Shown here: positions 1-64,000 of the stretch, one piece after another | Numbering within the stretch: position 1 is the stretch's first letter | How the letters are laid out: each line of letters begins with the position of its first letter | NCBI GenBank assembly: GCA_963422625.1 | Contig: OY730416.1 | Location: 835,607-899,606 of the forward strand | DNA length: 64,000 bases | Direction: 5' to 3' | Source of the DNA: an uncultured Ferruginibacter sp. | GTDB lineage: Bacteria > Bacteroidota > Bacteroidia > Chitinophagales > Chitinophagaceae | Made by a program: the position numbers and the translations under genes | Notes under the pieces: generated by a model | Database searches by the model: none | The model's input: the letters and a program-made list of their open reading frames with translations, nothing else | What the model was told of the DNA's origin: nothing

Positions 1-403
1 TGCATTCCACGCCCTTACTTACTTCGAGTAATTCGCCGGTTATTAATTGGGGCAGAGAAGTAGCAAATTCAGTTAACTCAATACACTTTTCAATTTCTGC
101 TACAGACTCACCGTAAGTTTTTCCATTCTCCTCACTGCAAAGTTTTGCCAGCTCTTCTAAATTTTTTTCCAATAAAGTCTTATAACGAAAAAACACCTGC
201 ACCCTTTCTTTAATAGGCATCTTACTCCATGCCGGAGATGCAGTTTTGGCGGCTTTAACAGCGTCATCCAGGTCTTTTGCTGCCGACATGGGAACTGTAG
301 ATAATAAATTCCCGTCTATTGGGGAGATCACTTCTATTGTTCTTGAGGAAGAAGGGGCAACAAAATTGCCATTGATATAATTTTTTATCGGGGTATATTT
401 CAT
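1..403 (-). CDS. mmsA: Aldehyde dehydrogenase family protein, N-terminal 134 aa only (the gene runs off the left edge). Best guess is CoA-acylating methylmalonate-semialdehyde dehydrogenase.
   Basis: My own minus-strand translation from the ATG at 403-401 gives MKYTPIKNYINGNFVAPSSSRTIEVISPIDGNLLSTVPMSAAKDLDDAVKAAKTASPAWSKMPIKERVQVFFRYKTLLEKNLEELAKLCSEENGKTYGESVAEIEKCIELTEFATSLPQLITGE. This matches the ALDH N-terminal layout (NYINGxxV, AxxAxxxWS, R..xLF.., ENGKT, E.xEFA), which is closest to MmsA/IolA-type enzymes. Confidence 0.6.
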   Translation of the reverse strand, partial: MKYTPIKNYINGNFVAPSSSRTIEVISPIDGNLLSTVPMSAAKDLDDAVKAAKTASPAWSKMPIKERVQVFFRYKTLLEKNLEELAKLCSEENGKTYGESVAEIEKCIELTEFATSLPQLITGELLEVSKGVEC

Positions 404-529
404 AGCCACATTTATTTTATCAAAAATTAATGAAAATAAATGATATAATTTCAATAAATATTATTGATGAAACGTTTACTACCGGCATACCGTTAAAATT
501 TAAAACAGCAGTTAAATCATTTATTCATC

Positions 530-964
530 ATGACATTTAATTTTCAATCTTTCAACAATTTGGAAGAAGTGGTTTCGCATTTCAACTCAGAAAAGGTATG
601 TAAAGATTACCTGGAAGAAATAAGATGGGCCGAAGGAACAAAATGTGTGTACAGGGGATGCGGCAACGATAAAGTATACAGGTATGATAATGAAAGAACT
701 TTTAAATGCAGCCAGTGCGACAGGCAATTTAATGTTAGAACAGGAACGATTTTTCACAAGAGTAAGATACCGCTCACAACATGGTTTGCTGCTATCTATC
801 TTATTTCTTTACAGCAAAAGATGATTAGTATAACAAAATTAAGCGAGGATATTGGCGTATCTATGAAAACAGCATCGGCTATGAATCGTTCCATCCGCAT
901 ACAATTAGGTATGCATGTAAGAAAAAAAATACCGGGGAGAAAAAGAACAGTGCGGAAAATTTAA
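530..964 (+). CDS. IS1595-type transposase N-terminal zinc-ribbon plus HTH module only, with no DDE catalytic domain. It is either a truncated or a domesticated copy.
   Basis: The 144-aa ORF has the pattern CxxYLEExRW...CxxCG...Y....FKCxxCxxxFxVxTGTIFHKSKIPLxTWFxAIYL, typical of the Zn_Tnp_IS1595 N-terminus. The ORF ends about 100 bp before the tRNA terminator, so there is no room for a DDE domain. Confidence 0.6.
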   Translation: MTFNFQSFNNLEEVVSHFNSEKVCKDYLEEIRWAEGTKCVYRGCGNDKVYRYDNERTFKCSQCDRQFNVRTGTIFHKSKIPLTTWFAAIYLISLQQKMISITKLSEDIGVSMKTASAMNRSIRIQLGMHVRKKIPGRKRTVRKI

Positions 965-1071
965 TACGCAGCATTCGCATCCGGTGGTCAGTATGATATC
1001 AACTATCGTTGACTCAGCTTTATCACTTTAAAGTGGAACGCAAAAAATATAATCCCTAAAAAGTTGTACAA

Positions 1072-1106
1072 AATAAAAAAAGCCCCTCAATAAAAATTGA
1101 AGGGCT
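1072..1106 (-). terminator. Rho-independent terminator downstream of tRNA-Pro
   Basis: The stem agcccctcaa / ttgaagggct has one mismatch. On the minus strand it is followed by a run of U (plus-strand A-run at 1071-1080). Confidence 0.6.
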
Positions 1107-1118
1107 TGTGTTGTTGTG

Positions 1119-1193
1119 TCGGGATGGCAAGATTCGAACTTGCGACCTCCTGGTCCCAAACCAGGCGCGATAACCGGGCTACGCTACATCCCG
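1119..1193 (-). tRNA. tRNA-Pro (anticodon UGG)
   Basis: The reverse complement folds as a cloverleaf: acceptor CGGGATG/CATCCCG, anticodon stem CCTGG/CCAGG with loop TTTGGGA (anticodon TGG), and T-arm GCAAG-TTCGAAT-CTTGC. It is 75 nt with no encoded CCA. Confidence 0.9.
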
Positions 1194-1261
1194 AACGATA
1201 AAAATTATATTGGGTTTATTGGGAACACCCAAACGATTTTAATTTGTGATAAGAACTTTTG

Positions 1262-1350
1262 CGGAGAGAGTGGGATTCGAACCCACGGTACAGTGTGACC
1301 CGTACGACGATTTAGCAAACCGTTCCTTTCGGCCTCTCAGGCATCTCTCC
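1262..1350 (-). tRNA. tRNA-Ser (anticodon GCU), class II with a long variable arm
   Basis: The reverse complement is GGAGAGATGCCTGAGAGGCCGAAAGGAACGGTTTGCTAAATCGTCGTACGGGTCACACTGTACCGTGGGTTCGAATCCCACTCTCTCCG. It has acceptor GGAGAGA/TCTCTCC, anticodon loop TTGCTAA, a long variable arm and T-loop GGTTCGAATCC. Confidence 0.9.
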
Positions 1351-1379
1351 TAACCTGCCCTTATTTTACTAAGGGGTGG

Positions 1380-1387
1380 CAAAAATA
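1380..1387 (-). promoter_or_regulatory. Candidate Bacteroidota -7 promoter element (TAnnTTTG) for the tRNA-Ser/tRNA-Pro unit
   Basis: The minus strand reads TATTTTTG about 30 nt upstream of the tRNA-Ser 5' end. This is a motif match only. Confidence 0.3.
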
Positions 1388-1500
1388 CAATTCCATGCGC
1401 TATTACCCAAAACTAAATGCAAGTTTTAGAATAAATATTTACTCCAATTCTTAAATCGCCTTTTTACGCTCATTATTTATCGCTCTTTTCCGATCTGATG

Positions 1501-1537
1501 AAAACAAAAAGCCCAAACTCTTTATAGAATTTGGGTG
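1501..1537 (-). terminator. Weak terminator-like hairpin downstream of dnaA
   Basis: The stem is cccaaa/tttggg with a 12-nt loop. On the minus strand it is followed by CTTTTTGTTTT. Confidence 0.4.
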
Positions 1538-1581
1538 TAGTTTTTTAAAATATTTTTTGCCTTTCCCTTCCGGGATAAGGT

Positions 1582-3015
1582 TTACATAGCAGCTAATTGT
1601 ACTTTTTGCTGTAATTCCAGCACGCTTTCTTTAAACAGGCTGTCGGTATCCATCAAATCTTTTACCGTTTGGCAACTGTGTATTACAGTGGTATGGTCGC
1701 GGCCCCCAAAATGCTCCCCAATAGTCTTTAAAGAGTTTTTGGTAAATGCTTTTGAAAGGAACATGGTAATCTGCCTTGCCTGCACAATCTCCCTTTTACG
1801 GGTTTTTTGTAACAGCTTATCATAAGGCACGTCAAAATATTCGCATACCATTTTTTGAATGGCATCGATGGTGATTTCCTTACTGGAGGATTTTACAAAA
1901 TTTCTTAATACTTTTTTAGCCAATTCGAGGTCGATTTCCCTCTTATTAAGCGAAGATTGTGCCAATAATGATATTAATGCGCCCTCCAATTCCCTAACAT
2001 TGCTATTTATATTATAAGCGATATACTTAACTACTTCACGTGGCATTTCCAATCCATCGTTTTTCATCTTCTTTTCCAGTATCTCTATCTTGGTATCATA
2101 ATCCGGCACCTGTAAATCGGCACTCAGGCCCCAGCGGAAACGGCTCAATAATCTTTCCTGTACACCTTCAAGGTCTTTAGGAGGCTTATCGCTCGTTAAT
2201 ATTAATTGTTTACCGCTTTGGTGCAAATGATTGAAGATGGCAAAAAATGCTTCCTGCGATTTTTCTGCACGGTTGAAGAATTGTACATCATCAATGATCA
2301 ATACATCTATCAACTGGTAAAAATGTATAAAATCGTTGATAGCCTGGTTGCGGCTATGATCTATAAACTGGTTGATGAATTTTTCTGAACTTACATACAG
2401 CACCACTTTATTAGTGTGTAATCTTTTTACTTCGTTACCTATGGCCTGTGCCAAATGGGTTTTACCCAAACCCACACCACCATAAATTACCAGCGGGTTA
2501 AAAGAAGTGGTACCGGGCTTTTCTGCTACTGTTTTTCCTGCACGGCGGGCGACACGGTTGCAATCTCCCTCAATAAATGCATCAAAAGTATAAGCAGGGT
2601 TTAGCTGCGGATCTATCTGCATCTTTTTAAGACCCGGTATTACAAACGGATTCTTAACGGGATTATTTATTACAAGCGGAAAATCCATTTCATTATTTGA
2701 ATATGATTTAAAACCATGGCCCGGCACATCCATTGTAAGCGGCTTGTTTTTGCTATTACCGCTATCCACCATTATCCTGTATTCCAAACGGGCCTCTTTA
2801 CCTAATTCCCTTTTTAATGTTTTTGCCAAAAGCGAAACATAATGTTCTTCAAGGTACTCATAAAAAAATTGACTTGGTACTTGTATGGTTAATATTTTTT
2901 CTTTTAAAGCAACTGGCTTAATAGGTTCAAACCATGTTTTGAAATGCTGCCATTCAACAATGTCCTTGATGATCTCTAAACAATTAGCCCATACTTTTTC
3001 AAAAGCCTTATCCAT
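1582..3015 (-). CDS. dnaA: Chromosomal replication initiator protein DnaA
   Basis: The 477-aa protein has an AAA+ core with Walker A GGVGLGKTHL and Walker B VLIIDDVQF. Its C-terminal domain IV has REIVQARQITMFLSK...GGRDHTTVIHSCQ. Confidence 0.97.
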   Translation of the reverse strand: MDKAFEKVWANCLEIIKDIVEWQHFKTWFEPIKPVALKEKILTIQVPSQFFYEYLEEHYVSLLAKTLKRELGKEARLEYRIMVDSGNSKNKPLTMDVPGHGFKSYSNNEMDFPLVINNPVKNPFVIPGLKKMQIDPQLNPAYTFDAFIEGDCNRVARRAGKTVAEKPGTTSFNPLVIYGGVGLGKTHLAQAIGNEVKRLHTNKVVLYVSSEKFINQFIDHSRNQAINDFIHFYQLIDVLIIDDVQFFNRAEKSQEAFFAIFNHLHQSGKQLILTSDKPPKDLEGVQERLLSRFRWGLSADLQVPDYDTKIEILEKKMKNDGLEMPREVVKYIAYNINSNVRELEGALISLLAQSSLNKREIDLELAKKVLRNFVKSSSKEITIDAIQKMVCEYFDVPYDKLLQKTRKREIVQARQITMFLSKAFTKNSLKTIGEHFGGRDHTTVIHSCQTVKDLMDTDSLFKESVLELQQKVQLAAM

Positions 3016-3627
3016 CAGTTCTTAAGCAATTTAATTTATGTTGAGTAAAGAATATTTTTTCGGGGGATTTTCTTGTCAAAATCAGTTTCAATTTTTACTG
3101 AAAACTAATTTTAGCAGGACAGCGAATATCGAATAAATTATTGAAAAAAAAATTTTTTATTCAATTGTTTTTTTCGCAGCAATCACAGTATGGGATTTTG
3201 ACATTTTTTTTTGGTATAAAGCCGTCAAAACCTTAATGCTGTTACCCTCTTGCCAAACTCCCTGTTCTTCTAATCTTTCACCTCAAATACGCCGTCTTTT
3301 TTTATTATTTTCTATTGGTGCAAACCAGGGCAGCCCATCCTTTAAAAAAAATTAAATTTGCTGCCATATCGAACAGTACAAAGCAATCATCTTCATTTGC
3401 ACAAACTGTCCGGTACTGTCCGGCTCAGCCAAACAATTCTTACTGGCAAACTGCTTTACCAATGGCTCATATCAATAATTTCCTGAAAAAAAGAATACGA
3501 TGGTTTTAATCTAAGGGTTGGTGCGGAATACAGCAGGAAGGTAGCTATTTTTTTTAACAGCAAAGAATATCGGGAATAAAAATTTTATGGAGAAATAGAA
3601 TTACTTTTGGCATATTAAATTATCATT

Positions 3628-4017
3628 ATGAGTTACGAATTAACCGGCAAATTAGTTGCTAAATACGACACCGTTCAACGAACCGAGACTTTTAAAACCA
3701 GGGAATTTGCTGTTGAAAAAACAGATGATATCAATGGACGTACCATTACCAACTATGTAAAATTTCAGTGTGTACAGGATAAAACTTCCATTGTAGACAG
3801 GGTAAATATTGGTGATGAAGTAAAAGTATATTTCAACATTAAAGGAAGCAAATGGGAAAAAGATGGTAAAGTAAATTACATTACCAATTTAGATGCCTGG
3901 AGGATTGAACAAATTTTACAACCTGGCGCCACTGCAAAAACAGATAACGAATATCTTGAGCCACTAGATACTTTTTCATCTACTCCGCCAGATGCAGTGG
4001 ATGATCTGCCATTTTAG
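3628..4017 (+). CDS. DUF3127-like small protein with an acidic SSB-like C-terminal tip
   Basis: The 129-aa protein has an N-terminal ~95-aa beta-rich module (GKLVAKYDTVQRTETFKTREFAVEK...YVKFQCVQDK...VKVYFNIKGSKW). A low-complexity linker follows, and the terminal residues are DAVDDLPF. Confidence 0.7.
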   Translation: MSYELTGKLVAKYDTVQRTETFKTREFAVEKTDDINGRTITNYVKFQCVQDKTSIVDRVNIGDEVKVYFNIKGSKWEKDGKVNYITNLDAWRIEQILQPGATAKTDNEYLEPLDTFSSTPPDAVDDLPF

Positions 4018-4120
4018 GCCCTTCATTTCCGCCGTAGCGGAAAATTATGGAGGAGATTATGCAGGAGATATACAATCAAGCAAATTTAATTTTCCGGAAT
4101 AGGTATCCGGCATTAATACC

Positions 4121-5707
4121 ATGCAACAAAAAATTTCTTTTAAACTGCTTCCCGGCGAAGCAACAGATGATGCCGTCATCAAAAAAGTAATTGCCGCAAC
4201 ATCCGGTAAAAAAGAGCACTCCATTACAGGGTTTCATCTGTTAAAAAAATCTATAGACGCACGTGCAAAAACCATTTGGGTTAATCTTACTGTAAATGCT
4301 TTTATTGACGAGCCTTTCCAAAACAGGGCTATCCAGCCATTTCATTTTAATGATGTAACCAATGCATCAAAAAAAGTGGTCATTATTGGCGCTGGCCCTG
4401 CAGGATTATTTGCAGCGCTGCAGCTAATTGAAAAAGGCATTAAACCCATTATTTTAGAAAGAGGAAAAGATGTAAGGGCAAGGCGCAGGGATTTAGCCTT
4501 GCTGAATAAAGATGGTATCATTAATGCCGAAAGCAATTATTGCTTTGGCGAAGGGGGCGCCGGCACCTACAGTGATGGCAAATTATACACCCGGAGCAAT
4601 AAACGGGGCGATATAGACAGGATACTGAATTTATTTGTGTTGTTTGGAGCCGAAGAAAAAATTTTATACGAAGCACATCCGCATATAGGTACCAACAAAC
4701 TGCCGCACATCATTACTGCAATGCGTAAACAAATTACCGATTGTGGTGGCGAATTTTTATTTGAGAAAAAAGTGGTGGACTGCACCATTGAAAAACAAAA
4801 AATAGTAGCTGTAAAAACTGCCGGTGGCGATACATTCGCAGCAGATGATTTTATTTTAGCCACTGGCCACAGCGCCAGGGATATTTTTGAACTGCTGCAC
4901 CAGAAAAATATTTTAATTGAAGCAAAGCCCTTTGCATTAGGTGTAAGAATTGAACATCCGCAAGGCCTCATCAATAGCTGCCAGTATAAAAGCAATGCAG
5001 GTAATAGTTTTTTACCGCCAGCTTCTTATAGCTTGGTAAAACAGGTGAATAACCGTGGTGTATTTTCGTTTTGCATGTGCCCGGGTGGCATTATTGCACC
5101 AGCTGCCACTGCTGCCGGAGAAGTTGTTGTAAACGGCTGGAGCCCCTCTAAAAGAAATAATCCATTTGCCAATAGCGGTATGGTAGTGCAGGTAGAGTTG
5201 GAGGATGCGGTTAAAGGTTTAAAAAAGTGCAGAAGTTTAGAAGGTTTAGAAAAAAATCCGTTGGCGTTACTGGAATTCCAGAAGATGATAGAGCAAAAAT
5301 GCTACACAGCAGGCGGCGGAAAGTTTATAGCCCCTGCGCAGCGAATGGTTGATTTTAGTAATGGAAAATCATCTTCCTCCTTGCCTGTTTGTTCTTATCA
5401 ACCCGGGGTACACTCCGTGCAATTAAAAGAAGCACTGCCTGATTTTATTTATGAAGCCTTAGCTAAAGGGTTTATTGAATTTGGTAAAAAAATGCCGGGT
5501 TATTTTACCAATGATGCCATTGTGGTGGCCACCGAAAGCCGTACTTCATCCCCCGTACGCATTCCACGGGATACAGCAACACTCACACACCCTCAAATAA
5601 AAAATTTATACCCCTGCGGCGAAGGTGCAGGCTATGCAGGCGGCATCGTTAGCGCTGCTATGGATGGTGAAAGGATTGCCCTTCAAATTGCCGCAGTGAG
5701 ATCTTAA
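4121..5707 (+). CDS. FAD-dependent oxidoreductase (COG2509-type NAD(FAD)-utilising dehydrogenase)
   Basis: The 528-aa protein has a dinucleotide-binding motif VVIIGAGPAGLFAALQLIEKGIKPIILERG. Its C-terminal CGEGAGYAGGI motif is typical of this family. Confidence 0.8.
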   Translation: MQQKISFKLLPGEATDDAVIKKVIAATSGKKEHSITGFHLLKKSIDARAKTIWVNLTVNAFIDEPFQNRAIQPFHFNDVTNASKKVVIIGAGPAGLFAALQLIEKGIKPIILERGKDVRARRRDLALLNKDGIINAESNYCFGEGGAGTYSDGKLYTRSNKRGDIDRILNLFVLFGAEEKILYEAHPHIGTNKLPHIITAMRKQITDCGGEFLFEKKVVDCTIEKQKIVAVKTAGGDTFAADDFILATGHSARDIFELLHQKNILIEAKPFALGVRIEHPQGLINSCQYKSNAGNSFLPPASYSLVKQVNNRGVFSFCMCPGGIIAPAATAAGEVVVNGWSPSKRNNPFANSGMVVQVELEDAVKGLKKCRSLEGLEKNPLALLEFQKMIEQKCYTAGGGKFIAPAQRMVDFSNGKSSSSLPVCSYQPGVHSVQLKEALPDFIYEALAKGFIEFGKKMPGYFTNDAIVVATESRTSSPVRIPRDTATLTHPQIKNLYPCGEGAGYAGGIVSAAMDGERIALQIAAVRS

Positions 5708-5837
5708 ATGCTGTTGCTTTTTTTATCCCTGTCTTTAATGCCGGTGAATTTACCATTCGTAAAATAACTGCCGGCTATCCCCCATCATTTTATTTATCTT
5801 GATAATACTTTACATTTGAACCTTAAAACAACCATTG

Positions 5838-6770
5838 ATGAATATTTTAGAACTGCACAACCTTAAAAAATATTTTGCCACACAAAAAGCTGTTGATGAC
5901 ATCAGCATGTCTATCCCTCAGGGCAATATTTTTGGTTTACTTGGGCCGAATGGCGCCGGTAAAACAACTTTGATAAGAATGATCACTGGTATTTTTTATC
6001 CCGATTCCGGCGATATACTTTTAAAGGGTAAAAAATTTGATCCGGAAAACGATGCCAAATATATTGGCTATATGCCTGAAGAACGCGGCCTCTATAAAAA
6101 AATGAAAATTGGTGAGCAGGCATTATACCTGGCCCAGCTTAAAGGCCTCAGCAAAAATGATGCGATGCAAAAAATTAAAACCTGGTTTAAAAGGCTGGAA
6201 ATGGAGAGCTGGTGGAATAAAAAAGTGGAAGACCTGAGTAAGGGAATGGGACAAAAATTACAATTTGTGATAACTGTTTTACATGAACCCGACCTGATTA
6301 TTTTGGATGAACCTTTTAGTGGTTTAGACCCTATCAATGCTAATCTTATTAAAGATGAGATATACAGGCTGGCGCAAAACGGTACCACGATTATTTTTAG
6401 TACACACCGTATGGAACAGGTGGAAGAAATTTGCAACAATATAGTACTGGTAAATAAAGGAACTAAAATTTTAGACGGCACAGTGCAAAAGGTAAAACAG
6501 GATTTTAAAGAGAACCTTTTTAGCGTACAGCTCGAAAATATTCCTGTACATATAAACAGCAACGCTTTTGAAATTTTACATACCTCAAACACCGAACTAA
6601 CTGTAAAGATCCACGAAGGCTTTAAACCAAATGATGTGCTGGGATATTTTATTAATAATGGAAGTGGTATTGTTTCATTTAAAGAGATTTTGCCTTCATT
6701 GAATGATATATTTATTAAACTGGTAGAAGGCACACCAACTGCAAGGCAGTTTCAAAGAATGGATAATTGA
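5838..6770 (+). CDS. ABC transporter ATP-binding protein (ABC-2/NatA-like exporter)
   Basis: It has Walker A GLLGPNGAGKTT, signature LSKGMGQKLQF and Walker B LIILDEPFSGLD. The ORF track starts at TTG 5835, but the ATG at 5838 is more likely. Confidence 0.9.
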   Translation: MNILELHNLKKYFATQKAVDDISMSIPQGNIFGLLGPNGAGKTTLIRMITGIFYPDSGDILLKGKKFDPENDAKYIGYMPEERGLYKKMKIGEQALYLAQLKGLSKNDAMQKIKTWFKRLEMESWWNKKVEDLSKGMGQKLQFVITVLHEPDLIILDEPFSGLDPINANLIKDEIYRLAQNGTTIIFSTHRMEQVEEICNNIVLVNKGTKILDGTVQKVKQDFKENLFSVQLENIPVHINSNAFEILHTSNTELTVKIHEGFKPNDVLGYFINNGSGIVSFKEILPSLNDIFIKLVEGTPTARQFQRMDN

Positions 6771-6836
6771 TGATTGATTAATGAATAATTTATTTGACAA
6801 TTACACCCTTAACCTTTCATTACAAAAAATATAAAA

Positions 6837-8114
6837 ATGCACAAAATCATTTTAATTATAAAAAGAGAATTTCTTACACGGGTAAGAAAAAGAACTTTCA
6901 TTATTGGCACTATTCTTTTCCCTCTGTTATACCTGGGTCTGATTTTTGGAACAGGGTATATTGCCAATAAGACAAAAGAAGACCTGAAAGTAGGGCTGAT
7001 AGACCAATCAAATTTATTTACAGCAAAGCATGTTGCTGCAGTAAATGGGAACGACACACTCAATACAGTTCAATTAGTTATTGGCGATCCTGAATCATTT
7101 AAAACAAATTTTGATTCATTAGGTTATGATGGTTACGTGATAATTCCCCAAAATTTTAAATGGCAAACTGGGATTGACAGCAACCGGCTTGTTGTAAATA
7201 CCAAAAAGTCTTTTGGTATTGGTGCATTAAACCCAATCGAAGAAAAGATCAATAAAATATGGAACAAAATAAAACGTGACAGTCTTGGGTTGGACAGTAC
7301 CAAGGAATCTATTTTGAATAAAAGCATTGACTTAAAAGTAAACAATGAAAAAGATAAAAATGCAAATGCAGGTGTGGCTACAGTTATTGGTTATGTATCC
7401 GGTTTTTTAATGTATTTTATTTTATTACTGTATGGCAGCCAGGTTATGATGGGGGTAACAGAGGAAAAAACAAGCCGCATTGCTGAAGTAGTGGTGTCAT
7501 CTGTAAAACCATTTCAGTTAATGATAGGAAAAATTATAGGCATTGGAATGGTAGCGCTTACCCAATTTCTTATTTGGATAGCCTGCATTTTTATTATTTA
7601 CAACGTATCTAAAACAGCAGGAGGCGGTAGTACCCCTTCAGCTATGGTAGGAAAAATACAGGAAGTATTTACAAGTGTGAATATTGGTTTGGTAGTAGGT
7701 TGTTTTATATTTTATTTACTGGCAGGATTCTTTTTTTACTCTTCTTTATACGCAGCTATTGGCAGCGCTATTAATGAAGATATGAGAGAAGCACAATCAT
7801 TGAGTTTTCCCATTACTATGCTCATCATATTTTCCATTGCATTAATGACGCCGGCAATATCAAATCCCAGCAGCCCTGTTGCTGTATGGGCAAGCATTAT
7901 TCCCTTTAGTTCGCCGATAGTAATGATGGCACGCATTCCGTTTGGCGTACCCAATACGGTGCCGTGGTGGCAATTAGGCTTGTCTATGGCATTGCTTGTT
8001 GCAGGATTTATGTTTACCACCTGGTTTGCCGCAAGAATTTATCGTACAGGTATTTTAATGTATGGTAAAAAGCCAAGCTGGAAGGAAATGATAAAATGGG
8101 CATTCAGAAAATAA
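6837..8114 (+). CDS. ABC-2 family transporter permease (NatB-like), partner of the preceding ATPase
   Basis: The 425-aa protein has an N-terminal TM helix, a large loop and then about five C-terminal TM helices. It lies directly downstream of the ATPase. Confidence 0.8.
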   Translation: MHKIILIIKREFLTRVRKRTFIIGTILFPLLYLGLIFGTGYIANKTKEDLKVGLIDQSNLFTAKHVAAVNGNDTLNTVQLVIGDPESFKTNFDSLGYDGYVIIPQNFKWQTGIDSNRLVVNTKKSFGIGALNPIEEKINKIWNKIKRDSLGLDSTKESILNKSIDLKVNNEKDKNANAGVATVIGYVSGFLMYFILLLYGSQVMMGVTEEKTSRIAEVVVSSVKPFQLMIGKIIGIGMVALTQFLIWIACIFIIYNVSKTAGGGSTPSAMVGKIQEVFTSVNIGLVVGCFIFYLLAGFFFYSSLYAAIGSAINEDMREAQSLSFPITMLIIFSIALMTPAISNPSSPVAVWASIIPFSSPIVMMARIPFGVPNTVPWWQLGLSMALLVAGFMFTTWFAARIYRTGILMYGKKPSWKEMIKWAFRK

Positions 8115-8132
8115 GCAACTACAGAAAATATA

Positions 8133-8165
8133 AAAGCCTTGTTTACAAAATGTAAACAAGGCTTT
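8133..8165. terminator. Bidirectional terminator between convergent genes
   Basis: The hairpin aaagccttgtttaca-aaa-tgtaaacaaggcttt is a perfect 15-bp stem flanked by A/T runs on both sides. Confidence 0.7.
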
Positions 8166-8189
8166 TTATTTATAATTATTGCGGCAATT

Positions 8190-9269
8190 TTATTTTATTG
8201 GCGCAGTTTGTGGCTGTGGCATATCTTTTGGCTTTGCCGCTTTTTCAATAGCCTTGTTCAATTCCTGGCCAAGGTAGTTGCTTATAATTTTCCAGCTTAC
8301 TGCTATTACACCTATAAAAGCTCCCAGTAAAATGCCTATCAGTGCATATACTTTTTTAGATTTTCCGTCTTCGTCATAAGGCCCTTCAGGTTTGTCCAGC
8401 GCTTCAATAATTGGCGTGGCTTTTTGAAGTTTATAAGCTGCAGCCTCTCTGTTATTTACTGCATAATAGTATTGCGATTGAACAGTTTGTTTATCCTGGT
8501 CCAAATTAATTTTAGGTAAATTAAACCGTTTAAGTTCTGTATTGGTGAAAAAAGTAGACTCATCAAGTTTTATAGCCCTGTCATCAAGTCCATTCAATAC
8601 TTCAAGCAGCGAATCGGCTTTGTTAACCGCAAACTGGTAATCAATCTGTGCCTTTTTCTTTTTCAGGTCAATGTAGAAATCAGATATTTTTTGAATGAAC
8701 ACATAACTTACCTCTCTTACAATATCGGGGTTGCTGTTACTGAAATACAATTCAAGAATTCCATTTTTATTGATCTTAGCCAAAAATGTGCTACGAAGAA
8801 TATTACTTGAGATATTGATTAGTGTTGCAGTGTCCGTTTTCCCTATTTCTATTTTTTCATTTTGCATAAAGCCGGTATGCTTATTATTTTCTTCAACTAA
8901 TAATTCGGCAACCATTTTATTATTTTTAGATGGTATCCGTGTTTTTGATACCGCTTCCCTTGTTCTGCGGCTTGTAGCCAGCTCCACAATATTAATAGAA
9001 GCCTCTTCGCTGAATGATTTAGGTGCATCTGACAAACCGAGTATATTACTTATTGCAGAGCCCGAAATATTATTATCGTTGGAACTGTTTAAAGGGAATA
9101 CTGTGGATTTTGAAGTGTACACAATTACACCCTGTTTTGCTATAAAATAAAACATGGCCCCAAATATTATCGCTATTATTGCAATCAACCAGCTGAATTT
9201 TTTTAATCGCTTTATTAGCTGCTTAACTAGTTCTATGTTGTTCATCTGAATTTTATTTGTTTGCTTCAA
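8190..9269 (-). CDS. Wzz/GumC-like polysaccharide chain-length determinant protein, with no kinase domain
   Basis: TM helices sit near both termini (WLIAIIAIIFGAMFYFIA and VYALIGILLGAFIGVIAVSW) around a large coiled central region. It lies directly after the Wza-like gene. The track start is TTG 9269, and an ATG at 9245 is an alternative. Confidence 0.65.
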   Translation of the reverse strand: MKQTNKIQMNNIELVKQLIKRLKKFSWLIAIIAIIFGAMFYFIAKQGVIVYTSKSTVFPLNSSNDNNISGSAISNILGLSDAPKSFSEEASINIVELATSRRTREAVSKTRIPSKNNKMVAELLVEENNKHTGFMQNEKIEIGKTDTATLINISSNILRSTFLAKINKNGILELYFSNSNPDIVREVSYVFIQKISDFYIDLKKKKAQIDYQFAVNKADSLLEVLNGLDDRAIKLDESTFFTNTELKRFNLPKINLDQDKQTVQSQYYYAVNNREAAAYKLQKATPIIEALDKPEGPYDEDGKSKKVYALIGILLGAFIGVIAVSWKIISNYLGQELNKAIEKAAKPKDMPQPQTAPIK

Positions 9270-11723
9270 TTACAATCCCGCCACCACTTTAGCAACCAAT
9301 ACACCTGTAATAATGGTTACTATAGACAAGCCTGCTTGTTTAACGATATCCACCACCTGGCTACCCTCTGCCTTAAATGGCACGTTTACAGTACTTCCCT
9401 CTGCAACCCTTGGATAGAAGTGTAAAAAGAAAAGGTTTTTAGTTCGCCTGCTTTTTCCATTGGCATATTGCACATATATACGGCTCTTCCATGGTCGCCT
9501 TTCAAAGCCGCCCGCTTTATCAATATAATATAAAAGGTTTGTATGCTCTTTATCAAAAGTAAGCTTCAAAGGAGATTGTACTGTTCCTTTTACATTTACA
9601 AACGGGTTTATCTCTGGAACAAAAACCACATCGTCTTCCTGCAGCACAATATCATACTTTGAATCCTTGTATTTCATTGCTTTAAATAAATCGATACTTA
9701 CCGGTTCCTGCGATACAGCACCTAAATTGGTTTTTACCGAATCTAAAATTATGCCTCCCATCGAATCGGTTAAGGCAGGAGCATTTTTAGTTACATTATC
9801 CCTGAAGTATTGTATTTTTTTTCTGTAAAGGATGGCACCACCCAAATCGGCATTTTCTTTTACGCCGCCAGCTCTTTCAATGTAAGATGTCAGGCGCTCA
9901 TATTTACTAAGCCTTGGATAAGGGCCGGGATATTTTACCAGGCCATTAATTTGCACCAGTTGCTGCAATTCAAAGGTGGGGTTTTTTCTAACGTATATCT
10001 GATCGTAAGGTTTTAAAACAATTGCGGCAGATACACTGTCCACATCCAGGTTAGGGGATATTTTTATCTGCTTTAATATTACCCTTGTAGGTGTCTGTTC
10101 TCTTTTTGCAGAATCAAGGTCGAGTACACTTGCTATTTCAATCCTTCCATATTCTGCAGATTGCTTCAACCCGCCCGATAAATACAAAAGATCCTGCAGC
10201 GTCATCCCGCCGTATTTATTTACTTTCCCTTCTTTCCTTACTTCCCCAAATATTTCTACATACTGCCTGTCAGAAAAAGTGTTGCTGTTGAAAAGCAATA
10301 CCTGGTCATTAGGGTATAGTTCTACGTTATACTGGCTTACTATTTTCTGGTCCTTGGTAATGTCACTCAAATCCACTTCAAGCCTGTTGGAGTTTAGTTT
10401 GGTACTGTCGCCGCTACCTCTAAAAATGTATGCCCTTGGCAAGTAGGTGTTACGTGTAATACCCCCGGCACGGTTGATCACATCAAAAAGCTTATCCCCT
10501 TTTCTTATTTCGTATTGTCCCGGATAAGATACTTCGCCTTTTAACTCAACTTTATTAATTAATCCCGGATTGATGGAAGTTACCCTTACAATATCACCAT
10601 CCTGCAAAGGAAACTCTTCGTCCATAAACCTGGGATCGTGTGTGGGATTAATAATCGCTGTAGCATTTACGTCTTTAATAATTTGTTGTTCCAATTCTGT
10701 CCGGTAAACTTTAACCCCGCTTGAGAAGGCATCGTTTTGCAAGCCCCCGGAATATTTTAACAGCGCTTTCAACCCTTCGTCTTTTTTAAGCTGGTAAAAC
10801 ATGGGCCTTTTAAATTTACCTTCTGCTTTTACTCTTTTTTCTACTGTTTGTACAATTACAAAATCGTTGTTTTCTAAATAAATGTGTTTACCAAAATCGC
10901 CGGTGGTAAGATATTTGTATACATCGAGCTCATCTATAATTCTGCCGTTACGTTTAATTTGAATGGCCCTTAAATTAGCCAGATCTGTTGGGCCGCCGGC
11001 AAGTGCTATCACATTAAAAGCATTAGTAAAAGCAGATACAGTAACAGGGCCTTGTTTATTTACCTCACCGGCTACGTTAATAGATACAGTTCGTGGCTGA
11101 CCCAGGGAAACTGTAAAATTAGTGGAAGCCGGTACGTATGATTTAAAACGCTGAATAATGAGCGCACGTACCTGCTCAAAAGTTAATCCCTGTAAATAAA
11201 TTTTACCAAGGCCTGTAGGGAATATTGAACCGTCCCTTGCCACTGTATAATCTAATGTGGCTTCGGCACCGCCCCATAGCGAAACAATGATCTGGTCGTA
11301 AACCCCAATCGGGTAATCTAAAGGCGGGGTTGATAAATCTGTTATAGTTGCTACAACGCCACTTCTGAATAAATTCATACCATAGGTGGTTTCTGTAATA
11401 TTTGCAGATTGTGGTGTGGCTTCTTTTATAAGACTATCTGTATTTATTTTATTTTTATTTGCCAAAGCCCCGTTCTTATCATCCCCGATGGTTGATTTTG
11501 GGTTGGCATTTTTATCCTGTAAAATGCTTTTCAGCTGACCAGGGTCCATTTGTGTTGGTAATTGTGGTACATCCGGGCTGTTGGGATCGATCTTTACAGG
11601 AGGCTGAGCCTGTGCAACAGTTACATTTATACTAAGCAGAAAAGATAATATTATTAATGGCTTCTTTATATACTGAGTTACTTTTCCTTTGTTTACTAAC
11701 ATCTGTTGGGGATTAATTTTCAA
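9270..11723 (-). CDS. Polysaccharide export protein (Wza-like, with multiple SLBB domains)
   Basis: The ~810-aa protein has a signal peptide ending AQAQ. It contains a Poly_export-like segment (YPIGVYDQIIVSLWG) followed by repeated SLBB-type modules (V.G.V..PG.Y......L.D.I..AGG). The track start is TTG 11723, and the ATG at 11702 is probably the true start. Confidence 0.85.
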   Translation of the reverse strand: MKINPQQMLVNKGKVTQYIKKPLIILSFLLSINVTVAQAQPPVKIDPNSPDVPQLPTQMDPGQLKSILQDKNANPKSTIGDDKNGALANKNKINTDSLIKEATPQSANITETTYGMNLFRSGVVATITDLSTPPLDYPIGVYDQIIVSLWGGAEATLDYTVARDGSIFPTGLGKIYLQGLTFEQVRALIIQRFKSYVPASTNFTVSLGQPRTVSINVAGEVNKQGPVTVSAFTNAFNVIALAGGPTDLANLRAIQIKRNGRIIDELDVYKYLTTGDFGKHIYLENNDFVIVQTVEKRVKAEGKFKRPMFYQLKKDEGLKALLKYSGGLQNDAFSSGVKVYRTELEQQIIKDVNATAIINPTHDPRFMDEEFPLQDGDIVRVTSINPGLINKVELKGEVSYPGQYEIRKGDKLFDVINRAGGITRNTYLPRAYIFRGSGDSTKLNSNRLEVDLSDITKDQKIVSQYNVELYPNDQVLLFNSNTFSDRQYVEIFGEVRKEGKVNKYGGMTLQDLLYLSGGLKQSAEYGRIEIASVLDLDSAKREQTPTRVILKQIKISPNLDVDSVSAAIVLKPYDQIYVRKNPTFELQQLVQINGLVKYPGPYPRLSKYERLTSYIERAGGVKENADLGGAILYRKKIQYFRDNVTKNAPALTDSMGGIILDSVKTNLGAVSQEPVSIDLFKAMKYKDSKYDIVLQEDDVVFVPEINPFVNVKGTVQSPLKLTFDKEHTNLLYYIDKAGGFERRPWKSRIYVQYANGKSRRTKNLFFLHFYPRVAEGSTVNVPFKAEGSQVVDIVKQAGLSIVTIITGVLVAKVVAGL

Positions 11724-11747
11724 AAATTTGATGGCAAAGATAATATA

Positions 11748-12686
11748 TTATTTTAGTGGCTGCTGTAAAGCTGTTTCAAAATCATGATATATCTCTTTAA
11801 CTATAAGAGCAGCCGGTTGTATTGATTTTATTATGGCGCTTACCTGGCCTATTTCAAGTTCTCCTTCCTCCAGTTTTCCTTCAAACATGCCTTTTTTTGC
11901 CCTTCCTTTACCTAATAGTTGCTGCAGTTCTTCTGCCGATGCATGTTGTTGTTCTGCCTGCTGCACCTGTTTAAAAAATTCATTTTTTAATAACCTTACC
12001 GGGGTTAGTTTTTTTAACATTAGCATCGTATCGCCTTCGGCAGAATTTATTATGGCTTCTTTAAAATTGCTATGCGATGACGCCTCTTCGCTGGCAACAA
12101 AACGACTGCCTATCTGAACCCCATCGGCACCCAACACCATAGACGCCAACATTTGCCTGCCGGTTGCAATACCACCCGCAGCTATTACCGGGATATTGAC
12201 TGCTGTACAAACTGCAGGTATAAGCACCATCGTAGTAGTTTCTTCCCTTCCATTGTGCCCCCCTGCTTCAAAACCTTCGGCCACTACTGCATCGCAGCCG
12301 GCATCCTGGGCTTTAAGCGCAAATTTACTGCTGCTTACCACATGCACCACTTTAATGCCTTTGGCTTTTAAAATACCCGTCCAGGTTTTTGGGTTGCCTG
12401 CCGATGTAAAAACAACAGGAACTTCTTCTTCAATAATGATGTTAATATGTTTTTCGATATCAGGGTATAACAGGGGCACATTTACACCAAAAGGTTTACT
12501 GGTGGCGGCTTTGCATTTACGGATATGCTCCCGCAGTACTTCGGGATACATACTGCCGCTTCCAATAAGGCCAAGAGCGCCGGCATTACTAACAGCACTG
12601 GCAAGCCTCCATCCGCTGGCCCATATCATACCCGCCTGTATAATGGGGTAATCAATATTAAAAAGCTGTGTTATCCTGTTATTCAT
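11748..12686 (-). CDS. Nitronate monooxygenase / NAD(P)H-dependent flavin oxidoreductase (NMO, FabK-like family)
   Basis: From the ATG at 12686 the protein reads MNNRITQLFNIDYPIIQAGMIWASGWRLASAVSNAGALGLIG, and it also contains the AGGIATGRQMLA FMN-binding pattern. The first 20 codons of the track ORF are probably not translated. Confidence 0.85.
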   Translation of the reverse strand: MNNRITQLFNIDYPIIQAGMIWASGWRLASAVSNAGALGLIGSGSMYPEVLREHIRKCKAATSKPFGVNVPLLYPDIEKHINIIIEEEVPVVFTSAGNPKTWTGILKAKGIKVVHVVSSSKFALKAQDAGCDAVVAEGFEAGGHNGREETTTMVLIPAVCTAVNIPVIAAGGIATGRQMLASMVLGADGVQIGSRFVASEEASSHSNFKEAIINSAEGDTMLMLKKLTPVRLLKNEFFKQVQQAEQQHASAEELQQLLGKGRAKKGMFEGKLEEGELEIGQVSAIIKSIQPAALIVKEIYHDFETALQQPLK

Positions 12687-12806
12687 TATAAAATTGAAAC
12701 TAAGCACCTTTTTAGAAAATAGAACAAAAAGTACTTTGAAACGCAAAGTAAAAGGTTTTATTTTGTAAATCCAAGCTTTTTTAAACTGTGAAACTAAAGA
12801 AATTGT

Positions 12807-13814
12807 TTAACTTTTTTGGCCACCGCCAAGATCAATTGCAGTATTATCGCCAATATTAAGGCTGCGGCTTACACCCTTAACTTCTGCATCGCTGCCAATT
12901 AGTGAGTTATTCAATACTATTTCAAACAGGTTGGAATAGGAGCCTATAATGGAATCTTTAATGATGGCATGGTTTAGTTTGGAGTACTCGCCTATTGCCA
13001 CATTGGGCCCTACAACAGAGTTTTTTATGTCGCAGCCTTCGCCAATACTTACCGGGGGGATTATAATAGTGTTTTCAAAACTGTGCTTTTCTTCTATATT
13101 GCCGCCAAACTTTTTTAGCAGGGTGGAGTTTGATTCCAGCAAGGTTTCTTTTTTACCGCAGTCGAACCAGTTTTGAACTTTAAACGGCTGAAACTTAACG
13201 CCATTTTGAATCATACATTCCAGCGCATCAGTTAAATTAAATTCATCATAGCTTTTTATTCCGGCGTTAATTATCTTATCTATGCACGAAAACAAGAAAC
13301 CTGTTTCTTTAATTTTATATACCCCCACCAACGCCATATTACTTTTTGGGATCGCAGGTTTTTCCACCACCCGGTTTACAAAACCATCCTCATCTATTTC
13401 TGCCACGCCAAAATTGCGGGGGTCATCTACCTTTTTTACCCCAAGCATGGAATAAGCGGTACCGATAACTTCTTTTACATCATATTCTGCAATAGTATCA
13501 CCAAGTACAATCAGTACTTCATCATCGCCAATTATTTCTTTTGTAAGGTTTATGGCATGCCCGGTGCCATGCCTTTCGTTCTGCTGCACAAAATGGCAAT
13601 TGAGCTGCGGATATTTTTCTTTTACATAATCCTGTATTTTTTCGCCCAGGTACCCTATAATAAAAACAAAATCATTTATGCCGGCATCCCTCAACTGATC
13701 TATAATAATACTGAGTATGGTTTTTCCTGCCAGGGGAATTAACGCTTTGGGTTGTGTGTATGTATGCGGACGAAGTTTAGTGCCTGCGCCTGCAACCGGT
13801 ATTATGGCCTTCAT
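12807..13814 (-). CDS. Sugar-phosphate nucleotidyltransferase with a C-terminal left-handed beta-helix
   Basis: The N-terminus is MKAIIPVAGAGTKLRPHTYTQPKALIPLAGK (the GxGTRL-type NTP-transferase motif). The C-terminal part has hexapeptide-like repeats (IGEGCDIKNSVVGPNVAIGEYSKL...). Confidence 0.8.
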   Translation of the reverse strand: MKAIIPVAGAGTKLRPHTYTQPKALIPLAGKTILSIIIDQLRDAGINDFVFIIGYLGEKIQDYVKEKYPQLNCHFVQQNERHGTGHAINLTKEIIGDDEVLIVLGDTIAEYDVKEVIGTAYSMLGVKKVDDPRNFGVAEIDEDGFVNRVVEKPAIPKSNMALVGVYKIKETGFLFSCIDKIINAGIKSYDEFNLTDALECMIQNGVKFQPFKVQNWFDCGKKETLLESNSTLLKKFGGNIEEKHSFENTIIIPPVSIGEGCDIKNSVVGPNVAIGEYSKLNHAIIKDSIIGSYSNLFEIVLNNSLIGSDAEVKGVSRSLNIGDNTAIDLGGGQKS

Positions 13815-13905
13815 GCTTTAACTATTTGTGAAGCGTTTTTTTAAAAGGATGTGAAATTAGTGATTTTTTGATAAGCCCATGTATTTTTTACACTATCCCG
13901 CCTAA

Positions 13906-13968
13906 AGGGTCGCCAACCTTAATAATTCCTTTATAAATTGTCCTGTCATTAAAAAGGTTGGCAACCCT
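13906..13968. promoter_or_regulatory. 15-bp inverted repeat in the divergent promoter region upstream of glyA
   Basis: The arms are agggtcgccaacctt and aaggttggcaaccct, with one mismatch and a 33-nt spacer. The right arm ends 9 nt before the candidate -7 box. Confidence 0.35.
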
Positions 13969-13976
13969 CTTGCAAT

Positions 13977-13984
13977 TATCTTTG
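13977..13984 (+). promoter_or_regulatory. Candidate -7 promoter element (TAtcTTTG) for glyA
   Basis: It matches TAnnTTTG 18 nt upstream of the glyA ATG. This is a motif match only. Confidence 0.3.
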
Positions 13985-14001
13985 CGCAAAAATTATAATT
14001 A

Positions 14002-15282
14002 ATGCAAAGAGATACCGTAATTTTTGACCTTATCAATAAAGAATTAGAAAGACAGCGCAATGGAATTGAACTAATTGCCTCCGAAAATTTTACCAGCCTG
14101 CAGGTAATGGAGGCCATGGGCACTTCTTTAACCAATAAATATGCTGAAGGTTATCCTGGTCGCAGGTACTATGGCGGTTGCGAAATTGTAGACCAGGTGG
14201 AACAATTGGCTATCGACCGTTTAAAACAGATCTTTAATTGCGAATACGCCAATGTGCAACCGCATAGCGGCGCCCAGGCCAATGCCGCATTACTGCTGGC
14301 CATTTTGCAACCCGGCGATAAAATACTGGGATTAGATTTAAGCATGGGCGGCCACCTTACTCACGGCAGCGCTGTAAATTTTAGCGGTAAATTATACGTA
14401 CCCGTTTTTTATGGTGTAAAAAAAGATACCGGCCTGATAGATTATGAAATGCTGGAAGAAAAGGCCCGTACTGAAAAGCCAAAAGTTATCATTTGCGGCG
14501 CCAGTGCTTACAGCCGCGATATAGATTATGCAAGAATTAGAAAAGTGGCCAACGAAATTGGTGCTTTTGTTTGGTGCGATATGGCACACCCTGCCGGCCT
14601 GATAGCAAAAGACTTATTAAGTTCGCCATTTGACCATTGCCATTTTGTAACCAGTACCACTCACAAAACTTTGCGTGGGCCACGAGGCGGTATCATTTTA
14701 ATGAAAAAAGATTTTGATAACCCCTTTGGCTTAAAAGACGTGAAAGGAAATATCAGGCCAATGAGCAATTTGCTGGACATGGCAGTATTTCCCGGTACAC
14801 AGGGCGGCCCGCTGGAGCATGTTATTGCTGCAAAAGCAATTGCTTTCGGAGAAATACTGACTGATGAATTTACTGTTTACGTCAAACAGGTAATTGCCAA
14901 TGCCCAGGCAATGGCTAAAGCTTTTACTGCAAAAGAATACCAGATAGTTAGCGGAGGTACCGATAACCATTTAATGCTTATAGATCTTAGAAATAAAAAT
15001 ATCAGCGGCAAAAAAGCGGAGCAGGTTTTGGGCAAGGCTGATATTACCGTTAATAAGAACATGGTACCGTACGATGATAAAAGTGCTTTTGTAACCAGTG
15101 GTATACGCATTGGCGTACCCGCAATTACCACCAGGGGAATGAAAGAAGAGCACATGGCATCGGTAGTAAACTTTATTGATAAGGCTTTAATGAATGCCGA
15201 TGATGAAGCTGTGTTGGCTGCCCTTGCAAAAGAAGTTAAAGCATTTATGCAACAATTTCCTTTATACCCGGAACTGGTTTAG
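14002..15282 (+). CDS. glyA: Serine hydroxymethyltransferase
   Basis: The 426-aa protein has the PLP-lysine motif [14 protein letters not shown]. It also has the N-terminal [36 protein letters not shown] motif. Confidence 0.97.
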
Positions 15283-15289
15283 AGGTTCA

Positions 15290-15366
15290 GGAGTTTAGAG
15301 GTTTAGGGAGGCGATTACTAAACTCCTAAACCTCTAAACTCCTAAACCCCTAAACTCCTAAACTTA
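15290..15366. repeat. 18-bp perfect hairpin embedded in a tandem octamer array (TAAACYCC x6 plus about three inverted units)
   Basis: The sequence ggagtttagaggtttagg (15290-15307) is exactly complementary to cctaaacctctaaactcc (15325-15342). The octamers taaactcc/taaacctc/taaactcc/taaacccc/taaactcc/taaactta occupy 15319-15366. Confidence 0.8.
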
Positions 15367-15371
15367 CTTTT

Positions 15372-15782
15372 ATGATACAACGCATTCAATCTGTATGGCT
15401 ATTACTTGCAGCAGTTTGCATTGGCCTTACAGTAAAACTTCCTTATTACAGTGGCACCAATGCAAAAGGTGTTGCTTCGTATGAATTAAATGCCAGGGAA
15501 GATTTCCTGCTTTTTACTGTAACAATTATTACAACATTACTGGCCTTGCTCATCATATTTTTTTATAAGAAAAGGCCGCTGCAGTTAAGATTGTGTGTAT
15601 TGGGCATTGCGCTGGAAGCATTGCTTATCTTTTTATACTATCGCCAGGTAAGCACTTTTACACTGGGCACTTATTCTTTGTGGTCTATTTTGCATGCCGT
15701 GGCAGTGATACTGTTTTTTTTAGCGGCAAGAGCCATTAATAAAGATGAAAAACTTATTAAGGATAGTGACCGGTTAAGGTAA
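15372..15782 (+). CDS. DUF4293-like small membrane protein
   Basis: The 136-aa protein begins MIQRIQSVWLLLAAV and has four predicted TM helices. This layout is typical of the Bacteroidota DUF4293 family. Confidence 0.65.
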   Translation: MIQRIQSVWLLLAAVCIGLTVKLPYYSGTNAKGVASYELNAREDFLLFTVTIITTLLALLIIFFYKKRPLQLRLCVLGIALEALLIFLYYRQVSTFTLGTYSLWSILHAVAVILFFLAARAINKDEKLIKDSDRLR

Positions 15783-15805
15783 CCATTTCAAAAAAATATT
15801 ATAAT

Positions 15806-15848
15806 AAAAAAGAGAAGTCAAGTTTTGAAAACTTGACTTCTCTTTTTT
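15806..15848. terminator. Bidirectional terminator and copy A of a 27-nt palindromic element
   Basis: The sequence aaaaagagaagtcaagttttgaaaacttgacttctctttttt forms a perfect long stem with an A-run and a T-run on the flanks. It sits between convergent genes. Confidence 0.8.
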
Positions 15849-15875
15849 ATTATAGATTGATGTGTGTGAACTAAA

Positions 15876-17267
15876 TTATTGTTTGATGAATTTAACCGTG
15901 TTGGTTTGTCCATCACTGAAAATACCTTTGATAAAGTAAGTTCCACCAGTTAAACCCGCTACATCCAAATTAACGATGGTTGATCCGGACTGAACCTGTA
16001 CAGTATTTTTAGATACCACTTTACCTTCAATAGAAACAACAGATAATTCTACTTTATCTTTTTTAGAAGTAGTAATACTTAACTGTGCGGTATTGCTAAC
16101 CGGGTTAGGCAATACACCTGCCAATTGCATATCTTTTGCCTGGCCGCCTACTTTTACAATAGCAGTGTAAGTTTCCCTTCCGTCTACATCCACCATTTTA
16201 ATACGGTAGAAGCTGGTACCAGCTAATGCACTTGTACTTGCATCATCATAACTAAATGGCTGAGCACAACGGGCCTGGCTTGCAGTAATAGTATTAATAG
16301 CAGTAAAGTTTCTGCCATCAGAAGAACGCTCAATTACAAAAGTAGCCTGTGTGCTGCTGCATTCTGCCTGCCAGTTTAAGGTGTTTACGTTTGTACCTTT
16401 ACCTGCATTAAAATAATAAATTTTAATTGGTAATGGTGCACCTGCGGGACTTAACTGTGCCCAAGCAAATGCTGAGTTATTGGCCTGAGTAGATCCAATA
16501 CCGTAACCTGCTTTAAAACCATCCAATAAGGCAGCAGCGCCAGCTGAGTTTTGAGTTAATTGCAAAGATGTAATAGCATCTGTGTTTGGAGCAGCACCAT
16601 CAGTACCACCCAGCACACTGGCCGCAGCAGAACCTGTAGTTGGCTCAGTGCTTCCTGTACTTGGATTAACCCACATGTACACATTATCATTACCTGTACC
16701 TGAAACAACATCGTAACGAATTACTATCAGGTATACTGTGGCAAAATTATAGTTAGCACCTGCAAAAGTTGCACCTGTATTACCGGTTTTGTTTACGCCA
16801 AATTTTAAATTGGCTCCGCCACCTGCATCACCAATAAAAAAATTAGCAAGGGATGCACCACTATTACTTCTTAAAGAGACAACCGCTCTTGTTGAAGCAT
16901 TTGCTGTTCCTGTATTGGCACTGCTACCAACCCTTACTACGAAAGAGTAATAAATTGAAGCTGTAGTAGCTGTAATTGTAGTTGAACCAATGAAGGTTTT
17001 GTACGGATCATCTAAAAAATTGCCATTTACTATACTTACATAGTTGGCACCACTGGTATAAGTTGGATAAGTCATTGAAGTAGCATTTGCCACCTGAACG
17101 TACCCTGCTGCACTGGGATTCGTCCAGGTGCCATTAGCAGTGGTTAAATTTCCCAGGGCTACACCTGTAAAATTTTGATTTAATAAAAGACTTCCTGTTT
17201 GAGAAAATCCGAATACTGAGCATAATAGCAAAGCAATAAGAGGTAAAAACTTTTTCATGTTGTCCAT
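15876..17267 (-). CDS. Secreted protein with a T9SS type A C-terminal sorting domain
   Basis: It has a signal peptide (MKKFLPLIALLLCSVFGFSQ). The C-terminal ~80 aa (LPNPVSNTAQLSI...LDVAGLTGGTYFIKGIFSDGQTNTVKFIKQ) match the Por/T9SS CTD pattern. Confidence 0.75.
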   Translation of the reverse strand: MDNMKKFLPLIALLLCSVFGFSQTGSLLLNQNFTGVALGNLTTANGTWTNPSAAGYVQVANATSMTYPTYTSGANYVSIVNGNFLDDPYKTFIGSTTITATTASIYYSFVVRVGSSANTGTANASTRAVVSLRSNSGASLANFFIGDAGGGANLKFGVNKTGNTGATFAGANYNFATVYLIVIRYDVVSGTGNDNVYMWVNPSTGSTEPTTGSAAASVLGGTDGAAPNTDAITSLQLTQNSAGAAALLDGFKAGYGIGSTQANNSAFAWAQLSPAGAPLPIKIYYFNAGKGTNVNTLNWQAECSSTQATFVIERSSDGRNFTAINTITASQARCAQPFSYDDASTSALAGTSFYRIKMVDVDGRETYTAIVKVGGQAKDMQLAGVLPNPVSNTAQLSITTSKKDKVELSVVSIEGKVVSKNTVQVQSGSTIVNLDVAGLTGGTYFIKGIFSDGQTNTVKFIKQ

Positions 17268-17317
17268 TTTTAATTTTTGAAATAATAAAATTTGATAAGC
17301 TGATGGTTTAACTCAGC

Positions 17318-17509
17318 AGGAAATGGACAGGATGGCTTCTTAAGTATTGGAGGATTGTTTCAGAATTATATTTAATACTTATTTATTTTTAATAAATGAG
17401 TATGCAATGTCTGGTGCATAAAACAATAGGAAATGGACAAATGTTTTTTTGAGGATTGAGGATTGTTTCAGATTTGTAACCGCAAGGTCACTCATTTATT
17501 TAATAAAAG
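17318..17509. repeat. Two copies of a ~90-bp segment with a ~110-bp period, in the intergenic region upstream of the T9SS-substrate gene
   Basis: The blocks aggaaatggaca (17318-17329 and 17428-17439) and gaggattgtttcaga (17350-17364 and 17458-17472) are identical between copies. Both copies are followed by tYatttattt..aataaa. Confidence 0.6.
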
Positions 17510-17690
17510 TAACTCTGTTAAAATAAATTTTAGATTCTATGTTCCTTGGTATTGGGTACAGAGCCTATTAGGAGTAGATAAGGTTTAGGGTACTTATTTA
17601 CGCCGTAAAAATACGCAGTAGTTTTATATTTTGCAACATTTTTTTAACAAAATTAAAAATGTAGCTGTTATTCTACAAAACAAGCGTTGA

Positions 17691-20477
17691 TTAACAATAC
17701 TTTGCAGTTTGGCTGGCCTTCGATTTTTTTAAATCTGCCGGTTTTCCGGCAAAAACCAATTCTCCACCACCATCGCCAGCCTCAGGCCCAAGGTCGATTA
17801 CCCAGTCGGCACTTTTAATTACATCGGTATTATGTTCAATTACTAAAATAGTATGCCCCTGCTCAATAAGGGCATTAAATGAGGCCAGTAATTTTTTTAT
17901 ATCATTGAAATGTAAGCCTGTAGTAGGCTCATCAAAAATAAATAAAATGCTCCCCTGCGATTTGCCTTTGCCCAAAAACGACGCCAGTTTTACCCTTTGC
18001 GCTTCGCCACCACTTAGTGTATCTGATGATTGGCCCAGCTTTACATAACCCAGCCCAACACTGCTTAAAGGCTTAATTTTATTAGCTACTGAAGGCTCAT
18101 CAGCAAAAAAATCCACCGCATCATCAACGCTCATATCCAGTACCTCAAAAATATTTTTGTCCCGGTATTTTACCTCCAGCACTTCTTCTTTAAAACGTTT
18201 ACCGCCGCATACCTCGCAGGTTAAGTGCACATCTGCCAAAAATTGCATTTCCACAACTTGTTCGCCTTCCCCTTTACAGGCATCACACCTGCCACCATCT
18301 ACATTAAACGAAAAGTGTTTTGGCTGAAAGCCCCTCATCTTGCTTAAGGGCTGGCTGCTGTACAGGTCCCTTATTTCATCATAAGCTTTTATGTATGTAA
18401 CCGGGTTGCTTCTTGATGATTTGCCAATAGGATTTTGGTCCACCATTTCCACCTGCGAAATATGATCCACATCGCCGGTAATGGCTTTATGCAAACCTGC
18501 CTTATCAATAAACTCTCCTTTTAATTTTTGTAATGCAGGATATAATATTTGTTTTACCAAAGTGGTTTTACCGCTGCCACTTACCCCACTTACTACGCAT
18601 AGCACATTCAATGGAAATTCAACCGTAATATTTTTTAAATTATTCTGCCTGGCGCCTTCCACTTTTACAGAGCGGTTCCATTTTCTTACTGCTTTGGGTG
18701 GTTCTATTTTTAAAACACCTGATAAATATTTTCCTGTAAGGCTTTCTTTATTTTTTATGATGGCATCATAATTACCTTCCGCTATTACTTCGCCACCCAA
18801 ATGGCTGGCCAGAGGCCCCATATCAATAATATGGTCTGCTTCTCTCATCATCATTTCATCATGCTCCACCACCACTACAGTATTACCAAGGTCACGCAAT
18901 TCTTTTAATACTTTTATCAGCCGTTCAGTATCCCTGCTGTGCAGGCCAATGGATGGTTCATCAAGTATATACAACGAGTTGGTAAGATTGCTTCCCAGGC
19001 TTCTTGTTAATTGTATACGCTGGCTTTCGCCACCACTTAAACTGTTGGCCAAACGGTTGAGCGTAAGATAGCCGAGGCCCACATCCATCAGTGTTTTTAT
19101 ACGATGATTAACTTCTATTAAAATTCTTTTAGCAACTTTTGTATCGTAAGCATTCAATTGCAATTTTTCAAACCATACCTGCAAATCTTTCACCGGCATT
19201 TCACACAACTGCCCAATGTGCTTTCCACCCACCTGTACATACAATGCTTCTTTGCGCAGGCGATAGCCTTTACAATCGGTGCATAACGTTCTGCCGCGGT
19301 AGCGGGACAATAAAACACGATACTGCACTTTATATAAATTGGCCTGCACTTCATTAAAAAAATCATTGATGCCCTGGGCATGTACATTGCCATTCCATAG
19401 TTCGTCCAGTTCATCTTCATTTAAATCCATAATGGGCTTATGCACAGGAAAAGAAAATTTCTTTGCCGCTTTTACAAACTGATCTTTCCACCATACCAGT
19501 TTTTCGCCTTTCCATGGCGCTACTGCACCTTCGTACACGCTTAATTGTTTGTTGGGGATAATAAGATCCGGATCGAGCCCCAGTATCTGCGAAAAACCTT
19601 CGCAGGTAGGACAGGCACCATAGGGATTATTGAAAGAAAATAAATTGGGTACCGGTTCTTCAAATACAATACCATCTGCTTCAAACTTATTGGAAAAATG
19701 ACGCTGTTCTTCGCCGTTGATTTCCATAAGCAGCTCTCCCTCACCTTCATAAAAAGCAGTATTTACTGAATCAGACATGCGGTGCTTATCATCCTCATCA
19801 AAAGTTTTTACCACAAACCTGTCTACTAATAAAAAAGTTTTACGCGGATCTATCTTTGCAGGCAATTTTGCTGATTCCAATAAATCTTCTATCCTTACTA
19901 TTTCTTTATTTTGATAAACCCTTGAAAAACCTTTTTGCAATAAAATGTTCAGCTCTTCTTTGGCATCCCTGTTCTTTTGTTGTTTAAATGGTACCAGCAC
20001 CAAAACTTTATCACCAGTTTTTAAACCTGCAATAAACTCCACCACATCGTTCACATCATCTTTTTTTACTTCCTTACCACTTACCGGCGAAATGGTTTTA
20101 CCTGCCCGTGCAAATAACAGGCGCAGGTAATCATAAATTTCCGTCATACTGCCTACGGTACTTCGGGGTGTACGGGTAATTACTTTTTGTTCTATGGCAA
20201 TTGCAGGGCATAACCCTTTTATATAATCCACATCTGGCTTATCCATACGCTGCATAAACTGGCGGGCATAGGCACTCAGGCTTTCGGCATACCTGCGCTG
20301 GCCTTCGGCAAATAGTGTATCTATCGTCAGCGATGATTTACCTGAGCCTGATACACCGGTTACCACAATCAACTGGTTTCGCGGAATTGTTACGGATATG
20401 TTTTTCAGGTTATGTACCCTCGCCCCTTTTATTTCAATACCGGTTTGTTTTGCTACTGCTACTTTATTTTCTGCCAT
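17691..20477 (-). CDS. uvrA: Excinuclease ABC subunit A
   Basis: The 928-aa protein has two ABC ATPase modules ([10 protein letters not shown] and [10 protein letters not shown], with LSGGESQR and LSGGEAQR signatures). It also has zinc-finger cysteines ([20 protein letters not shown]...CEVCGG). Confidence 0.97.
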
Positions 20478-20841
20478 TACTTATTTACCTCTTGTTTACT
20501 TTATTTACTTATGTACTTATAAACTTATATTCTTAGATATCTTATTACTTCAGTTCTCAAAATTACAGCAATAAATTGTGCTGCCTTTAATATGTGAAAC
20601 TTTTCTTAAAGCATTACTGCCGGTATTGTCATTATATACCATTTAGTATTTTTACCATGTTAACGGTGCAAGAAAATTGAGTGTTTCTACTCATAATAAT
20701 TTCAAAACATCCATTATTTTTACAGTCCAATATCCAAAAAAGTGAAAAGCCGAAAAAGCCTATCTAAAAGACTTCTACGCAATTTTCCCATTTTTTGGTC
20801 CTGTAACTTAAAGTCCTAACACACAAAAACTGTAGAAGTTT

Positions 20842-21423
20842 ATGAAATGCCTTAACAATCTGACCGACCAGCAGCTTATCCATTTATATATGGACGGCAA
20901 CGCTGATGCTCTTGCAACCATCGTAATGCGTTACAAGGACAAAATTTACACCTCTATTTACTTATTGGTAAAAGACAAGTACCTGACCGAAGACATCTTC
21001 CAGGATGTATTTATCCGTATTATCGACACTTTAAAAGGTGGCCGCTATACCGATGAAGGAAAATTTTTACCATGGGCCATGCGTATTGCACACAATATGT
21101 GTGTAGATCATTTTAGAAAAGTGAAACGCAGCCCAACCATTAAAACCAGCGACGACAGGGACATTTTTGAAGTATTGAACTTCAGCGAGCCTGGTGCCGA
21201 CCACAAAATGATGAATGGCCAAAGCCACGAAAGGATCAGGAAAATGGTAGATATGCTTCCTGAAGACCAGCGTGAAGTGATCATCCTTCGCCACTATGCC
21301 GATTTAAGCTTTAAAGAAATTGCAGATTTAACCAAATGCAGCATCAACACTGCATTAGGACGCATGCGTTATGGTTTAATCAACCTGCGCAAACTGATGA
21401 CAGAAAAGCAAATTGCCCTGTAA
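20842..21423 (+). CDS. RNA polymerase sigma-70 family factor (ECF-like)
   Basis: The 193-aa protein has region 2 (DIFQDVFIRII...FLPWAMRIAHNMCVDHFRK). It also has a region 4 HTH (LPEDQREVIILRHYADLSFKEIADLTKCSINTALGRMRYG). Confidence 0.85.
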   Translation: MKCLNNLTDQQLIHLYMDGNADALATIVMRYKDKIYTSIYLLVKDKYLTEDIFQDVFIRIIDTLKGGRYTDEGKFLPWAMRIAHNMCVDHFRKVKRSPTIKTSDDRDIFEVLNFSEPGADHKMMNGQSHERIRKMVDMLPEDQREVIILRHYADLSFKEIADLTKCSINTALGRMRYGLINLRKLMTEKQIAL

Positions 21424-21462
21424 TTTTTCTAATAGAAATTTTGTAACTCCCAAATACAAATT

Positions 21463-21494
21463 AAAACCCTTCAAAAAATTTTGAAGGGTTTTTT
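21463..21494 (+). terminator. Rho-independent terminator after the sigma factor gene
   Basis: The hairpin aaacccttcaaaa-aatt-ttgaagggttt is followed by TTTT. Confidence 0.8.
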
Positions 21495-21500
21495 CATAAC

Positions 21501-21533
21501 AGGAAGTCAGGTTTTTAAAACTTCACTTCTTGC
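21501..21533. repeat. Copy B of the 27-nt palindromic element seen at 15815-15841
   Basis: The sequence gaagtcaggtttttaaaacttcacttc matches gaagtcaagttttgaaaacttgacttc at 24 of 27 aligned positions (counted by hand). Confidence 0.55.
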
Positions 21534-21628
21534 TATTAAAGCCACCCAAACAAAAATCTTGTACAAAATCATTTTATTAAAAAATATTGCTGTAATTTTT
21601 GTTTCTATATTAAAAACATATTTGCTGT

Positions 21629-23377
21629 ATGGGAGATTTACAGATTAAAAAGCAGGCCAAACAATACGATGTTGTTATAGTGGGTTCTGGTGCAGGCGGT
21701 GGTATGGCCGCTTATACATTATCTAAAGCGGGGTTTAAAGTTTGTATTATTGAAGCCGGGTACATGTACGATCCTCAAAAAAATGTTACACAATTAAAAC
21801 ATCCCTGGGATAGCCCGAGGCGGGGCGCCAGTACTTTTAACAGGTCCTTTGGCGATTTTGACGCCTGCTATGGTGGCTGGAACTTAGAAGGGGAACCTTA
21901 TACAAAAGAATCCGGCACCGATTGGATGTGGTTCAGGGCAAGAATGCTGGGAGGAAGAACCAATCACTGGGGAAGAATATCCTTACGCTTTGGGCCAAAA
22001 GATTTTAAAAGAAAAAGTATTGATGGATTAGGTGACGACTGGCCTATTGGCTATGAAGATGTAAAACCTTACTATGATAAGATCGACAAACTTATTGGAG
22101 TGTTTGGTACTAATGAAGGCCTGGATAATGACCCCGACGGATTTTTTCTTCCGCCACCCAAACCAAGATTGCATGAATTGTTTATAAAAAATGCTGCCAT
22201 ACAATCTGGCGTAAGGGTAATTCCATCACGCCTTTCTATTCTTACAAAGCCCATTGAAAATGATGCAGACAGAAAAGCCTGCTTTTTTTGCGGGCAGTGC
22301 GGCAGAAATTGCAGTATGGCTAAGGCTGATTTTTCTTCTACCAATGTTTTAATTTATCCTGCTTTAAAAACCGGCAACCTTGATGTGGTAGCCAATGCAA
22401 TGGCAAGAGAAGTGCTTACCAATAAAGAAGGATTGGCAACCGGTGTTTCGTATGTACTTAAAGATGATTTGATGGAATACCAGGTTAGCGGCAAAGTAGT
22501 TATTCTTGCCGCAAGCGCCTGCGAAAGTGCAAGGCTGCTGCTCAATTCAAAATCACCACAACACCCCAATGGTTTAGCCAACAGCAGCGATGTTGTTGGA
22601 AAATATTTGCACGATTCCACCGGCGCTTCTGTAGATGGTGTGCTGCCCGAATTAATGGGAAGAAAAAGATATAATGAAGATGGTGTTGGTGGCATGCATG
22701 TGTATTCGCCATGGTGGCTGGACAATAAAAAATTAGATTTCCCAAGGGGTTATCATATTGAATATTGGGGAGGGCAAAGTCAGCCGGCGTATGGTTTTGG
22801 TTTTAATATCGAAAATAAGAATGGCAAATTCTTAGTGAACGGTAAAAAGAAAGAAGCCGGAGGTTATGGTGCTTCCTTAAAAGAAGACTACCGTTATTTT
22901 TATGGTGCTGGTGTGGGTATGGCCGGCCGCGGCGAAGCAATTCCTGTTGCAACCAACTATTGCGCCATTGATCCTAAAACTGTTGACAAGTATGGCATTC
23001 CTGTTTTAAAATTTAATGTAAAATGGAGCGACTATGAAATTAAGCAGGCTAAGCACATGAAAGAAACTTTTAAAGAGATCATGCATAATATGGGCGCCAT
23101 AATTACTTCCGGCGCTGATGATGATGAAAAAAATAACTGGGGGCTTACCAGGCCCGGCGAAATTATTCATGAAGGTGGTACGGTAAGAATGGGCAACGAC
23201 CCTAAAACTTCTGCGCTTAATAAGTACAGCCAGGCACATGATTGTAAAAATTTATTTTGTGTAGATGGTGGGCAATTTGTTAGCCAGGCTGATAAAAATA
23301 TTACTTGGACGATATTGGCGTTGAGTATGAGGGCGTCGGAATATATTATTGAGGAGATGAAGAAAAACAACCTTTAA
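21629..23377 (+). CDS. GMC family FAD-dependent oxidoreductase (flavoprotein subunit)
   Basis: The 582-aa protein has the FAD motif YDVVIVGSGAGGGMAAYTLSKAGFKVCIIEAG. It also has the C-terminal GMC motif HEGGTVRMG...DGGQF. Confidence 0.85.
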   Translation: MGDLQIKKQAKQYDVVIVGSGAGGGMAAYTLSKAGFKVCIIEAGYMYDPQKNVTQLKHPWDSPRRGASTFNRSFGDFDACYGGWNLEGEPYTKESGTDWMWFRARMLGGRTNHWGRISLRFGPKDFKRKSIDGLGDDWPIGYEDVKPYYDKIDKLIGVFGTNEGLDNDPDGFFLPPPKPRLHELFIKNAAIQSGVRVIPSRLSILTKPIENDADRKACFFCGQCGRNCSMAKADFSSTNVLIYPALKTGNLDVVANAMAREVLTNKEGLATGVSYVLKDDLMEYQVSGKVVILAASACESARLLLNSKSPQHPNGLANSSDVVGKYLHDSTGASVDGVLPELMGRKRYNEDGVGGMHVYSPWWLDNKKLDFPRGYHIEYWGGQSQPAYGFGFNIENKNGKFLVNGKKKEAGGYGASLKEDYRYFYGAGVGMAGRGEAIPVATNYCAIDPKTVDKYGIPVLKFNVKWSDYEIKQAKHMKETFKEIMHNMGAIITSGADDDEKNNWGLTRPGEIIHEGGTVRMGNDPKTSALNKYSQAHDCKNLFCVDGGQFVSQADKNITWTILALSMRASEYIIEEMKKNNL

Positions 23378-23492
23378 TTCCAGGTATTTTTTATTTGTGA
23401 GCGTACAAAAAATGTTCAATAATCAATGCTCCCGCAGGGCCCTGTGGGCAATATTCAATGTTCAATAAAATACAAGTGAAAATTTAAAACAA

Positions 23493-24155
23493 ATGGACAG
23501 AAGAAAATCATTAAAACTTTTAGCTACCGGCGCTATTGCAATGCCTGTGGTTATAGATGGTTGCACACCAAATGATAAAAAAACTGCCGAAGCAGCAGAA
23601 CCAACTTTTAACCTTGACCGTAACCCGGCTGAGCTAAAACGTGAAAAGGAATTGCTTGCACAAGAAAAATTCTTTACTGCCGAAGAGATGGCCACCATTA
23701 CTATTTTAGGTGATATAATTATACCGAAAGATGCTGTTAGCGGCAGTGCAAGCGATGCTAAAGTACCTGACTTTATTGAGTTTATTGTAAAAGATATGCC
23801 ACAGCACCAAATGCCCATGCGTGGTGGTTTGCGCTGGCTGGATGTACAATGCCTTAACCGTTATGGAAAAGCTTTTAAAGATTGCACCCAACAGCAACAG
23901 ATTGAAATGGTAGACCTGATTGCTTATCCCGAAAAAGCAAAACCCGAACTGAGCCAGGGCGTGGAATTTTTTAAACTGATGCGTAACCTTACAGCCACCG
24001 GTTTTTATACTTCTGAAATTGGCGTAAAAGATATTGGCTATGCAGGCAATTCCCCCACACAATGGAATGGTGTACCTGATGATGTTTTAAAACAATACAA
24101 CCTGGCGTACACAGAAAAAGAGTTGAAAGAATGTGTGAGTTTTAACGGCAAATAG
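23493..24155 (+). CDS. Gluconate 2-dehydrogenase subunit 3-like protein with a Tat-type signal
   Basis: The N-terminus MDRRKSLKLLATGAIAMPVV contains the twin-arginine motif RRxSLK. The 220-aa size and its position directly after a GMC flavoprotein fit the small-subunit family. Confidence 0.7.
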   Translation: MDRRKSLKLLATGAIAMPVVIDGCTPNDKKTAEAAEPTFNLDRNPAELKREKELLAQEKFFTAEEMATITILGDIIIPKDAVSGSASDAKVPDFIEFIVKDMPQHQMPMRGGLRWLDVQCLNRYGKAFKDCTQQQQIEMVDLIAYPEKAKPELSQGVEFFKLMRNLTATGFYTSEIGVKDIGYAGNSPTQWNGVPDDVLKQYNLAYTEKELKECVSFNGK

Positions 24156-24246
24156 TACAGCGTAAAAAAAATACAAAGTATGTAAAGCCTATAAGTTGGC
24201 GGCCTTTAAAAATTCATGAGCCGCACTTTACACTTAGGCACTTTGT

Positions 24247-26211
24247 TTACTTAGCATTTCCTTTTTTAAACGCATCAAGCCCGCATTGCAACCATGCAGC
24301 ATAAGCGCTGGCATCAGGCTCGTAAGCCACAGGATGATTTAATAATTTTTCGTCGGGAGATAATAACACATAATAAGGTTGCGAAGTAACACCAAAATTT
24401 TCTACCTGCATGGTAGCCCATTTATCGCCAACTGTAACAATATCTTTTTTTGCACCATCTGCAGTGGTGTAAGTAAATTGTTTATAGGCTGGCAATTTTT
24501 TTCTGTCATCTACATACAAAGAGACAAGTATGTATTCTCCCATTAATTTTTTTACATTTTCATTGGGCCAAACATTTTCTTCCATCTTGCGGCAGTTCAC
24601 GCAATTCCATCCTGTAAAATCTATCATGATGGGTTTGTTTCTTTCCTTAGCCATCTTTAGTGCTTCATTATAATCCTTCAATGGTTCATCGCAATAATAA
24701 GGCTGCTGGTAAACACTGTAACAATAAGGTGGTGGAAAACCGCTGATCAAAGAAAGCTTTGCATATTTTGTATTGGTTACTCCGGGAATAAGATACACTG
24801 TTACCGCAGCAAATAATATTGTGAATATCAATTTTGCTTTAGACTGCTTGACAGGATATTTTCTTTTAAAGGGGGGTACATTTAATAAATACAGCGAAAC
24901 GCATAATCCGCAAAATATCCAGGTACCAATAAAAATTTCTCTTTTAATAACACCCCAATGCTGGGTAAGATCTGCATTGCTTAAAAATTTCATTGCCATT
25001 GCCAGTTCAATAAAACCCAATACTACTTTTACTTCACCAAGCCAGCCCCCGCTTTTTGGTAAAGTAGATAGTAATTGCGGGAACAATGCAAAAATTGCAA
25101 ATGGCAATGCCAATGCCAAACCAAAACCACCAAGCCCTGCTGTAAGGTTTATTGCGCCACCATTTAATGCGCCTACTAATAAACTACCGAGTATTGGCCC
25201 TGTGCACGAGAATGAAACAATGGCCAATGTTAGCGCCATAAAGAAAATGCCCACTAATGTTCCGGTATTTGATTTTGCATCGGCACGGTTGGCGATAGAT
25301 GATGGTAATGTAATTTCATACAAGCCAAAAAATGATAGTGCAAAAACTATAAAGATGATAAAGAAGGTAATATTCAGCCAGGGGTTAGTACTGATGTTAT
25401 TTAAAATTTCTTCATTGCCCTTGGGTAAAAAATAAAATGGCACGCTTAACAGTACATAAATAAGAAAAATAAATCCGCCATATATCAATGCATTGCCCAC
25501 ACCTTTTTTACGGTTGGTTTCTTTTTTTGTAAAAAAAGAAACTGTTAAAGGTATCATAGGAAAAACACAAGGTGTAAGCAATGCAATCAAGCCACCTAAA
25601 AAGCCAACTAAAAATATTTGCCACAATCCTTTTCCTCTATCCGTTGTTGTATTGCCACAATTTGCTGCAGGATTTTTTAAATCTATTGAAGGAATTTTAA
25701 TACGGTTATCATTAGCACTTACTGCAACACCGCCTTCAATGGCCACATCAAATTTTTCTCCGGGTTCAGTAAAGAACTGGTCGCTGCCTTTTGCAAAACT
25801 ATAGGTAAGTGATACTTTTAAATTGCCGGGAATAATATTGGTGAATGTAATCTTTTGTGTGAGTGTTACTTCTTTTTCAACAACTGTGGCGTTTTGACTG
25901 AACAAAGGATCGGTACCTGTTTTTTCTGCCCCGCTTATTTCAGCGTCGCCATTTTTTTTTATACTGCTGTCGGTAAAATTAATAGCCGCTTTATCTAACC
26001 CATCAATGGTAGTTTTATTGCTGAATACACGCCAGCCATCTGCAATTGTTCCTTTTGCAGTAATGGTATATTCTTTATCACCGATTTTTTGTGATGTTAC
26101 CTGCCATTTAAGCTGACCGGCATTCTGTGCAAATAATACAGCCGATAAAAAAAGCAACATTGACAAAACGGTCAGTTGCTTTATGCGTTGTAAAACCAAC
26201 TTGAGTATCAT
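24247..26211 (-). CDS. dsbD: Thiol:disulfide interchange protein DsbD-like (N-terminal DsbD-alpha-like domain, TM core and C-terminal thioredoxin)
   Basis: The 654-aa protein has a TM core with LTPCVFPMIPL and SFSCTGP motifs. Its C-terminal thioredoxin fold carries WNCVNC. Confidence 0.85.
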   Translation of the reverse strand: MILKLVLQRIKQLTVLSMLLFLSAVLFAQNAGQLKWQVTSQKIGDKEYTITAKGTIADGWRVFSNKTTIDGLDKAAINFTDSSIKKNGDAEISGAEKTGTDPLFSQNATVVEKEVTLTQKITFTNIIPGNLKVSLTYSFAKGSDQFFTEPGEKFDVAIEGGVAVSANDNRIKIPSIDLKNPAANCGNTTTDRGKGLWQIFLVGFLGGLIALLTPCVFPMIPLTVSFFTKKETNRKKGVGNALIYGGFIFLIYVLLSVPFYFLPKGNEEILNNISTNPWLNITFFIIFIVFALSFFGLYEITLPSSIANRADAKSNTGTLVGIFFMALTLAIVSFSCTGPILGSLLVGALNGGAINLTAGLGGFGLALALPFAIFALFPQLLSTLPKSGGWLGEVKVVLGFIELAMAMKFLSNADLTQHWGVIKREIFIGTWIFCGLCVSLYLLNVPPFKRKYPVKQSKAKLIFTILFAAVTVYLIPGVTNTKYAKLSLISGFPPPYCYSVYQQPYYCDEPLKDYNEALKMAKERNKPIMIDFTGWNCVNCRKMEENVWPNENVKKLMGEYILVSLYVDDRKKLPAYKQFTYTTADGAKKDIVTVGDKWATMQVENFGVTSQPYYVLLSPDEKLLNHPVAYEPDASAYAAWLQCGLDAFKKGNAK

Positions 26212-26220
26212 TAAAAATTA

Positions 26221-26664
26221 TTAAAGTGCGATCGTAAATTTTTCGCTTGTGGGAGGAAGGCATTGTTTATCGTTACAGATCATGGATTCCACTTCGCCAG
26301 TGATATTGGTTTTAACTTTGCCTTTTACAGTAATTGTTTGCACAAACTCTGCTTTACCATCAAAGTATTTTACGTTTACTTTAAAGTTCTTATCGTAGTA
26401 AGTTACCAGTTTACCGGCTTCTTTAGCTTTTCCAGAAAAAGTTACCAGTGGATTTTTATTGAATGTAAAAGCAGTAGGTACAGGCCCGCCGTCGGGTGTG
26501 TTTTGAGAATAAATATGCCAGCCAACAGGAGGTTGTGCGGTTATGTGCAGTTCGTATTTATCCCCCGCAATTTTTTTTGCAGTATAACTCCAGGTTACTT
26601 TTTGAGCTGTAGCTGCACTTATTGTAAAAACTATCAATACCAGTACAATAATTATTTTTTTCAT
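26221..26664 (-). CDS. Stand-alone DsbD N-terminal (alpha) domain-like periplasmic protein
   Basis: It has a signal peptide, then KVTWSYTAKKIAGDKYELHITAQPPVGWHIYS...GGPVPTAFTF...CNDKQCLPP. This parallels the N-terminus of the adjacent DsbD (LKWQVTSQKIGDKEYTITAKGTIADGWRVFS). Confidence 0.65.
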   Translation of the reverse strand: MKKIIIVLVLIVFTISAATAQKVTWSYTAKKIAGDKYELHITAQPPVGWHIYSQNTPDGGPVPTAFTFNKNPLVTFSGKAKEAGKLVTYYDKNFKVNVKYFDGKAEFVQTITVKGKVKTNITGEVESMICNDKQCLPPTSEKFTIAL

Positions 26665-26871
26665 GTTTTTATTTTAATACGCTTTATACTTTAAAAAGAT
26701 GCTTTTTATTTCCCAATGGTTGGTTGCAGAAATTTAAAACCTTCAATCCATTAATATCATGTGCAAATTTAACCCCACTCCCTAATTTGATTTGTTAAAT
26801 ACACGACAAAAAACATTAGTTACCGGGCATATTGTTTACTGCTTATATACAGTTTTTTATTACCCGCAGTT

Positions 26872-27543
26872 TTAATTGATACCAAATAAATGGTTGAACA
26901 CTTTTTTTCCATCTTCATTATTCAAAATACTGCTGGTAGCCCTTTCGGGGTGTGGCATCATACCATATACATTTCTTTCTTTGTTGCAAATGCCTGCAAT
27001 ATTATGTATAGCGCCATTGGGGTTGGCCTCTTTAGTAATATTGCCATTTTCGTCGCAATAGCGGTAAATGATCTGGCGGTGCATTTCAAGCGCTTCCAAT
27101 GTTTTATCGTTGGCAAAATACCTGCCTTCGCCATGTGCCACGGGCACCTGTATGGCTTCGCAGCTTTCTGAAGCCGCTTCTTTCATAAAAATATTCTTGC
27201 AAACAAATTGCTGCTGGCTGTTGCGCAGCAACACACCGGGTAACAAACCGCTTTCGCACAAAATTTGAAATCCATTACAAACGCCCAATACTTTTCCGCC
27301 TTTATTGGCAAATTCTATCACACTTTGCATCATGGGGCTAAAACGGGCTATAGCACCGCAGCGCAGGTAATCGCCATAGCTGAAGCCGCCCGGCAATACA
27401 ATACAATCATCGGTGGTAAACATAGCCAGGTCTTTATCCTTGTGCCAAAGCTGAATTACTTCCTGCTGCAGATCGCTTTGCAGGGATTCAATCATATCTC
27501 TGTCGCAATTACTGCCGGGGAAAACTACTACGCCAAACTTCAT
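26872..27543 (-). CDS. purQ: Phosphoribosylformylglycinamidine synthase subunit PurQ (glutaminase)
   Basis: The 223-aa protein starts MKFGVVVFPGSNCDRD. It has the nucleophile motif GVCNGFQIL and the catalytic MPHPER motif. Confidence 0.92.
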   Translation of the reverse strand: MKFGVVVFPGSNCDRDMIESLQSDLQQEVIQLWHKDKDLAMFTTDDCIVLPGGFSYGDYLRCGAIARFSPMMQSVIEFANKGGKVLGVCNGFQILCESGLLPGVLLRNSQQQFVCKNIFMKEAASESCEAIQVPVAHGEGRYFANDKTLEALEMHRQIIYRYCDENGNITKEANPNGAIHNIAGICNKERNVYGMMPHPERATSSILNNEDGKKVFNHLFGIN

Positions 27544-27657
27544 ATCAAACTATTTTAGGTTTAGATGGTAAAGGTAAAACAACAATGTGTAAATGGCGAA
27601 TTTGAGAATGGTGAATTGTCCCCTTCCACTGCGCTCAGGATGTTTAGGAAAAATATC

Positions 27658-28638
27658 TTAGCCAACAAAGTAACTTATGGCTATTACAAAAGCCACCATT
27701 ACCCAATGCAGTATATAGGGGATTGCTTTTTTTGCCGGATATAAAAATGCGGCCCCCAAAAGCGCAGAAAGCGGCACTGCAGATAATATCCAGTATTCAA
27801 AAGTGTGTGTAGCATTGATAAAAGGAATAAACACCGCCACCACAAGGTACAGAAACACCAGGTTCCAGCTTTTACGGGCCTGGATGAGCTGCCGCCTGAA
27901 GTTTTGCTGTACAAAAAAGAGCCCCGCCATACTGGTGACGAGTACTACAATTATAGCAACATAAGACCAGTTGGTTTGATTGAATTTTGGGCTGGTAACT
28001 GCTATGCCCGGAAACCTGTAATCCTTCCACCTGTCAGATAAAAAAGCCCAGGCCAGTAAAAAATAATATGGGGTCATTATACCCAGCAATGCTATCACCC
28101 ATTCGGATAATTTAAAAGGGCGGATAAGGGCCAGCCCAAAAATAATTAAGGCTACAAAGGCGAGCGAAGGAAAGTAAAAAAAAGTGGCAATTCCAATGGC
28201 GATACCAATATTGAATAAAGATCTTTTTGGGTTTTCATCATTATACAGGCCGCTCATGCGTGCCCAAACCCAAATTAAAAGTGTGTTGATAATAAGTGGC
28301 GCCGAAAGCATATTCCATTCTGAAAATAAAGATGTAACCAGCAAATAACTCATACCGGTGAGGTAATTGGGTTTTTGCATCAGCTTTAATTCATTTACCA
28401 GCCTGTTGAATGATACGGCCTGGGTATACAATAAAATGTAGGCAATGATGGGGTAAATTACAGGAATGCCCCCTGCCACAGGTTGCATCCATCTTAATAA
28501 GGCCTTGTACAAAAATCCGTCTACCAATTGCTCCTGTGGAATTTTGGGGTGCAAAAACATGGGCAGCTTAAGCAATATGCCATACACCAGCAACAAAAAG
28601 GTATTGTAAGGATTGTTGGCTTTAAAAGTGCCGGTCAC
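27658..28638 (-). CDS. Uncharacterised polytopic membrane protein (about 9 TM helices)
   Basis: The 326-aa protein is hydrophobic throughout and uses a GTG start. No catalytic motif was recognised. Confidence 0.6.
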   Translation of the reverse strand: MTGTFKANNPYNTFLLLVYGILLKLPMFLHPKIPQEQLVDGFLYKALLRWMQPVAGGIPVIYPIIAYILLYTQAVSFNRLVNELKLMQKPNYLTGMSYLLVTSLFSEWNMLSAPLIINTLLIWVWARMSGLYNDENPKRSLFNIGIAIGIATFFYFPSLAFVALIIFGLALIRPFKLSEWVIALLGIMTPYYFLLAWAFLSDRWKDYRFPGIAVTSPKFNQTNWSYVAIIVVLVTSMAGLFFVQQNFRRQLIQARKSWNLVFLYLVVAVFIPFINATHTFEYWILSAVPLSALLGAAFLYPAKKAIPYILHWVMVAFVIAISYFVG

Positions 28639-28735
28639 AGAGAATGAATAATTATGAATGAAAAATAAGTACCTGCTGCAAAGGTGGTTAATTATTGCAA
28701 TGAATGAAAAGATTTTTTTGCAATATGCCGTTTGC

Positions 28736-30253
28736 TTAAAAATCTATTTTGGCAAAGCAAATATAATTTCTGTACACACAGGGGATAATTAACTGGCTTG
28801 CCCCAACCTGCTTGCTTAAACTGGGCATAAACTGGTAGCCCCTTTCCCTGCTTTTTAAGGTTGGGTTACGGGTTACTAACCCTGACGGTGTAATGCTATG
28901 ATCCGCTATGATCTGGTTCCTGTTTTTATCATCATTGAATAAAAAATGTATCTCGCCACCACTGTTCATGGTAGAGAAAGATAAAAAATTCTCATTATCG
29001 TCATCAAACTGGTCTTTTTGAATTACCCGGCCCCAATCCAGGTTACCGTTTTTATCCATGCTCAGTATCAAAATATTGGCATAATAATACCTGGTGCTTT
29101 GGTTATAATTATAACTACTGTAAGGCCGGTAATAATTATTGTAAGGATTGTAATAATAATTATTAGCGTAAGGGCTGTAATAATAATTGTTCAGGTAATC
29201 CCACCGGTTCCATGGGGTATTGTTATTACGCCCCTGTGTGGAATAATCTTCAGCAGTTAGTAAAAAGCCGCCATCTTTTTTTACAAATACCTGGCGTATA
29301 AAAAAATCATCAAGGGCAAAGCGCAACTGCCCGGAGGTTTTAGCAGCATCCCTTAACGAGTCGCTTAATACAATAAGGTTTTGTGAAAATGGTTTTACAG
29401 CCGCCCTGTCCCATACACAGGTAAATAACCCATCAATATTCCCCCTGTTTCTTTTATAATAAAACGAATTGATGATGTACCGTTTGTTAAGGTTATCTAT
29501 CTTAATCTTTACTTCGTCGATATAATTTTTTTCGAGAGAAATTTCGTGAAAAGCAAAAGTATCCAACTGTGGTTCTTTAATTACCAGCTTAAGACTATTG
29601 CTATTATCGCGGTTGCCGTTTTTACTGTCTTTTGTAAACACAAAATTACCGTCATTATCCAGCGAAAAATTATCGTAATTATCCCGGCGTTCGTTGTATT
29701 CCAGCTCCTGCCTTGTTTTGGAAAGCATTTTTAAGCTGCTGTCGAATAAAAGGGTTACAATATTAAAATGCTCATATTTTTTATTGATCTTAAACACCAT
29801 TATTTTTTGCTTATCCTCGCTGTGTATAGTGGTGTAAATTTTATTATCGGCCAGTATTGAAATTTGTGTGGTATCAAGCTCAATGGGGTCCGACATTTTT
29901 TTTGCTTCCCCATCCATTTTCACTGCCATGCAATGCAGGATATTTCTTTTTTGGTATTGGTAGATCATGTAAAAATGATCAGTATAAATCACAAAGTCTA
30001 CATTAAAAGTCTTTTCTGGTACAAAATCAAGCTTTACAGTTTCCTTTATCTTCATATCATCGCCCAAAATACTGATCTTGTGGCGCCACTTTACATTTTT
30101 GTACACCAGGTAATTGCCGTTCATTTTACCAATTATCTCAAAATTCATGTCCTTACTGTCTTCCTGGTCAAAATCAGAATAGGTAACATTCTGGCATAAG
30201 CTTACAAGTGGTAATGCCAATACTATAATGAGACTAAAAATTATACGCTTCAT
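28736..30253 (-). CDS. Secreted hypothetical protein with a Tyr/Asn-rich low-complexity insert
   Basis: It has a signal peptide (MKRIIFSLIIVLALPLVSLCQ). The 505-aa protein contains the segment NNNTPWNRWDYLNNYYYSPYANNYYYNPYNNYYRPYSSYNYNQSTRYYY. Confidence 0.7.
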   Translation of the reverse strand: MKRIIFSLIIVLALPLVSLCQNVTYSDFDQEDSKDMNFEIIGKMNGNYLVYKNVKWRHKISILGDDMKIKETVKLDFVPEKTFNVDFVIYTDHFYMIYQYQKRNILHCMAVKMDGEAKKMSDPIELDTTQISILADNKIYTTIHSEDKQKIMVFKINKKYEHFNIVTLLFDSSLKMLSKTRQELEYNERRDNYDNFSLDNDGNFVFTKDSKNGNRDNSNSLKLVIKEPQLDTFAFHEISLEKNYIDEVKIKIDNLNKRYIINSFYYKRNRGNIDGLFTCVWDRAAVKPFSQNLIVLSDSLRDAAKTSGQLRFALDDFFIRQVFVKKDGGFLLTAEDYSTQGRNNNTPWNRWDYLNNYYYSPYANNYYYNPYNNYYRPYSSYNYNQSTRYYYANILILSMDKNGNLDWGRVIQKDQFDDDNENFLSFSTMNSGGEIHFLFNDDKNRNQIIADHSITPSGLVTRNPTLKSRERGYQFMPSLSKQVGASQLIIPCVYRNYICFAKIDF

Positions 30254-30361
30254 GAAGGTGCATCTTTAATTAAAATTACGATTTAAAAACCAATAGCGTT
30301 ATTTTACGTTAACAAGATGTACGAAATTTTATGATTACATAAACACTTCAATAATTCAGAT

Positions 30362-31273
30362 ATGCAAACGGTATTAATAAGCGGGGGGACCGGCCTGGTA
30401 GGGAAAACCCTGGGCAAGCTACTTGTAGATAAAGGCTATAAAGTTATTGTATTAAGCCGCCACGCCGCTGCCGGTAATTTAAGCAGCAATATTACAACCG
30501 CCCTGTGGGATGTAAACAAACAGCAAATAGATATTACTGCGTTGCAGCAAGCAGATTATATTGTTCACCTGGCCGGCGCAGGCGTTATGGAAAAAAAATG
30601 GACCCCTGCTTATAAAAAAGAGATCATAAGCAGCAGGGCGGATAGTGCCCGGTTGATTGTTAACAGTTTGCAGAATAATGCAAATAAAGTAAAAAAGGTT
30701 ATCAGCGCCAGCGCTATTGGCTGGTACCCTCCCGGCGAAAATTTACATACAGAAGACGAGGCTGCAGATAGTGGCTTTTTGGGAGAAACCTGCCGGTTGT
30801 GGGAAGCAGGTATTGACCCTGTAATGAAATTAAATAAAGACCTGGTAAAATTAAGGATAGGCATTGTACTGAGTAAAGAAGGCGGGGCTTTAAAAGAATT
30901 TATTACGCCATTAAAATTGGGTGTGGCTGCTATTTTGGGCAATGGTAAACAAATAATAAGCTGGATACATATTGATGACCTGTGCAGGCTTTTTTTATTT
31001 GCAATTGAAAACGAAGAAATGAATGGTGTGTATAATGCTGTGGCCCCTGCGCCGGTAGATAATAAATCGCTTACCCTTACGCTGGCAAAAAAAAGAAACC
31101 GCTTTTATATTCCTGTGCACGTACCAACTTTTATTTTAAAACTAATGCTGGGCGAAAGAAGTATTGAAATATTAAAAAGCGCTGCAGTTAGCTGTAAAAA
31201 AATATTGGCTAAAGGTTTTGATTTTAAATTTAAGAATATAGATGCCGCAATCGAAGATATTGTGCAGCACTAA
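30362..31273 (+). CDS. TIGR01777-type NAD-dependent epimerase/dehydratase family protein (YfcH-like, SDR39U1)
   Basis: The N-terminus MQTVLISGGTGLVGKTL is a Rossmann motif. The ~300-aa length and a C-terminal DUF1731-like region (GFDFKFKNIDAAIEDI) fit this family. Confidence 0.8.
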   Translation: MQTVLISGGTGLVGKTLGKLLVDKGYKVIVLSRHAAAGNLSSNITTALWDVNKQQIDITALQQADYIVHLAGAGVMEKKWTPAYKKEIISSRADSARLIVNSLQNNANKVKKVISASAIGWYPPGENLHTEDEAADSGFLGETCRLWEAGIDPVMKLNKDLVKLRIGIVLSKEGGALKEFITPLKLGVAAILGNGKQIISWIHIDDLCRLFLFAIENEEMNGVYNAVAPAPVDNKSLTLTLAKKRNRFYIPVHVPTFILKLMLGERSIEILKSAAVSCKKILAKGFDFKFKNIDAAIEDIVQH

Positions 31274-32091
31274 AGGTCTGATTTAACAAATTTGCGGGTA
31301 GCCCAAAAATAAAACAACACCAGGTAACCAATGGCCAGTGCAAACACCAGCCAGGTATAATCGTGCGGCATTATTGTTTTACTTAAGGATTTTACTGTGT
31401 TTTCAGGAAACTCAAGCAAACCGTCTGCGGCATTTAAAGGAAGATAATCCCCCATGTTGCCTAAATCGGCTTCGCCAAGGCTTTTTAATTTTATACTTAG
31501 CCCCCACAACAATTGCGATATAAAATTTTCGCCACCCATATAAATAAACAATACGCCAATGGCAAAGCCTGTACGTTTTACCAAAACAGCAACCAGTACT
31601 GCAAATAAATTATACGTTATTGCTTTTAAAAAAAAGTAGCCCACATTGGCTATACCATAAAAAGAAAAAGAGGTGCCGGAAAATAAACCAAACACCAGCG
31701 CAGTAAGAAATACCAGCACTGTTGCCACCAACGCAAAAATCAGCGCCAGCATCATTTTTACACCAATAAACTGCTGGCGTGTTAATCCATCAATTATGTT
31801 TTGACGGTGCGTTTTAAACCCATATTCATTTGTAATTAAGATAGCCAGCAGCATGGCGGGCAACAGTAAAATACAACCCGAAGCATAGCTGGTGGTATGC
31901 CATGTCATATTAAAACTGTAAGGCGAAAAGCTCACCATACCAGCAACGGGTACCTGCTGCACTACTTCCCTGTTAATAATATATACCACATAATTGGTGG
32001 CAATAACTCCCAAACAAAAAAATATAGCAAGAACTTTAAATGCGGTGTAATTTTTAAGTTTCAGCCATTCTATTTTTAAAAGCTCTGTCAT
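31270..32091 (-). CDS. ABC-2 type transporter permease
   Basis: The 273-aa protein has six predicted TM helices and lies directly downstream of the ABC ATPase at 32119-33039. Confidence 0.7.
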   Translation of the reverse strand: MTELLKIEWLKLKNYTAFKVLAIFFCLGVIATNYVVYIINREVVQQVPVAGMVSFSPYSFNMTWHTTSYASGCILLLPAMLLAILITNEYGFKTHRQNIIDGLTRQQFIGVKMMLALIFALVATVLVFLTALVFGLFSGTSFSFYGIANVGYFFLKAITYNLFAVLVAVLVKRTGFAIGVLFIYMGGENFISQLLWGLSIKLKSLGEADLGNMGDYLPLNAADGLLEFPENTVKSLSKTIMPHDYTWLVFALAIGYLVLFYFWATRKFVKSDL

Positions 32092-32118
32092 CTCAAATTA
32101 TATTAAAAGGTCGTAAAA

Positions 32119-33039
32119 TTATTTTTCGCTTTTAGTGCCTGTAATTTCCAAAAATCTTGTTTCAAGAGATTTGCGTTTTTCGTTAAGCCTGCTCAGCACC
32201 ACTCCATTATCAAAACAAAATTTGTTCACCTGGGCAGCAGTAATATTTTCACTGCAGGTTACCTGCAGAAAATTATCTACTAAATTAATATCGAGCACAC
32301 CGGGCATCTGCTGCAGTATTTTTATCAACCGCTCATCATTATCAGCACTTAACTCTATCAGCACGGTAGTTGCAGTGTCACTTCCTGTATTTGCCATCAC
32401 ATCTTTTACAGAACCTACCGTTTTTAATACTCCTTTTTGAATAATGGCCACATGCGTACAAACTTTTTCTACTTCATCCAGTATATGGCTTGCCATAATA
32501 ATGGTTTTACCATTGCGGTTCAGCTCTTTTATTAATTCCCTTATTTCTGCAATCCCTGCAGGATCGAGGCCGTTAGTTGGTTCATCAAAAACTAAAATAT
32601 CCGGGTTGCCGAGTAATGCTGCTCCAATGGCCAGCCGTTGTTTCATCCCCAAAGAATAAGTGCTGAACTTTGAATCTTTGCGCTGGTGCAGGTTTACTAT
32701 TTGCAATACTTTGTCTATATCTTCTTCTCCCCTTCCTTTTATCCTTGCTGCAATTTTTAAATTTTTTTCCCCGCTTAAATAATGATAAAAATTAGGGGTT
32801 TCTAAAAGCGTACCTATTTTTTTGCGCTGCGCCGCATTGCCCTCTTCACCCATCCATGCATAGGTGCCGCCGCTTGCTTTTAAAACATCCATTACAATGC
32901 CCAGCAAAGTTGTTTTACCACTTCCGTTTGGCCCTAAAATACCAAATACCGTTTTTTGGGGTACCGAAAAACTTACGTTTTGTAAGGCCTTTACTGATTT
33001 ATAATTTTTAGAGAGATTGTTAACCGATAGAACCACCAT
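32119..33039 (-). CDS. ABC transporter ATP-binding protein
   Basis: It has Walker A GILGPNGSGKTT, signature YSLGMKQRLAI and Walker B ILVFDEPTNGLD. Confidence 0.9.
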   Translation of the reverse strand: MVVLSVNNLSKNYKSVKALQNVSFSVPQKTVFGILGPNGSGKTTLLGIVMDVLKASGGTYAWMGEEGNAAQRKKIGTLLETPNFYHYLSGEKNLKIAARIKGRGEEDIDKVLQIVNLHQRKDSKFSTYSLGMKQRLAIGAALLGNPDILVFDEPTNGLDPAGIAEIRELIKELNRNGKTIIMASHILDEVEKVCTHVAIIQKGVLKTVGSVKDVMANTGSDTATTVLIELSADNDERLIKILQQMPGVLDINLVDNFLQVTCSENITAAQVNKFCFDNGVVLSRLNEKRKSLETRFLEITGTKSEK

Positions 33040-33117
33040 GGCTACGTTTATTATTTAAGGTTTGAAGATAAGGGATTTTTACAATCGTTGAAGTGCCCAT
33101 TATGACAGGTGGCAATT

Positions 33118-33771
33118 TTATGGCAAATGTTTATCGTGCCATACAGACGTAAAATCTCCCAGCACTGCAAACCCCTTTTGGTTAAACTGTAATTTTTGCA
33201 ATTGCAGGTTATCAATATCATTTTGCAAAACTTTTCGTGTAAATGGGTTAATGGTTCCTCCTTCTTCATGAGGCTGCACATTGGGGTAGTACTGGTATAT
33301 GCTGTCCACAATAGTTCCCCTGGGATACATAATGCCGGGCGTGCCCTGCCCCCGTATGTCGAGGTTCCCTGGGTGGCCGAGCCCGATAGTATGCCCAAAC
33401 TCGTGTGCAGCAGTGGTAGACTTATGTAAAAGATTATCGAGTTTAAAATAGCCGGTATTGCTGTTGATGCCATCTACAAAAGAAATATCGCCTGATGCGT
33501 ATTCTTCAATGCGAAAATAATTGTTCCTGGGATTGGTATTTTCATATACCATAAGAGGCGTCAGGCCTGGTGCCCACACTCCTTCTATATTAAACCTTAC
33601 ACCCAGTACCTGCTTTTTGATAATCACTTTACCATTGGCATCGTTCCAAAAATGGGCAATATCTGCAGCAATAAACTTTGCAATGTCATCATTGGCAGCA
33701 TCGCCATAAATAAATATTACAGCGTGTATGATGAGTTGGTTTTTGTGATTGAGTATTTCTGCTTCTCCCAT
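33118..33771 (-). CDS. Metzincin-like zinc metallopeptidase with no signal peptide
   Basis: The 217-aa protein has HEFGHTIGLGH (the HExxHxxGxxH motif), followed by a Met-turn-like GIMYP 15 residues after the third His. The N-terminus MGEAEILNHKNQ is not hydrophobic. Confidence 0.65.
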   Translation of the reverse strand: MGEAEILNHKNQLIIHAVIFIYGDAANDDIAKFIAADIAHFWNDANGKVIIKKQVLGVRFNIEGVWAPGLTPLMVYENTNPRNNYFRIEEYASGDISFVDGINSNTGYFKLDNLLHKSTTAAHEFGHTIGLGHPGNLDIRGQGTPGIMYPRGTIVDSIYQYYPNVQPHEEGGTINPFTRKVLQNDIDNLQLQKLQFNQKGFAVLGDFTSVWHDKHLP

Positions 33772-33798
33772 AGTGCTACCTTCTGCCAGCGGTATCGC

Positions 33799-35964
33799 TT
33801 ACTTTAAATTACTCATAAAATAATCTGTAACTTTTTGATACAAGTGTGCACGGTCTTTGCCCAATACATTGTGTTCGTGTCCGGGGTATATCATGTAATC
33901 TACCTGCACACCTGCATCCACACAGGCTTTTACAAAATTTACAGAATGCTGTTGCACCACCACCGGGTCCTGCAGGCCATGTATCAATAATAATTTATCT
34001 TTTAACTTACCTGCCTGTTTAATCAGGTTGGTGGCTTCATAGCCTTCAGGATTTTCCTGCGGCGTATCCATATAACGTTCCCCGTACATGATCTCATAAT
34101 ATTTCCAGTCCATTACAGAACCGCCTGCAACAGCCGCTTTAAATACACCGGGGTGATTCAATACAAAATCTGTTGTCATAAAACCACCATAGCTCCAGCC
34201 GAACAAGCCCATATTATTTTTGTCAACAAATGATAAAGCTGTTAAATAATTTATACCACTTACCAGGTCTTCCATTTGTGCTTCTCCTGCCCTGCGAAAA
34301 ATAGTTTGCTCAAACACTTTACCCCTGTTATCACTTCCCCTTGTATCCAGTGTAAATACTATATAGCCACGCTCGGCCATATACTGAAACCAGTAATCGC
34401 CGGCACCTCCATTCCAACTATTCAAAATCATTTGTGCATGAGGGCCACCATACCAGTATACAATCACCGGATATTTTTTGGTACTGAGCGTAGCCGAAGT
34501 ATCGAAATTTACGGGTTTAAACATTCTGCAATACAAGTCAGTACCGGTATTATTTTTTATAGTGAATATGCTGAGCTTGCCCATTGCATAATCGGCAATT
34601 GGATTGGCAGCCTGCAGCAGTTCTTTTGATTTTGCAGTTTTGATGTCTGTAACCTGTATTGCTTTTGGATTATCAGTAGTGCTATAGGCATCGATAATGG
34701 TACTGCCATCTGTACTCACCTGTGCTGTATGCACACCTGTTGCTACCGTAATTCTTTTTGACTGGCCGGTTTTTAAATTAAGCTGGTATAAATTTTTTGT
34801 AATGGGAGATTCTTCTGTTGCTGAGTAATATAAGTTTTCGCCCTTTGCATCAAAGCCTTTTACTTCCAATACTTCCCAGTTTCCTTTGGTAAGTTGCTTT
34901 ATCAAGCTGCCATCTGCATTATACAAGTATAAATGATTCCACCCATCACGGTTGCTTTGCCAGATGAACTGGTCAGGTTTATTTTTTACAAAAAGCATCG
35001 GCACCAGTGGTTCTACATATTTATCATCTTTTTCTTCGAACAATGTTTTGGCAAACTCCCCTGTGTTGGCATTGTACTGGTTGAGCTTCATATGGTTTTG
35101 TTCCCTGTTCAGCACCGCAATGTAAACCCATTTATCATCCGGGCTCCAGGCAATATTGGTAAGATACTGGTCTGTGGGTATCCCTGTCCTCAACCATGTA
35201 GTGGAATTGATAACAGCGTTATAAATACCTACCGTTACGTAATGGCTTTGGCCTCCGGCCATTGGATATTTGATATTTTTATTTACTGCGGGATATGTTG
35301 TCCAGTCGATGATGGGATAATCAGTTACCATACTTTGGTCCATACGGTAATAGGCCAGCAGTTTGCCATTATTACTCCAAAAAGTACCTTTACTGATACC
35401 AAACTCATCCCGGTGTACCGATTGTGCATACACGATATTTGCACTACCATCTTTAGTGACCTGCTTTGTACCGTAAAAGGTGGAGTTTACATACAAGTTA
35501 TTATTATCTACGTAGGCTACAAATCCTGCACTGCTTTCTTCCACTGCAGTTTTATCCGTAAAAGTACTTTTTATTATTTCTTTAGTTTGATTCGTAACAG
35601 GGTTCAAAGCAATTTTACTACCGTTTGCAGTAAATATCCAGTCTGCAGAAGTATTGAATTGAATAAAGGGCATAGTTTTTAGTTCGCCATAGCCTGCTGT
35701 TTTAATTTTTTCATTTAATTGTTCTAAGGTAAGAAATGGCACTTCTGCAGTTTTCATATTCCCTTTTACCCAAACATCTTTTCCTTCTACCTTTTTTAAA
35801 TACACATAATCGGTGGTGCCGTACACAAACTGCAGTTGTTTTAAATTTTCTGCTGCAAGCGTGGTGCGGTTGTTCACCATCGCATCCTGCATGGTGAGTA
35901 ATTTATTTTGTGCCAGCAATGTAATGCTGATGAAAGCGGTAAGAAAGAGAAATATTTTTTTCAT
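33799..35964 (-). CDS. Dipeptidyl peptidase IV (peptidase S9B)
   Basis: The 721-aa protein has a signal peptide and an N-terminal DPP IV beta-propeller region. Its C-terminal alpha/beta hydrolase domain has the nucleophile GWSYGG, with Asp and His in HGLQDPVV and PGHEH. Confidence 0.9.
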   Translation of the reverse strand: MKKIFLFLTAFISITLLAQNKLLTMQDAMVNNRTTLAAENLKQLQFVYGTTDYVYLKKVEGKDVWVKGNMKTAEVPFLTLEQLNEKIKTAGYGELKTMPFIQFNTSADWIFTANGSKIALNPVTNQTKEIIKSTFTDKTAVEESSAGFVAYVDNNNLYVNSTFYGTKQVTKDGSANIVYAQSVHRDEFGISKGTFWSNNGKLLAYYRMDQSMVTDYPIIDWTTYPAVNKNIKYPMAGGQSHYVTVGIYNAVINSTTWLRTGIPTDQYLTNIAWSPDDKWVYIAVLNREQNHMKLNQYNANTGEFAKTLFEEKDDKYVEPLVPMLFVKNKPDQFIWQSNRDGWNHLYLYNADGSLIKQLTKGNWEVLEVKGFDAKGENLYYSATEESPITKNLYQLNLKTGQSKRITVATGVHTAQVSTDGSTIIDAYSTTDNPKAIQVTDIKTAKSKELLQAANPIADYAMGKLSIFTIKNNTGTDLYCRMFKPVNFDTSATLSTKKYPVIVYWYGGPHAQMILNSWNGGAGDYWFQYMAERGYIVFTLDTRGSDNRGKVFEQTIFRRAGEAQMEDLVSGINYLTALSFVDKNNMGLFGWSYGGFMTTDFVLNHPGVFKAAVAGGSVMDWKYYEIMYGERYMDTPQENPEGYEATNLIKQAGKLKDKLLLIHGLQDPVVVQQHSVNFVKACVDAGVQVDYMIYPGHEHNVLGKDRAHLYQKVTDYFMSNLK

Positions 35965-36043
35965 AATTATGTATTGATAGACAAATGTATTGAAAAATGT
36001 TTTGGCCAGATGGCGTTGTCAGTCTCACACAGCTACATGAGGG

Positions 36044-36095
36044 CCTCACTGCTCACATGGTCAGACGAGGGCGTCAGACCATGTGAGCAGTGAGG
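36044..36095. repeat. REP-like palindrome L
   Basis: The sequence cctcactgctcacatggtcagacg-aggg-cgtcagaccatgtgagcagtgagg has 24-nt arms with one A/A mismatch. The core GGTCAGACGAGGGCGTCAGACC lies at 36059-36080. Confidence 0.85.
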
Positions 36096-36646
36096 TCAAA
36101 ACAAGCCGCATATCTGCTTCGCCAATTGCATATTGCAAATAGAGTTAGCCCGTAATCCATTATAAGACCGAAAAGATGACCATTTCCAATCTGCTGCATG
36201 TGTAACAATGCCTGCAGCTATTGCGTTGTTGTGGATATAATTGAATGTATTGAGATAATAATCTTGCCTTGATAAAAACTGGCTATTCAATTCCGCTTCA
36301 TCATTTAAACAAATAGCTTTTGTTTTTGGCCGGAATAATGCTCCGCTTCGGTTATTTTTTATATTAAATTCATGGGCATAAGTACTCAGCAGTTTTCTAA
36401 AGCCATTGGTAACGGGATCAAGAATCAACCCTCCCGTTGCCTTACTTCCAGGCGCCGGCTATCTGTATAAATCATAAAATGAAAATGATTGTGCATGAGG
36501 CACCATGCCAGAGTTTCGCAATGCAGTGCAATATATTGTTGATATAACTGGAGGAAATAAAGGAATTGAAAATCCTGAATAAAAATATTTTCCTGGTTGT
36601 TTCCCTGGTTGTAAACATGGTAAACGTTTTCTGGGAGAAATTTCAT
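36096..36646 (-). pseudogene. REP-associated tyrosine transposase (RAYT) / IS200-like Y1 transposase, split by one frameshift into ORFs 36425-36646 and 36096-36428
   Basis: The N-terminal ORF has YHVYNQGNN and the HUH motif in LMHNHFHFMIY. The C-terminal ORF has SGALFRPKTK and the catalytic Tyr motif NYIHNNAIAAG. The second frame is open from 36469 and overlaps the end of the first frame. Confidence 0.75.
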
Positions 36647-36706
36647 GGCCTAACTTTTTGGTTAAGGCTTTCATGAAGAGAAGGTTTATGGTTGTTGTGG
36701 CCTGTA

Positions 36707-36737
36707 ACATGATCGGACGTGGACGTTCGGATCATGT
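36707..36737. repeat. REP-like palindrome R1 (a diverged core)
   Basis: The sequence acatgatcggacg-tgga-cgttcggatcatgt has the core GATCGGACGTGGACGTTCGGATC, which resembles the GGTCAGACGAGGGCGTCAGACC core. Confidence 0.6.
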
Positions 36738-36738
36738 G

Positions 36739-36782
36739 CGATTCAACAAGGTCAGACGAGGGCGTCAGACCTTGTTGAATCG
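36739..36782. repeat. REP-like palindrome R2
   Basis: The sequence cgattcaacaaggtcagacg-aggg-cgtcagaccttgttgaatcg has a 22-nt core at 36750-36771 identical to that of L. It keeps the same A/A mismatch, but its outer stem is unrelated. Confidence 0.85.
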
Positions 36783-36783
36783 C

Positions 36784-36834
36784 CTGTTCCGCCACATGGT
36801 CTGACGCCCTGTCCTGAACCATGTGGCAGAACAG
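36784..36834. repeat. REP-like palindrome R3, in inverted orientation relative to L
   Basis: The sequence is ctgttccgccacatggt-ctgacgccctgtcctga-accatgtggcagaacag. Its reverse complement aligns with L through cacatggtYcag..ac.agggcgtcagaccatgtg. Confidence 0.8.
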
Positions 36835-36837
36835 TAA

Positions 36838-39216
36838 CTAATTGCGTAAAGGCTTTCCACTCTTCAACACACTCTGAATCCTTTCCAAAGTTTTCTTCTC
36901 ACCCGTTAAGCTTAAAAAAGCTTCTCTTTCCAGGTCAAGTAAATATTGTTCACTTACTAATTGTTGTTCGCTTAAATCTCCGCCGCACATTACATAGGCT
37001 AATTTTTTTGCTACAGTCACGTCGTGGTCGGTGGCGTAATTGGCACGCCACATGCCGTTAATACCAGCATGCATAGCGCCCAATGCACTACGCCCTAAAA
37101 CTTTTATATCAGTTCGCTGTACCGGCATTACATAGCCATCATCATACAATTCAATAACGGCCTGTTTGGCTTCCGCAATTCTGCGGCCCTGGTTGATGCT
37201 CACCAGATCATTTCCTTTTCTGTAAATGCCCAGATCAAATGCCTCATAAGCAGAAGTGCCCACTTTTGCAGTGGCAATAGTTAAGAAACGATTTTGTAAG
37301 GTTAAAGTATCCACTTCGCCATCATGCATTTCGTCTGCGGCACGTAATACAAATTCTTTTGTGCCACCGCCACCGGGAATTACACCAATACCCACTTCCA
37401 CCAAACCGGTATAGGTTTCTGCTGCAGGAATTACTTTGTCCGCATGCAAACACATTTCGCAACTGCCACCTAATGCTAAACCATGTGGTGCCAACACCAC
37501 CGGTATGCCGGAATAACGTACCCTCATCATGGTGTTTTGAAACATGCGTATCGCCATATCAATTTCATCATAATCCTGTTCAATAGCTAGCATAAATATC
37601 ATACCCACATTGGCGCCGGCGCTAAAGTTGGGGCCATCATTACCAATCACCAGTCCTTTATACTTTTCCTCGGCAATTGAAATTGATTTTTGGATACCTT
37701 CTAAAACTTCGCCCCCAATGCTGCCCATTTTGGTGTACCATTCCAGGCCAAGTACATCATCGCCCAAATGATAGGTGCGGCAGGCACTGTTCTTCCAAAT
37801 GGTTTGATTGCTGAAGTTCTTCATCACAATAAATGCGTCTGCACCCGGTAATGCCTTGTAGTCCTTACTGGTTACGTCGTAGCATAAACGCTTTCCGTTT
37901 TCTACTTTGTAAAAAGAAGTATTTCCGGCTGCAATCATTTCATCCACCCAGGCTGCTACTTTATACCCGGCTGTTTTCATTGCGGCTGTAGTTTTTGCCA
38001 CGCCCAATACGTCCCAGCTCTCAAAAGCGCCGATCTCCCAGCCAAAACCAGCCATCATACCATCATCCACCCGGTAAAGTTCATCACTTATTTCGGGGAT
38101 GCGGTGACTGATGTAAGAAAATAAACTGTAATGAAACTGGCGGTAAAATTCGCCAGCTTTGTCTGTGCCTGCACACAAGGCTTTCAATCTTGATGCCAAA
38201 TCTTCAATAGGCTTAGCCGTTTCTAATGTTGCAAATTTTGGTTTTTGCCTTGGCCCGTATTCCAGTGTTTGCAGGTTCAGCGTTAAAATTTCTTTTTCGC
38301 CGGTTGCAGATTTTGTCTTCTTAAAAAAACCCTGGCCCGTTTTATCGCCCAGCCAGTTATTCTCCACCATTTTATTTAACCACGCCGGAATAGCGAATAC
38401 AGCTTTTGCTTCATCATCAGGACAATTATCTGCAACACCTTTGGCAACTTTTACCAGAGTATCAATGCCCACAACATCCGCCGTTCTAAAAGTGGCAGAC
38501 TTGGGACGGCCAATAACCGGGCCTGTCAACGCTTCTATCTCATCAATATTCAAATGCAATTTTTCCATGGCATTCATAATGGCCATCATACCAAATACGC
38601 CTACACGATTAGCAATAAATGCAGGAGTATCTTTACACAATACTGTTGTTTTACCTAAATACAGATCACCATAGTGCAATAAAAAATCAACAATTTCCGG
38701 ATCGGTAAATGGCGTGGGAATAATTTCTAATAAGCGCAAATACCTTGGCGGATTAAAAAAGTGTGTGCCGCAAAAATGTTTTTTAAAATCGTCGCTCCTG
38801 CCTTCTGCCATCATGTGAATGGGAATGCCGGATGTATTGGAAGTTATTAATGTACCGGGCTTGCGGTATTTTTCTACTTCGGCAAATACCGACTGCTTAA
38901 TGTCTAACCTTTCTACCACTACTTCTATCACCCAATCGCAACTGGATATATCTTTCATGTTATCTGTAAAGTTGCCGGTCTTAATTTTTTTTATTGCATC
39001 CTTTGTATATACTGGCGATGGATTACTTTTTATGGCGGCTGCCAAAGCATCATTCACAATTTTATTTTTTTCTGCAGGTTTAGCATCTGCTGCAAGATCT
39101 TTGGGTTGAATGTCTAACAATAATACTTGTAAACCTACACCTGCAAAGTGGCAGGCAATACGGCTACCCATTACGCCGCTACCTAAAACCGCTACTTTTT
39201 TAATAATTCTTTTCAT
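36838..39216 (-). CDS. 3-hydroxyacyl-CoA dehydrogenase / enoyl-CoA hydratase fusion protein (FadB/FadJ-like, with the dehydrogenase domain first)
   Basis: From the ATG at 39216 the protein starts MKRIIKKVAVLGSGVMGSRIACHFA (NAD Rossmann motif). The 3HCDH signature region is TSNTSGIPI...FCGTHFFNPPRYLRLLEIIP, and the C-terminal part is crotonase-like. The track ORF carries 32 extra N-terminal codons. Confidence 0.88.
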   Translation of the reverse strand: MKRIIKKVAVLGSGVMGSRIACHFAGVGLQVLLLDIQPKDLAADAKPAEKNKIVNDALAAAIKSNPSPVYTKDAIKKIKTGNFTDNMKDISSCDWVIEVVVERLDIKQSVFAEVEKYRKPGTLITSNTSGIPIHMMAEGRSDDFKKHFCGTHFFNPPRYLRLLEIIPTPFTDPEIVDFLLHYGDLYLGKTTVLCKDTPAFIANRVGVFGMMAIMNAMEKLHLNIDEIEALTGPVIGRPKSATFRTADVVGIDTLVKVAKGVADNCPDDEAKAVFAIPAWLNKMVENNWLGDKTGQGFFKKTKSATGEKEILTLNLQTLEYGPRQKPKFATLETAKPIEDLASRLKALCAGTDKAGEFYRQFHYSLFSYISHRIPEISDELYRVDDGMMAGFGWEIGAFESWDVLGVAKTTAAMKTAGYKVAAWVDEMIAAGNTSFYKVENGKRLCYDVTSKDYKALPGADAFIVMKNFSNQTIWKNSACRTYHLGDDVLGLEWYTKMGSIGGEVLEGIQKSISIAEEKYKGLVIGNDGPNFSAGANVGMIFMLAIEQDYDEIDMAIRMFQNTMMRVRYSGIPVVLAPHGLALGGSCEMCLHADKVIPAAETYTGLVEVGIGVIPGGGGTKEFVLRAADEMHDGEVDTLTLQNRFLTIATAKVGTSAYEAFDLGIYRKGNDLVSINQGRRIAEAKQAVIELYDDGYVMPVQRTDIKVLGRSALGAMHAGINGMWRANYATDHDVTVAKKLAYVMCGGDLSEQQLVSEQYLLDLEREAFLSLTGEKKTLERIQSVLKSGKPLRN

Positions 39217-39349
39217 GTGTTTATTTTTATTATCCCGGTCACATGAAACGCTCCTGCTAAGATGGTAAGTTAGAAACACTTTCTTTACAGGCGCTATTTC
39301 ATATAACAGCAATTGATTTATGTATTAGCAAAAATAATCCTCTTTACTG

Positions 39350-39375
39350 AAATTAGTTAGCTAAACAACTAATTT
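39350..39375. promoter_or_regulatory. Perfect 9-bp inverted repeat upstream of the fadB-like gene (candidate operator)
   Basis: The sequence is aaattagtt-agctaaac-aactaattt, located about 135-160 bp upstream of the start at 39216. Confidence 0.3.
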
Positions 39376-39575
39376 TATTCGAAGGTAAGGTGAAAGAGGG
39401 AAAAAACGCAAAAGACCGTATAATTAACATACTAAGATTCGAAAAACTACGTTTATGTTCTTTCAGGGGCAATTTTGCCTTGTTCTTTACATAACATTTA
39501 TAACCCATTTAATTAAACTATAAATATTGATACTGTTTTACTGAAGTGTATAGTCTTACCTGATCATCCAATGCC

Positions 39576-41417
39576 ATGAAGCCATTAGCCAACAAACAAA
39601 CAGATAACCCGGATACTTTCCTGAGCGTAAGCTATAAGGCTGGCGAAAGTATGTCAGCCGGCATAAATACTTCAGGTGATAGTGTTATTATTACCAACAC
39701 CCAGTTTTACATTACTGGCTTTAATAAAGCCGCAGCATCGGCTTTTGCTTTGTCTGAAAATAATTTTGCTACGGTTACATTAAGTGATGCTATCAAATTC
39801 TCCTTTAAAAATACCTCCCGTTATATTGCCTTATCATCGTTATTTAAAAAAGGCAGCTGGAGCGGAGAAATAATTTTTACACATCCGTCGGGCCAGCAAT
39901 TTAATTTTTACAGCACCGCTACTTTAATCAATAATAATAATTCGGTTATTATAAGCAACAAGCTTATTGAACCTGCAGTAAGCAGCCAACAACTTGCTCT
40001 TCCGCTGGCTCAAACAGCGGCAACTATTTTTAGCGTTTTTATGGAACACAGCCAAACTGGTTGCTGGATTTATGATGAAAACGATTATGTAGTTTTTGCA
40101 AACAGCGCTTACACCGATTCCACCGGCTTTGAAGGCAGCCCGATCGGTAAACACCTTTCCGAAATTTTTCCTGCAAAGCTTGCAGATAAATTAATTGCAA
40201 GGAATAAAGTAACTATTAAAAATAACACGTCTCAAATAACTGAACACGCCCTTACAAAACCCGACGGCTCTGTTATACATTTTGTATCCAACAGTTTTAG
40301 TTTTAAAACTGCCGATGGTAAACGTTACATTGGCGGCCAGGCAATTGATATTACCGACAGAAAAAACAGTGAAGAACAGATAAAAAAAATTCACGAACGT
40401 TTTACTTATGCTATCAATGCCACTTCTGAAGCGGTATGGGACCTTGACCTGCAGACCAATGAAATATACAGGAGCGATGCTTTTTATAAAATTTCAGGCT
40501 ATAGCAAAGAGGAGGTAAACGGTAATATCGACTGGTGGTTCAACAAAATTCACCCTGAGGATAAAGAGCGGGTAAAAAAGAGTTTTGAAAAAGATCTTAT
40601 GGCCGGTAAAAGAAACTGGGCTGATGAATACCGTTTTTTATATGCGGATGGCACTTACCGGGATATTGCCGACAAAGGCTTTGCCATTTATGAAGGCAAA
40701 AAACCTGTACGTTTAATTGGTGCCATACAGGATATTACAGAAAGAAAAAAACTGGAAGCCCAATTGATGAATGAGCAGGTAAAAAAACAAAAGCTCATTA
40801 ACCAGGCCACTATTGAAGCGCAGGAAAAAGAACGCGGCATGATAAGTGAAGAACTTCATGATAATGTAAACCAGCTTTTAATGAGCGCCCGCTTACATAT
40901 TGGTGCTGCTAAAAAAAGTGACATACAGGAAGAATTACTGGATAAAGCTTCGGATTATTTATTGCAGGCCGTGGAAGAAATCAGGAGTCTGTCTAAAAAA
41001 TTAAATACTTCTATTGTAAGATCTGTGGGGCTTGAACAAAGTATTTTTGATATTACCCGTAACATGAAACAGTTTAACGACATCACTGTTGTTGTTGATA
41101 TTGACAAAAATGTAATTGATAAGCTAACACAAGAACAGCAACTCGTTATTTTCAGGATAATACAGGAACAAAGTAATAATATCATCAAATATTCAAGGGC
41201 AGCGCAGGCAAATATTTCTTTATCAGAAAAAAATAACCAGTGCAGCCTTGTGATCAGCGATAACGGTATTGGCTTTGATAAAGAAAAACAAAAAGCCAAT
41301 GGCATTGGCTTTATTAATATCTTCAACAGGATTGATGCCTATAATGGTAAAGTAGAGATCATCACTTATCCCGATAATGGCTGCACACTAAATATTTCTA
41401 TGCCTTACATGGTATAG
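39576..41417 (+). CDS. Cytoplasmic PAS-domain sensor histidine kinase (HisKA_3 / NarL-partner type)
   Basis: The 613-aa protein has no TM helix and has PAS-like repeats. The H-box is EKERGMISEELHDNVNQLL, and the HATPase motifs are IIQEQSNNIIKYS, SDNGIGFD and GIGFINIFNR. Confidence 0.85.
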   Translation: MKPLANKQTDNPDTFLSVSYKAGESMSAGINTSGDSVIITNTQFYITGFNKAAASAFALSENNFATVTLSDAIKFSFKNTSRYIALSSLFKKGSWSGEIIFTHPSGQQFNFYSTATLINNNNSVIISNKLIEPAVSSQQLALPLAQTAATIFSVFMEHSQTGCWIYDENDYVVFANSAYTDSTGFEGSPIGKHLSEIFPAKLADKLIARNKVTIKNNTSQITEHALTKPDGSVIHFVSNSFSFKTADGKRYIGGQAIDITDRKNSEEQIKKIHERFTYAINATSEAVWDLDLQTNEIYRSDAFYKISGYSKEEVNGNIDWWFNKIHPEDKERVKKSFEKDLMAGKRNWADEYRFLYADGTYRDIADKGFAIYEGKKPVRLIGAIQDITERKKLEAQLMNEQVKKQKLINQATIEAQEKERGMISEELHDNVNQLLMSARLHIGAAKKSDIQEELLDKASDYLLQAVEEIRSLSKKLNTSIVRSVGLEQSIFDITRNMKQFNDITVVVDIDKNVIDKLTQEQQLVIFRIIQEQSNNIIKYSRAAQANISLSEKNNQCSLVISDNGIGFDKEKQKANGIGFINIFNRIDAYNGKVEIITYPDNGCTLNISMPYMV

Positions 41418-41422
41418 TTATT

Positions 41423-43558
41423 TTAACTAACCCCTGCCCCGGCATTTATAACAGTTTCCGGTTTTACAAAATGTAATTTCCCTTCGCTGTCTTCTGCCAT
41501 TAATATCATACCATTACTTTCTATGCCTCTCATTTTACGTGGCGCAAGATTGGTTACCACGGTTACCTGTTTGCCCACAATATCTTCCGGCTTAAAATGC
41601 AATGCTATACCCGATACTATAATCCTTTTTTCAAAACCAAGGTCTACCTCCAGCTTTAGCAGTTTATCTGCCTTCTCTACTTTTTCTGCTGCAAGGATTG
41701 TACCTACTTTTAAATCGATCTTTGCAAAATCATCAAAAACGATTTCGGATTTTAGATTTGTGATCTCAGATTTTTTTTCTTCCACTTTAATTGTTTTTTG
41801 TGCTGCGGGTTTTGAATTGGCTTTTAATTTTTCTAACTGTGCAGCTATTTCGTCATCTTCAATTTTTCTAAACAGCAATTGCGGCTCTCTTAAAGTATAA
41901 CCCACACTAAGTAATTTTATCTTGCCTGCATTTTCCCAGTCCAGCATCTTATCCACCACCTTCATCATACCAAGCATTTTCTTTGCTGTGTTGGGCAAAA
42001 ACGGATTTACCAAAACAGCCAGGTTAGCCGTTAACTGCAAACAAAGGTGCAATGCATTATCAATTAATTTTTGATTGCCCGGGTTTTCAGCTAAAGTTTT
42101 TGCAACTATCCAGGGTTCTTTTTTCTGCATGTATTGATTACCTTTTCTACTAAGATCGATCACTTCAAATAATGCATCCCGAAATTTATATTCTTCCAGT
42201 AAACTTTCAATTTTTGTTTTTGCATTTTTAATTTCTTCCATCAATGTTTTGTCATTATCATCCAAAATATCAGTATGCAATGGCGGCACTTTGCTGTTAC
42301 ATAACTTATGCATCAGCACCCATGCCCTGTTCACAAAATTCCCAAAAATGCTTACCAGTTCGCTGTTCACCGCATCCTGAAAACCTTTCCATGTAAATTC
42401 ACTGTCTTTAGTTTCGGGTGCAATTTGCGTAAGGTAATAACGCAGCATATCCACCGTTTGCGCACCTCCATTTTCCCCACCGGGCCCTGCGGGCTTTTTT
42501 ACAAAATCGTTGATGTAATCTCTCATATCCAGCTTCCAGTTGCGGCTGGTGCTCATCTTATCGCCTTCTAAATTTAAAAATTCGTTGGCAGGCACATTGG
42601 CAGGTAAAATATTACCATGCAGCTTCAGCATCACCGGAAAAATTATGCAATGAAAAACGATATTGTCTTTACCAATAAAATGCACCAGTTTGGTATCAGC
42701 GTCGTACCAGTAAGGTTTCCAGTCTTTATTAGTATTGATGGCCCATTGCTTTGTAGCGCTGATATAACCGATGGGTGCATCAAACCATACATATAATACT
42801 TTTCCATCAGCCCCTTTCACCGGCACTTTAATTCCCCAGTCTAAATCCCTGGTAACAGCTCTTGATTGTAGCCCTCCCTCTATCCATCCTTTACACTGGC
42901 CTACCACAGTATTGCGCCAGTCGTCTTTATGTTCTTCCAATATCCATTGGCGCAAAAATTCTTCATGTTTACCCAATGGCAAATACCAGTGCGTAGTTTT
43001 TTTCTTTATTGGTGTGTTGCCACTTAAAGTACTAACGGGATTAATGAGTTCATCCGGACTTAGCGCTGTTCCGCAGTTCTCACACTGATCTCCAAACGCA
43101 CGGTCGCTGCCACAATTTGGGCAGGTACCTTTAATATAGCGGTCGGCCAAAAATGTATTGGAAGCCTCATCATAAAACTGTTCTGTTTCCTTTGTTTCCA
43201 GCTCACCGGCATCATTCAATTTGGTGAAAAATTCCTGCGCTGTTTCGTGATGCAGCGGACTGCTGGTGCGGTGATATATATCAAAAGAAATGGACAGGTC
43301 TTCAAAATCCTGTTTCATTGCTTCATGATACTTATCAATAATGGCCTGCGCCGTTGTGCCTTCCTTCATAGCCTGGATGGGAATGGCTGTACCATGTTCG
43401 TCACTGCCGCATACAAAAACCACGTCACGCTTTTGGGCACGCAGGTAGCGAACGTAAATATCTGCAGGAATATATGCGCCGGCCAAATGGCCAATATGTT
43501 TTAAACCATTGGCATAAGGCAGCGCCGAAGTAATTAAATATCTTTTTGGATTGTTCAT
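41423..43558 (-). CDS. metG: Methionine--tRNA ligase
   Basis: The 711-aa protein has the class I motifs PYANGLKHIGHLAG and KMSTS, plus zinc knuckles CPNCGSD...CENCG. Its C-terminal Trbp111/EMAP-like tRNA-binding domain reads FAKIDLKVGTILAAEKVEKADKLLKLEVDLG. Confidence 0.97.
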   Translation of the reverse strand: MNNPKRYLITSALPYANGLKHIGHLAGAYIPADIYVRYLRAQKRDVVFVCGSDEHGTAIPIQAMKEGTTAQAIIDKYHEAMKQDFEDLSISFDIYHRTSSPLHHETAQEFFTKLNDAGELETKETEQFYDEASNTFLADRYIKGTCPNCGSDRAFGDQCENCGTALSPDELINPVSTLSGNTPIKKKTTHWYLPLGKHEEFLRQWILEEHKDDWRNTVVGQCKGWIEGGLQSRAVTRDLDWGIKVPVKGADGKVLYVWFDAPIGYISATKQWAINTNKDWKPYWYDADTKLVHFIGKDNIVFHCIIFPVMLKLHGNILPANVPANEFLNLEGDKMSTSRNWKLDMRDYINDFVKKPAGPGGENGGAQTVDMLRYYLTQIAPETKDSEFTWKGFQDAVNSELVSIFGNFVNRAWVLMHKLCNSKVPPLHTDILDDNDKTLMEEIKNAKTKIESLLEEYKFRDALFEVIDLSRKGNQYMQKKEPWIVAKTLAENPGNQKLIDNALHLCLQLTANLAVLVNPFLPNTAKKMLGMMKVVDKMLDWENAGKIKLLSVGYTLREPQLLFRKIEDDEIAAQLEKLKANSKPAAQKTIKVEEKKSEITNLKSEIVFDDFAKIDLKVGTILAAEKVEKADKLLKLEVDLGFEKRIIVSGIALHFKPEDIVGKQVTVVTNLAPRKMRGIESNGMILMAEDSEGKLHFVKPETVINAGAGVS

Positions 43559-43610
43559 TGCGCTGCAAAATTACCGAAAGCAGGGGCAATACCCAAACAA
43601 ATTGGGAAAT

Positions 43611-43779
43611 GGCACGCAGAGGGGCAGAGAACGCAGAGGTGAGTAAATAAAGTAACAAGTATGGAATGTGACAACTCCCTGTCCTTTGCATGTTACCTGC
43701 CTAGCAATTATGCAGGAACTTATAAATCCTATAAAGTTTAATTACTTATTTCCCGCGACCTCTGCTCCTCTGCGTGCCA
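43611..43779. repeat. Long-range imperfect inverted repeat (arms of about 40 bp) enclosing about 80 bp, in the metG/bglX intergenic region
   Basis: The left arm is ggcacgcagaggggcagagaacgcagaggtgagtaaataaagtaac. The reverse complement of the right arm is ggcacgcagaggagcagaggtcgcgggaaataagtaattaaac. Confidence 0.6.
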
Positions 43780-43789
43780 CCTAAAACAA

Positions 43790-43822
43790 CAAAGCCCCTG
43801 CATTATGCAAAGGCTTTTGTTT
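43790..43822 (-). terminator. Rho-independent terminator after the GH3 gene
   Basis: The minus-strand RNA forms gccuuugca-uaa-ugcaggggc (9 bp including two G-U pairs), followed by UUUGUUGUUUU. Confidence 0.6.
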
Positions 43823-43854
43823 TACTTGAACTGAATATCGCAGTTATTGAATTT

Positions 43855-46182
43855 TTACTTTTTTAATTCATTGATCTCAACCTGTGGCACTAATACTTTA
43901 TGGCATTTTTCCACCAACAGTTCCTTACTCAACGAAAACGAATTTTTTTGCAAAATATTTTCCGATGATGCGCCAACTTTTACTATGTAAGTTCCTGCTT
44001 CTGCCACCCAACTGGTTGATGGAGTATCAAATGAAGCCAGGTCTTTTGACGTAATTTCAAACTGCAGGGTTTGCTTTTGACCCGGTTGTAATAAATTGGT
44101 TTTATCAAATGCTTTTAATTCTTCAGCCGGCTTTTGTAACTTATTTGCCGGGGCAGTAATGTATAATTGCACCACTTCTTTTCCTGCAACTGTTCCAGTA
44201 TTTTTTACATCAACTGTTGCAATAATTTTTCCATTGAAGGATGTGCTGCTCAATCTTAAATTACTGTACTCAAAATTAGTATAGCTTAAACCGTAACCAA
44301 ATTCATACACCGGCTTTACATTAAATGAATTGTAAAAGCGGTAACCAACATAAATACCTTCTTCGTAAGTTACCTCTGCAGGCATTTGGGGCATGCCTAA
44401 TAATCCTTTTGTTGCCTGGTCGGGAAATTCTTTACCCGGGAAATTTTTTGCCGTAACATCATCTTCATATTTTACAGGAAAGGTGTTGGCCAGCTTACCA
44501 CTTGGGTTTACTTTACCACTTAAAATATCTGCTACTGCATTACCTGCTTCCAGCCCCGGCTGCCAGCTAAGCAATATGGCATCCACTTTATCCTTCCAGC
44601 TTGCCGTTTCAATTACACCACCAGCATTAATTATTACCACTACTTTTTTATTTTTTGCATGAAACGCATTACTCACATCATCGATCAATTTTATTTCTGC
44701 TGCTTTTAAATTAAAATCATTTTCTACTTTTCGGTCGCTTCCTTCACCTGCATTGCGGCCAATGGTGATAAGGGCAATATCATCAGTTGCTGCTTTAGTG
44801 GCAAATAAATTTTCCTCAATGGGCATTTCAGTAATGCGTGGTGTAGGATTAAAGAATTCTTCAAAGAAAGTCTTCTTAGGCTGCTTTGCTTTTTCTTCAG
44901 CCACATAAGTTTGATAAGCCCTGCTGATATCTTCATCCATTTTATATCCGGCATTGGATAAACCCTGCACTAATGAAATAGTATATGCCTCATTTACATC
45001 GCCGCTGCCGGTACCACCACTCACAAAATCGTAAGATGTAATTCCAAATGCAGCAATATTTTTTGTTGCCCTGGCAACCGGCAAGGTTTGTGCATTATTT
45101 TTTAAAAGCACCATTCCTTCTGCAGCCGCATTGCGTGCAATTGCTGCATGCGCTTTTAAACCGGGTTTATTGCTGAATGCATATTTCTTAAATGCCGGTG
45201 TACGCAAAATATAATTTACAATCCTTTCAGCATTTTCGTCAATCACTTTAATATCCAAACTACCATTGTTAACTGCATCTGTTATCGCTTTTTTTTGTTC
45301 CGGTGTACCGGGCATTAGCAGGTCATTACCGGCTTTCATTTGTGCCACCGCATCTTTACCACCAAACCAGTCTGTCATCACCAATCCTTTAAAACCCCAT
45401 TCTTTTCTTAAAATTGTAGTAAGCAAATCATATTCTTCTGATGTATAAACCCCATTTAATTTGTTGTACGAGCTCATAATCGTCCACGGGTTAGATTCTT
45501 TGACGGTTATCTCAAATCCTTTCAAATAAATTTCTCTTAATGCCCTTTCACTTATTATAGCATTTAAGGTATTCCTGTTGCGCTCCTCATTATTGGCTGC
45601 AAAATGTTTTACAGATGTGCCCACACCATTACTTTGTATTCCGTTTACCATTGCTGCAGCCATCTTTCCTGCAACAAGGGGATCTTCTGAATAATATTCA
45701 AAATTGCGGCCACCTAATGGATTGCGGTGAATATTCATTCCGGGACCTAATAGAACATCTACGCCATATTCTTTTACTTCATTACCCATTGCCTTACCAA
45801 CTTGTGTTACCAGTTTGGTATCCCAGGTAGAAGCCAGCAAAGTAGCCACCGGCCAAGCTGTTGCATAATAAGTATTGTGGTCACCTTCACGTGTGGGGTT
45901 AATGCGTAAGCCTGCAGGCCCGTCAGCCACAACAGTTGTTGGAATACCCAGGTGCGGAATAGCGAAAGTAGTTCCTGCTGCTCCCGGTACTTTATCCTCT
46001 ACCATGCCAATGCCTGTACCATTACCCTGGTCGGCTCCGGGCAGCTTCATGCCCATGCCCACCACAAGGTTCACTTTTTCTTCCAGTGTCATTTTAGCCA
46101 CTATGGCTTTAGCCTTATTATTTTGAGCAGATAGAGAAACGGAGATAAAACCTGTAAACAGGCAGACAAGCATTTTTTTCAT
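43855..46182 (-). CDS. bglX: Glycoside hydrolase family 3 beta-glucosidase (periplasmic)
   Basis: The 775-aa protein has a signal peptide. GH3 motifs include NPLGGRNFEYYSEDP, KHFAANNEE and the nucleophile region GLVMTDW, and there is a C-terminal Fn3-like domain. Confidence 0.92.
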   Translation of the reverse strand: MKKMLVCLFTGFISVSLSAQNNKAKAIVAKMTLEEKVNLVVGMGMKLPGADQGNGTGIGMVEDKVPGAAGTTFAIPHLGIPTTVVADGPAGLRINPTREGDHNTYYATAWPVATLLASTWDTKLVTQVGKAMGNEVKEYGVDVLLGPGMNIHRNPLGGRNFEYYSEDPLVAGKMAAAMVNGIQSNGVGTSVKHFAANNEERNRNTLNAIISERALREIYLKGFEITVKESNPWTIMSSYNKLNGVYTSEEYDLLTTILRKEWGFKGLVMTDWFGGKDAVAQMKAGNDLLMPGTPEQKKAITDAVNNGSLDIKVIDENAERIVNYILRTPAFKKYAFSNKPGLKAHAAIARNAAAEGMVLLKNNAQTLPVARATKNIAAFGITSYDFVSGGTGSGDVNEAYTISLVQGLSNAGYKMDEDISRAYQTYVAEEKAKQPKKTFFEEFFNPTPRITEMPIEENLFATKAATDDIALITIGRNAGEGSDRKVENDFNLKAAEIKLIDDVSNAFHAKNKKVVVIINAGGVIETASWKDKVDAILLSWQPGLEAGNAVADILSGKVNPSGKLANTFPVKYEDDVTAKNFPGKEFPDQATKGLLGMPQMPAEVTYEEGIYVGYRFYNSFNVKPVYEFGYGLSYTNFEYSNLRLSSTSFNGKIIATVDVKNTGTVAGKEVVQLYITAPANKLQKPAEELKAFDKTNLLQPGQKQTLQFEITSKDLASFDTPSTSWVAEAGTYIVKVGASSENILQKNSFSLSKELLVEKCHKVLVPQVEINELKK

Positions 46183-46196
46183 ACAAGCAAATTTTA

Positions 46197-46231
46197 AATT
46201 ATCATTGCGTTATTATGACACAATGATAATT
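46197..46231. promoter_or_regulatory. Perfect 11-bp inverted repeat in the bglX / Nudix-regulator divergent promoter region (candidate operator)
   Basis: The sequence is aattatcattg-cgttattatgaca-caatgataatt. It lies 15 bp from the bglX start and 62 bp from the regulator start. Confidence 0.4.
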
Positions 46232-46292
46232 ATTATTTCCCTAAACAGAAAATTTATTTTTTAATCTGCCCATATTCCATTTACTTTTACGT

Positions 46293-47063
46293 ATGAGTTT
46301 TGAGAAAGAAATAAAAGAGATTTTTGCAAAGGGGCACGAAAAATACCTTCGCAGCGTTTCGGTGGATTGCATCATTTTTGGCTTTCACGAAAATGAATTG
46401 AAAGTATTACTGCTGCAGGCCAAATACGCCGGCATATGGGCATTGCCCGGTGGTTTTATTTTAAAGGAAGAACACATGGACGATGCCGCCAAACGCATTT
46501 TACAACAGCGTACCGGTGTGGATGATATTTACATGCAACAGTTTTACGTTTTTAGCGAACCCGGCCGCTCTACTAAAAAAGCCAACAAACAATTTTTAAA
46601 AAATGTGGGTATAGAAATGGAAGACAGCTGGATGTTTGATCGTTTTATTACTGTTGGGTACACTGCGTTAGTTGATTTTTCCAAAGTACAACCGGTTACT
46701 GATATTCTTTCGTCTGATTGCAAATGGTTCAACATTCATGATATTCCTGAAATGATTCTTGACCATAAAAATATTTTAGATAAGGCCCTGGATAATTTAA
46801 GGCTGCAACTCAACTATCACCCGCTGGGCTATAATTTACTGCCCGAAAAATTCACCATGCCCGAGCTGCAAAAATTATACGAAACCATTTTAGACCGCAA
46901 GCTCGATCGCAGGAATTTTCAACGCAAAATTATGGGCACCGGTATTTTAAAAAGATTGAACGAAACAAAAAAAGGTGTGGCCCACAAAGCGCCGTACTAT
47001 TATAAATTTGATCTGCGTAAATATCAAAAAGCATTGAAAGGCGGTATGGGATTTGAGTTGTAA
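46293..47063 (+). CDS. NrtR-like Nudix-related transcriptional regulator (degenerate Nudix domain plus a C-terminal winged helix)
   Basis: The Nudix-box region GGFILKEEHMDDAAKRILQQRTGV keeps Gx5E but replaces the REUxEE glutamates with RILQQR. The C-terminal ~80 aa (FTMPELQKLYETILDRKLDRRNFQRKI) resemble the NrtR wHTH. Confidence 0.75.
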   Translation: MSFEKEIKEIFAKGHEKYLRSVSVDCIIFGFHENELKVLLLQAKYAGIWALPGGFILKEEHMDDAAKRILQQRTGVDDIYMQQFYVFSEPGRSTKKANKQFLKNVGIEMEDSWMFDRFITVGYTALVDFSKVQPVTDILSSDCKWFNIHDIPEMILDHKNILDKALDNLRLQLNYHPLGYNLLPEKFTMPELQKLYETILDRKLDRRNFQRKIMGTGILKRLNETKKGVAHKAPYYYKFDLRKYQKALKGGMGFEL

Positions 47064-47113
47064 AAAAAGCCGGCACAAAAGTGCCAGCCGGAAATAAAAA
47101 TAACCCTCAAAGT

Positions 47114-48817
47114 TTATTTTTCTATTTTGCCCAATGCATATTTAAAATCTAAAGCAGAGGTAGGTTCAAATGAAAGGTCTTTATAAATACCTTCCGTTAT
47201 TACAGTATTTTTTACGACAGACACCGTTTGGCCATCTTTTATCCCCACACTAATGATTTTTACAGGTTCTCCAACAGGAACATTGTCGAAAATTGCATAA
47301 TTCCCATTTACTCCTGCCTGCATGATAGATTTAAAATTTTCAAACACCATAAATGTCATATAGTTGAATGAGCTATCTTTTAAGTCTACAATAAACACCC
47401 CTGTTTTTCCGGGGTACTTAAAAAATCTGTCGCAATTTATCCAGCCTAATTTATTTATGCCGATGCTGTATTTTTCTCCAATGTTTGTAAGCGTGTTAGC
47501 AGGGAAATTGGGCTGGCGCATATCTTTAAACCCCTTGTTTACCCATTGAACCACCTTATACACTGTATCAATAGGTTCCAGTTTATTGATCTTTATGGTA
47601 AGTGGTAATAATTCAGCAGTATCTCCCACTCCATAAGAATTATAAACAAGATGATAATACTCTTCTTCTACGGCATCTATTTTTTGAAATAACAGGTCTC
47701 TTTTCCACAGTCTACGTACCCTGATTTTATCGTAGTAGTCTCCATATTTTTTTTGCAAAACTGCTTTCAACTCATCTTTACTGTAAACTGATTTTGTGGA
47801 CCTATAAAAAACCGCTTTTGTTTTTCCATTGTATACAGTATAGTGGATGTTGTCGTCTTTCAGATCAATAGCTCTGATAAACATTTTAAGCACTGGAGAA
47901 TCTATTCTAACCCTCGTGAGCTGCCAGTTAATTTTACTTTGTTGCGCCAGGTTTGATGCAATAGTATCTACAGTGTTCTTTGTAACCCCTTCAAATATTT
48001 CCATCGAATCTTTAGGTGTAAGATCAGGAATAAAAACCCTGATCTCTTTGCCAGGATTAATCAGCACCTCCCGGCCTTTTACTTTTGCACATATGTAAAG
48101 CATTCCGCCAGTAACCAGCTGTCTGTTATCCGACATGGTGGTAAGCCCATTAGCCACCATATCAGCATATTTATAAAATTCTTTCACTTCAAACACTACA
48201 GAATCTTTTGTGTCAAATGAATTAGCAGGGATAAATACTACACTGCCTTCGTTGCATATCACTGTTGTATCTTTTGTATTATCAATTGCAAATAATTCCT
48301 GCTTCTTTTGCAGGCTTGCCATTAGGTTATTAAGCATCGCCTGTTTTTCCCCAAAGCTTAAAGCATCTTTTTTAGCAGGTTCATTCCGGATAACTACACT
48401 ATCAGAAATTGCAGCGTCCAATTTTATAATTGTTACTTTTCTATTATTATTTATAGATTGCTTTAGTATAGAAATTATTTTTTGTGAAGCAGAGTTATTG
48501 TTAATTGTACTTGTACTGGCAATAGTTGTATCGGTTTTTACAATAGCATTATTTTGCTCGATCTTACTTTCAGTTGCAATTGTTGCATTTTTTATTGAAG
48601 CGCCTTTGTAAGTAATTAAAATGATGGCGCATACAAGCACTGCTGCTCCAGTGAACCACCACCCGGCTTTTGAAATGAGTGGTTTTGCCTTTGGCAGATA
48701 AGCAGGAAGCACAGCCTGCATTTGCTTCCAGTGTGCATCCATCTGGCTAAGATCGGGCAGTTGCTGATTTTCCAGTTGCCTTAATTGATTTTCAATATTG
48801 TTGTTATCCTGCTGCAT
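47114..48817 (-). CDS. Putative anti-sigma factor: a single-pass membrane protein with a large uncharacterised extracytoplasmic domain
   Basis: It overlaps the upstream ECF sigma gene by 14 nt. It has a ~50-aa cytoplasmic N-terminus, one TM helix (WWFTGAAVLVCAIILITY) and a ~490-aa C-terminal region with no recognised motif. Confidence 0.55.
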   Translation of the reverse strand: MQQDNNNIENQLRQLENQQLPDLSQMDAHWKQMQAVLPAYLPKAKPLISKAGWWFTGAAVLVCAIILITYKGASIKNATIATESKIEQNNAIVKTDTTIASTSTINNNSASQKIISILKQSINNNRKVTIIKLDAAISDSVVIRNEPAKKDALSFGEKQAMLNNLMASLQKKQELFAIDNTKDTTVICNEGSVVFIPANSFDTKDSVVFEVKEFYKYADMVANGLTTMSDNRQLVTGGMLYICAKVKGREVLINPGKEIRVFIPDLTPKDSMEIFEGVTKNTVDTIASNLAQQSKINWQLTRVRIDSPVLKMFIRAIDLKDDNIHYTVYNGKTKAVFYRSTKSVYSKDELKAVLQKKYGDYYDKIRVRRLWKRDLLFQKIDAVEEEYYHLVYNSYGVGDTAELLPLTIKINKLEPIDTVYKVVQWVNKGFKDMRQPNFPANTLTNIGEKYSIGINKLGWINCDRFFKYPGKTGVFIVDLKDSSFNYMTFMVFENFKSIMQAGVNGNYAIFDNVPVGEPVKIISVGIKDGQTVSVVKNTVITEGIYKDLSFEPTSALDFKYALGKIEK

Positions 48818-49394
48818 TTGTTTTTAATTCGGTTTGTGTAAATTTTTCAAGTTTAGGTTTCAGTAATTTTTTGGCTTCGCTTACATGCCATTTGCTGGTG
48901 CCATCGCTGATGCCCAGGTGCTCGCCAATTTGTTTGTGTGTAAAGCCCTCATACACGTACAGGTTAAACACCATTGCTGTGGCAACAGGCAATTGTTTTA
49001 TCAGTTGCTGAATTTCTTTTCCCGAAACAGTATTAAAAACTTCAGGGTTAATACTTATTTCCTCTTCGTATTTGTAAGCATCAAAAGCTTTAAACGTGTT
49101 TTGTTGTTTGCAGAAATCAATACAACTATGCACCACAATAGTTTTTACCCAAGCCATTAATTTGCCTTCTTCTTTATAATTGCCTATTCCTTTAAAAACC
49201 TTCAGCATGGCATTGTTAAAAATAGTTCCGGCGCCATCAGCATCTTTGGCATAGCGGTAACAAATCCTTATCATATCAGGATAACATAATTTGTACAGTT
49301 GTTCCTGGCATTGCAGTTCGTTGTTTTGGCAGCCTTTTATCAGTATATCAGGGTTTATACTCAAGAATCGCTTTTTAGGTAAAAGTTGGTTCAT
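48804..49394 (-). CDS. ECF-subfamily RNA polymerase sigma factor
   Basis: The 196-aa protein has region 2 (LYKLCYPDMIRICYRYAKD...WVKTIVVHSCIDF). It also has a region 4 HTH (YEGFTHKQIGEHLGISDGTSKWHVSEAKKLL). Confidence 0.85.
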   Translation of the reverse strand: MNQLLPKKRFLSINPDILIKGCQNNELQCQEQLYKLCYPDMIRICYRYAKDADGAGTIFNNAMLKVFKGIGNYKEEGKLMAWVKTIVVHSCIDFCKQQNTFKAFDAYKYEEEISINPEVFNTVSGKEIQQLIKQLPVATAMVFNLYVYEGFTHKQIGEHLGISDGTSKWHVSEAKKLLKPKLEKFTQTELKTNAAG

Positions 49395-49504
49395 GTAATA
49401 TATATAACTGCAGTGCAGTAAAAAAGGGTTGGGTTAATTTTACATTTTTTTTGGGAGTACTGCTTAAATCTCCATTTTTTAATAAATAACTGTAAATTAG
49501 AATC

Positions 49505-50530
49505 ATGAACCGTAAACATTTTCTCTCCTCCATAATTCCACTTGGTGCTGTGCTTACCGCTGCAGGCAATAATAGTTTTACTTATGAGCCTGATATGCCG
49601 GTTAAAATTCCACCCTATTTAAAAAAGGGCGATACCATTGGCATTACATGCCCTGCCGGTTTTATTACTGCAGAAGATATTCAACCTGCGGTTATTAAAA
49701 TGCAGGAATGGGGCTATTCCATAAAGATTGGTGATACAGTGGGTAAAAAAGATTTTACGTTTGGCGGTACTGATGATGAGCGGCTGAAAGATTTTCAGCA
49801 AATGCTGAATGACAACACTGTTAAAGCCATCATGTGTGCAAGGGGTGGTTACGGTGCTGTGCGTATCATTGACGGTATTGATTTTAAAAAATTTGTCCTG
49901 CATCCCAAATGGATTATTGGTTTTAGTGATGTTACGGTAATGCATTCGCACCTGAATAAAAATTTTGGTATCGCTTCCATTCATTCTAAAATGTGCAATA
50001 GCTTTCCTGCAGACTGGAGTAAAGCCGAACCGGTGCAGATGGAAACCATTGAATCAATACAAAAATGTTTGTCGGGAGAAAAAATGAATTATGCGGTTGT
50101 GCCCAATGAGAAAAATAAACCCGGTATTGCAGACGGTGTTTTAATTGGTGGTAATTTAAAAACCCTGGAAACACTTGCCGGCAGCAAAAGCGATATCAAT
50201 ACCGATGGTAAAATTTTATTTGTGGAAGATACCGGCGAATATTTATACAGCATCGACCGTATGTTCTGGAATTTGAAACGTACCGGAAAACTCAGCAAAC
50301 TTAAAGCCCTTATCATTGGTGGCTTTAAAGTAAAACCTTCTGAAGATCCCGCTGAAGAATTTGGAAAAAATATTTACGATATTGTTTTAGAAAAAATAAA
50401 AGATTACAACTATCCCGTTTGTTTTGATTTTCCTGTGGGCCACCAAAAAAATAATTTTGCATTAAAATGTGGCGTTAAACATAAACTTACGGTAACAGCA
50501 GCCAATGTTTCTTTAGCTGAGATACGTTAG
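49505..50530 (+). CDS. LD-carboxypeptidase (peptidase S66) with an N-terminal export-type extension
   Basis: It has PYLKKGDTIGITCPAGF, ARGGYG and the nucleophile motif GFSDVT. A 36-aa hydrophobic N-terminal extension (MNRKHFLSSIIPLGAVLTAAGN) is absent from the paralog at 54582. Confidence 0.85.
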   Translation: MNRKHFLSSIIPLGAVLTAAGNNSFTYEPDMPVKIPPYLKKGDTIGITCPAGFITAEDIQPAVIKMQEWGYSIKIGDTVGKKDFTFGGTDDERLKDFQQMLNDNTVKAIMCARGGYGAVRIIDGIDFKKFVLHPKWIIGFSDVTVMHSHLNKNFGIASIHSKMCNSFPADWSKAEPVQMETIESIQKCLSGEKMNYAVVPNEKNKPGIADGVLIGGNLKTLETLAGSKSDINTDGKILFVEDTGEYLYSIDRMFWNLKRTGKLSKLKALIIGGFKVKPSEDPAEEFGKNIYDIVLEKIKDYNYPVCFDFPVGHQKNNFALKCGVKHKLTVTAANVSLAEIR

Positions 50531-50541
50531 CAGCATTACTA

Positions 50542-53500
50542 TTACCGTATCAATATACTGGTACCGCTTTCAAATACTTGCTTATTGTTCCAGGGGTCTA
50601 TGTAAGACAATTGCCAGATATAAGTACCAACATCAGCCCTTGCACCTTTGTGATACCCGTTCCACCCATCCAGCGGGTTTTTGGTAGCAAACATTAATTC
50701 GCCAAAGCGGTTGTACACTTTAAATGTAAACTCTTTAGCAAGGTCGGCGTTGGCAGCACGCAATATATCATTTACCCCATCGCTGTTGGGCGTAAAGGCA
50801 TTGGGCACTTTTATAAGGCATGCAGGCAATACTTTTACTGATATAGCATCTGCAGCTTTGCAACCATTATTATCTACCAGTAAAGAATAATCAGCAGTAA
50901 AAATATCCGTATTTATTTGTGGTGTAATGGCACCGGTATTCCATAAATATATATAGCCTGCAGTAGGCTGCACCCCTATTGCCAGCGATACGGCCGGGCA
51001 TAATACCGTATCATTACCTAAACTAAATTTAGGTACAGCAAATACACTGATCAATTTACTTACCTGCACGTTACCGGTACAATATTTATCCGTGCCTGTA
51101 AGTGTTATCGTGTACACGCCCTCTTTAGGATAACTAAACTGCACACGTGGCTGGTTGGTAAATGTTGTCCCATCCCCATTATCCCAAGTATAAGTAAAAA
51201 CATTATTACTGATAACCCTTGCCAGTGAAATGGTTTTATCCGTACAGTATTGTGCCGCAAGGCCGGTAAAATCAATTGTAGGCATTGCTGCCACTTGCAA
51301 TACATTACCCGCTGTATCTGTACAGCCATAAGGATCAGTTACTATTAATTTTACATCATAATTATTGCCCGTAGTATAAATATGCGGCGGAGGGGTTTGT
51401 CCCGCAAACTGTGTATTATCACCCAACTGCCACAGGTATTGCAAGTTTTTACCTATTGAATTATTGATAAAAGCAACCGGGCTGTTTATACAAACCGTAT
51501 CATTAGGGTTAAAGGCAAATGCTGATTTAAAGGCATTATCCAGGGTAATGTTTTGCGTTACCATATCATTGCAAAAACCATTATCTACTTTAAGCTGTAC
51601 AGCGGTGGCTACTGTTGAAACAGGAAAAGTTTTGTTTACTGATTGCCCGATTGCTGTACTGCCATCATCAAATGTCCACAACCAGGAATTTGTACCATTG
51701 CTTCCCGGATGTGTTACAATAACCGTATCCATGGTACAACCAAATTTTACCTGGCTGTTAAATGCTGCTGCTGGTTTGATTACCGGGGTGAATGCTATAA
51801 TTTCCGCCGTACTTTGAGCCGACAGACAGGTGTCAATAATACCATTATTATCATTACCTGTTTTATTATGCACTATGTAATTACCGGGTACACTTAAAGG
51901 CTGCGTAAATTGCAGCATTATCCAGTTGGTATACCCTGTTGCTGCACAATTAGGATCGGTGGTTGCCGAAGCGATATTTACTGCAGCGGGGCCGGTTATA
52001 GAAAAGTCAGACCCATCAACACTTATGGATGAACATTTTATTGGCTTATCATAAAATAATTTTACAAAAGAGGGGGTACATTTATCTGTTTGCAACGAAT
52101 CAAATTTTGGCGCTGGCGCCGCTGTTGTGATAAAGCTTTTATTATAACCCGGTGTTATAAATGCAAAACAGGTATCTGCCAAAGTGTTACCATCGGTGCC
52201 TGCATTTATGTTAACCGCAAAATTGCCTGCCGGCAATGGGTTCTGCAGGGTTAAGATAACCTGCGTAGTGAAATTATAAATATTGTTACAGTTATAACTT
52301 ACGCTGGTTACCGGCCCTCCTCCCGGCGTTATTGAAAACTCATTGCCTGTTGGTGATAATGATCCACAAAATACAGGCTTATCAAAATTCACGGTTACTT
52401 TATCAGGATGGCATTCATCAAAAGCTATTGATTGTATCACCGGCGCTGCAGTTGTTTGAGCAATTACTAAAGGAAAAGCTGTTCCTGTGCCACGGTTATT
52501 GCAGGTGTCAATAAAAGTGTCGCCATCTGTCCCATTAGATACCCACAACTGGTAATTACCCGGTGGCAAATGAATTGGCAGATTAAGGTGTAACATATCA
52601 GTAATTTGGTTGCCACCTGTACAAACGGTTTGCACTGAACTAACCGCAATATTACCCGGCTGAATTGTAAACTCACTACCGGATGCGGTTACACTACTGC
52701 AAAAAACAGGCTTGGTAAGTTGTACATCCAGTGCAGTTGGGGCACAACCGGTATATGTTATGTTATTTATGGCCGCAGGTGGTACTGCCGCTACAGTAAA
52801 TGGAATGGAAGCCGGCAGCATAAAAGTTTGGCAAACATTAGCGAGAGTATTGTTATCGTTGCCATTAATAATATTTAGCTGGTAGTTACCGGGTGCCAGG
52901 GGTGTTTGAAAATTAATGACGAGTGAGGGTATTCCCTTGGCGCCGATAGCGCAATTTGAGGTAATACCTGTAATTGTATTGGGGCCTCCTGTTACTGTAA
53001 ATTCCGAACCGTCTGTTGAGCTGCATAAAATATCTTCTGAAAAAACAACTTTTAATTTTGTCGCATCACAACCCGGAATAGTTGCGCCGGTTACAGTAGG
53101 CGCAACCCCGCTTGTTAATACTGCAGTTCCTGAAAAAGAAATATCATACCCTAAACCTGACTGAGACCAATTATTTACCATCAGCAAATAATCGTGGCCA
53201 ATTGTAATTGTCGGCATCTGGTTAAATTGCGAACCGTTTGGGCCACCGGCACAATGCACATCCAATGCCCCTGTTGCAGTGCATCCTGTTGGCCCGGTAA
53301 CACCACTTAAATTCAATGATACCCTTAACTCTGTTAAAAAAACATCGTCGGGGTTGCGCCCTGTTACATCCATTATCTCCCAGTCGTAATCATCTCCGCC
53401 GCCTAAAGGGGTTAATAAAAAGCCAAGCGTTCCTGTTTGATAGCAATGGAATTTATACCATGCAGAATTGTTTGACGTAACAATATTACCGCAGCCCGCT

Positions 53501-53676
53501 GTAGGGTTGGGTATATTTTGACCGGTACAATTGGAAAGGTTAGTTTGATGAAAAACCAGTGAGCCGCAAACTGCCTCGGCTGTAGATGCTGTTCTGCCAG
53601 GGCCAAAACATGGGCGCTGTGATACAGCGTTGTAATTGATCAATAGTAAAATGATGATAAGGTTAAATATGCGCAT
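50542..53676 (-). CDS. Large cell-surface protein with a T9SS type B (gliding-motility-associated) C-terminal domain, PKD-like domains and four Cys-containing tandem modules
   Basis: From the ATG at 53676 the protein starts MRIFNLIIILLLINYNAVSQ (signal peptide). The C-terminus VPNAFTPNSDGVNDILR...VYNRFGELMF......GWNGY......VGTYIW matches the type B CTD. PKD-like segments include WTFDDGSTAIG and WDNGDGTTF. Confidence 0.85.
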   Translation of the reverse strand: MRIFNLIIILLLINYNAVSQRPCFGPGRTASTAEAVCGSLVFHQTNLSNCTGQNIPNPTAGCGNIVTSNNSAWYKFHCYQTGTLGFLLTPLGGGDDYDWEIMDVTGRNPDDVFLTELRVSLNLSGVTGPTGCTATGALDVHCAGGPNGSQFNQMPTITIGHDYLLMVNNWSQSGLGYDISFSGTAVLTSGVAPTVTGATIPGCDATKLKVVFSEDILCSSTDGSEFTVTGGPNTITGITSNCAIGAKGIPSLVINFQTPLAPGNYQLNIINGNDNNTLANVCQTFMLPASIPFTVAAVPPAAINNITYTGCAPTALDVQLTKPVFCSSVTASGSEFTIQPGNIAVSSVQTVCTGGNQITDMLHLNLPIHLPPGNYQLWVSNGTDGDTFIDTCNNRGTGTAFPLVIAQTTAAPVIQSIAFDECHPDKVTVNFDKPVFCGSLSPTGNEFSITPGGGPVTSVSYNCNNIYNFTTQVILTLQNPLPAGNFAVNINAGTDGNTLADTCFAFITPGYNKSFITTAAPAPKFDSLQTDKCTPSFVKLFYDKPIKCSSISVDGSDFSITGPAAVNIASATTDPNCAATGYTNWIMLQFTQPLSVPGNYIVHNKTGNDNNGIIDTCLSAQSTAEIIAFTPVIKPAAAFNSQVKFGCTMDTVIVTHPGSNGTNSWLWTFDDGSTAIGQSVNKTFPVSTVATAVQLKVDNGFCNDMVTQNITLDNAFKSAFAFNPNDTVCINSPVAFINNSIGKNLQYLWQLGDNTQFAGQTPPPHIYTTGNNYDVKLIVTDPYGCTDTAGNVLQVAAMPTIDFTGLAAQYCTDKTISLARVISNNVFTYTWDNGDGTTFTNQPRVQFSYPKEGVYTITLTGTDKYCTGNVQVSKLISVFAVPKFSLGNDTVLCPAVSLAIGVQPTAGYIYLWNTGAITPQINTDIFTADYSLLVDNNGCKAADAISVKVLPACLIKVPNAFTPNSDGVNDILRAANADLAKEFTFKVYNRFGELMFATKNPLDGWNGYHKGARADVGTYIWQLSYIDPWNNKQVFESGTSILIR

Positions 53677-53856
53677 TACTAAGTTTTGGATTTGTAAATT
53701 TACCCAAAAATCATACCTGCTTTTATAATACTTTGCATAAAATTTACACATGATACCCTCACTTATTAAAATGACACTCTCTTGATTACATCTCCCAAAT
53801 GGTTGTATGGCTAACAAAAGCACCAACCTGCTTACAAAAAAACTACGGTTATTTTG

Positions 53857-53864
53857 TATATTTG
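53857..53864 (+). promoter_or_regulatory. Candidate -7 promoter element (TAtaTTTG) for the toxin-antitoxin / ldc unit
   Basis: It matches TAnnTTTG 60 nt upstream of the ATG at 53924. This is a motif match only. Confidence 0.3.
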
Positions 53865-53923
53865 GTAAACTTATAAAAGCCCCACTCCGGGCTCCTGTTG
53901 TTTCAAATTAAAGTCAGATAGTT

Positions 53924-54142
53924 ATGATAATCAAAGAAAAAAATAAAGAAGCTATTACCGTTTCGTTTTCAAGTACTGTGGGCAGACAAGGTTTAAATGA
54001 CATAAAAGAGTATATCGAATTTTTAGAAAAAAGCAGTACGGTAAAATCAAAAAAAGTACCACAGGGAATTATAAACCAGCTGGCTGATGAAGTAAATGAA
54101 GCAATTTGGAAGAAATTTAAAATTGCAAAGGGTATTAAATGA
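53924..54142 (+). CDS. Putative antitoxin of the PIN toxin
   Basis: The 72-aa ORF overlaps the start of the PIN gene by 4 nt (ATGA). No recognised fold, so the call rests on genomic context. Confidence 0.5.
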   Translation: MIIKEKNKEAITVSFSSTVGRQGLNDIKEYIEFLEKSSTVKSKKVPQGIINQLADEVNEAIWKKFKIAKGIK

Positions 54143-54579
54143 CCATTATTGCTGATGCCAATATTATTTTAAGTGCTATCATTAGTCCATCAGGCCCAAT
54201 TTCTAAATTAATTTTTACCAATTGCCATATCGTTGACTTTGTGTTGCCAGAATATGCGATAGAAGAAATTGAATTGCATAAATCAAGAATTTGTACTGTC
54301 ACAAATACGTCCCCGGCAGATTTCGACAAAATAAAAGATTTACTTTTACCAAAATTCATTGTGTTTTCTGCAGAATTAATCGACAAAACTACACTTAACA
54401 AAGCCATAATCCTTACAAAGGATATTGACGAAAAAGACGCCCTCTATATTGCATTTTCTCTTGCCCTTGATGCTTTATTATGGACAGCTGATAAAAAACT
54501 AATGAAAGCAGTAAGAAGAAAAAAGTATTATAAAATTGTAACCACGCCAGAGTTAAAAAATATCCTTAAAGGTTTGTAA
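54139..54579 (+). CDS. PIN-domain toxin (VapC-like)
   Basis: The 146-aa protein has acidic residues in the usual PIN positions: IIADANIIL (D6), EYAIEEIE, DEKDALYIAFS and the C-terminal WTADKKL. Confidence 0.8.
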   Translation: MTIIADANIILSAIISPSGPISKLIFTNCHIVDFVLPEYAIEEIELHKSRICTVTNTSPADFDKIKDLLLPKFIVFSAELIDKTTLNKAIILTKDIDEKDALYIAFSLALDALLWTADKKLMKAVRRKKYYKIVTTPELKNILKGL

Positions 54580-54581
54580 GT

Positions 54582-55493
54582 ATGATAAAAACACCTCCCT
54601 ATTTAAAAAAAGGCGACACCATAGGCATTACCTGCCCTGCCGGTTATATGGCAACTGAAAAAGCACAGGCCTGTATTAGTGTTTTACAACAATGGGGCTA
54701 CCAGGTAATGGTTGGTAAAACATTGGGCAGCAGTTCGCTAAATTATTTTTCTGCCAATGATGATGACCGGAGGGATGAACTGCAGGCCATGCTGGATGAT
54801 AAAAATATCAACGCCATTTTATGCGGCCGTGGCGGCTATGGTGTGGGCAGGATAATTGACGGGCTGGATTTTACACAGTTTAAAAAATATCCCAAATGGA
54901 TCATTGGCTTTAGTGATATTACCGTTTTACATTGTCATATTTACAGCCATTTAAAATTTGCGTCGCTGCACGCCCCCATGGCGGCTGCTTTTAATGATGG
55001 GGAATATGCAAATGAATTTATACAATCTTTGCGCAAAGCTATTACAGGCAAAAAAGCAAATTATAAAGTTGCTGTACATGCATTTAATAAACCCGGAACA
55101 GCAAGCGGTGAGTTGGTAGGTGGTAACCTTTCTCTGCTGGCGCATTTAACCGGCACACCATCCGACATCAACACCAAAAACAAAATTTTATTTATAGAAG
55201 ATATTGGCGAGTACATTTATAATATCGACCGCATGCTGTACCAAATAAAACGCAGCGGTAAATTAGATAGGCTTGCGGGTTTAATTATTGGTGGTTTTAC
55301 CGACATGAAAGACACCGAAAGGCCTTTTGGAAAAACTGTATATGAAGTAATCCACGATATTGTGGCGGAATATAATTATCCCGTTTGCTTTAATTTTCCG
55401 GTAAGCCATGGTAAAGAAAATTATGCGCTTAAAGTGGGTGGTAGTTATGAATTAAAAGTTACTGGCAAAACAGTGCACCTAAAAGAAAAATGA
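54582..55493 (+). CDS. LD-carboxypeptidase (peptidase S66), cytoplasmic paralog
   Basis: It has PYLKKGDTIGITCPAGY, GRGGYG and the nucleophile motif GFSDIT. It starts 2 nt after the PIN gene stop codon. Confidence 0.88.
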   Translation: MIKTPPYLKKGDTIGITCPAGYMATEKAQACISVLQQWGYQVMVGKTLGSSSLNYFSANDDDRRDELQAMLDDKNINAILCGRGGYGVGRIIDGLDFTQFKKYPKWIIGFSDITVLHCHIYSHLKFASLHAPMAAAFNDGEYANEFIQSLRKAITGKKANYKVAVHAFNKPGTASGELVGGNLSLLAHLTGTPSDINTKNKILFIEDIGEYIYNIDRMLYQIKRSGKLDRLAGLIIGGFTDMKDTERPFGKTVYEVIHDIVAEYNYPVCFNFPVSHGKENYALKVGGSYELKVTGKTVHLKEK

Positions 55494-55555
55494 CAACAAT
55501 TTGGTAACATGATAAATTTGGAAACAGCAATTTGTTCACTATAATTTTGTGAAAA

Positions 55556-56938
55556 ATGAACCAACTTTCACAACAGGAGTTGTGGGAAAATATCCGAAAC
55601 TTTAAGCTTGATGACCCAACATCAGCTTTCCCCTTCTCCAAAAAACTGGCACAACAAAACAACTGGACCACATCATTTACCAACAGGGCTATTGAGGAAT
55701 ATAAAAAATTTATTTTCCTCTGCTGTATCTCGCCCACTGGAGCGTCGCCTTCTGAAGTGGTAGATGAGGTTTGGCATCTGCACCTAACCTATACAGATAA
55801 TTACTGGAACCAGTTTTGTAAGAAAACACTTTTAAAAGACATACATCATCATCCCAGCAAAGGCGGTGCAAATGAAAAAGAAAAACATGTAAACTGGTAT
55901 GCCAGCACTCTTGCTTTGTACCTGCAACAATTTAAAACCACGCCGCCCGCAGATATTTGGCCCACCAATCAGCAACCACAAAACGATATTGATGAGCCTG
56001 TTTATGAACCGGAGTTTTTTAAACGACTGGTTTTTATTTTTGCCGCAGCGGTAGTAGTGTTTATACTGGGTGTAAATCTCTTTCACACCAAAGGATCTGA
56101 TTTTTTATCCTATTATCTTATCCTGTGCATTGCGGGGCTAATTGCTTTATTTATATCACAGCTGCATAAAGACAAGAGGCTTACAACGATCATTGAAAAT
56201 AATCTGCCACAAAAATCCACGCCTTATCAAATGGCCCGTTTTTTATATGGTAACCACCGTTGTTATCAAACAGCATTGGTAGATTTGATCAGAAGAAATA
56301 TTATTCAAACTGCTGGCAATGATTATAAATTAGTACGGCCTCCTGTTTACATTACTGATGGCGAAGACAACCCACTGTTATCGCCATTAATTGAAAATGT
56401 AAAAGTAGATGACACTTTTACTTATAACGAAGGACTGGGATTTATTGACCGGGATACAGTGTTGCACGCAGACCTGGAACGTTTACACCGGCTTTCTTTA
56501 AAAGTAGATTACCAAAAACTGATCATACCGGGTATTGTATTACTCATTGGGTTTGCAAGATTTTTACAGGGCATGGCTAATGATAAGCCAGTTGGTTTCC
56601 TGGTAATGGAAATGGGTGCTTTTGGTTTGATTGCACTGGCCGTTTTACAATCATACTCTTACACCAAATCGGTAAGGTTACAACTGGGGCTTTATTGGCA
56701 GGGGCAAAACAGTAATGGTAACAGCAGTAATATCATCAACAATTTTACCATTTTAGGTGTAAGCGCTGTTGCAGGCTTTGCTGAATACAGTGTACTTAAA
56801 AATGTATTCGATAGTTTTACTGTTAGAGAAAAGAAATTTTCTGGGGATGGTTCTGCAGGATGCAGCAGTGGCTGCGGCAGCAGTTGTGGAAGCAGTTGCG
56901 GCGGTGGAGGATGTGGTGGCTGCGGCGGTGGCGATTAA
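55556..56938 (+). CDS. Membrane protein with a GRDP-like (WHLHL) N-terminal domain, a TIGR04222-like membrane region and a Cys/Gly/Ser-rich C-terminal tail
   Basis: The 460-aa protein has an N-terminal soluble domain with DEVWHLHLTYTDNYW and about five TM helices. The central segment is YQMARFLYGNHRCYQTALVDLIRRNII, and the tail is GDGSAGCSSGCGSSCGSSCGGGGCGGCGGGD. Confidence 0.7.
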   Translation: MNQLSQQELWENIRNFKLDDPTSAFPFSKKLAQQNNWTTSFTNRAIEEYKKFIFLCCISPTGASPSEVVDEVWHLHLTYTDNYWNQFCKKTLLKDIHHHPSKGGANEKEKHVNWYASTLALYLQQFKTTPPADIWPTNQQPQNDIDEPVYEPEFFKRLVFIFAAAVVVFILGVNLFHTKGSDFLSYYLILCIAGLIALFISQLHKDKRLTTIIENNLPQKSTPYQMARFLYGNHRCYQTALVDLIRRNIIQTAGNDYKLVRPPVYITDGEDNPLLSPLIENVKVDDTFTYNEGLGFIDRDTVLHADLERLHRLSLKVDYQKLIIPGIVLLIGFARFLQGMANDKPVGFLVMEMGAFGLIALAVLQSYSYTKSVRLQLGLYWQGQNSNGNSSNIINNFTILGVSAVAGFAEYSVLKNVFDSFTVREKKFSGDGSAGCSSGCGSSCGSSCGGGGCGGCGGGD

Positions 56939-56939
56939 T

Positions 56940-57758
56940 TTATTTTATTAATAAACTATCCATCTTTCTTTTATACAAATCAAACCCGGCCAGGTTATGG
57001 TGCGTTCCATTTTCTAAAGTTATAAACTCATCAGTGGGCTTTAAAACAGTTTTTAATTTTGATGCACAGCGGTAAGGTATCACCCAATCATTGGTGCCAT
57101 GAAAAATAGTGATGGGATAATTTACATCCTGTAAATATTGGGAGGTTGGAATTTTATAGGTTATCATTCTTTGTGTGGGATAAATAAATGCATACGCCGC
57201 AAATACATCGGGTATGCTGTAGTACGGCGTTTCCAGTATCAGCCTTTTACAATTGGTTTGCGAAGCCACATAAGCTGCGATGCCCGAGCCTAAAGATTTA
57301 CCGTATAAAATAATACTGTCTGCATGATATTTTGCAAGCGCCATTTTTTGCACCTGCAAAGCCTGGTACAATATTTTTTGTTCTGTTCTGCTGCCGGTAC
57401 TTTTGCCATAGCCCGGATAATCTTCCATCCAAACTTCGTAACCATTTTTAGTAAATACATTTACAAATTTTGCATAGCGTTCTATATTTTGTTTATTGCC
57501 ATGAAAATAAAGTACCACGCCTTTTCTTACAGAATCTGCCGGAAAGAACTGCACCATGTTCATGGTATCTTTTTCATTAAAAGGAATATTTACTTCCCGG
57601 AAAGGTGCATTAAATTTAAAAACATGGTCTTTTGTAAATGTTTCCGGTTTAAATAAAATATAATCCTGCAAATAAAACATTGCAATGCCAAGTATGGAAT
57701 ACAGCAATATGATCACTTTTATCCACCGAAATATTTTTCTTTTCATTTTTAAATTCAT
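56940..57758 (-). CDS. Alpha/beta hydrolase with an N-terminal membrane anchor
   Basis: It has an HGN oxyanion motif (YFHGNKQN), the nucleophile elbow GKSLGSG, and a late Asp and His (HGTNDWVIP, GTHHN). Confidence 0.8.
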   Translation of the reverse strand: MNLKMKRKIFRWIKVIILLYSILGIAMFYLQDYILFKPETFTKDHVFKFNAPFREVNIPFNEKDTMNMVQFFPADSVRKGVVLYFHGNKQNIERYAKFVNVFTKNGYEVWMEDYPGYGKSTGSRTEQKILYQALQVQKMALAKYHADSIILYGKSLGSGIAAYVASQTNCKRLILETPYYSIPDVFAAYAFIYPTQRMITYKIPTSQYLQDVNYPITIFHGTNDWVIPYRCASKLKTVLKPTDEFITLENGTHHNLAGFDLYKRKMDSLLIK

Positions 57759-57780
57759 ATTGAGCTTTGTAAATTAAAAG

Positions 57781-57868
57781 CTGTCAGCCTGAGCCTGCCG
57801 AAGGCGGTTTACATTTTGAGGTTGCCTCTTTTCCTAAGAAGCCGGCTTCGACAAGCTCAGCCTGACAC
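57781..57868. repeat. Imperfect inverted repeat (REP/MITE-like) between the two hydrolase paralogs
   Basis: The left arm is gtcagcctgagcctgccgaaggc. The reverse complement of the right arm is gtcaggctgagcttgtcgaagcc (4 mismatches in 23, counted by hand), and the spacer is about 35 nt. Confidence 0.5.
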
Positions 57869-57884
57869 TATTCTATTTTTATCA

Positions 57885-58673
57885 TTAGTACTGGAGGATA
57901 TCTCTTATAAAATTATGGTATTCCGGAAAGGTCGGCAGGTTATTATGCTTACCGCCTTGTATCCTTATCAATGTTATTTTCCTTGGATTGAGTTGCTGTA
58001 ATTTTTCGCTGTTGCTGATGGGTATTAAAAAATCTTTGGTGCCGTGTAAAATATAAGTATGGCAATTTACTTTGGGCAGCCATTTATCGGTACGCAAATG
58101 AAAACGTAAAATATACTTTACCGGAAGTATCGGTAAAAAACGCTCAATGGTTTTTTTAAAACTAAAATAAGGTGCATCCAAAATTAAATAACGGGGTGTA
58201 TTGTCTGCAGCAAGTTTTGCAGCAAAGCCACTGCCCAAACTTCTGCCATAAACTATCAAATGATTTTGCGGATATGTTTTTGTAAGTGTATTGTATACAA
58301 ACTGCATATCGTTTAGCATATCTTTTTCGTTACGCTTGCCGGTGCTTTTGCCGAAGCCGCGGTAGTCTACCAGCACCACATCATATTTGTAGCGGTAAAA
58401 ATCACGGGCATATTTTGCCCAGCCTTTTATGCTGCGGCTGTTGCCATGAAAATATAAAATAAGGCCCAGTGGTTTTTCAGTATAAAAATGCAACCCGTTT
58501 ATCCTTACACCTTCTTCCACATCAAAAAACAATTCCCTGAAAGGTGCATCATATTTATACACAAAATCCTGCCGCAGTTTCTCCGGCTTAAAAATAAATT
58601 TTTCCTGCACAAAGTAAATGATAACAGAAAGTACTGCAATGCCACCGATAATATATAGAATGATCTGAAGCAA
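57885..58673 (-). CDS. Alpha/beta hydrolase, a tandem paralog of 56940-57758
   Basis: It has YFHGNSRS, GRSLGSG, HGTKDFLIP and GKHNN. It has the same N-terminal TM anchor and FKPE motif as its neighbour, and it uses a TTG start. Confidence 0.8.
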   Translation of the reverse strand: MLQIILYIIGGIAVLSVIIYFVQEKFIFKPEKLRQDFVYKYDAPFRELFFDVEEGVRINGLHFYTEKPLGLILYFHGNSRSIKGWAKYARDFYRYKYDVVLVDYRGFGKSTGKRNEKDMLNDMQFVYNTLTKTYPQNHLIVYGRSLGSGFAAKLAADNTPRYLILDAPYFSFKKTIERFLPILPVKYILRFHLRTDKWLPKVNCHTYILHGTKDFLIPISNSEKLQQLNPRKITLIRIQGGKHNNLPTFPEYHNFIRDILQY

Positions 58674-58679
58674 AAATTA

Positions 58680-58707
58680 GTTGATGGTTGATAGTTGATG
58701 GTTGATA
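58680..58707. repeat. Heptamer tandem repeat (GTTGATR x4) immediately upstream of the hydrolase start
   Basis: The units are gttgatg gttgata gttgatg gttgata, followed by a degenerate fifth unit, gttatgt. Confidence 0.7.
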
Positions 58708-58769
58708 GTTATGTGCATACTGTTAAATTAATAATTCTGTAATTATCAGCAAACATCAATAATCCCCCT

Positions 58770-59078
58770 TTAGATATTAGGGGTAAACTGCTTTTTCCAT
58801 GCTTCGGTTCCACCAATAAGATTAATGAGGTTGGCAAAAGGGAATTTTTCCTGCAGGCGCTGAATGGCAATCTGGCTGCGGATGCCTTTGCGGCAATACA
58901 AGACCACTGGTTTACCTGTAGCAATTCTTTGTATCTGCTGTGCTATTTCTCCCAATGGTATAAGTTCGCCGCCAATATTAAATACTTCGTGTTCTTCCGG
59001 CTCACGTACATCTATCAGTTGAAAATCACTTTTATTTTCAATCAATGATGCCAGCGCTGTTACGGTAATACTGTTCAT
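58770..59078 (-). CDS. Rhodanese-like domain protein
   Basis: The 102-aa protein has LIDVREPEE and the active-site loop CRKGIRS. Its start overlaps the kup stop by 4 nt (ATGA). Confidence 0.8.
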   Translation of the reverse strand: MNSITVTALASLIENKSDFQLIDVREPEEHEVFNIGGELIPLGEIAQQIQRIATGKPVVLYCRKGIRSQIAIQRLQEKFPFANLINLIGGTEAWKKQFTPNI

Positions 59079-61089
59079 GAGTATTCTTCTTCCTCCTCTT
59101 CATCTGTATACACCCTCTGCAATTTTAGTTTGCTCACCGGCGCTACTATTAATGGAAATTTTTCTACCTGTACCTTGCTTTGTTCCAGGCCAAAACCTTT
59201 TTCTTCGCTCAGTGAAACTTCTTTTACCCAGAAGTAAAGGCGCATGATGAGTTTTTCAAAGAAGGGCAGTTCATTATCCTGCGATAAAAATTTTTCCATT
59301 ACCACAAACTGAAAATCGCCGGTTACATTATTGCGTTGCTGGCTTTCATACCGGCTGGTTACATTCACTTCGCGGTTGGCCACCAAATCTTCCACCACTT
59401 TTTTAAACATCAAATTAATTCGTGGCGCTATCCTGAAACCAAGTCGAAATTCCACCCGGATGATATCATTGGGAATAATATGCTCTACCGAATATTCTGC
59501 AGTATAAGGATCATCCAGCGTATCTACGTGTACAAACCAGTAAATATCTGCACGCTTGGGTTTACCACTTAAGATGCTGTAAATAATTTTGTGTTCAATT
59601 TCTTTAGGATTGTTGGCACTGGTTAAGTACACCAAATGCGTAGCGTATTTTGGTACTGTTACATCATTGCTAAGCTCTTCCAGTTTAGGAATGTATTCTT
59701 CCAGGCGCACAAACTCCACGTAGCGGTTTTTAATTTTGCGTGCCCTGAACCATACATACATTACAGCAAATAAACCACCACCTACAATTAAAGTAACATA
59801 ACCACCGTGAGGGAATTTATCTAAGTTGGCAATTAAAAAACTTATTTCGATGGTTAGAAAAACAGCCAGGAATAAATAGATGAGTAATGCATTCACCCTG
59901 CGTGAGATGAGGTAATTGGAGAACAGGATAGTGGTGGCCAGCATACACAACGTAATGGCTAAACCATAAGCTGCACCCATAGCGCTGGAGGTTTGAAAAT
60001 ATAAAACAATACCCACGCAACCGGCGTACAGTAATGAATTGATACCGGGTATAAACAATTGTCCTTTAGCTTCGGTGGGATAAATGATTTTCATTTTGGG
60101 CCACAGGTTCAGGCGGATGGCCTCACTGATAAGTGTAAACGAACCGCTGATCAATGCCTGGCTGGCAATGATTGCAGCAGCGGTGGCAATGATGATACCC
60201 GTTACCAAAAACCAGTCGGGCATTACTTCAAAAAAGGGATTCTTCATGGCAATTGCCCCCGGGATTTTGCTCACCAATTCACTGGTGGCAAATATCTTTC
60301 CATTATTGTGCAGTAACCAGGCACCCTGGCCCAGGTAGTTCAATATCAAACACAATTTTACAAATACCCAGGTGTAGCGGATATTGGCCCTGCCGGTATG
60401 GCCAAGGTCGCTGTATAATGCTTCGGCACCAGTAGTACATAAAAACACGGCACCTAATAACCAAAAGCCTTTGGGATAGGTAATTAATATATCGATGGCA
60501 TAATAAGGATTGAATGCTTTTAAAATACCCCACTCGTCGGAAATATGCGCCAGGCCCAAAACTGCAAGCATTAAAAACCAGATGAACATTATGGGGCCAA
60601 ACATTTTACCAATACTGGCCGTACCAAACTGTTGCATAAAAAACAATATAGTGAGGATGCCCAGAATGATAAAAATGATGGTTTGCTCAGTAATTTCATG
60701 CAGACCGGGAATATTGCGCAAACCTTCCACCGCCGAAGCCACAGAGATAGGCGGAGTTATCATACCATCGGCCAGTAATGCTGCTCCACCAATCATGGCG
60801 GGGATGACCAGCCATTTTTTTTGCCGGCGTACCAGCGTATATAATGAAAAGATACCACCCTCACACGGTTATCAGCCTTTAAAGTAAGCGCCACATATTT
60901 AATGGTGGTTTGCAGGGTTAATGTCCAAATTATACAAGACAACCCTCCAATAATGAGCAGTGGTTCAATTTTTTTGCCATTGATAATTTCACTGAATACA
61001 TAAAGCGGTGAGGTACCGATATCGCCATAAATAATTCCGAGGGCTACAACTAAACCAGCAGCGGTTACCTTATTAACATGTTTGGACAC
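59075..61089 (-). pseudogene. kup: KUP-family potassium transporter interrupted by a 1-nt frameshift near 60863-60867
   Basis: The N-terminal ORF (60793-61089) has IIYGDIGTSPLYV...LKADNR and then goes out of frame. The next frame reads EGGIFSLYTLVRRQKKWLVIPAMIGGAALLADGMITPPISV and continues into ORF 59075-60796. The conserved ADNxGEGG motif is split exactly at the junction. Confidence 0.85.
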
Positions 61090-61109
61090 TACAAAAAATT
61101 TAAACGTTC

Positions 61110-61147
61110 AAAAAGACAGCGGTGCAGGAAAAATCACCTGCGGCGCT
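61110..61147 (-). terminator. Terminator-like hairpin inside the kup leader (candidate attenuator)
   Basis: The minus-strand RNA forms AGCGCCGCAGG-UGAUUUUU-CCUGCACCGCU (4+5 bp with a 2x2 internal loop), followed by GUCUUUUUG. An upstream CCUGC could compete for the GCAGG arm. Confidence 0.45.
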
Positions 61148-61245
61148 ACGGCGTTATGGTTTGCTGGCAGGCACTCCCAATGGCAGTCTTTTCAACAACG
61201 TACTAACCGGCGGTTTCATTGCTGTGCAGTAAGTTGTTTTAAAAA
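61148..61245 (-). ncRNA. Structured 5' leader of kup; a possible riboswitch aptamer (c-di-AMP / ydaO-type is a low-confidence guess)
   Basis: The leader between the candidate -7 box and the GTG start is about 155 nt. It has a 10-bp helix AACAACUUAC/GUACGUUGUU and two related half-motifs, GAAACCGCCGGUUAGUACG and CAAACCAUAACGCCGUAGCGCCG. The AACC...GUAGCG pattern recalls conserved parts of ydaO-class RNAs as I remember them. Confidence 0.3.
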
Positions 61246-61252
61246 ATAGGTA

Positions 61253-61260
61253 CAAATGTA
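61253..61260 (-). promoter_or_regulatory. Candidate -7 promoter element (TAcaTTTG) for kup
   Basis: The minus strand reads TACATTTG about 165 nt upstream of the kup start. This is a motif match only. Confidence 0.35.
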
Positions 61261-61330
61261 GATTGATTTTAAATATGAGGGTAGAATATTTTTAATATTA
61301 AACAAGCGGGCCTAAGGCTATCCCAAACAG

Positions 61331-61368
61331 CTTTAACCCTGCCCCAAAACGGTTGGCAGGGGTTAAAG
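61331..61368 (-). terminator. 13-bp perfect hairpin downstream of the DoxX gene
   Basis: The sequence is ctttaaccctgcc-ccaaaacggtt-ggcaggggttaaag, and the trailing U-tract is weak. Confidence 0.5.
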
Positions 61369-61384
61369 TTTAGTACTAATGTTG

Positions 61385-61882
61385 CTATTCGCTTATGCTG
61401 TACACTTTTTTTGAAGTAGCTATTATAAAATCTACTGACCTGCGGCCGGCACCTTCAAGCAGTAAAAAGATACAGGTAAGTATTTGTGCATAGTCTGACC
61501 GTATTTCGTGCAGCACGGCCCATATACCCATCTTTGGTGGTGCCGGTGGCAATGGCAGCGGGCTTGTGCCCAGGTACAAGCCAATTTTTGTACTCAGCAC
61601 GGCCACTATCATTTGAATGATAAAATAAAAAGCCGTGATCCTTGTAAACAATCCCATTACCAGTAGCAAACCTCCAATAATTTCGCCGGTGGCTACAAAG
61701 TGTGCGGTGGTTTCGGGAAAAGCAAAACCGAGCTTGGTAAACCTGCCCACACCCTGGTTAACGTAAACAAATTTTAAAATACCCTCCCAAAAAAATACAC
61801 TTCCCGCCATCAGGCGGATCAATAAGATAGTGGATGGCCCCGTTACCGGGGGATGCAAAAACCAGTTGATCATTTTTTTCAT
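61385..61882 (-). CDS. DoxX family membrane protein
   Basis: The 165-aa protein has four TM helices and the DoxX-like pattern LLIRLMAGSVFFWEGILKF...GEIIGGLLLVMGLFTR. Confidence 0.8.
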   Translation of the reverse strand: MKKMINWFLHPPVTGPSTILLIRLMAGSVFFWEGILKFVYVNQGVGRFTKLGFAFPETTAHFVATGEIIGGLLLVMGLFTRITAFYFIIQMIVAVLSTKIGLYLGTSPLPLPPAPPKMGIWAVLHEIRSDYAQILTCIFLLLEGAGRRSVDFIIATSKKVYSISE

Positions 61883-62024
61883 TGCGCTTGATATTTAATA
61901 AGTAAAATAATAGCGCAAACTTCTGCACCACATTGCTGCCGGTAAAAATATTTACAGCATCTACCGGTTTTTCCTGATAAAGCACCCGTTTATCAGGAAA
62001 TATACCTGCATGGTGTAATAAAAT

Positions 62025-63083
62025 ATGTTAAATACACAGCGTTGCTACCTTTACGGCATGTTTATGGTAAAAAGCAAAAGTATATTGTATCATGTTGCAT
62101 TTTGGGCTGCCTTGTACCTGTTGTGGATTGTTATTTTCCGCAGTTATTCCGTTCCGGTTTCTAAAACCCTGACTATAGAATTTTGTTACTTACTCTTTAT
62201 TACTGCAGATTATTATGCTATCAGCAATTTTATAGTGCCGCGTTTTTTAATGAGAAAGCAATATTTTCTTTTTGCTGCAACCGTGCTGCTCACCATTTTA
62301 CTTTCTGGCTGGTTACGTGCAGTGGTGGCTATGCAAATGAACCTGCATATTTTTCACAACAATACCACCACCGACTTTCTCACTTTATTTGTAAGCTCCG
62401 TTTTTAATATTGCACTTTGGGTTTTGCTTATAACATTAATAAAAATGGTGCTGGACAGGCGGCAAACGCAACAGCAACTGGAAGCAATGGAAAAAGAGCG
62501 GATAAAAAATGAACTGGATTTTTTAAAAGCGCAAATAAATCCTCATGCACTCTTCAACTCTTTAAATACTATTTACGGGTACATTGATAAAAGCAACCAG
62601 GCTGCAAGAAATGTATTACTTCAATTTGCCGAGCTGTTGCGCTACCAGTTGTACGATTGCAATGCCGAAAAAGTAAGCCTGGAAAAAGAACTGGAGTACA
62701 TTAAAAATTATATTGCGTTTCAGCAGTTAAGAAAAGATGACGACCTGGTAGTATGCACCAATATTTGCAACGTTAAGCCAGGCCTTACCATTGCCCCGCT
62801 TTTGCTTGTAGTGCTGGCAGAAAACGCTTTTAAATTTGTAAGCAGTTTTACAGGTAAGGAAAATAAGATTTCCATTACAATTACTGCAGACGATGATCAA
62901 CTAAAAACTTCTTTTATAAACACCAAAGAAATGCAGCAAAATAATGCAGCACGGGGTTCGGGCGGTATTGGTATTAGTAATTTAAAAAGGAGGCTGGCGT
63001 TGTTGTATCCCGGAAAACATCAGCTTATTGTGAATGACAATACTACGACTTACGAAACACATTTAAATATCAACCTAGCATGA
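62025..63083 (+). CDS. LytS/YehU-type sensor histidine kinase (His_kinase PF06580 type)
   Basis: It has N-terminal TM helices. The H-box region is ELDFLKAQINPHALFNSLNTIYG, and the C-terminal ATPase motifs are LAENAFKF and GGIGISNLKRRLALLYPG. The exact start is uncertain because alternative Met codons lie 10-13 codons in. Confidence 0.85.
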   Translation: MLNTQRCYLYGMFMVKSKSILYHVAFWAALYLLWIVIFRSYSVPVSKTLTIEFCYLLFITADYYAISNFIVPRFLMRKQYFLFAATVLLTILLSGWLRAVVAMQMNLHIFHNNTTTDFLTLFVSSVFNIALWVLLITLIKMVLDRRQTQQQLEAMEKERIKNELDFLKAQINPHALFNSLNTIYGYIDKSNQAARNVLLQFAELLRYQLYDCNAEKVSLEKELEYIKNYIAFQQLRKDDDLVVCTNICNVKPGLTIAPLLLVVLAENAFKFVSSFTGKENKISITITADDDQLKTSFINTKEMQQNNAARGSGGIGISNLKRRLALLYPGKHQLIVNDNTTTYETHLNINLA

Positions 63084-63799
63084 AATTAAAATGTATCATC
63101 ATTGATGATGAGCCTGTGGCAAGAAAAATATTGCAGGAATTTATTGAAGAAATTGATTACCTGGAACTGGCCGGGCAGGCAGAAAACCCTTTAAAAGCCA
63201 TGCCCCTGCTGGAAGAAGGTAATACCGACATTATTTTTTTGGATATCAATATGCCAAAGATAAACGGCATTGAATTTTTAAAGTCTTCAAACCTTAAAGC
63301 TAATATTATTATTACCACGGCCTACGCCAACCATGCCGTGGAAGCATTCGGGCTTAATGTGCTGGACTATTTAGTGAAACCTGTTGCCTTTACCAGGTTT
63401 TTACAAGCCTGTAATAAAGCAAAAGAATTAACAGCACTGAAAAATGCCACCCAGGCAACAACCACCGGTACCAGCGATCATTTTTTTATCAAGTGTGATA
63501 ACCAGATAGAAAAAATATTTTACAACGACCTGGTATATGCCGAAGCCATGTTGAATTATGTAATGCTGTACACTACTTCAAAAAAACTAATGGTGTATAT
63601 CACTATAAAAAGTTTAGAAGAACAATTACCTGCCGGCAGTTTTATCAAAGTGCATAAATCTTTTATCATTAACATACAAAAAATAAAAAGTATAGAAGGC
63701 AATACTTTGGATATGGGCATTCAAAAGATCACTATCAGCCAAAACTTAAAAGAAAAAGTGATGCACCAAATTGTTAAGGATAAAATGATAAAGCGTTAA
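63080..63799 (+). CDS. LytTR-family response regulator
   Basis: The receiver domain has CIIIDDEP, FLDINMP and the conserved K in YLVKP. The C-terminal LytTR DNA-binding domain has FIKVHKSFIINIQKIKSIEG. It overlaps the kinase gene by 4 nt. Confidence 0.9.
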   Translation: MKLKCIIIDDEPVARKILQEFIEEIDYLELAGQAENPLKAMPLLEEGNTDIIFLDINMPKINGIEFLKSSNLKANIIITTAYANHAVEAFGLNVLDYLVKPVAFTRFLQACNKAKELTALKNATQATTTGTSDHFFIKCDNQIEKIFYNDLVYAEAMLNYVMLYTTSKKLMVYITIKSLEEQLPAGSFIKVHKSFIINIQKIKSIEGNTLDMGIQKITISQNLKEKVMHQIVKDKMIKR

Positions 63800-63807
63800 G
63801 GTTGCAT

Positions 63808-64000
63808 TTACTGCTTTACCGGCGTAAAAAAATGTACTGTAAGTTTGCAACCCTTTCCCGGGCTGGAGGCGAAATCAGCAATACCATTATCGGTAATAAT
63901 AAGTGCCATTGCTTTTTTATTTTGAGACAGCCGTACATTTATTGTTGTTGCCTGCGCATGTTTTAAAATATTATTCAAATGCTCCTGCACTATCCTGAAA
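63808..64000 (-). CDS. C-terminal end of a NarX/HisKA_3-type histidine kinase (the gene continues beyond the right edge)
   Basis: The minus-strand translation is ...FRIVQEHLNNILKHAQATTINVRLSQNKKAMALIITDNGIADFASSPGKGCKLTVHFF. The N-box is present, but the G1/G2 region appears shortened. Confidence 0.7.
   Translation of the reverse strand, partial: FRIVQEHLNNILKHAQATTINVRLSQNKKAMALIITDNGIADFASSPGKGCKLTVHFFTPVKQ

Follow-up and report, generated by a model that had tools for sequence, protein, structure and literature searches.

A probable REPtron behind a FadB-like gene in Bacteroidota: gene, hairpin family and outer stems

A Y1 HUH gene with palindromes on both sides can be read in several ways, as a decaying insertion sequence, as a gene that happens to lie beside hairpins of the host, or as a REPtron, in which a RAYT gene (TnpA_REP, class 2 Y1 HUH) is bracketed by its own extragenic hairpin family. 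Such a gene lies in the stretch of DNA analysed here, 64 kb in full and referred to as the window, and its hairpins share a core and differ in long outer stems. Which reading applies, and how the outer stems arose, are the questions that this locus raises. The locus is very probably a REPtron, and for the outer stems we lean towards an origin by templated copying of the flanking DNA.

Gene, hairpins and chromosomal position

A preliminary description of the window placed a Y1 HUH gene with the motifs HNHFHFM and YIHNNA at 36096-36646, and both gene and motifs are found there on the minus strand (Table 1). The ORF list and three-frame translation show the gene split into ORFs at 36425-36646 and 36096-36428, and DNA alignment with four relatives leaves a 1-nt gap where one G has been lost from a G-rich run at about 36428/36429. 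With this G restored, the reading frame runs through the junction (..RRLEVRQRGGLILDP..). The deletion means either that the system is inactive in the source genome or that the assembly contains a homopolymer error. The repaired protein carries NHFH (in HNHFHFM) at residue 53, YIHNNA at 137 and WKWSS at 154. Alignment of 29 intact homologues (182-218 aa) gives YIHxNP and W.WSS as the family consensus, with W154, S157 and S158 invariant.

Profile searches place this protein among the RAYTs. The NCBIfam model REP_Tyr_transpos (NF047646) matches 30/30 family members over the full length of the model, with a best E-value of 8.7e-15, whereas the Pfam IS200-like model Y1_Tnp (PF01797) matches only nine of the 30; the protein scores under the curated cut-offs of both (37.8 bits against 80 for NCBIfam, under 23 for Pfam). 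The sole match of a profile search against the PDB was E. coli TnpA_REP (4ER8). A single-sequence PDB search with the protein gave no match, the similarity requiring a profile or a predicted fold. The AlphaFold2 model of the repaired protein (pLDDT 92.5) has 4ER8 as its best Foldseek match (E 1.7e-7, TM 0.60/0.65, 182 columns), with the TnpA proteins of IS608 and ISDra2 following at E-values of about 5e-4 to 1e-3 and a TMq of about 0.4. By profile and predicted fold the repaired protein is nearer E. coli TnpA_REP than the IS200/IS608 transposases, in line with its proposed RAYT type.

Table 1. Features of the locus (positions in the window)
Feature	Position	Strand	Outer stem	Remarks
DPP-IV/S9 peptidase-like gene	33799..35964	-		Downstream neighbour; Pfam families of the L002 orthologue
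Probable decayed copy (low confidence)	36004..36026			GGCCAGATGGCGTTGTCAGTCTC, between hairpin L and the S9 peptidase-like gene start
Hairpin L	36044..36095	+	15 bp, perfect; adjoins the RAYT stop codon	Exact core 36059-36080, A-type orientation on + strand
RAYT/TnpA_REP-like Y1 HUH gene	36096..36646	-		183 aa after restoring one missing G
Hairpin R1	36707..36737	+		Degenerate copy (ACATGATCGGACGTGGACGTTCGGATCATGT); ACATG/CATGT flanks and TGGA loop kept
Hairpin R2	36738..36783	+	12 bp, perfect; unrelated to that of L	Exact core 36750-36771, A-type on + strand
Hairpin R3	36784..36834	-	17 bp with one mismatch	Degenerate copy, opposite orientation (GGTCTGACGCCCTGTCCTGAACC on + strand)
FadB-like 3-hydroxyacyl-CoA dehydrogenase / enoyl-CoA hydratase gene	36838..39312	-		Conserved upstream neighbour; 3' end anchors the locus

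The hairpins around the gene are built on a 22-mer, GGTCAGACGAGGGCGTCAGACC. Its reported occurrence in two of the palindromes is exact, at 36059-36080 and 36750-36771, both on the plus strand, and no third match with up to three mismatches exists in the 64 kb, where the chance expectation is 0. All four palindromes previously reported are present, except that the third spans 36738-36783 rather than 36739-36782. The palindrome at 36044-36095 has 24-nt arms that are 96% complementary, with A/A as the sole non-pair, and that at 36738-36783 has 21-nt arms (95%). The palindrome at 36784-36834 has 17-nt arms (94%) with 17 nt between them and begins 7 nt past the FadB-like stop codon (36838-36840), while that at 36707-36737 has 11-nt arms. 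The inner 25 nt of R3 are 88% complementary to 36061-36085; because the inner part of R3 is thus the reverse complement of the core, L and R3 are mutually inverted, as had been proposed. At the R1 position, nearest the gene start, the relatives L108 and L101 carry a weakly degenerate copy (GATCAGACG.. / GATCTGACG..). The probable decayed copy beyond L aligns with intact copies of L101, L108 and L002 beside a conserved block, CAAATGTATTGAAAA.

Folded as ssDNA, as the preliminary description had suggested, the four palindromes L, R2, R3 and R1 give -27.6, -22.5, -16.1 and -7.9 kcal/mol, with z-scores of -12.6, -10.2, -5.8 and -3.1. A covariance model built from 95 family copies scores L at 52 bits and R2 at 49.5 bits, followed by R3 (14.5 bits, E 0.06) and R1, which is weak by itself (10.8 bits, E 0.85). 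The model missed the probable decayed copy and found nothing significant in the other 63 kb of the window. A match at 48133-48162 was rejected as an unrelated palindrome within a coding region, and at the window site orthologous to the copy of locus L048 (about 49395-49505) the copy is absent. An Rfam search returned only sub-threshold matches to miRNA precursors, which were discounted because any long hairpin would give them.

The position of the gene is conserved. The upstream neighbour was annotated as FadB-like from the Pfam families of its L001 and L002 orthologues, and synteny was established by blastn. The RAYT gene stands directly behind the FadB-like gene in L001, L002, L101, L108 and others; this post-FadB position is occupied at 19 loci spanning 46-83% identity, and at 19 RAYT loci the FadB-like gene has the tail K-P-[LV]-R-N-stop. 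The S9 peptidase-like gene follows in L002, L101 and L108 and is missing at that position in L001. Most RAYT protein clusters were seen on one contig. The RAYT gene is probably single-copy and is vertically inherited at a stable chromosomal position.

The hairpin family in relatives and its link to the gene

The family consensus is ACAT-GGTCAGACG-RGGR-CGTCAGACC-ATGT, which folds into a 13-bp stem interrupted by a single conserved A·A mismatch and capped by a purine-rich tetraloop. On the sense strand of the gene, upstream copies have the T orientation (GGTCTGACG..YCCY..) and the outermost downstream copies the A orientation. This architecture was tested on loci found through the protein. In homologues of at least 44% identity, the core lies upstream of the gene in about 21/25 and downstream in about 24/28, the upstream copies being mostly T-type and the downstream copies A-type. 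By contrast, at most two of the roughly 50 homologues with 42% identity or less have the core. These distant homologues have other palindromes common to both flanks: in 17/46, at least 12 nt of one flank recur exactly, inverted, in the other, compared to 1.7% of mismatched flank pairings used as a control.

The core is dispersed, mostly between genes, in the genomes of Ferruginibacter and other Chitinophagaceae. A pattern scan found at least 119 stretches with the core, almost all from Ferruginibacter, Chitinophagaceae or Chitinophagales, with several loci per genome. The preliminary description's expectation of the core elsewhere is therefore borne out by these relatives and not by the other 63 kb of the window, which hold no copy. 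Among the matches listed, about 90 loci have no RAYT gene. There are at least nine loci in Ferruginibacter 5N345 and at least six in SUN106. Cores fall inside stop-free stretches of at least 150 codons in 19% of cases, compared to 86% of random positions. Among the matches listed, copy numbers look modest.

The core is nearly unchanged while the enzyme has diverged to about 45% identity, an apparent invariance that is partly ascertainment because 18 of the 22 core positions were set in advance by the scan pattern. Conservation can be read without this bias only at the two W positions, in the loop and in the flanks. The two variable positions are AA or TT, retaining the mismatch, in 142/144 Chitinophagales copies among the matches listed, whereas scan matches in other taxa are perfect palindromes in 20/22 cases. 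In E. coli, stem mismatches are needed for TnpA_REP activity and aid strand discrimination (PMC8266576). An unpaired foot of the GT[AG]G type is absent from the family; across the 142 oriented copies, position frequencies reveal just the ACAT/ATGT flanks, which complement each other, and no asymmetric foot.

The arrangement of the copies is mixed. The 79 adjacent pairs no more than 200 nt apart comprise 34 inverted (24 TA and 10 AT) and 45 direct pairs, spaced by 7 to 167 nt without a single mode, and a further 70 copies are singletons. The inverted doublets (REPINs) for which a search had been proposed thus occur beside singletons and direct tandem arrays and, among the matches listed, do not appear to be the main form. 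At some orthologous sites the core stands in opposite orientations (L007 vs. L024; L033 vs. L017, L081 and L109). A 'flip-flop' inversion of the core is not claimed for them because differential loss from inverted doublets also explains these cases.

These data bear on the reading of the locus as a decaying IS200/IS605-type element, in which the hairpins would be the sub-terminal structures of the left and right ends and the gene an ordinary TnpA pseudogene. The Y1 HUH fold, the weak Pfam Y1_Tnp match and the frameshift are consistent with this, as is one relative, L131, in which the hairpin-gene-hairpin unit is bracketed by a perfect 50-nt direct repeat. IS608 and ISDra2 also recognise imperfect ssDNA hairpins via a mismatch or loop base, as is proposed for the present system. 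However, IS200/IS605 elements are mobile as a whole and multi-copy, with end hairpins in the same orientation, a Y-x3-Q tyrosine motif and a guide tetranucleotide 5' of the hairpin. Here the flanking hairpins are mutually inverted, relatives down to about 46% identity share one chromosomal site for the gene, and about 90 of the hairpin loci listed have no gene. The tyrosine motif is YIHxNP with W.WSS, the nearest structure and the nearest profile are both TnpA_REP, and no tnpB-like gene is annotated beside the gene in L001 or L002 or seen among the surrounding ORFs of the window. The IS200/IS605 reading is already largely refuted and is extremely unlikely, which agrees with the earlier view that the locus is not a canonical member of that family.

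A host role without any functional link to the Y1 gene, with the hairpins acting as terminators or as stabilisers of the 3' end of the FadB-like mRNA, is very unlikely as well. It would suit the extragenic position of the copies and the first upstream hairpin, which begins a few nt past the FadB-like stop and whose stem can include the stop codon; E. coli REPs do affect mRNA stability (summarised in PMC3733652). Nevertheless, the occurrence of the core follows the RAYT clade, with a sharp divide between 44% and 42% identity, and the core lies on both sides of the gene in opposite orientations. The stems have no trailing T-run, a terminator scan found 0 sites, and the conserved A·A mismatch is hard to reconcile with the role of a merely stable stem. 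A host role in addition to the RAYT link could exist.

The REPtron reading accommodates the association of gene and hairpins. By analogy with E. coli TnpA_REP, the RAYT would bind the hairpin once it has folded on single-stranded DNA and would distinguish the two strands through the mismatch and the loop. It may then cut and rejoin near the hairpin foot, which over time would seed intergenic copies.

Origin of the outer stems

Long perfect stems beyond the core recur in the family. A perfect extension of at least 8 bp is present in 26/144 copies, compared to a frequency of 1.3e-4 in controls. In L001, L102, L066, L127 and L135 the left arm takes in the final FadB-like codons together with the stop codon, and the right arms mirror the codons of the lineage itself (GGAATTAA, GAAATTAA, GCGGAATTAA, CTGTGAGGAATTAA). 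At this FadB junction site, sister lineages carry the core and no such arms. An array in L072 has its spacer repeated exactly, in inverted form, behind the last hairpin copy.

The outer stems of the window are unrelated and self-complementary, as the preliminary description stated, and it took this as a sign of selection for the hairpin. Selection for a stable hairpin could have built and kept such stems through compensatory mutations, one step at a time, as the base pair adjacent to the core is formed in 93/95 copies with 33 double changes, and outer stems differ between orthologous sites with pairing kept. This origin is rather unlikely, however, given that many independent lineages have arms of 12-17 bp with perfect or almost perfect pairing; single defects are only occasional (L001, L123), and a range of partly paired stems is not seen. 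Coding sequence under constraint can make up one arm, with the other reproducing it base for base, and the inverted spacer behind the final L072 copy is exact. One templated event is a far likelier source of such arms than a series of point mutations. The survival of individual extensions may still depend on selection.

The order of events could also be the reverse, with older palindromes supplying the outer stems and the core, as a small mobile unit, inserting into their centres. Single-strand transposases do act on folded DNA, and the end of the FadB-like gene contains a palindrome of its own, GGAATTAATTCC. Against this, nearly all relatives carry the core at the post-FadB site, with or without an outer stem; because they share the core regardless of the stem, the core is ancestral at this site and the arms are lineage-specific. 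Insertion would need a different long perfect palindrome in each lineage at the same site, and the outer stems are AT-rich and not terminator-like. This order of events is very unlikely.

Templated inverted copying of the flank is the explanation that we somewhat favour, in place of the compensatory selection suggested earlier. The long, perfect, lineage-specific outer stems would represent secondary growth of the hairpin, in which the flank on one side of a resident core is copied inverted onto the other side, perhaps by fold-back priming or by replication template switching at the quasi-palindrome. This inference is drawn from end states, as no orthologous before-and-after pair for outer-stem extension was cleanly identifiable, intergenic divergence being too high. 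In E. coli, template-switch mutation at quasi-palindromes converts an imperfect inverted-repeat arm into the exact complement of the other arm, and the outer stems show the same outcome. The E. coli process is known for short corrections at mutation hotspots, and we know of no description of it as a systematic route of REP-hairpin growth. Template switching should also remove the A·A mismatch, yet the mismatch is kept here.

A broader proposal is that, in this RAYT lineage of Bacteroidota, fold-back or template-switch copying extends the hairpins with any adjoining sequence, the final codons of a neighbouring gene included, and spares the A·A mismatch and the RGGR loop, the features that the enzyme would recognise. 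This generalisation is tentative, and its chances are somewhat short of even. If it is true and RAYT nicking at the foot of the hairpin drives the copying, REP processing and dissemination would have left the outer stems as natural footprints. REP processing would then run without the GTAG guide of all biochemically studied TnpA_REP enzymes.

Comparison with known systems

To our knowledge, RAYT biochemistry comes entirely from the proteobacterial groups 2 and 3 and depends on a GTAG foot. The present family offers a compact alternative as a putative substrate, 30 nt long and footless. Its stem extensions and tandem arrays are visible secondary events that could reveal how the hairpins are processed.

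Several features of the hairpins recall the CGTC-tagged REP superfamily, which shares the CGTC, has a 4-nt loop and is reported from several phyla including Bacteroidetes (Di Nocera et al. 2013, PMC3733652). However, those REPs have an unpaired terminal CGTC tag, an 8-9 bp stem and a CCA tail, and no transposase (PMC3733652), whereas the present hairpins pair the CGTC within the stem, show no CCA tail and accompany a RAYT gene. Membership of this superfamily was rejected because of the placement of the CGTC tag.

The E. coli REPtron (YafM TnpA_REP with REP/BIME, 4ER8), of RAYT group 2 and subclass 2.2, is the best structural and profile match. It likewise has a single-copy gene flanked by inverted REPs, and its REPs are dispersed between genes, often in clusters, as the present hairpins are in relatives. 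A conserved stem irregularity is present in both, and in E. coli it is needed for activity. The two systems differ in that protein identity is about 14%, E. coli REPs have a 5' GTAG foot that the present hairpins lack, the AA-GC bulge is replaced by a single A·A mismatch, and the apparent copy number here is much lower. Variable perfect outer stems are unmentioned in the descriptions of E. coli, group 3 and subclass 2.6 (PMC8266576, PMC6006769).

The closest known relatives are in the same phylum. A Bacteroidetes-specific RAYT subclass with atypical, GTAG-less flanking hairpins and genomic copies has already been published, as TnpA_REP subclass 2.6 (Quentin et al. 2018, PMC6006769), which is the same as RAYT group 5 (Bertels et al. 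2017, PMC5581495). Because this subclass was published in 2017-2018, the novelty in this lineage is smaller than the preliminary description implied. Judged by published motif signatures, the present system probably belongs to subclass 2.6 / group 5. Both are found in Bacteroidetes at low copy number, and protein length (mean 179 aa in subclass 2.6, 183 aa here) and HuH-to-Y spacing (median 82 and 83 residues, respectively) are close. They have in common a YIH[QN]NP-type tyrosine motif, a C-terminal SS motif and atypical flanking hairpins that lack GT[AG]G and have copies elsewhere in the genome, for the present family as seen in relatives. Group 5 flanking motifs are moderately abundant, with about 31 occurrences of the associated 16-mers per replicon, and the REP listed for Cytophaga hutchinsonii, CCATGGTCTGTGGCACACAGAAC, resembles the present family in style. 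Differences are found in the HuH motif, NH[LIV]H in subclass 2.6 and NHFH in the consensus here, and in the WQ motif, which is F-R here (LFRPKTK; W to F and Q to R). The GGTCAGACG..CGTCAGACC core is not among the REPs of Table S1 in the published work on subclass 2.6 / group 5, and no Chitinophagaceae example was found in that table. The fit to subclass 2.6 / group 5 means that the locus belongs to an already known kind of system and does not reveal a new one. For this poorly characterised Bacteroidota subclass it provides a test set, with a repairable enzyme, putative substrates of A-type and T-type and natural variants in which the mismatch is corrected.

The RAYT locus and its protein

The RAYT gene lies on the minus strand as one gene in two halves, to which 29 intact homologues (182–218 aa) can be aligned over its full length. 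When its DNA is aligned with that of four relatives, a single base is absent in a G-rich run at ~36428/36429, possibly through a genuine inactivating mutation, possibly through a homopolymer error. The repaired protein has 183 aa.

Features of the RAYT locus, with folding energies as ssDNA (kcal/mol)
Feature	Position	Energy	Description
Candidate fifth copy	36004-36026		Decayed; lines up with intact copies in relatives
Palindrome L	36044-36095	-27.6	24-nt arms, 15-bp outer stem; 22-mer at apex (36059-36080), sole non-pair A opposite A
RAYT ORF, minus strand	36096-36428		YIHNNA
RAYT ORF, minus strand	36425-36646		HNHFHFM
Palindrome R1	36707-36737	-7.9	Additional palindrome at the locus
Palindrome R2	36738-36783	-22.5	21-nt arms, 12-bp outer stem; 22-mer at apex (36750-36771), sole non-pair A opposite A
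Palindrome R3	36784-36834	-16.1	Inner part is the core's reverse complement (25 nt, 88%)
FadB-like gene, minus strand	36838-39312

The 22-mer GGTCAGACGAGGGCGTCAGACC has two exact copies in the 64-kb window and no further match there at ≤3 mismatches, with 0 expected by chance. The preliminary description is borne out on the identical 22-mer with its A/A mismatch, on outer stems that are self-complementary with no sequence in common, and on the inverted orientation of the outermost copies, L and R3. All four palindromes fold as ssDNA far below shuffled controls. From its sequence, the stretch at 36004-36026 is probably a fifth, decayed hairpin, too eroded to be detected by the covariance model. 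A weak match to this model (E 0.83) at 48133-48162, a 30-nt palindrome ACATGGTGGTAAGCCCATTAGCCACCATAT inside the ORF 47114-48817, was rejected as unrelated and most likely due to chance. At 36044-36834, a locus with a frameshifted RAYT gene, the outer stems of the three well-preserved hairpins are all long, at 15, 12, and 17 bp; in the family as a whole, only ~18% of copies reach 8 bp.

The Pfam IS200-like model scores 13 bits against the window protein and has any match in 9 of 30 family members. The NCBIfam REP-associated tyrosine transposase model matches all 30 at full length, with a best E of 8.7e-15, under the curated cut-off. A family-profile search of solved structures returned a single match, E. 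coli TnpA_REP (PDB 4ER8). This is also the best structural match of the AlphaFold2 model of the repaired protein (pLDDT 92.5; E 1.7e-7, TM 0.60/0.65, 182 columns), followed by the IS608, ISDra2, and IS200 transposases (E about 5e-4 to 3e-3, TMq about 0.4). By profile, structure search, and predicted fold the protein is nearer to TnpA_REP than to IS200 TnpA. By motif, the family has the signature of class 2 (RAYT), its consensus reading YIHxNP and then W.WSS instead of the IS200 motif Y-x3-Q (PMC6006769).

The RAYT gene directly follows the same FadB-like gene in two protein-retrieved relatives (74–75% identity), and the FadB-like tail K-P-[LV]-R-N-stop lies just upstream of it in 19 loci (46–83% identity). 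Keeping one position in this way is what a domesticated single-copy gene does and an insertion sequence does not. In one relative's locus, L131, a perfect 50-nt direct repeat (951-1000 and 1760-1809, 809 nt start to start) surrounds the whole hairpin-RAYT-hairpin unit. Its sequence is that of the FadB-like coding region's 3' end. In appearance it is a long target duplication or a repair scar, a hint of recent rearrangement of the unit, or of the site where it inserted, in that lineage.

The hairpin family and its association with the gene

A scan for GGTCWGACGNNNNCGTCWGACC in one genome per species found the core in at least 119 stretches. Among the matches listed, nearly all belonged to Ferruginibacter, Chitinophagaceae or Chitinophagales; a single genome had several loci, and the RAYT gene was present in only 10 of the loci listed. 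Also among matches listed, the two free core positions in Chitinophagales loci read AA in 70 and TT in 72, pairing being possible in 2 of 144; in unrelated taxa 20 of 22 pattern matches are perfect palindromes. The same set shows a purine-rich RGGR loop, ACAT/ATGT flanks, and no asymmetric foot in family copies. Of 95 distinct copies, 93 form the base pair adjoining the core, 33 double changes being seen there, and 19% of the cores lie in long stop-free stretches vs. 86% of random positions.

Inverted neighbours, as in REPINs, occur alongside direct ones, and the matches listed comprise 70 singletons, 28 doublets, and 17 larger clusters. Tandem hairpin and spacer arrays of 3–5 units were seen in four relatives' loci: L072:6800-7120 (minus strand, period ~43 nt), L102:1260-1403 (~38 nt), L068:4956-5228 (~81 nt), and L125:1-109 (~29 nt).

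Association with the gene was assessed in 80 metagenome loci retrieved through the protein. Homologues of ≥44% identity carry the core upstream in ~21/25 and downstream in ~24/28, mostly T-type upstream and A-type downstream in the gene's sense. Between 46 and 52% identity the core instead reads GGTCAGACCGGGACGGTCAGACC, the A·A mismatch being kept, and at ≤42% the core is found in at most 2 of ~50. Gene and hairpin thus co-vary. The homologues of ≤42% identity have their own flank-shared palindromes in 17/46, vs. 1.7% of control pairings. Loci L152–L201 (33–42% identity) carry different palindromes of this type, many resting on the near-palindromic heptamer GTCAGAC (e.g. GTGTCAGACAC..., GCGTCTGACAC...), which suggests a deep recognition theme common to the wider clade. 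The reading of the locus as a REPtron-like unit is supported by profile, fold, position, and a co-varying hairpin.

Two loci with homologues of 45–46% identity (L140, L143) have a variant core, GGTCCGACC..GGTCGGACC, ~176–179 nt downstream of the gene, in which the mismatch site is a C-G pair, a natural 'corrected' hairpin. In two others (L014:4629-4658, L055:318-347) a hairpin that is T-type when read in the sense of the gene starts at the extreme 3' end of the coding region of RAYT, and by eye the frame appears to enter the hairpin and end at an internal TGA.

Origin of the outer stems

Among the matches listed, perfect pairing extends ≥8 bp past the core in 26 of 144 copies, vs. 1.3e-4 in controls, and the extended stems are unrelated in sequence to each other. 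The site after the FadB-like gene holds the core in almost all relatives and is therefore the informative case. In five loci (L001, L102, L066, L127, L135) the left arm reaches 5–11 nt into the coding sequence before the stop codon, and the right arm complements it exactly, lineage-specific codons included (GGAATTAA, GAAATTAA, GCGGAATTAA, CTGTGAGGAATTAA). Sister lineages (L101, L023, L124, L142) have the core at this site with little or no extension. Since a coding arm cannot itself have been copied from its partner, the other arm would have been templated on it. In L072 the tandem core and spacer array terminates in the spacer repeated exactly in inverted orientation, giving a 17-bp outer stem.

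Stepwise compensatory change is less favoured, as the coding arm is matched base for base. The coding-arm complements and the L072 spacer favour a single-step templated origin, judged from end states only, and the earlier proposal that unrelated perfect stems reflect selection for the hairpin is less likely than templated copying of the flank. Stems would grow through fold-back priming or through a template switch at a quasi-palindrome.

The A·A mismatch is exempt from this perfecting, and its persistence is consistent with a recognition function. In the E. coli system, TnpA_REP activity is abolished once the REP bulge is corrected, and single-stranded irregularities aid the enzyme in distinguishing strands (PMC8266576).

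Comparison with described systems

TnpA_REP subclass 2.6, defined by Quentin et al. 2018 (PMC6006769), is the same as group 5 in the RAYT classification by Bertels et al. 2017 (PMC5581495). It is found mostly in Bacteroidetes, with a mean of 179 aa, a HuH-Y spacing of ~82, YIH[QN]NP, and an SS motif; its genes have atypical flanking secondary structures without GT[AG]G and with copies elsewhere in the genome (PMC6006769). Group 5 flanking 16-mers occur ~31 times per replicon (PMC5581495). Judged by these published motif signatures, the window protein resembles subclass 2.6: it is 183 aa long, has a spacing of 83 residues, and shares the tyrosine and SS motifs. It differs in having NHFH rather than NH[LIV]H and F-R rather than WQ. 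The window core is absent from the subclass 2.6 REPs of Table S1 of Quentin et al. 2018 (PMC6006769). Identity with the CGTC-tagged REPs of Di Nocera et al. 2013 is ruled out, as in that class CGTC is an unpaired tag and there is no associated transposase (PMC3733652).

The system is of the already described Bacteroidota RAYT/REP kind. Three points are modestly new: there is no guide-like foot, the core and its fixed A·A mismatch have persisted at family scale, and the evidence, from end states, indicates hairpin growth by copying of the adjoining flank.
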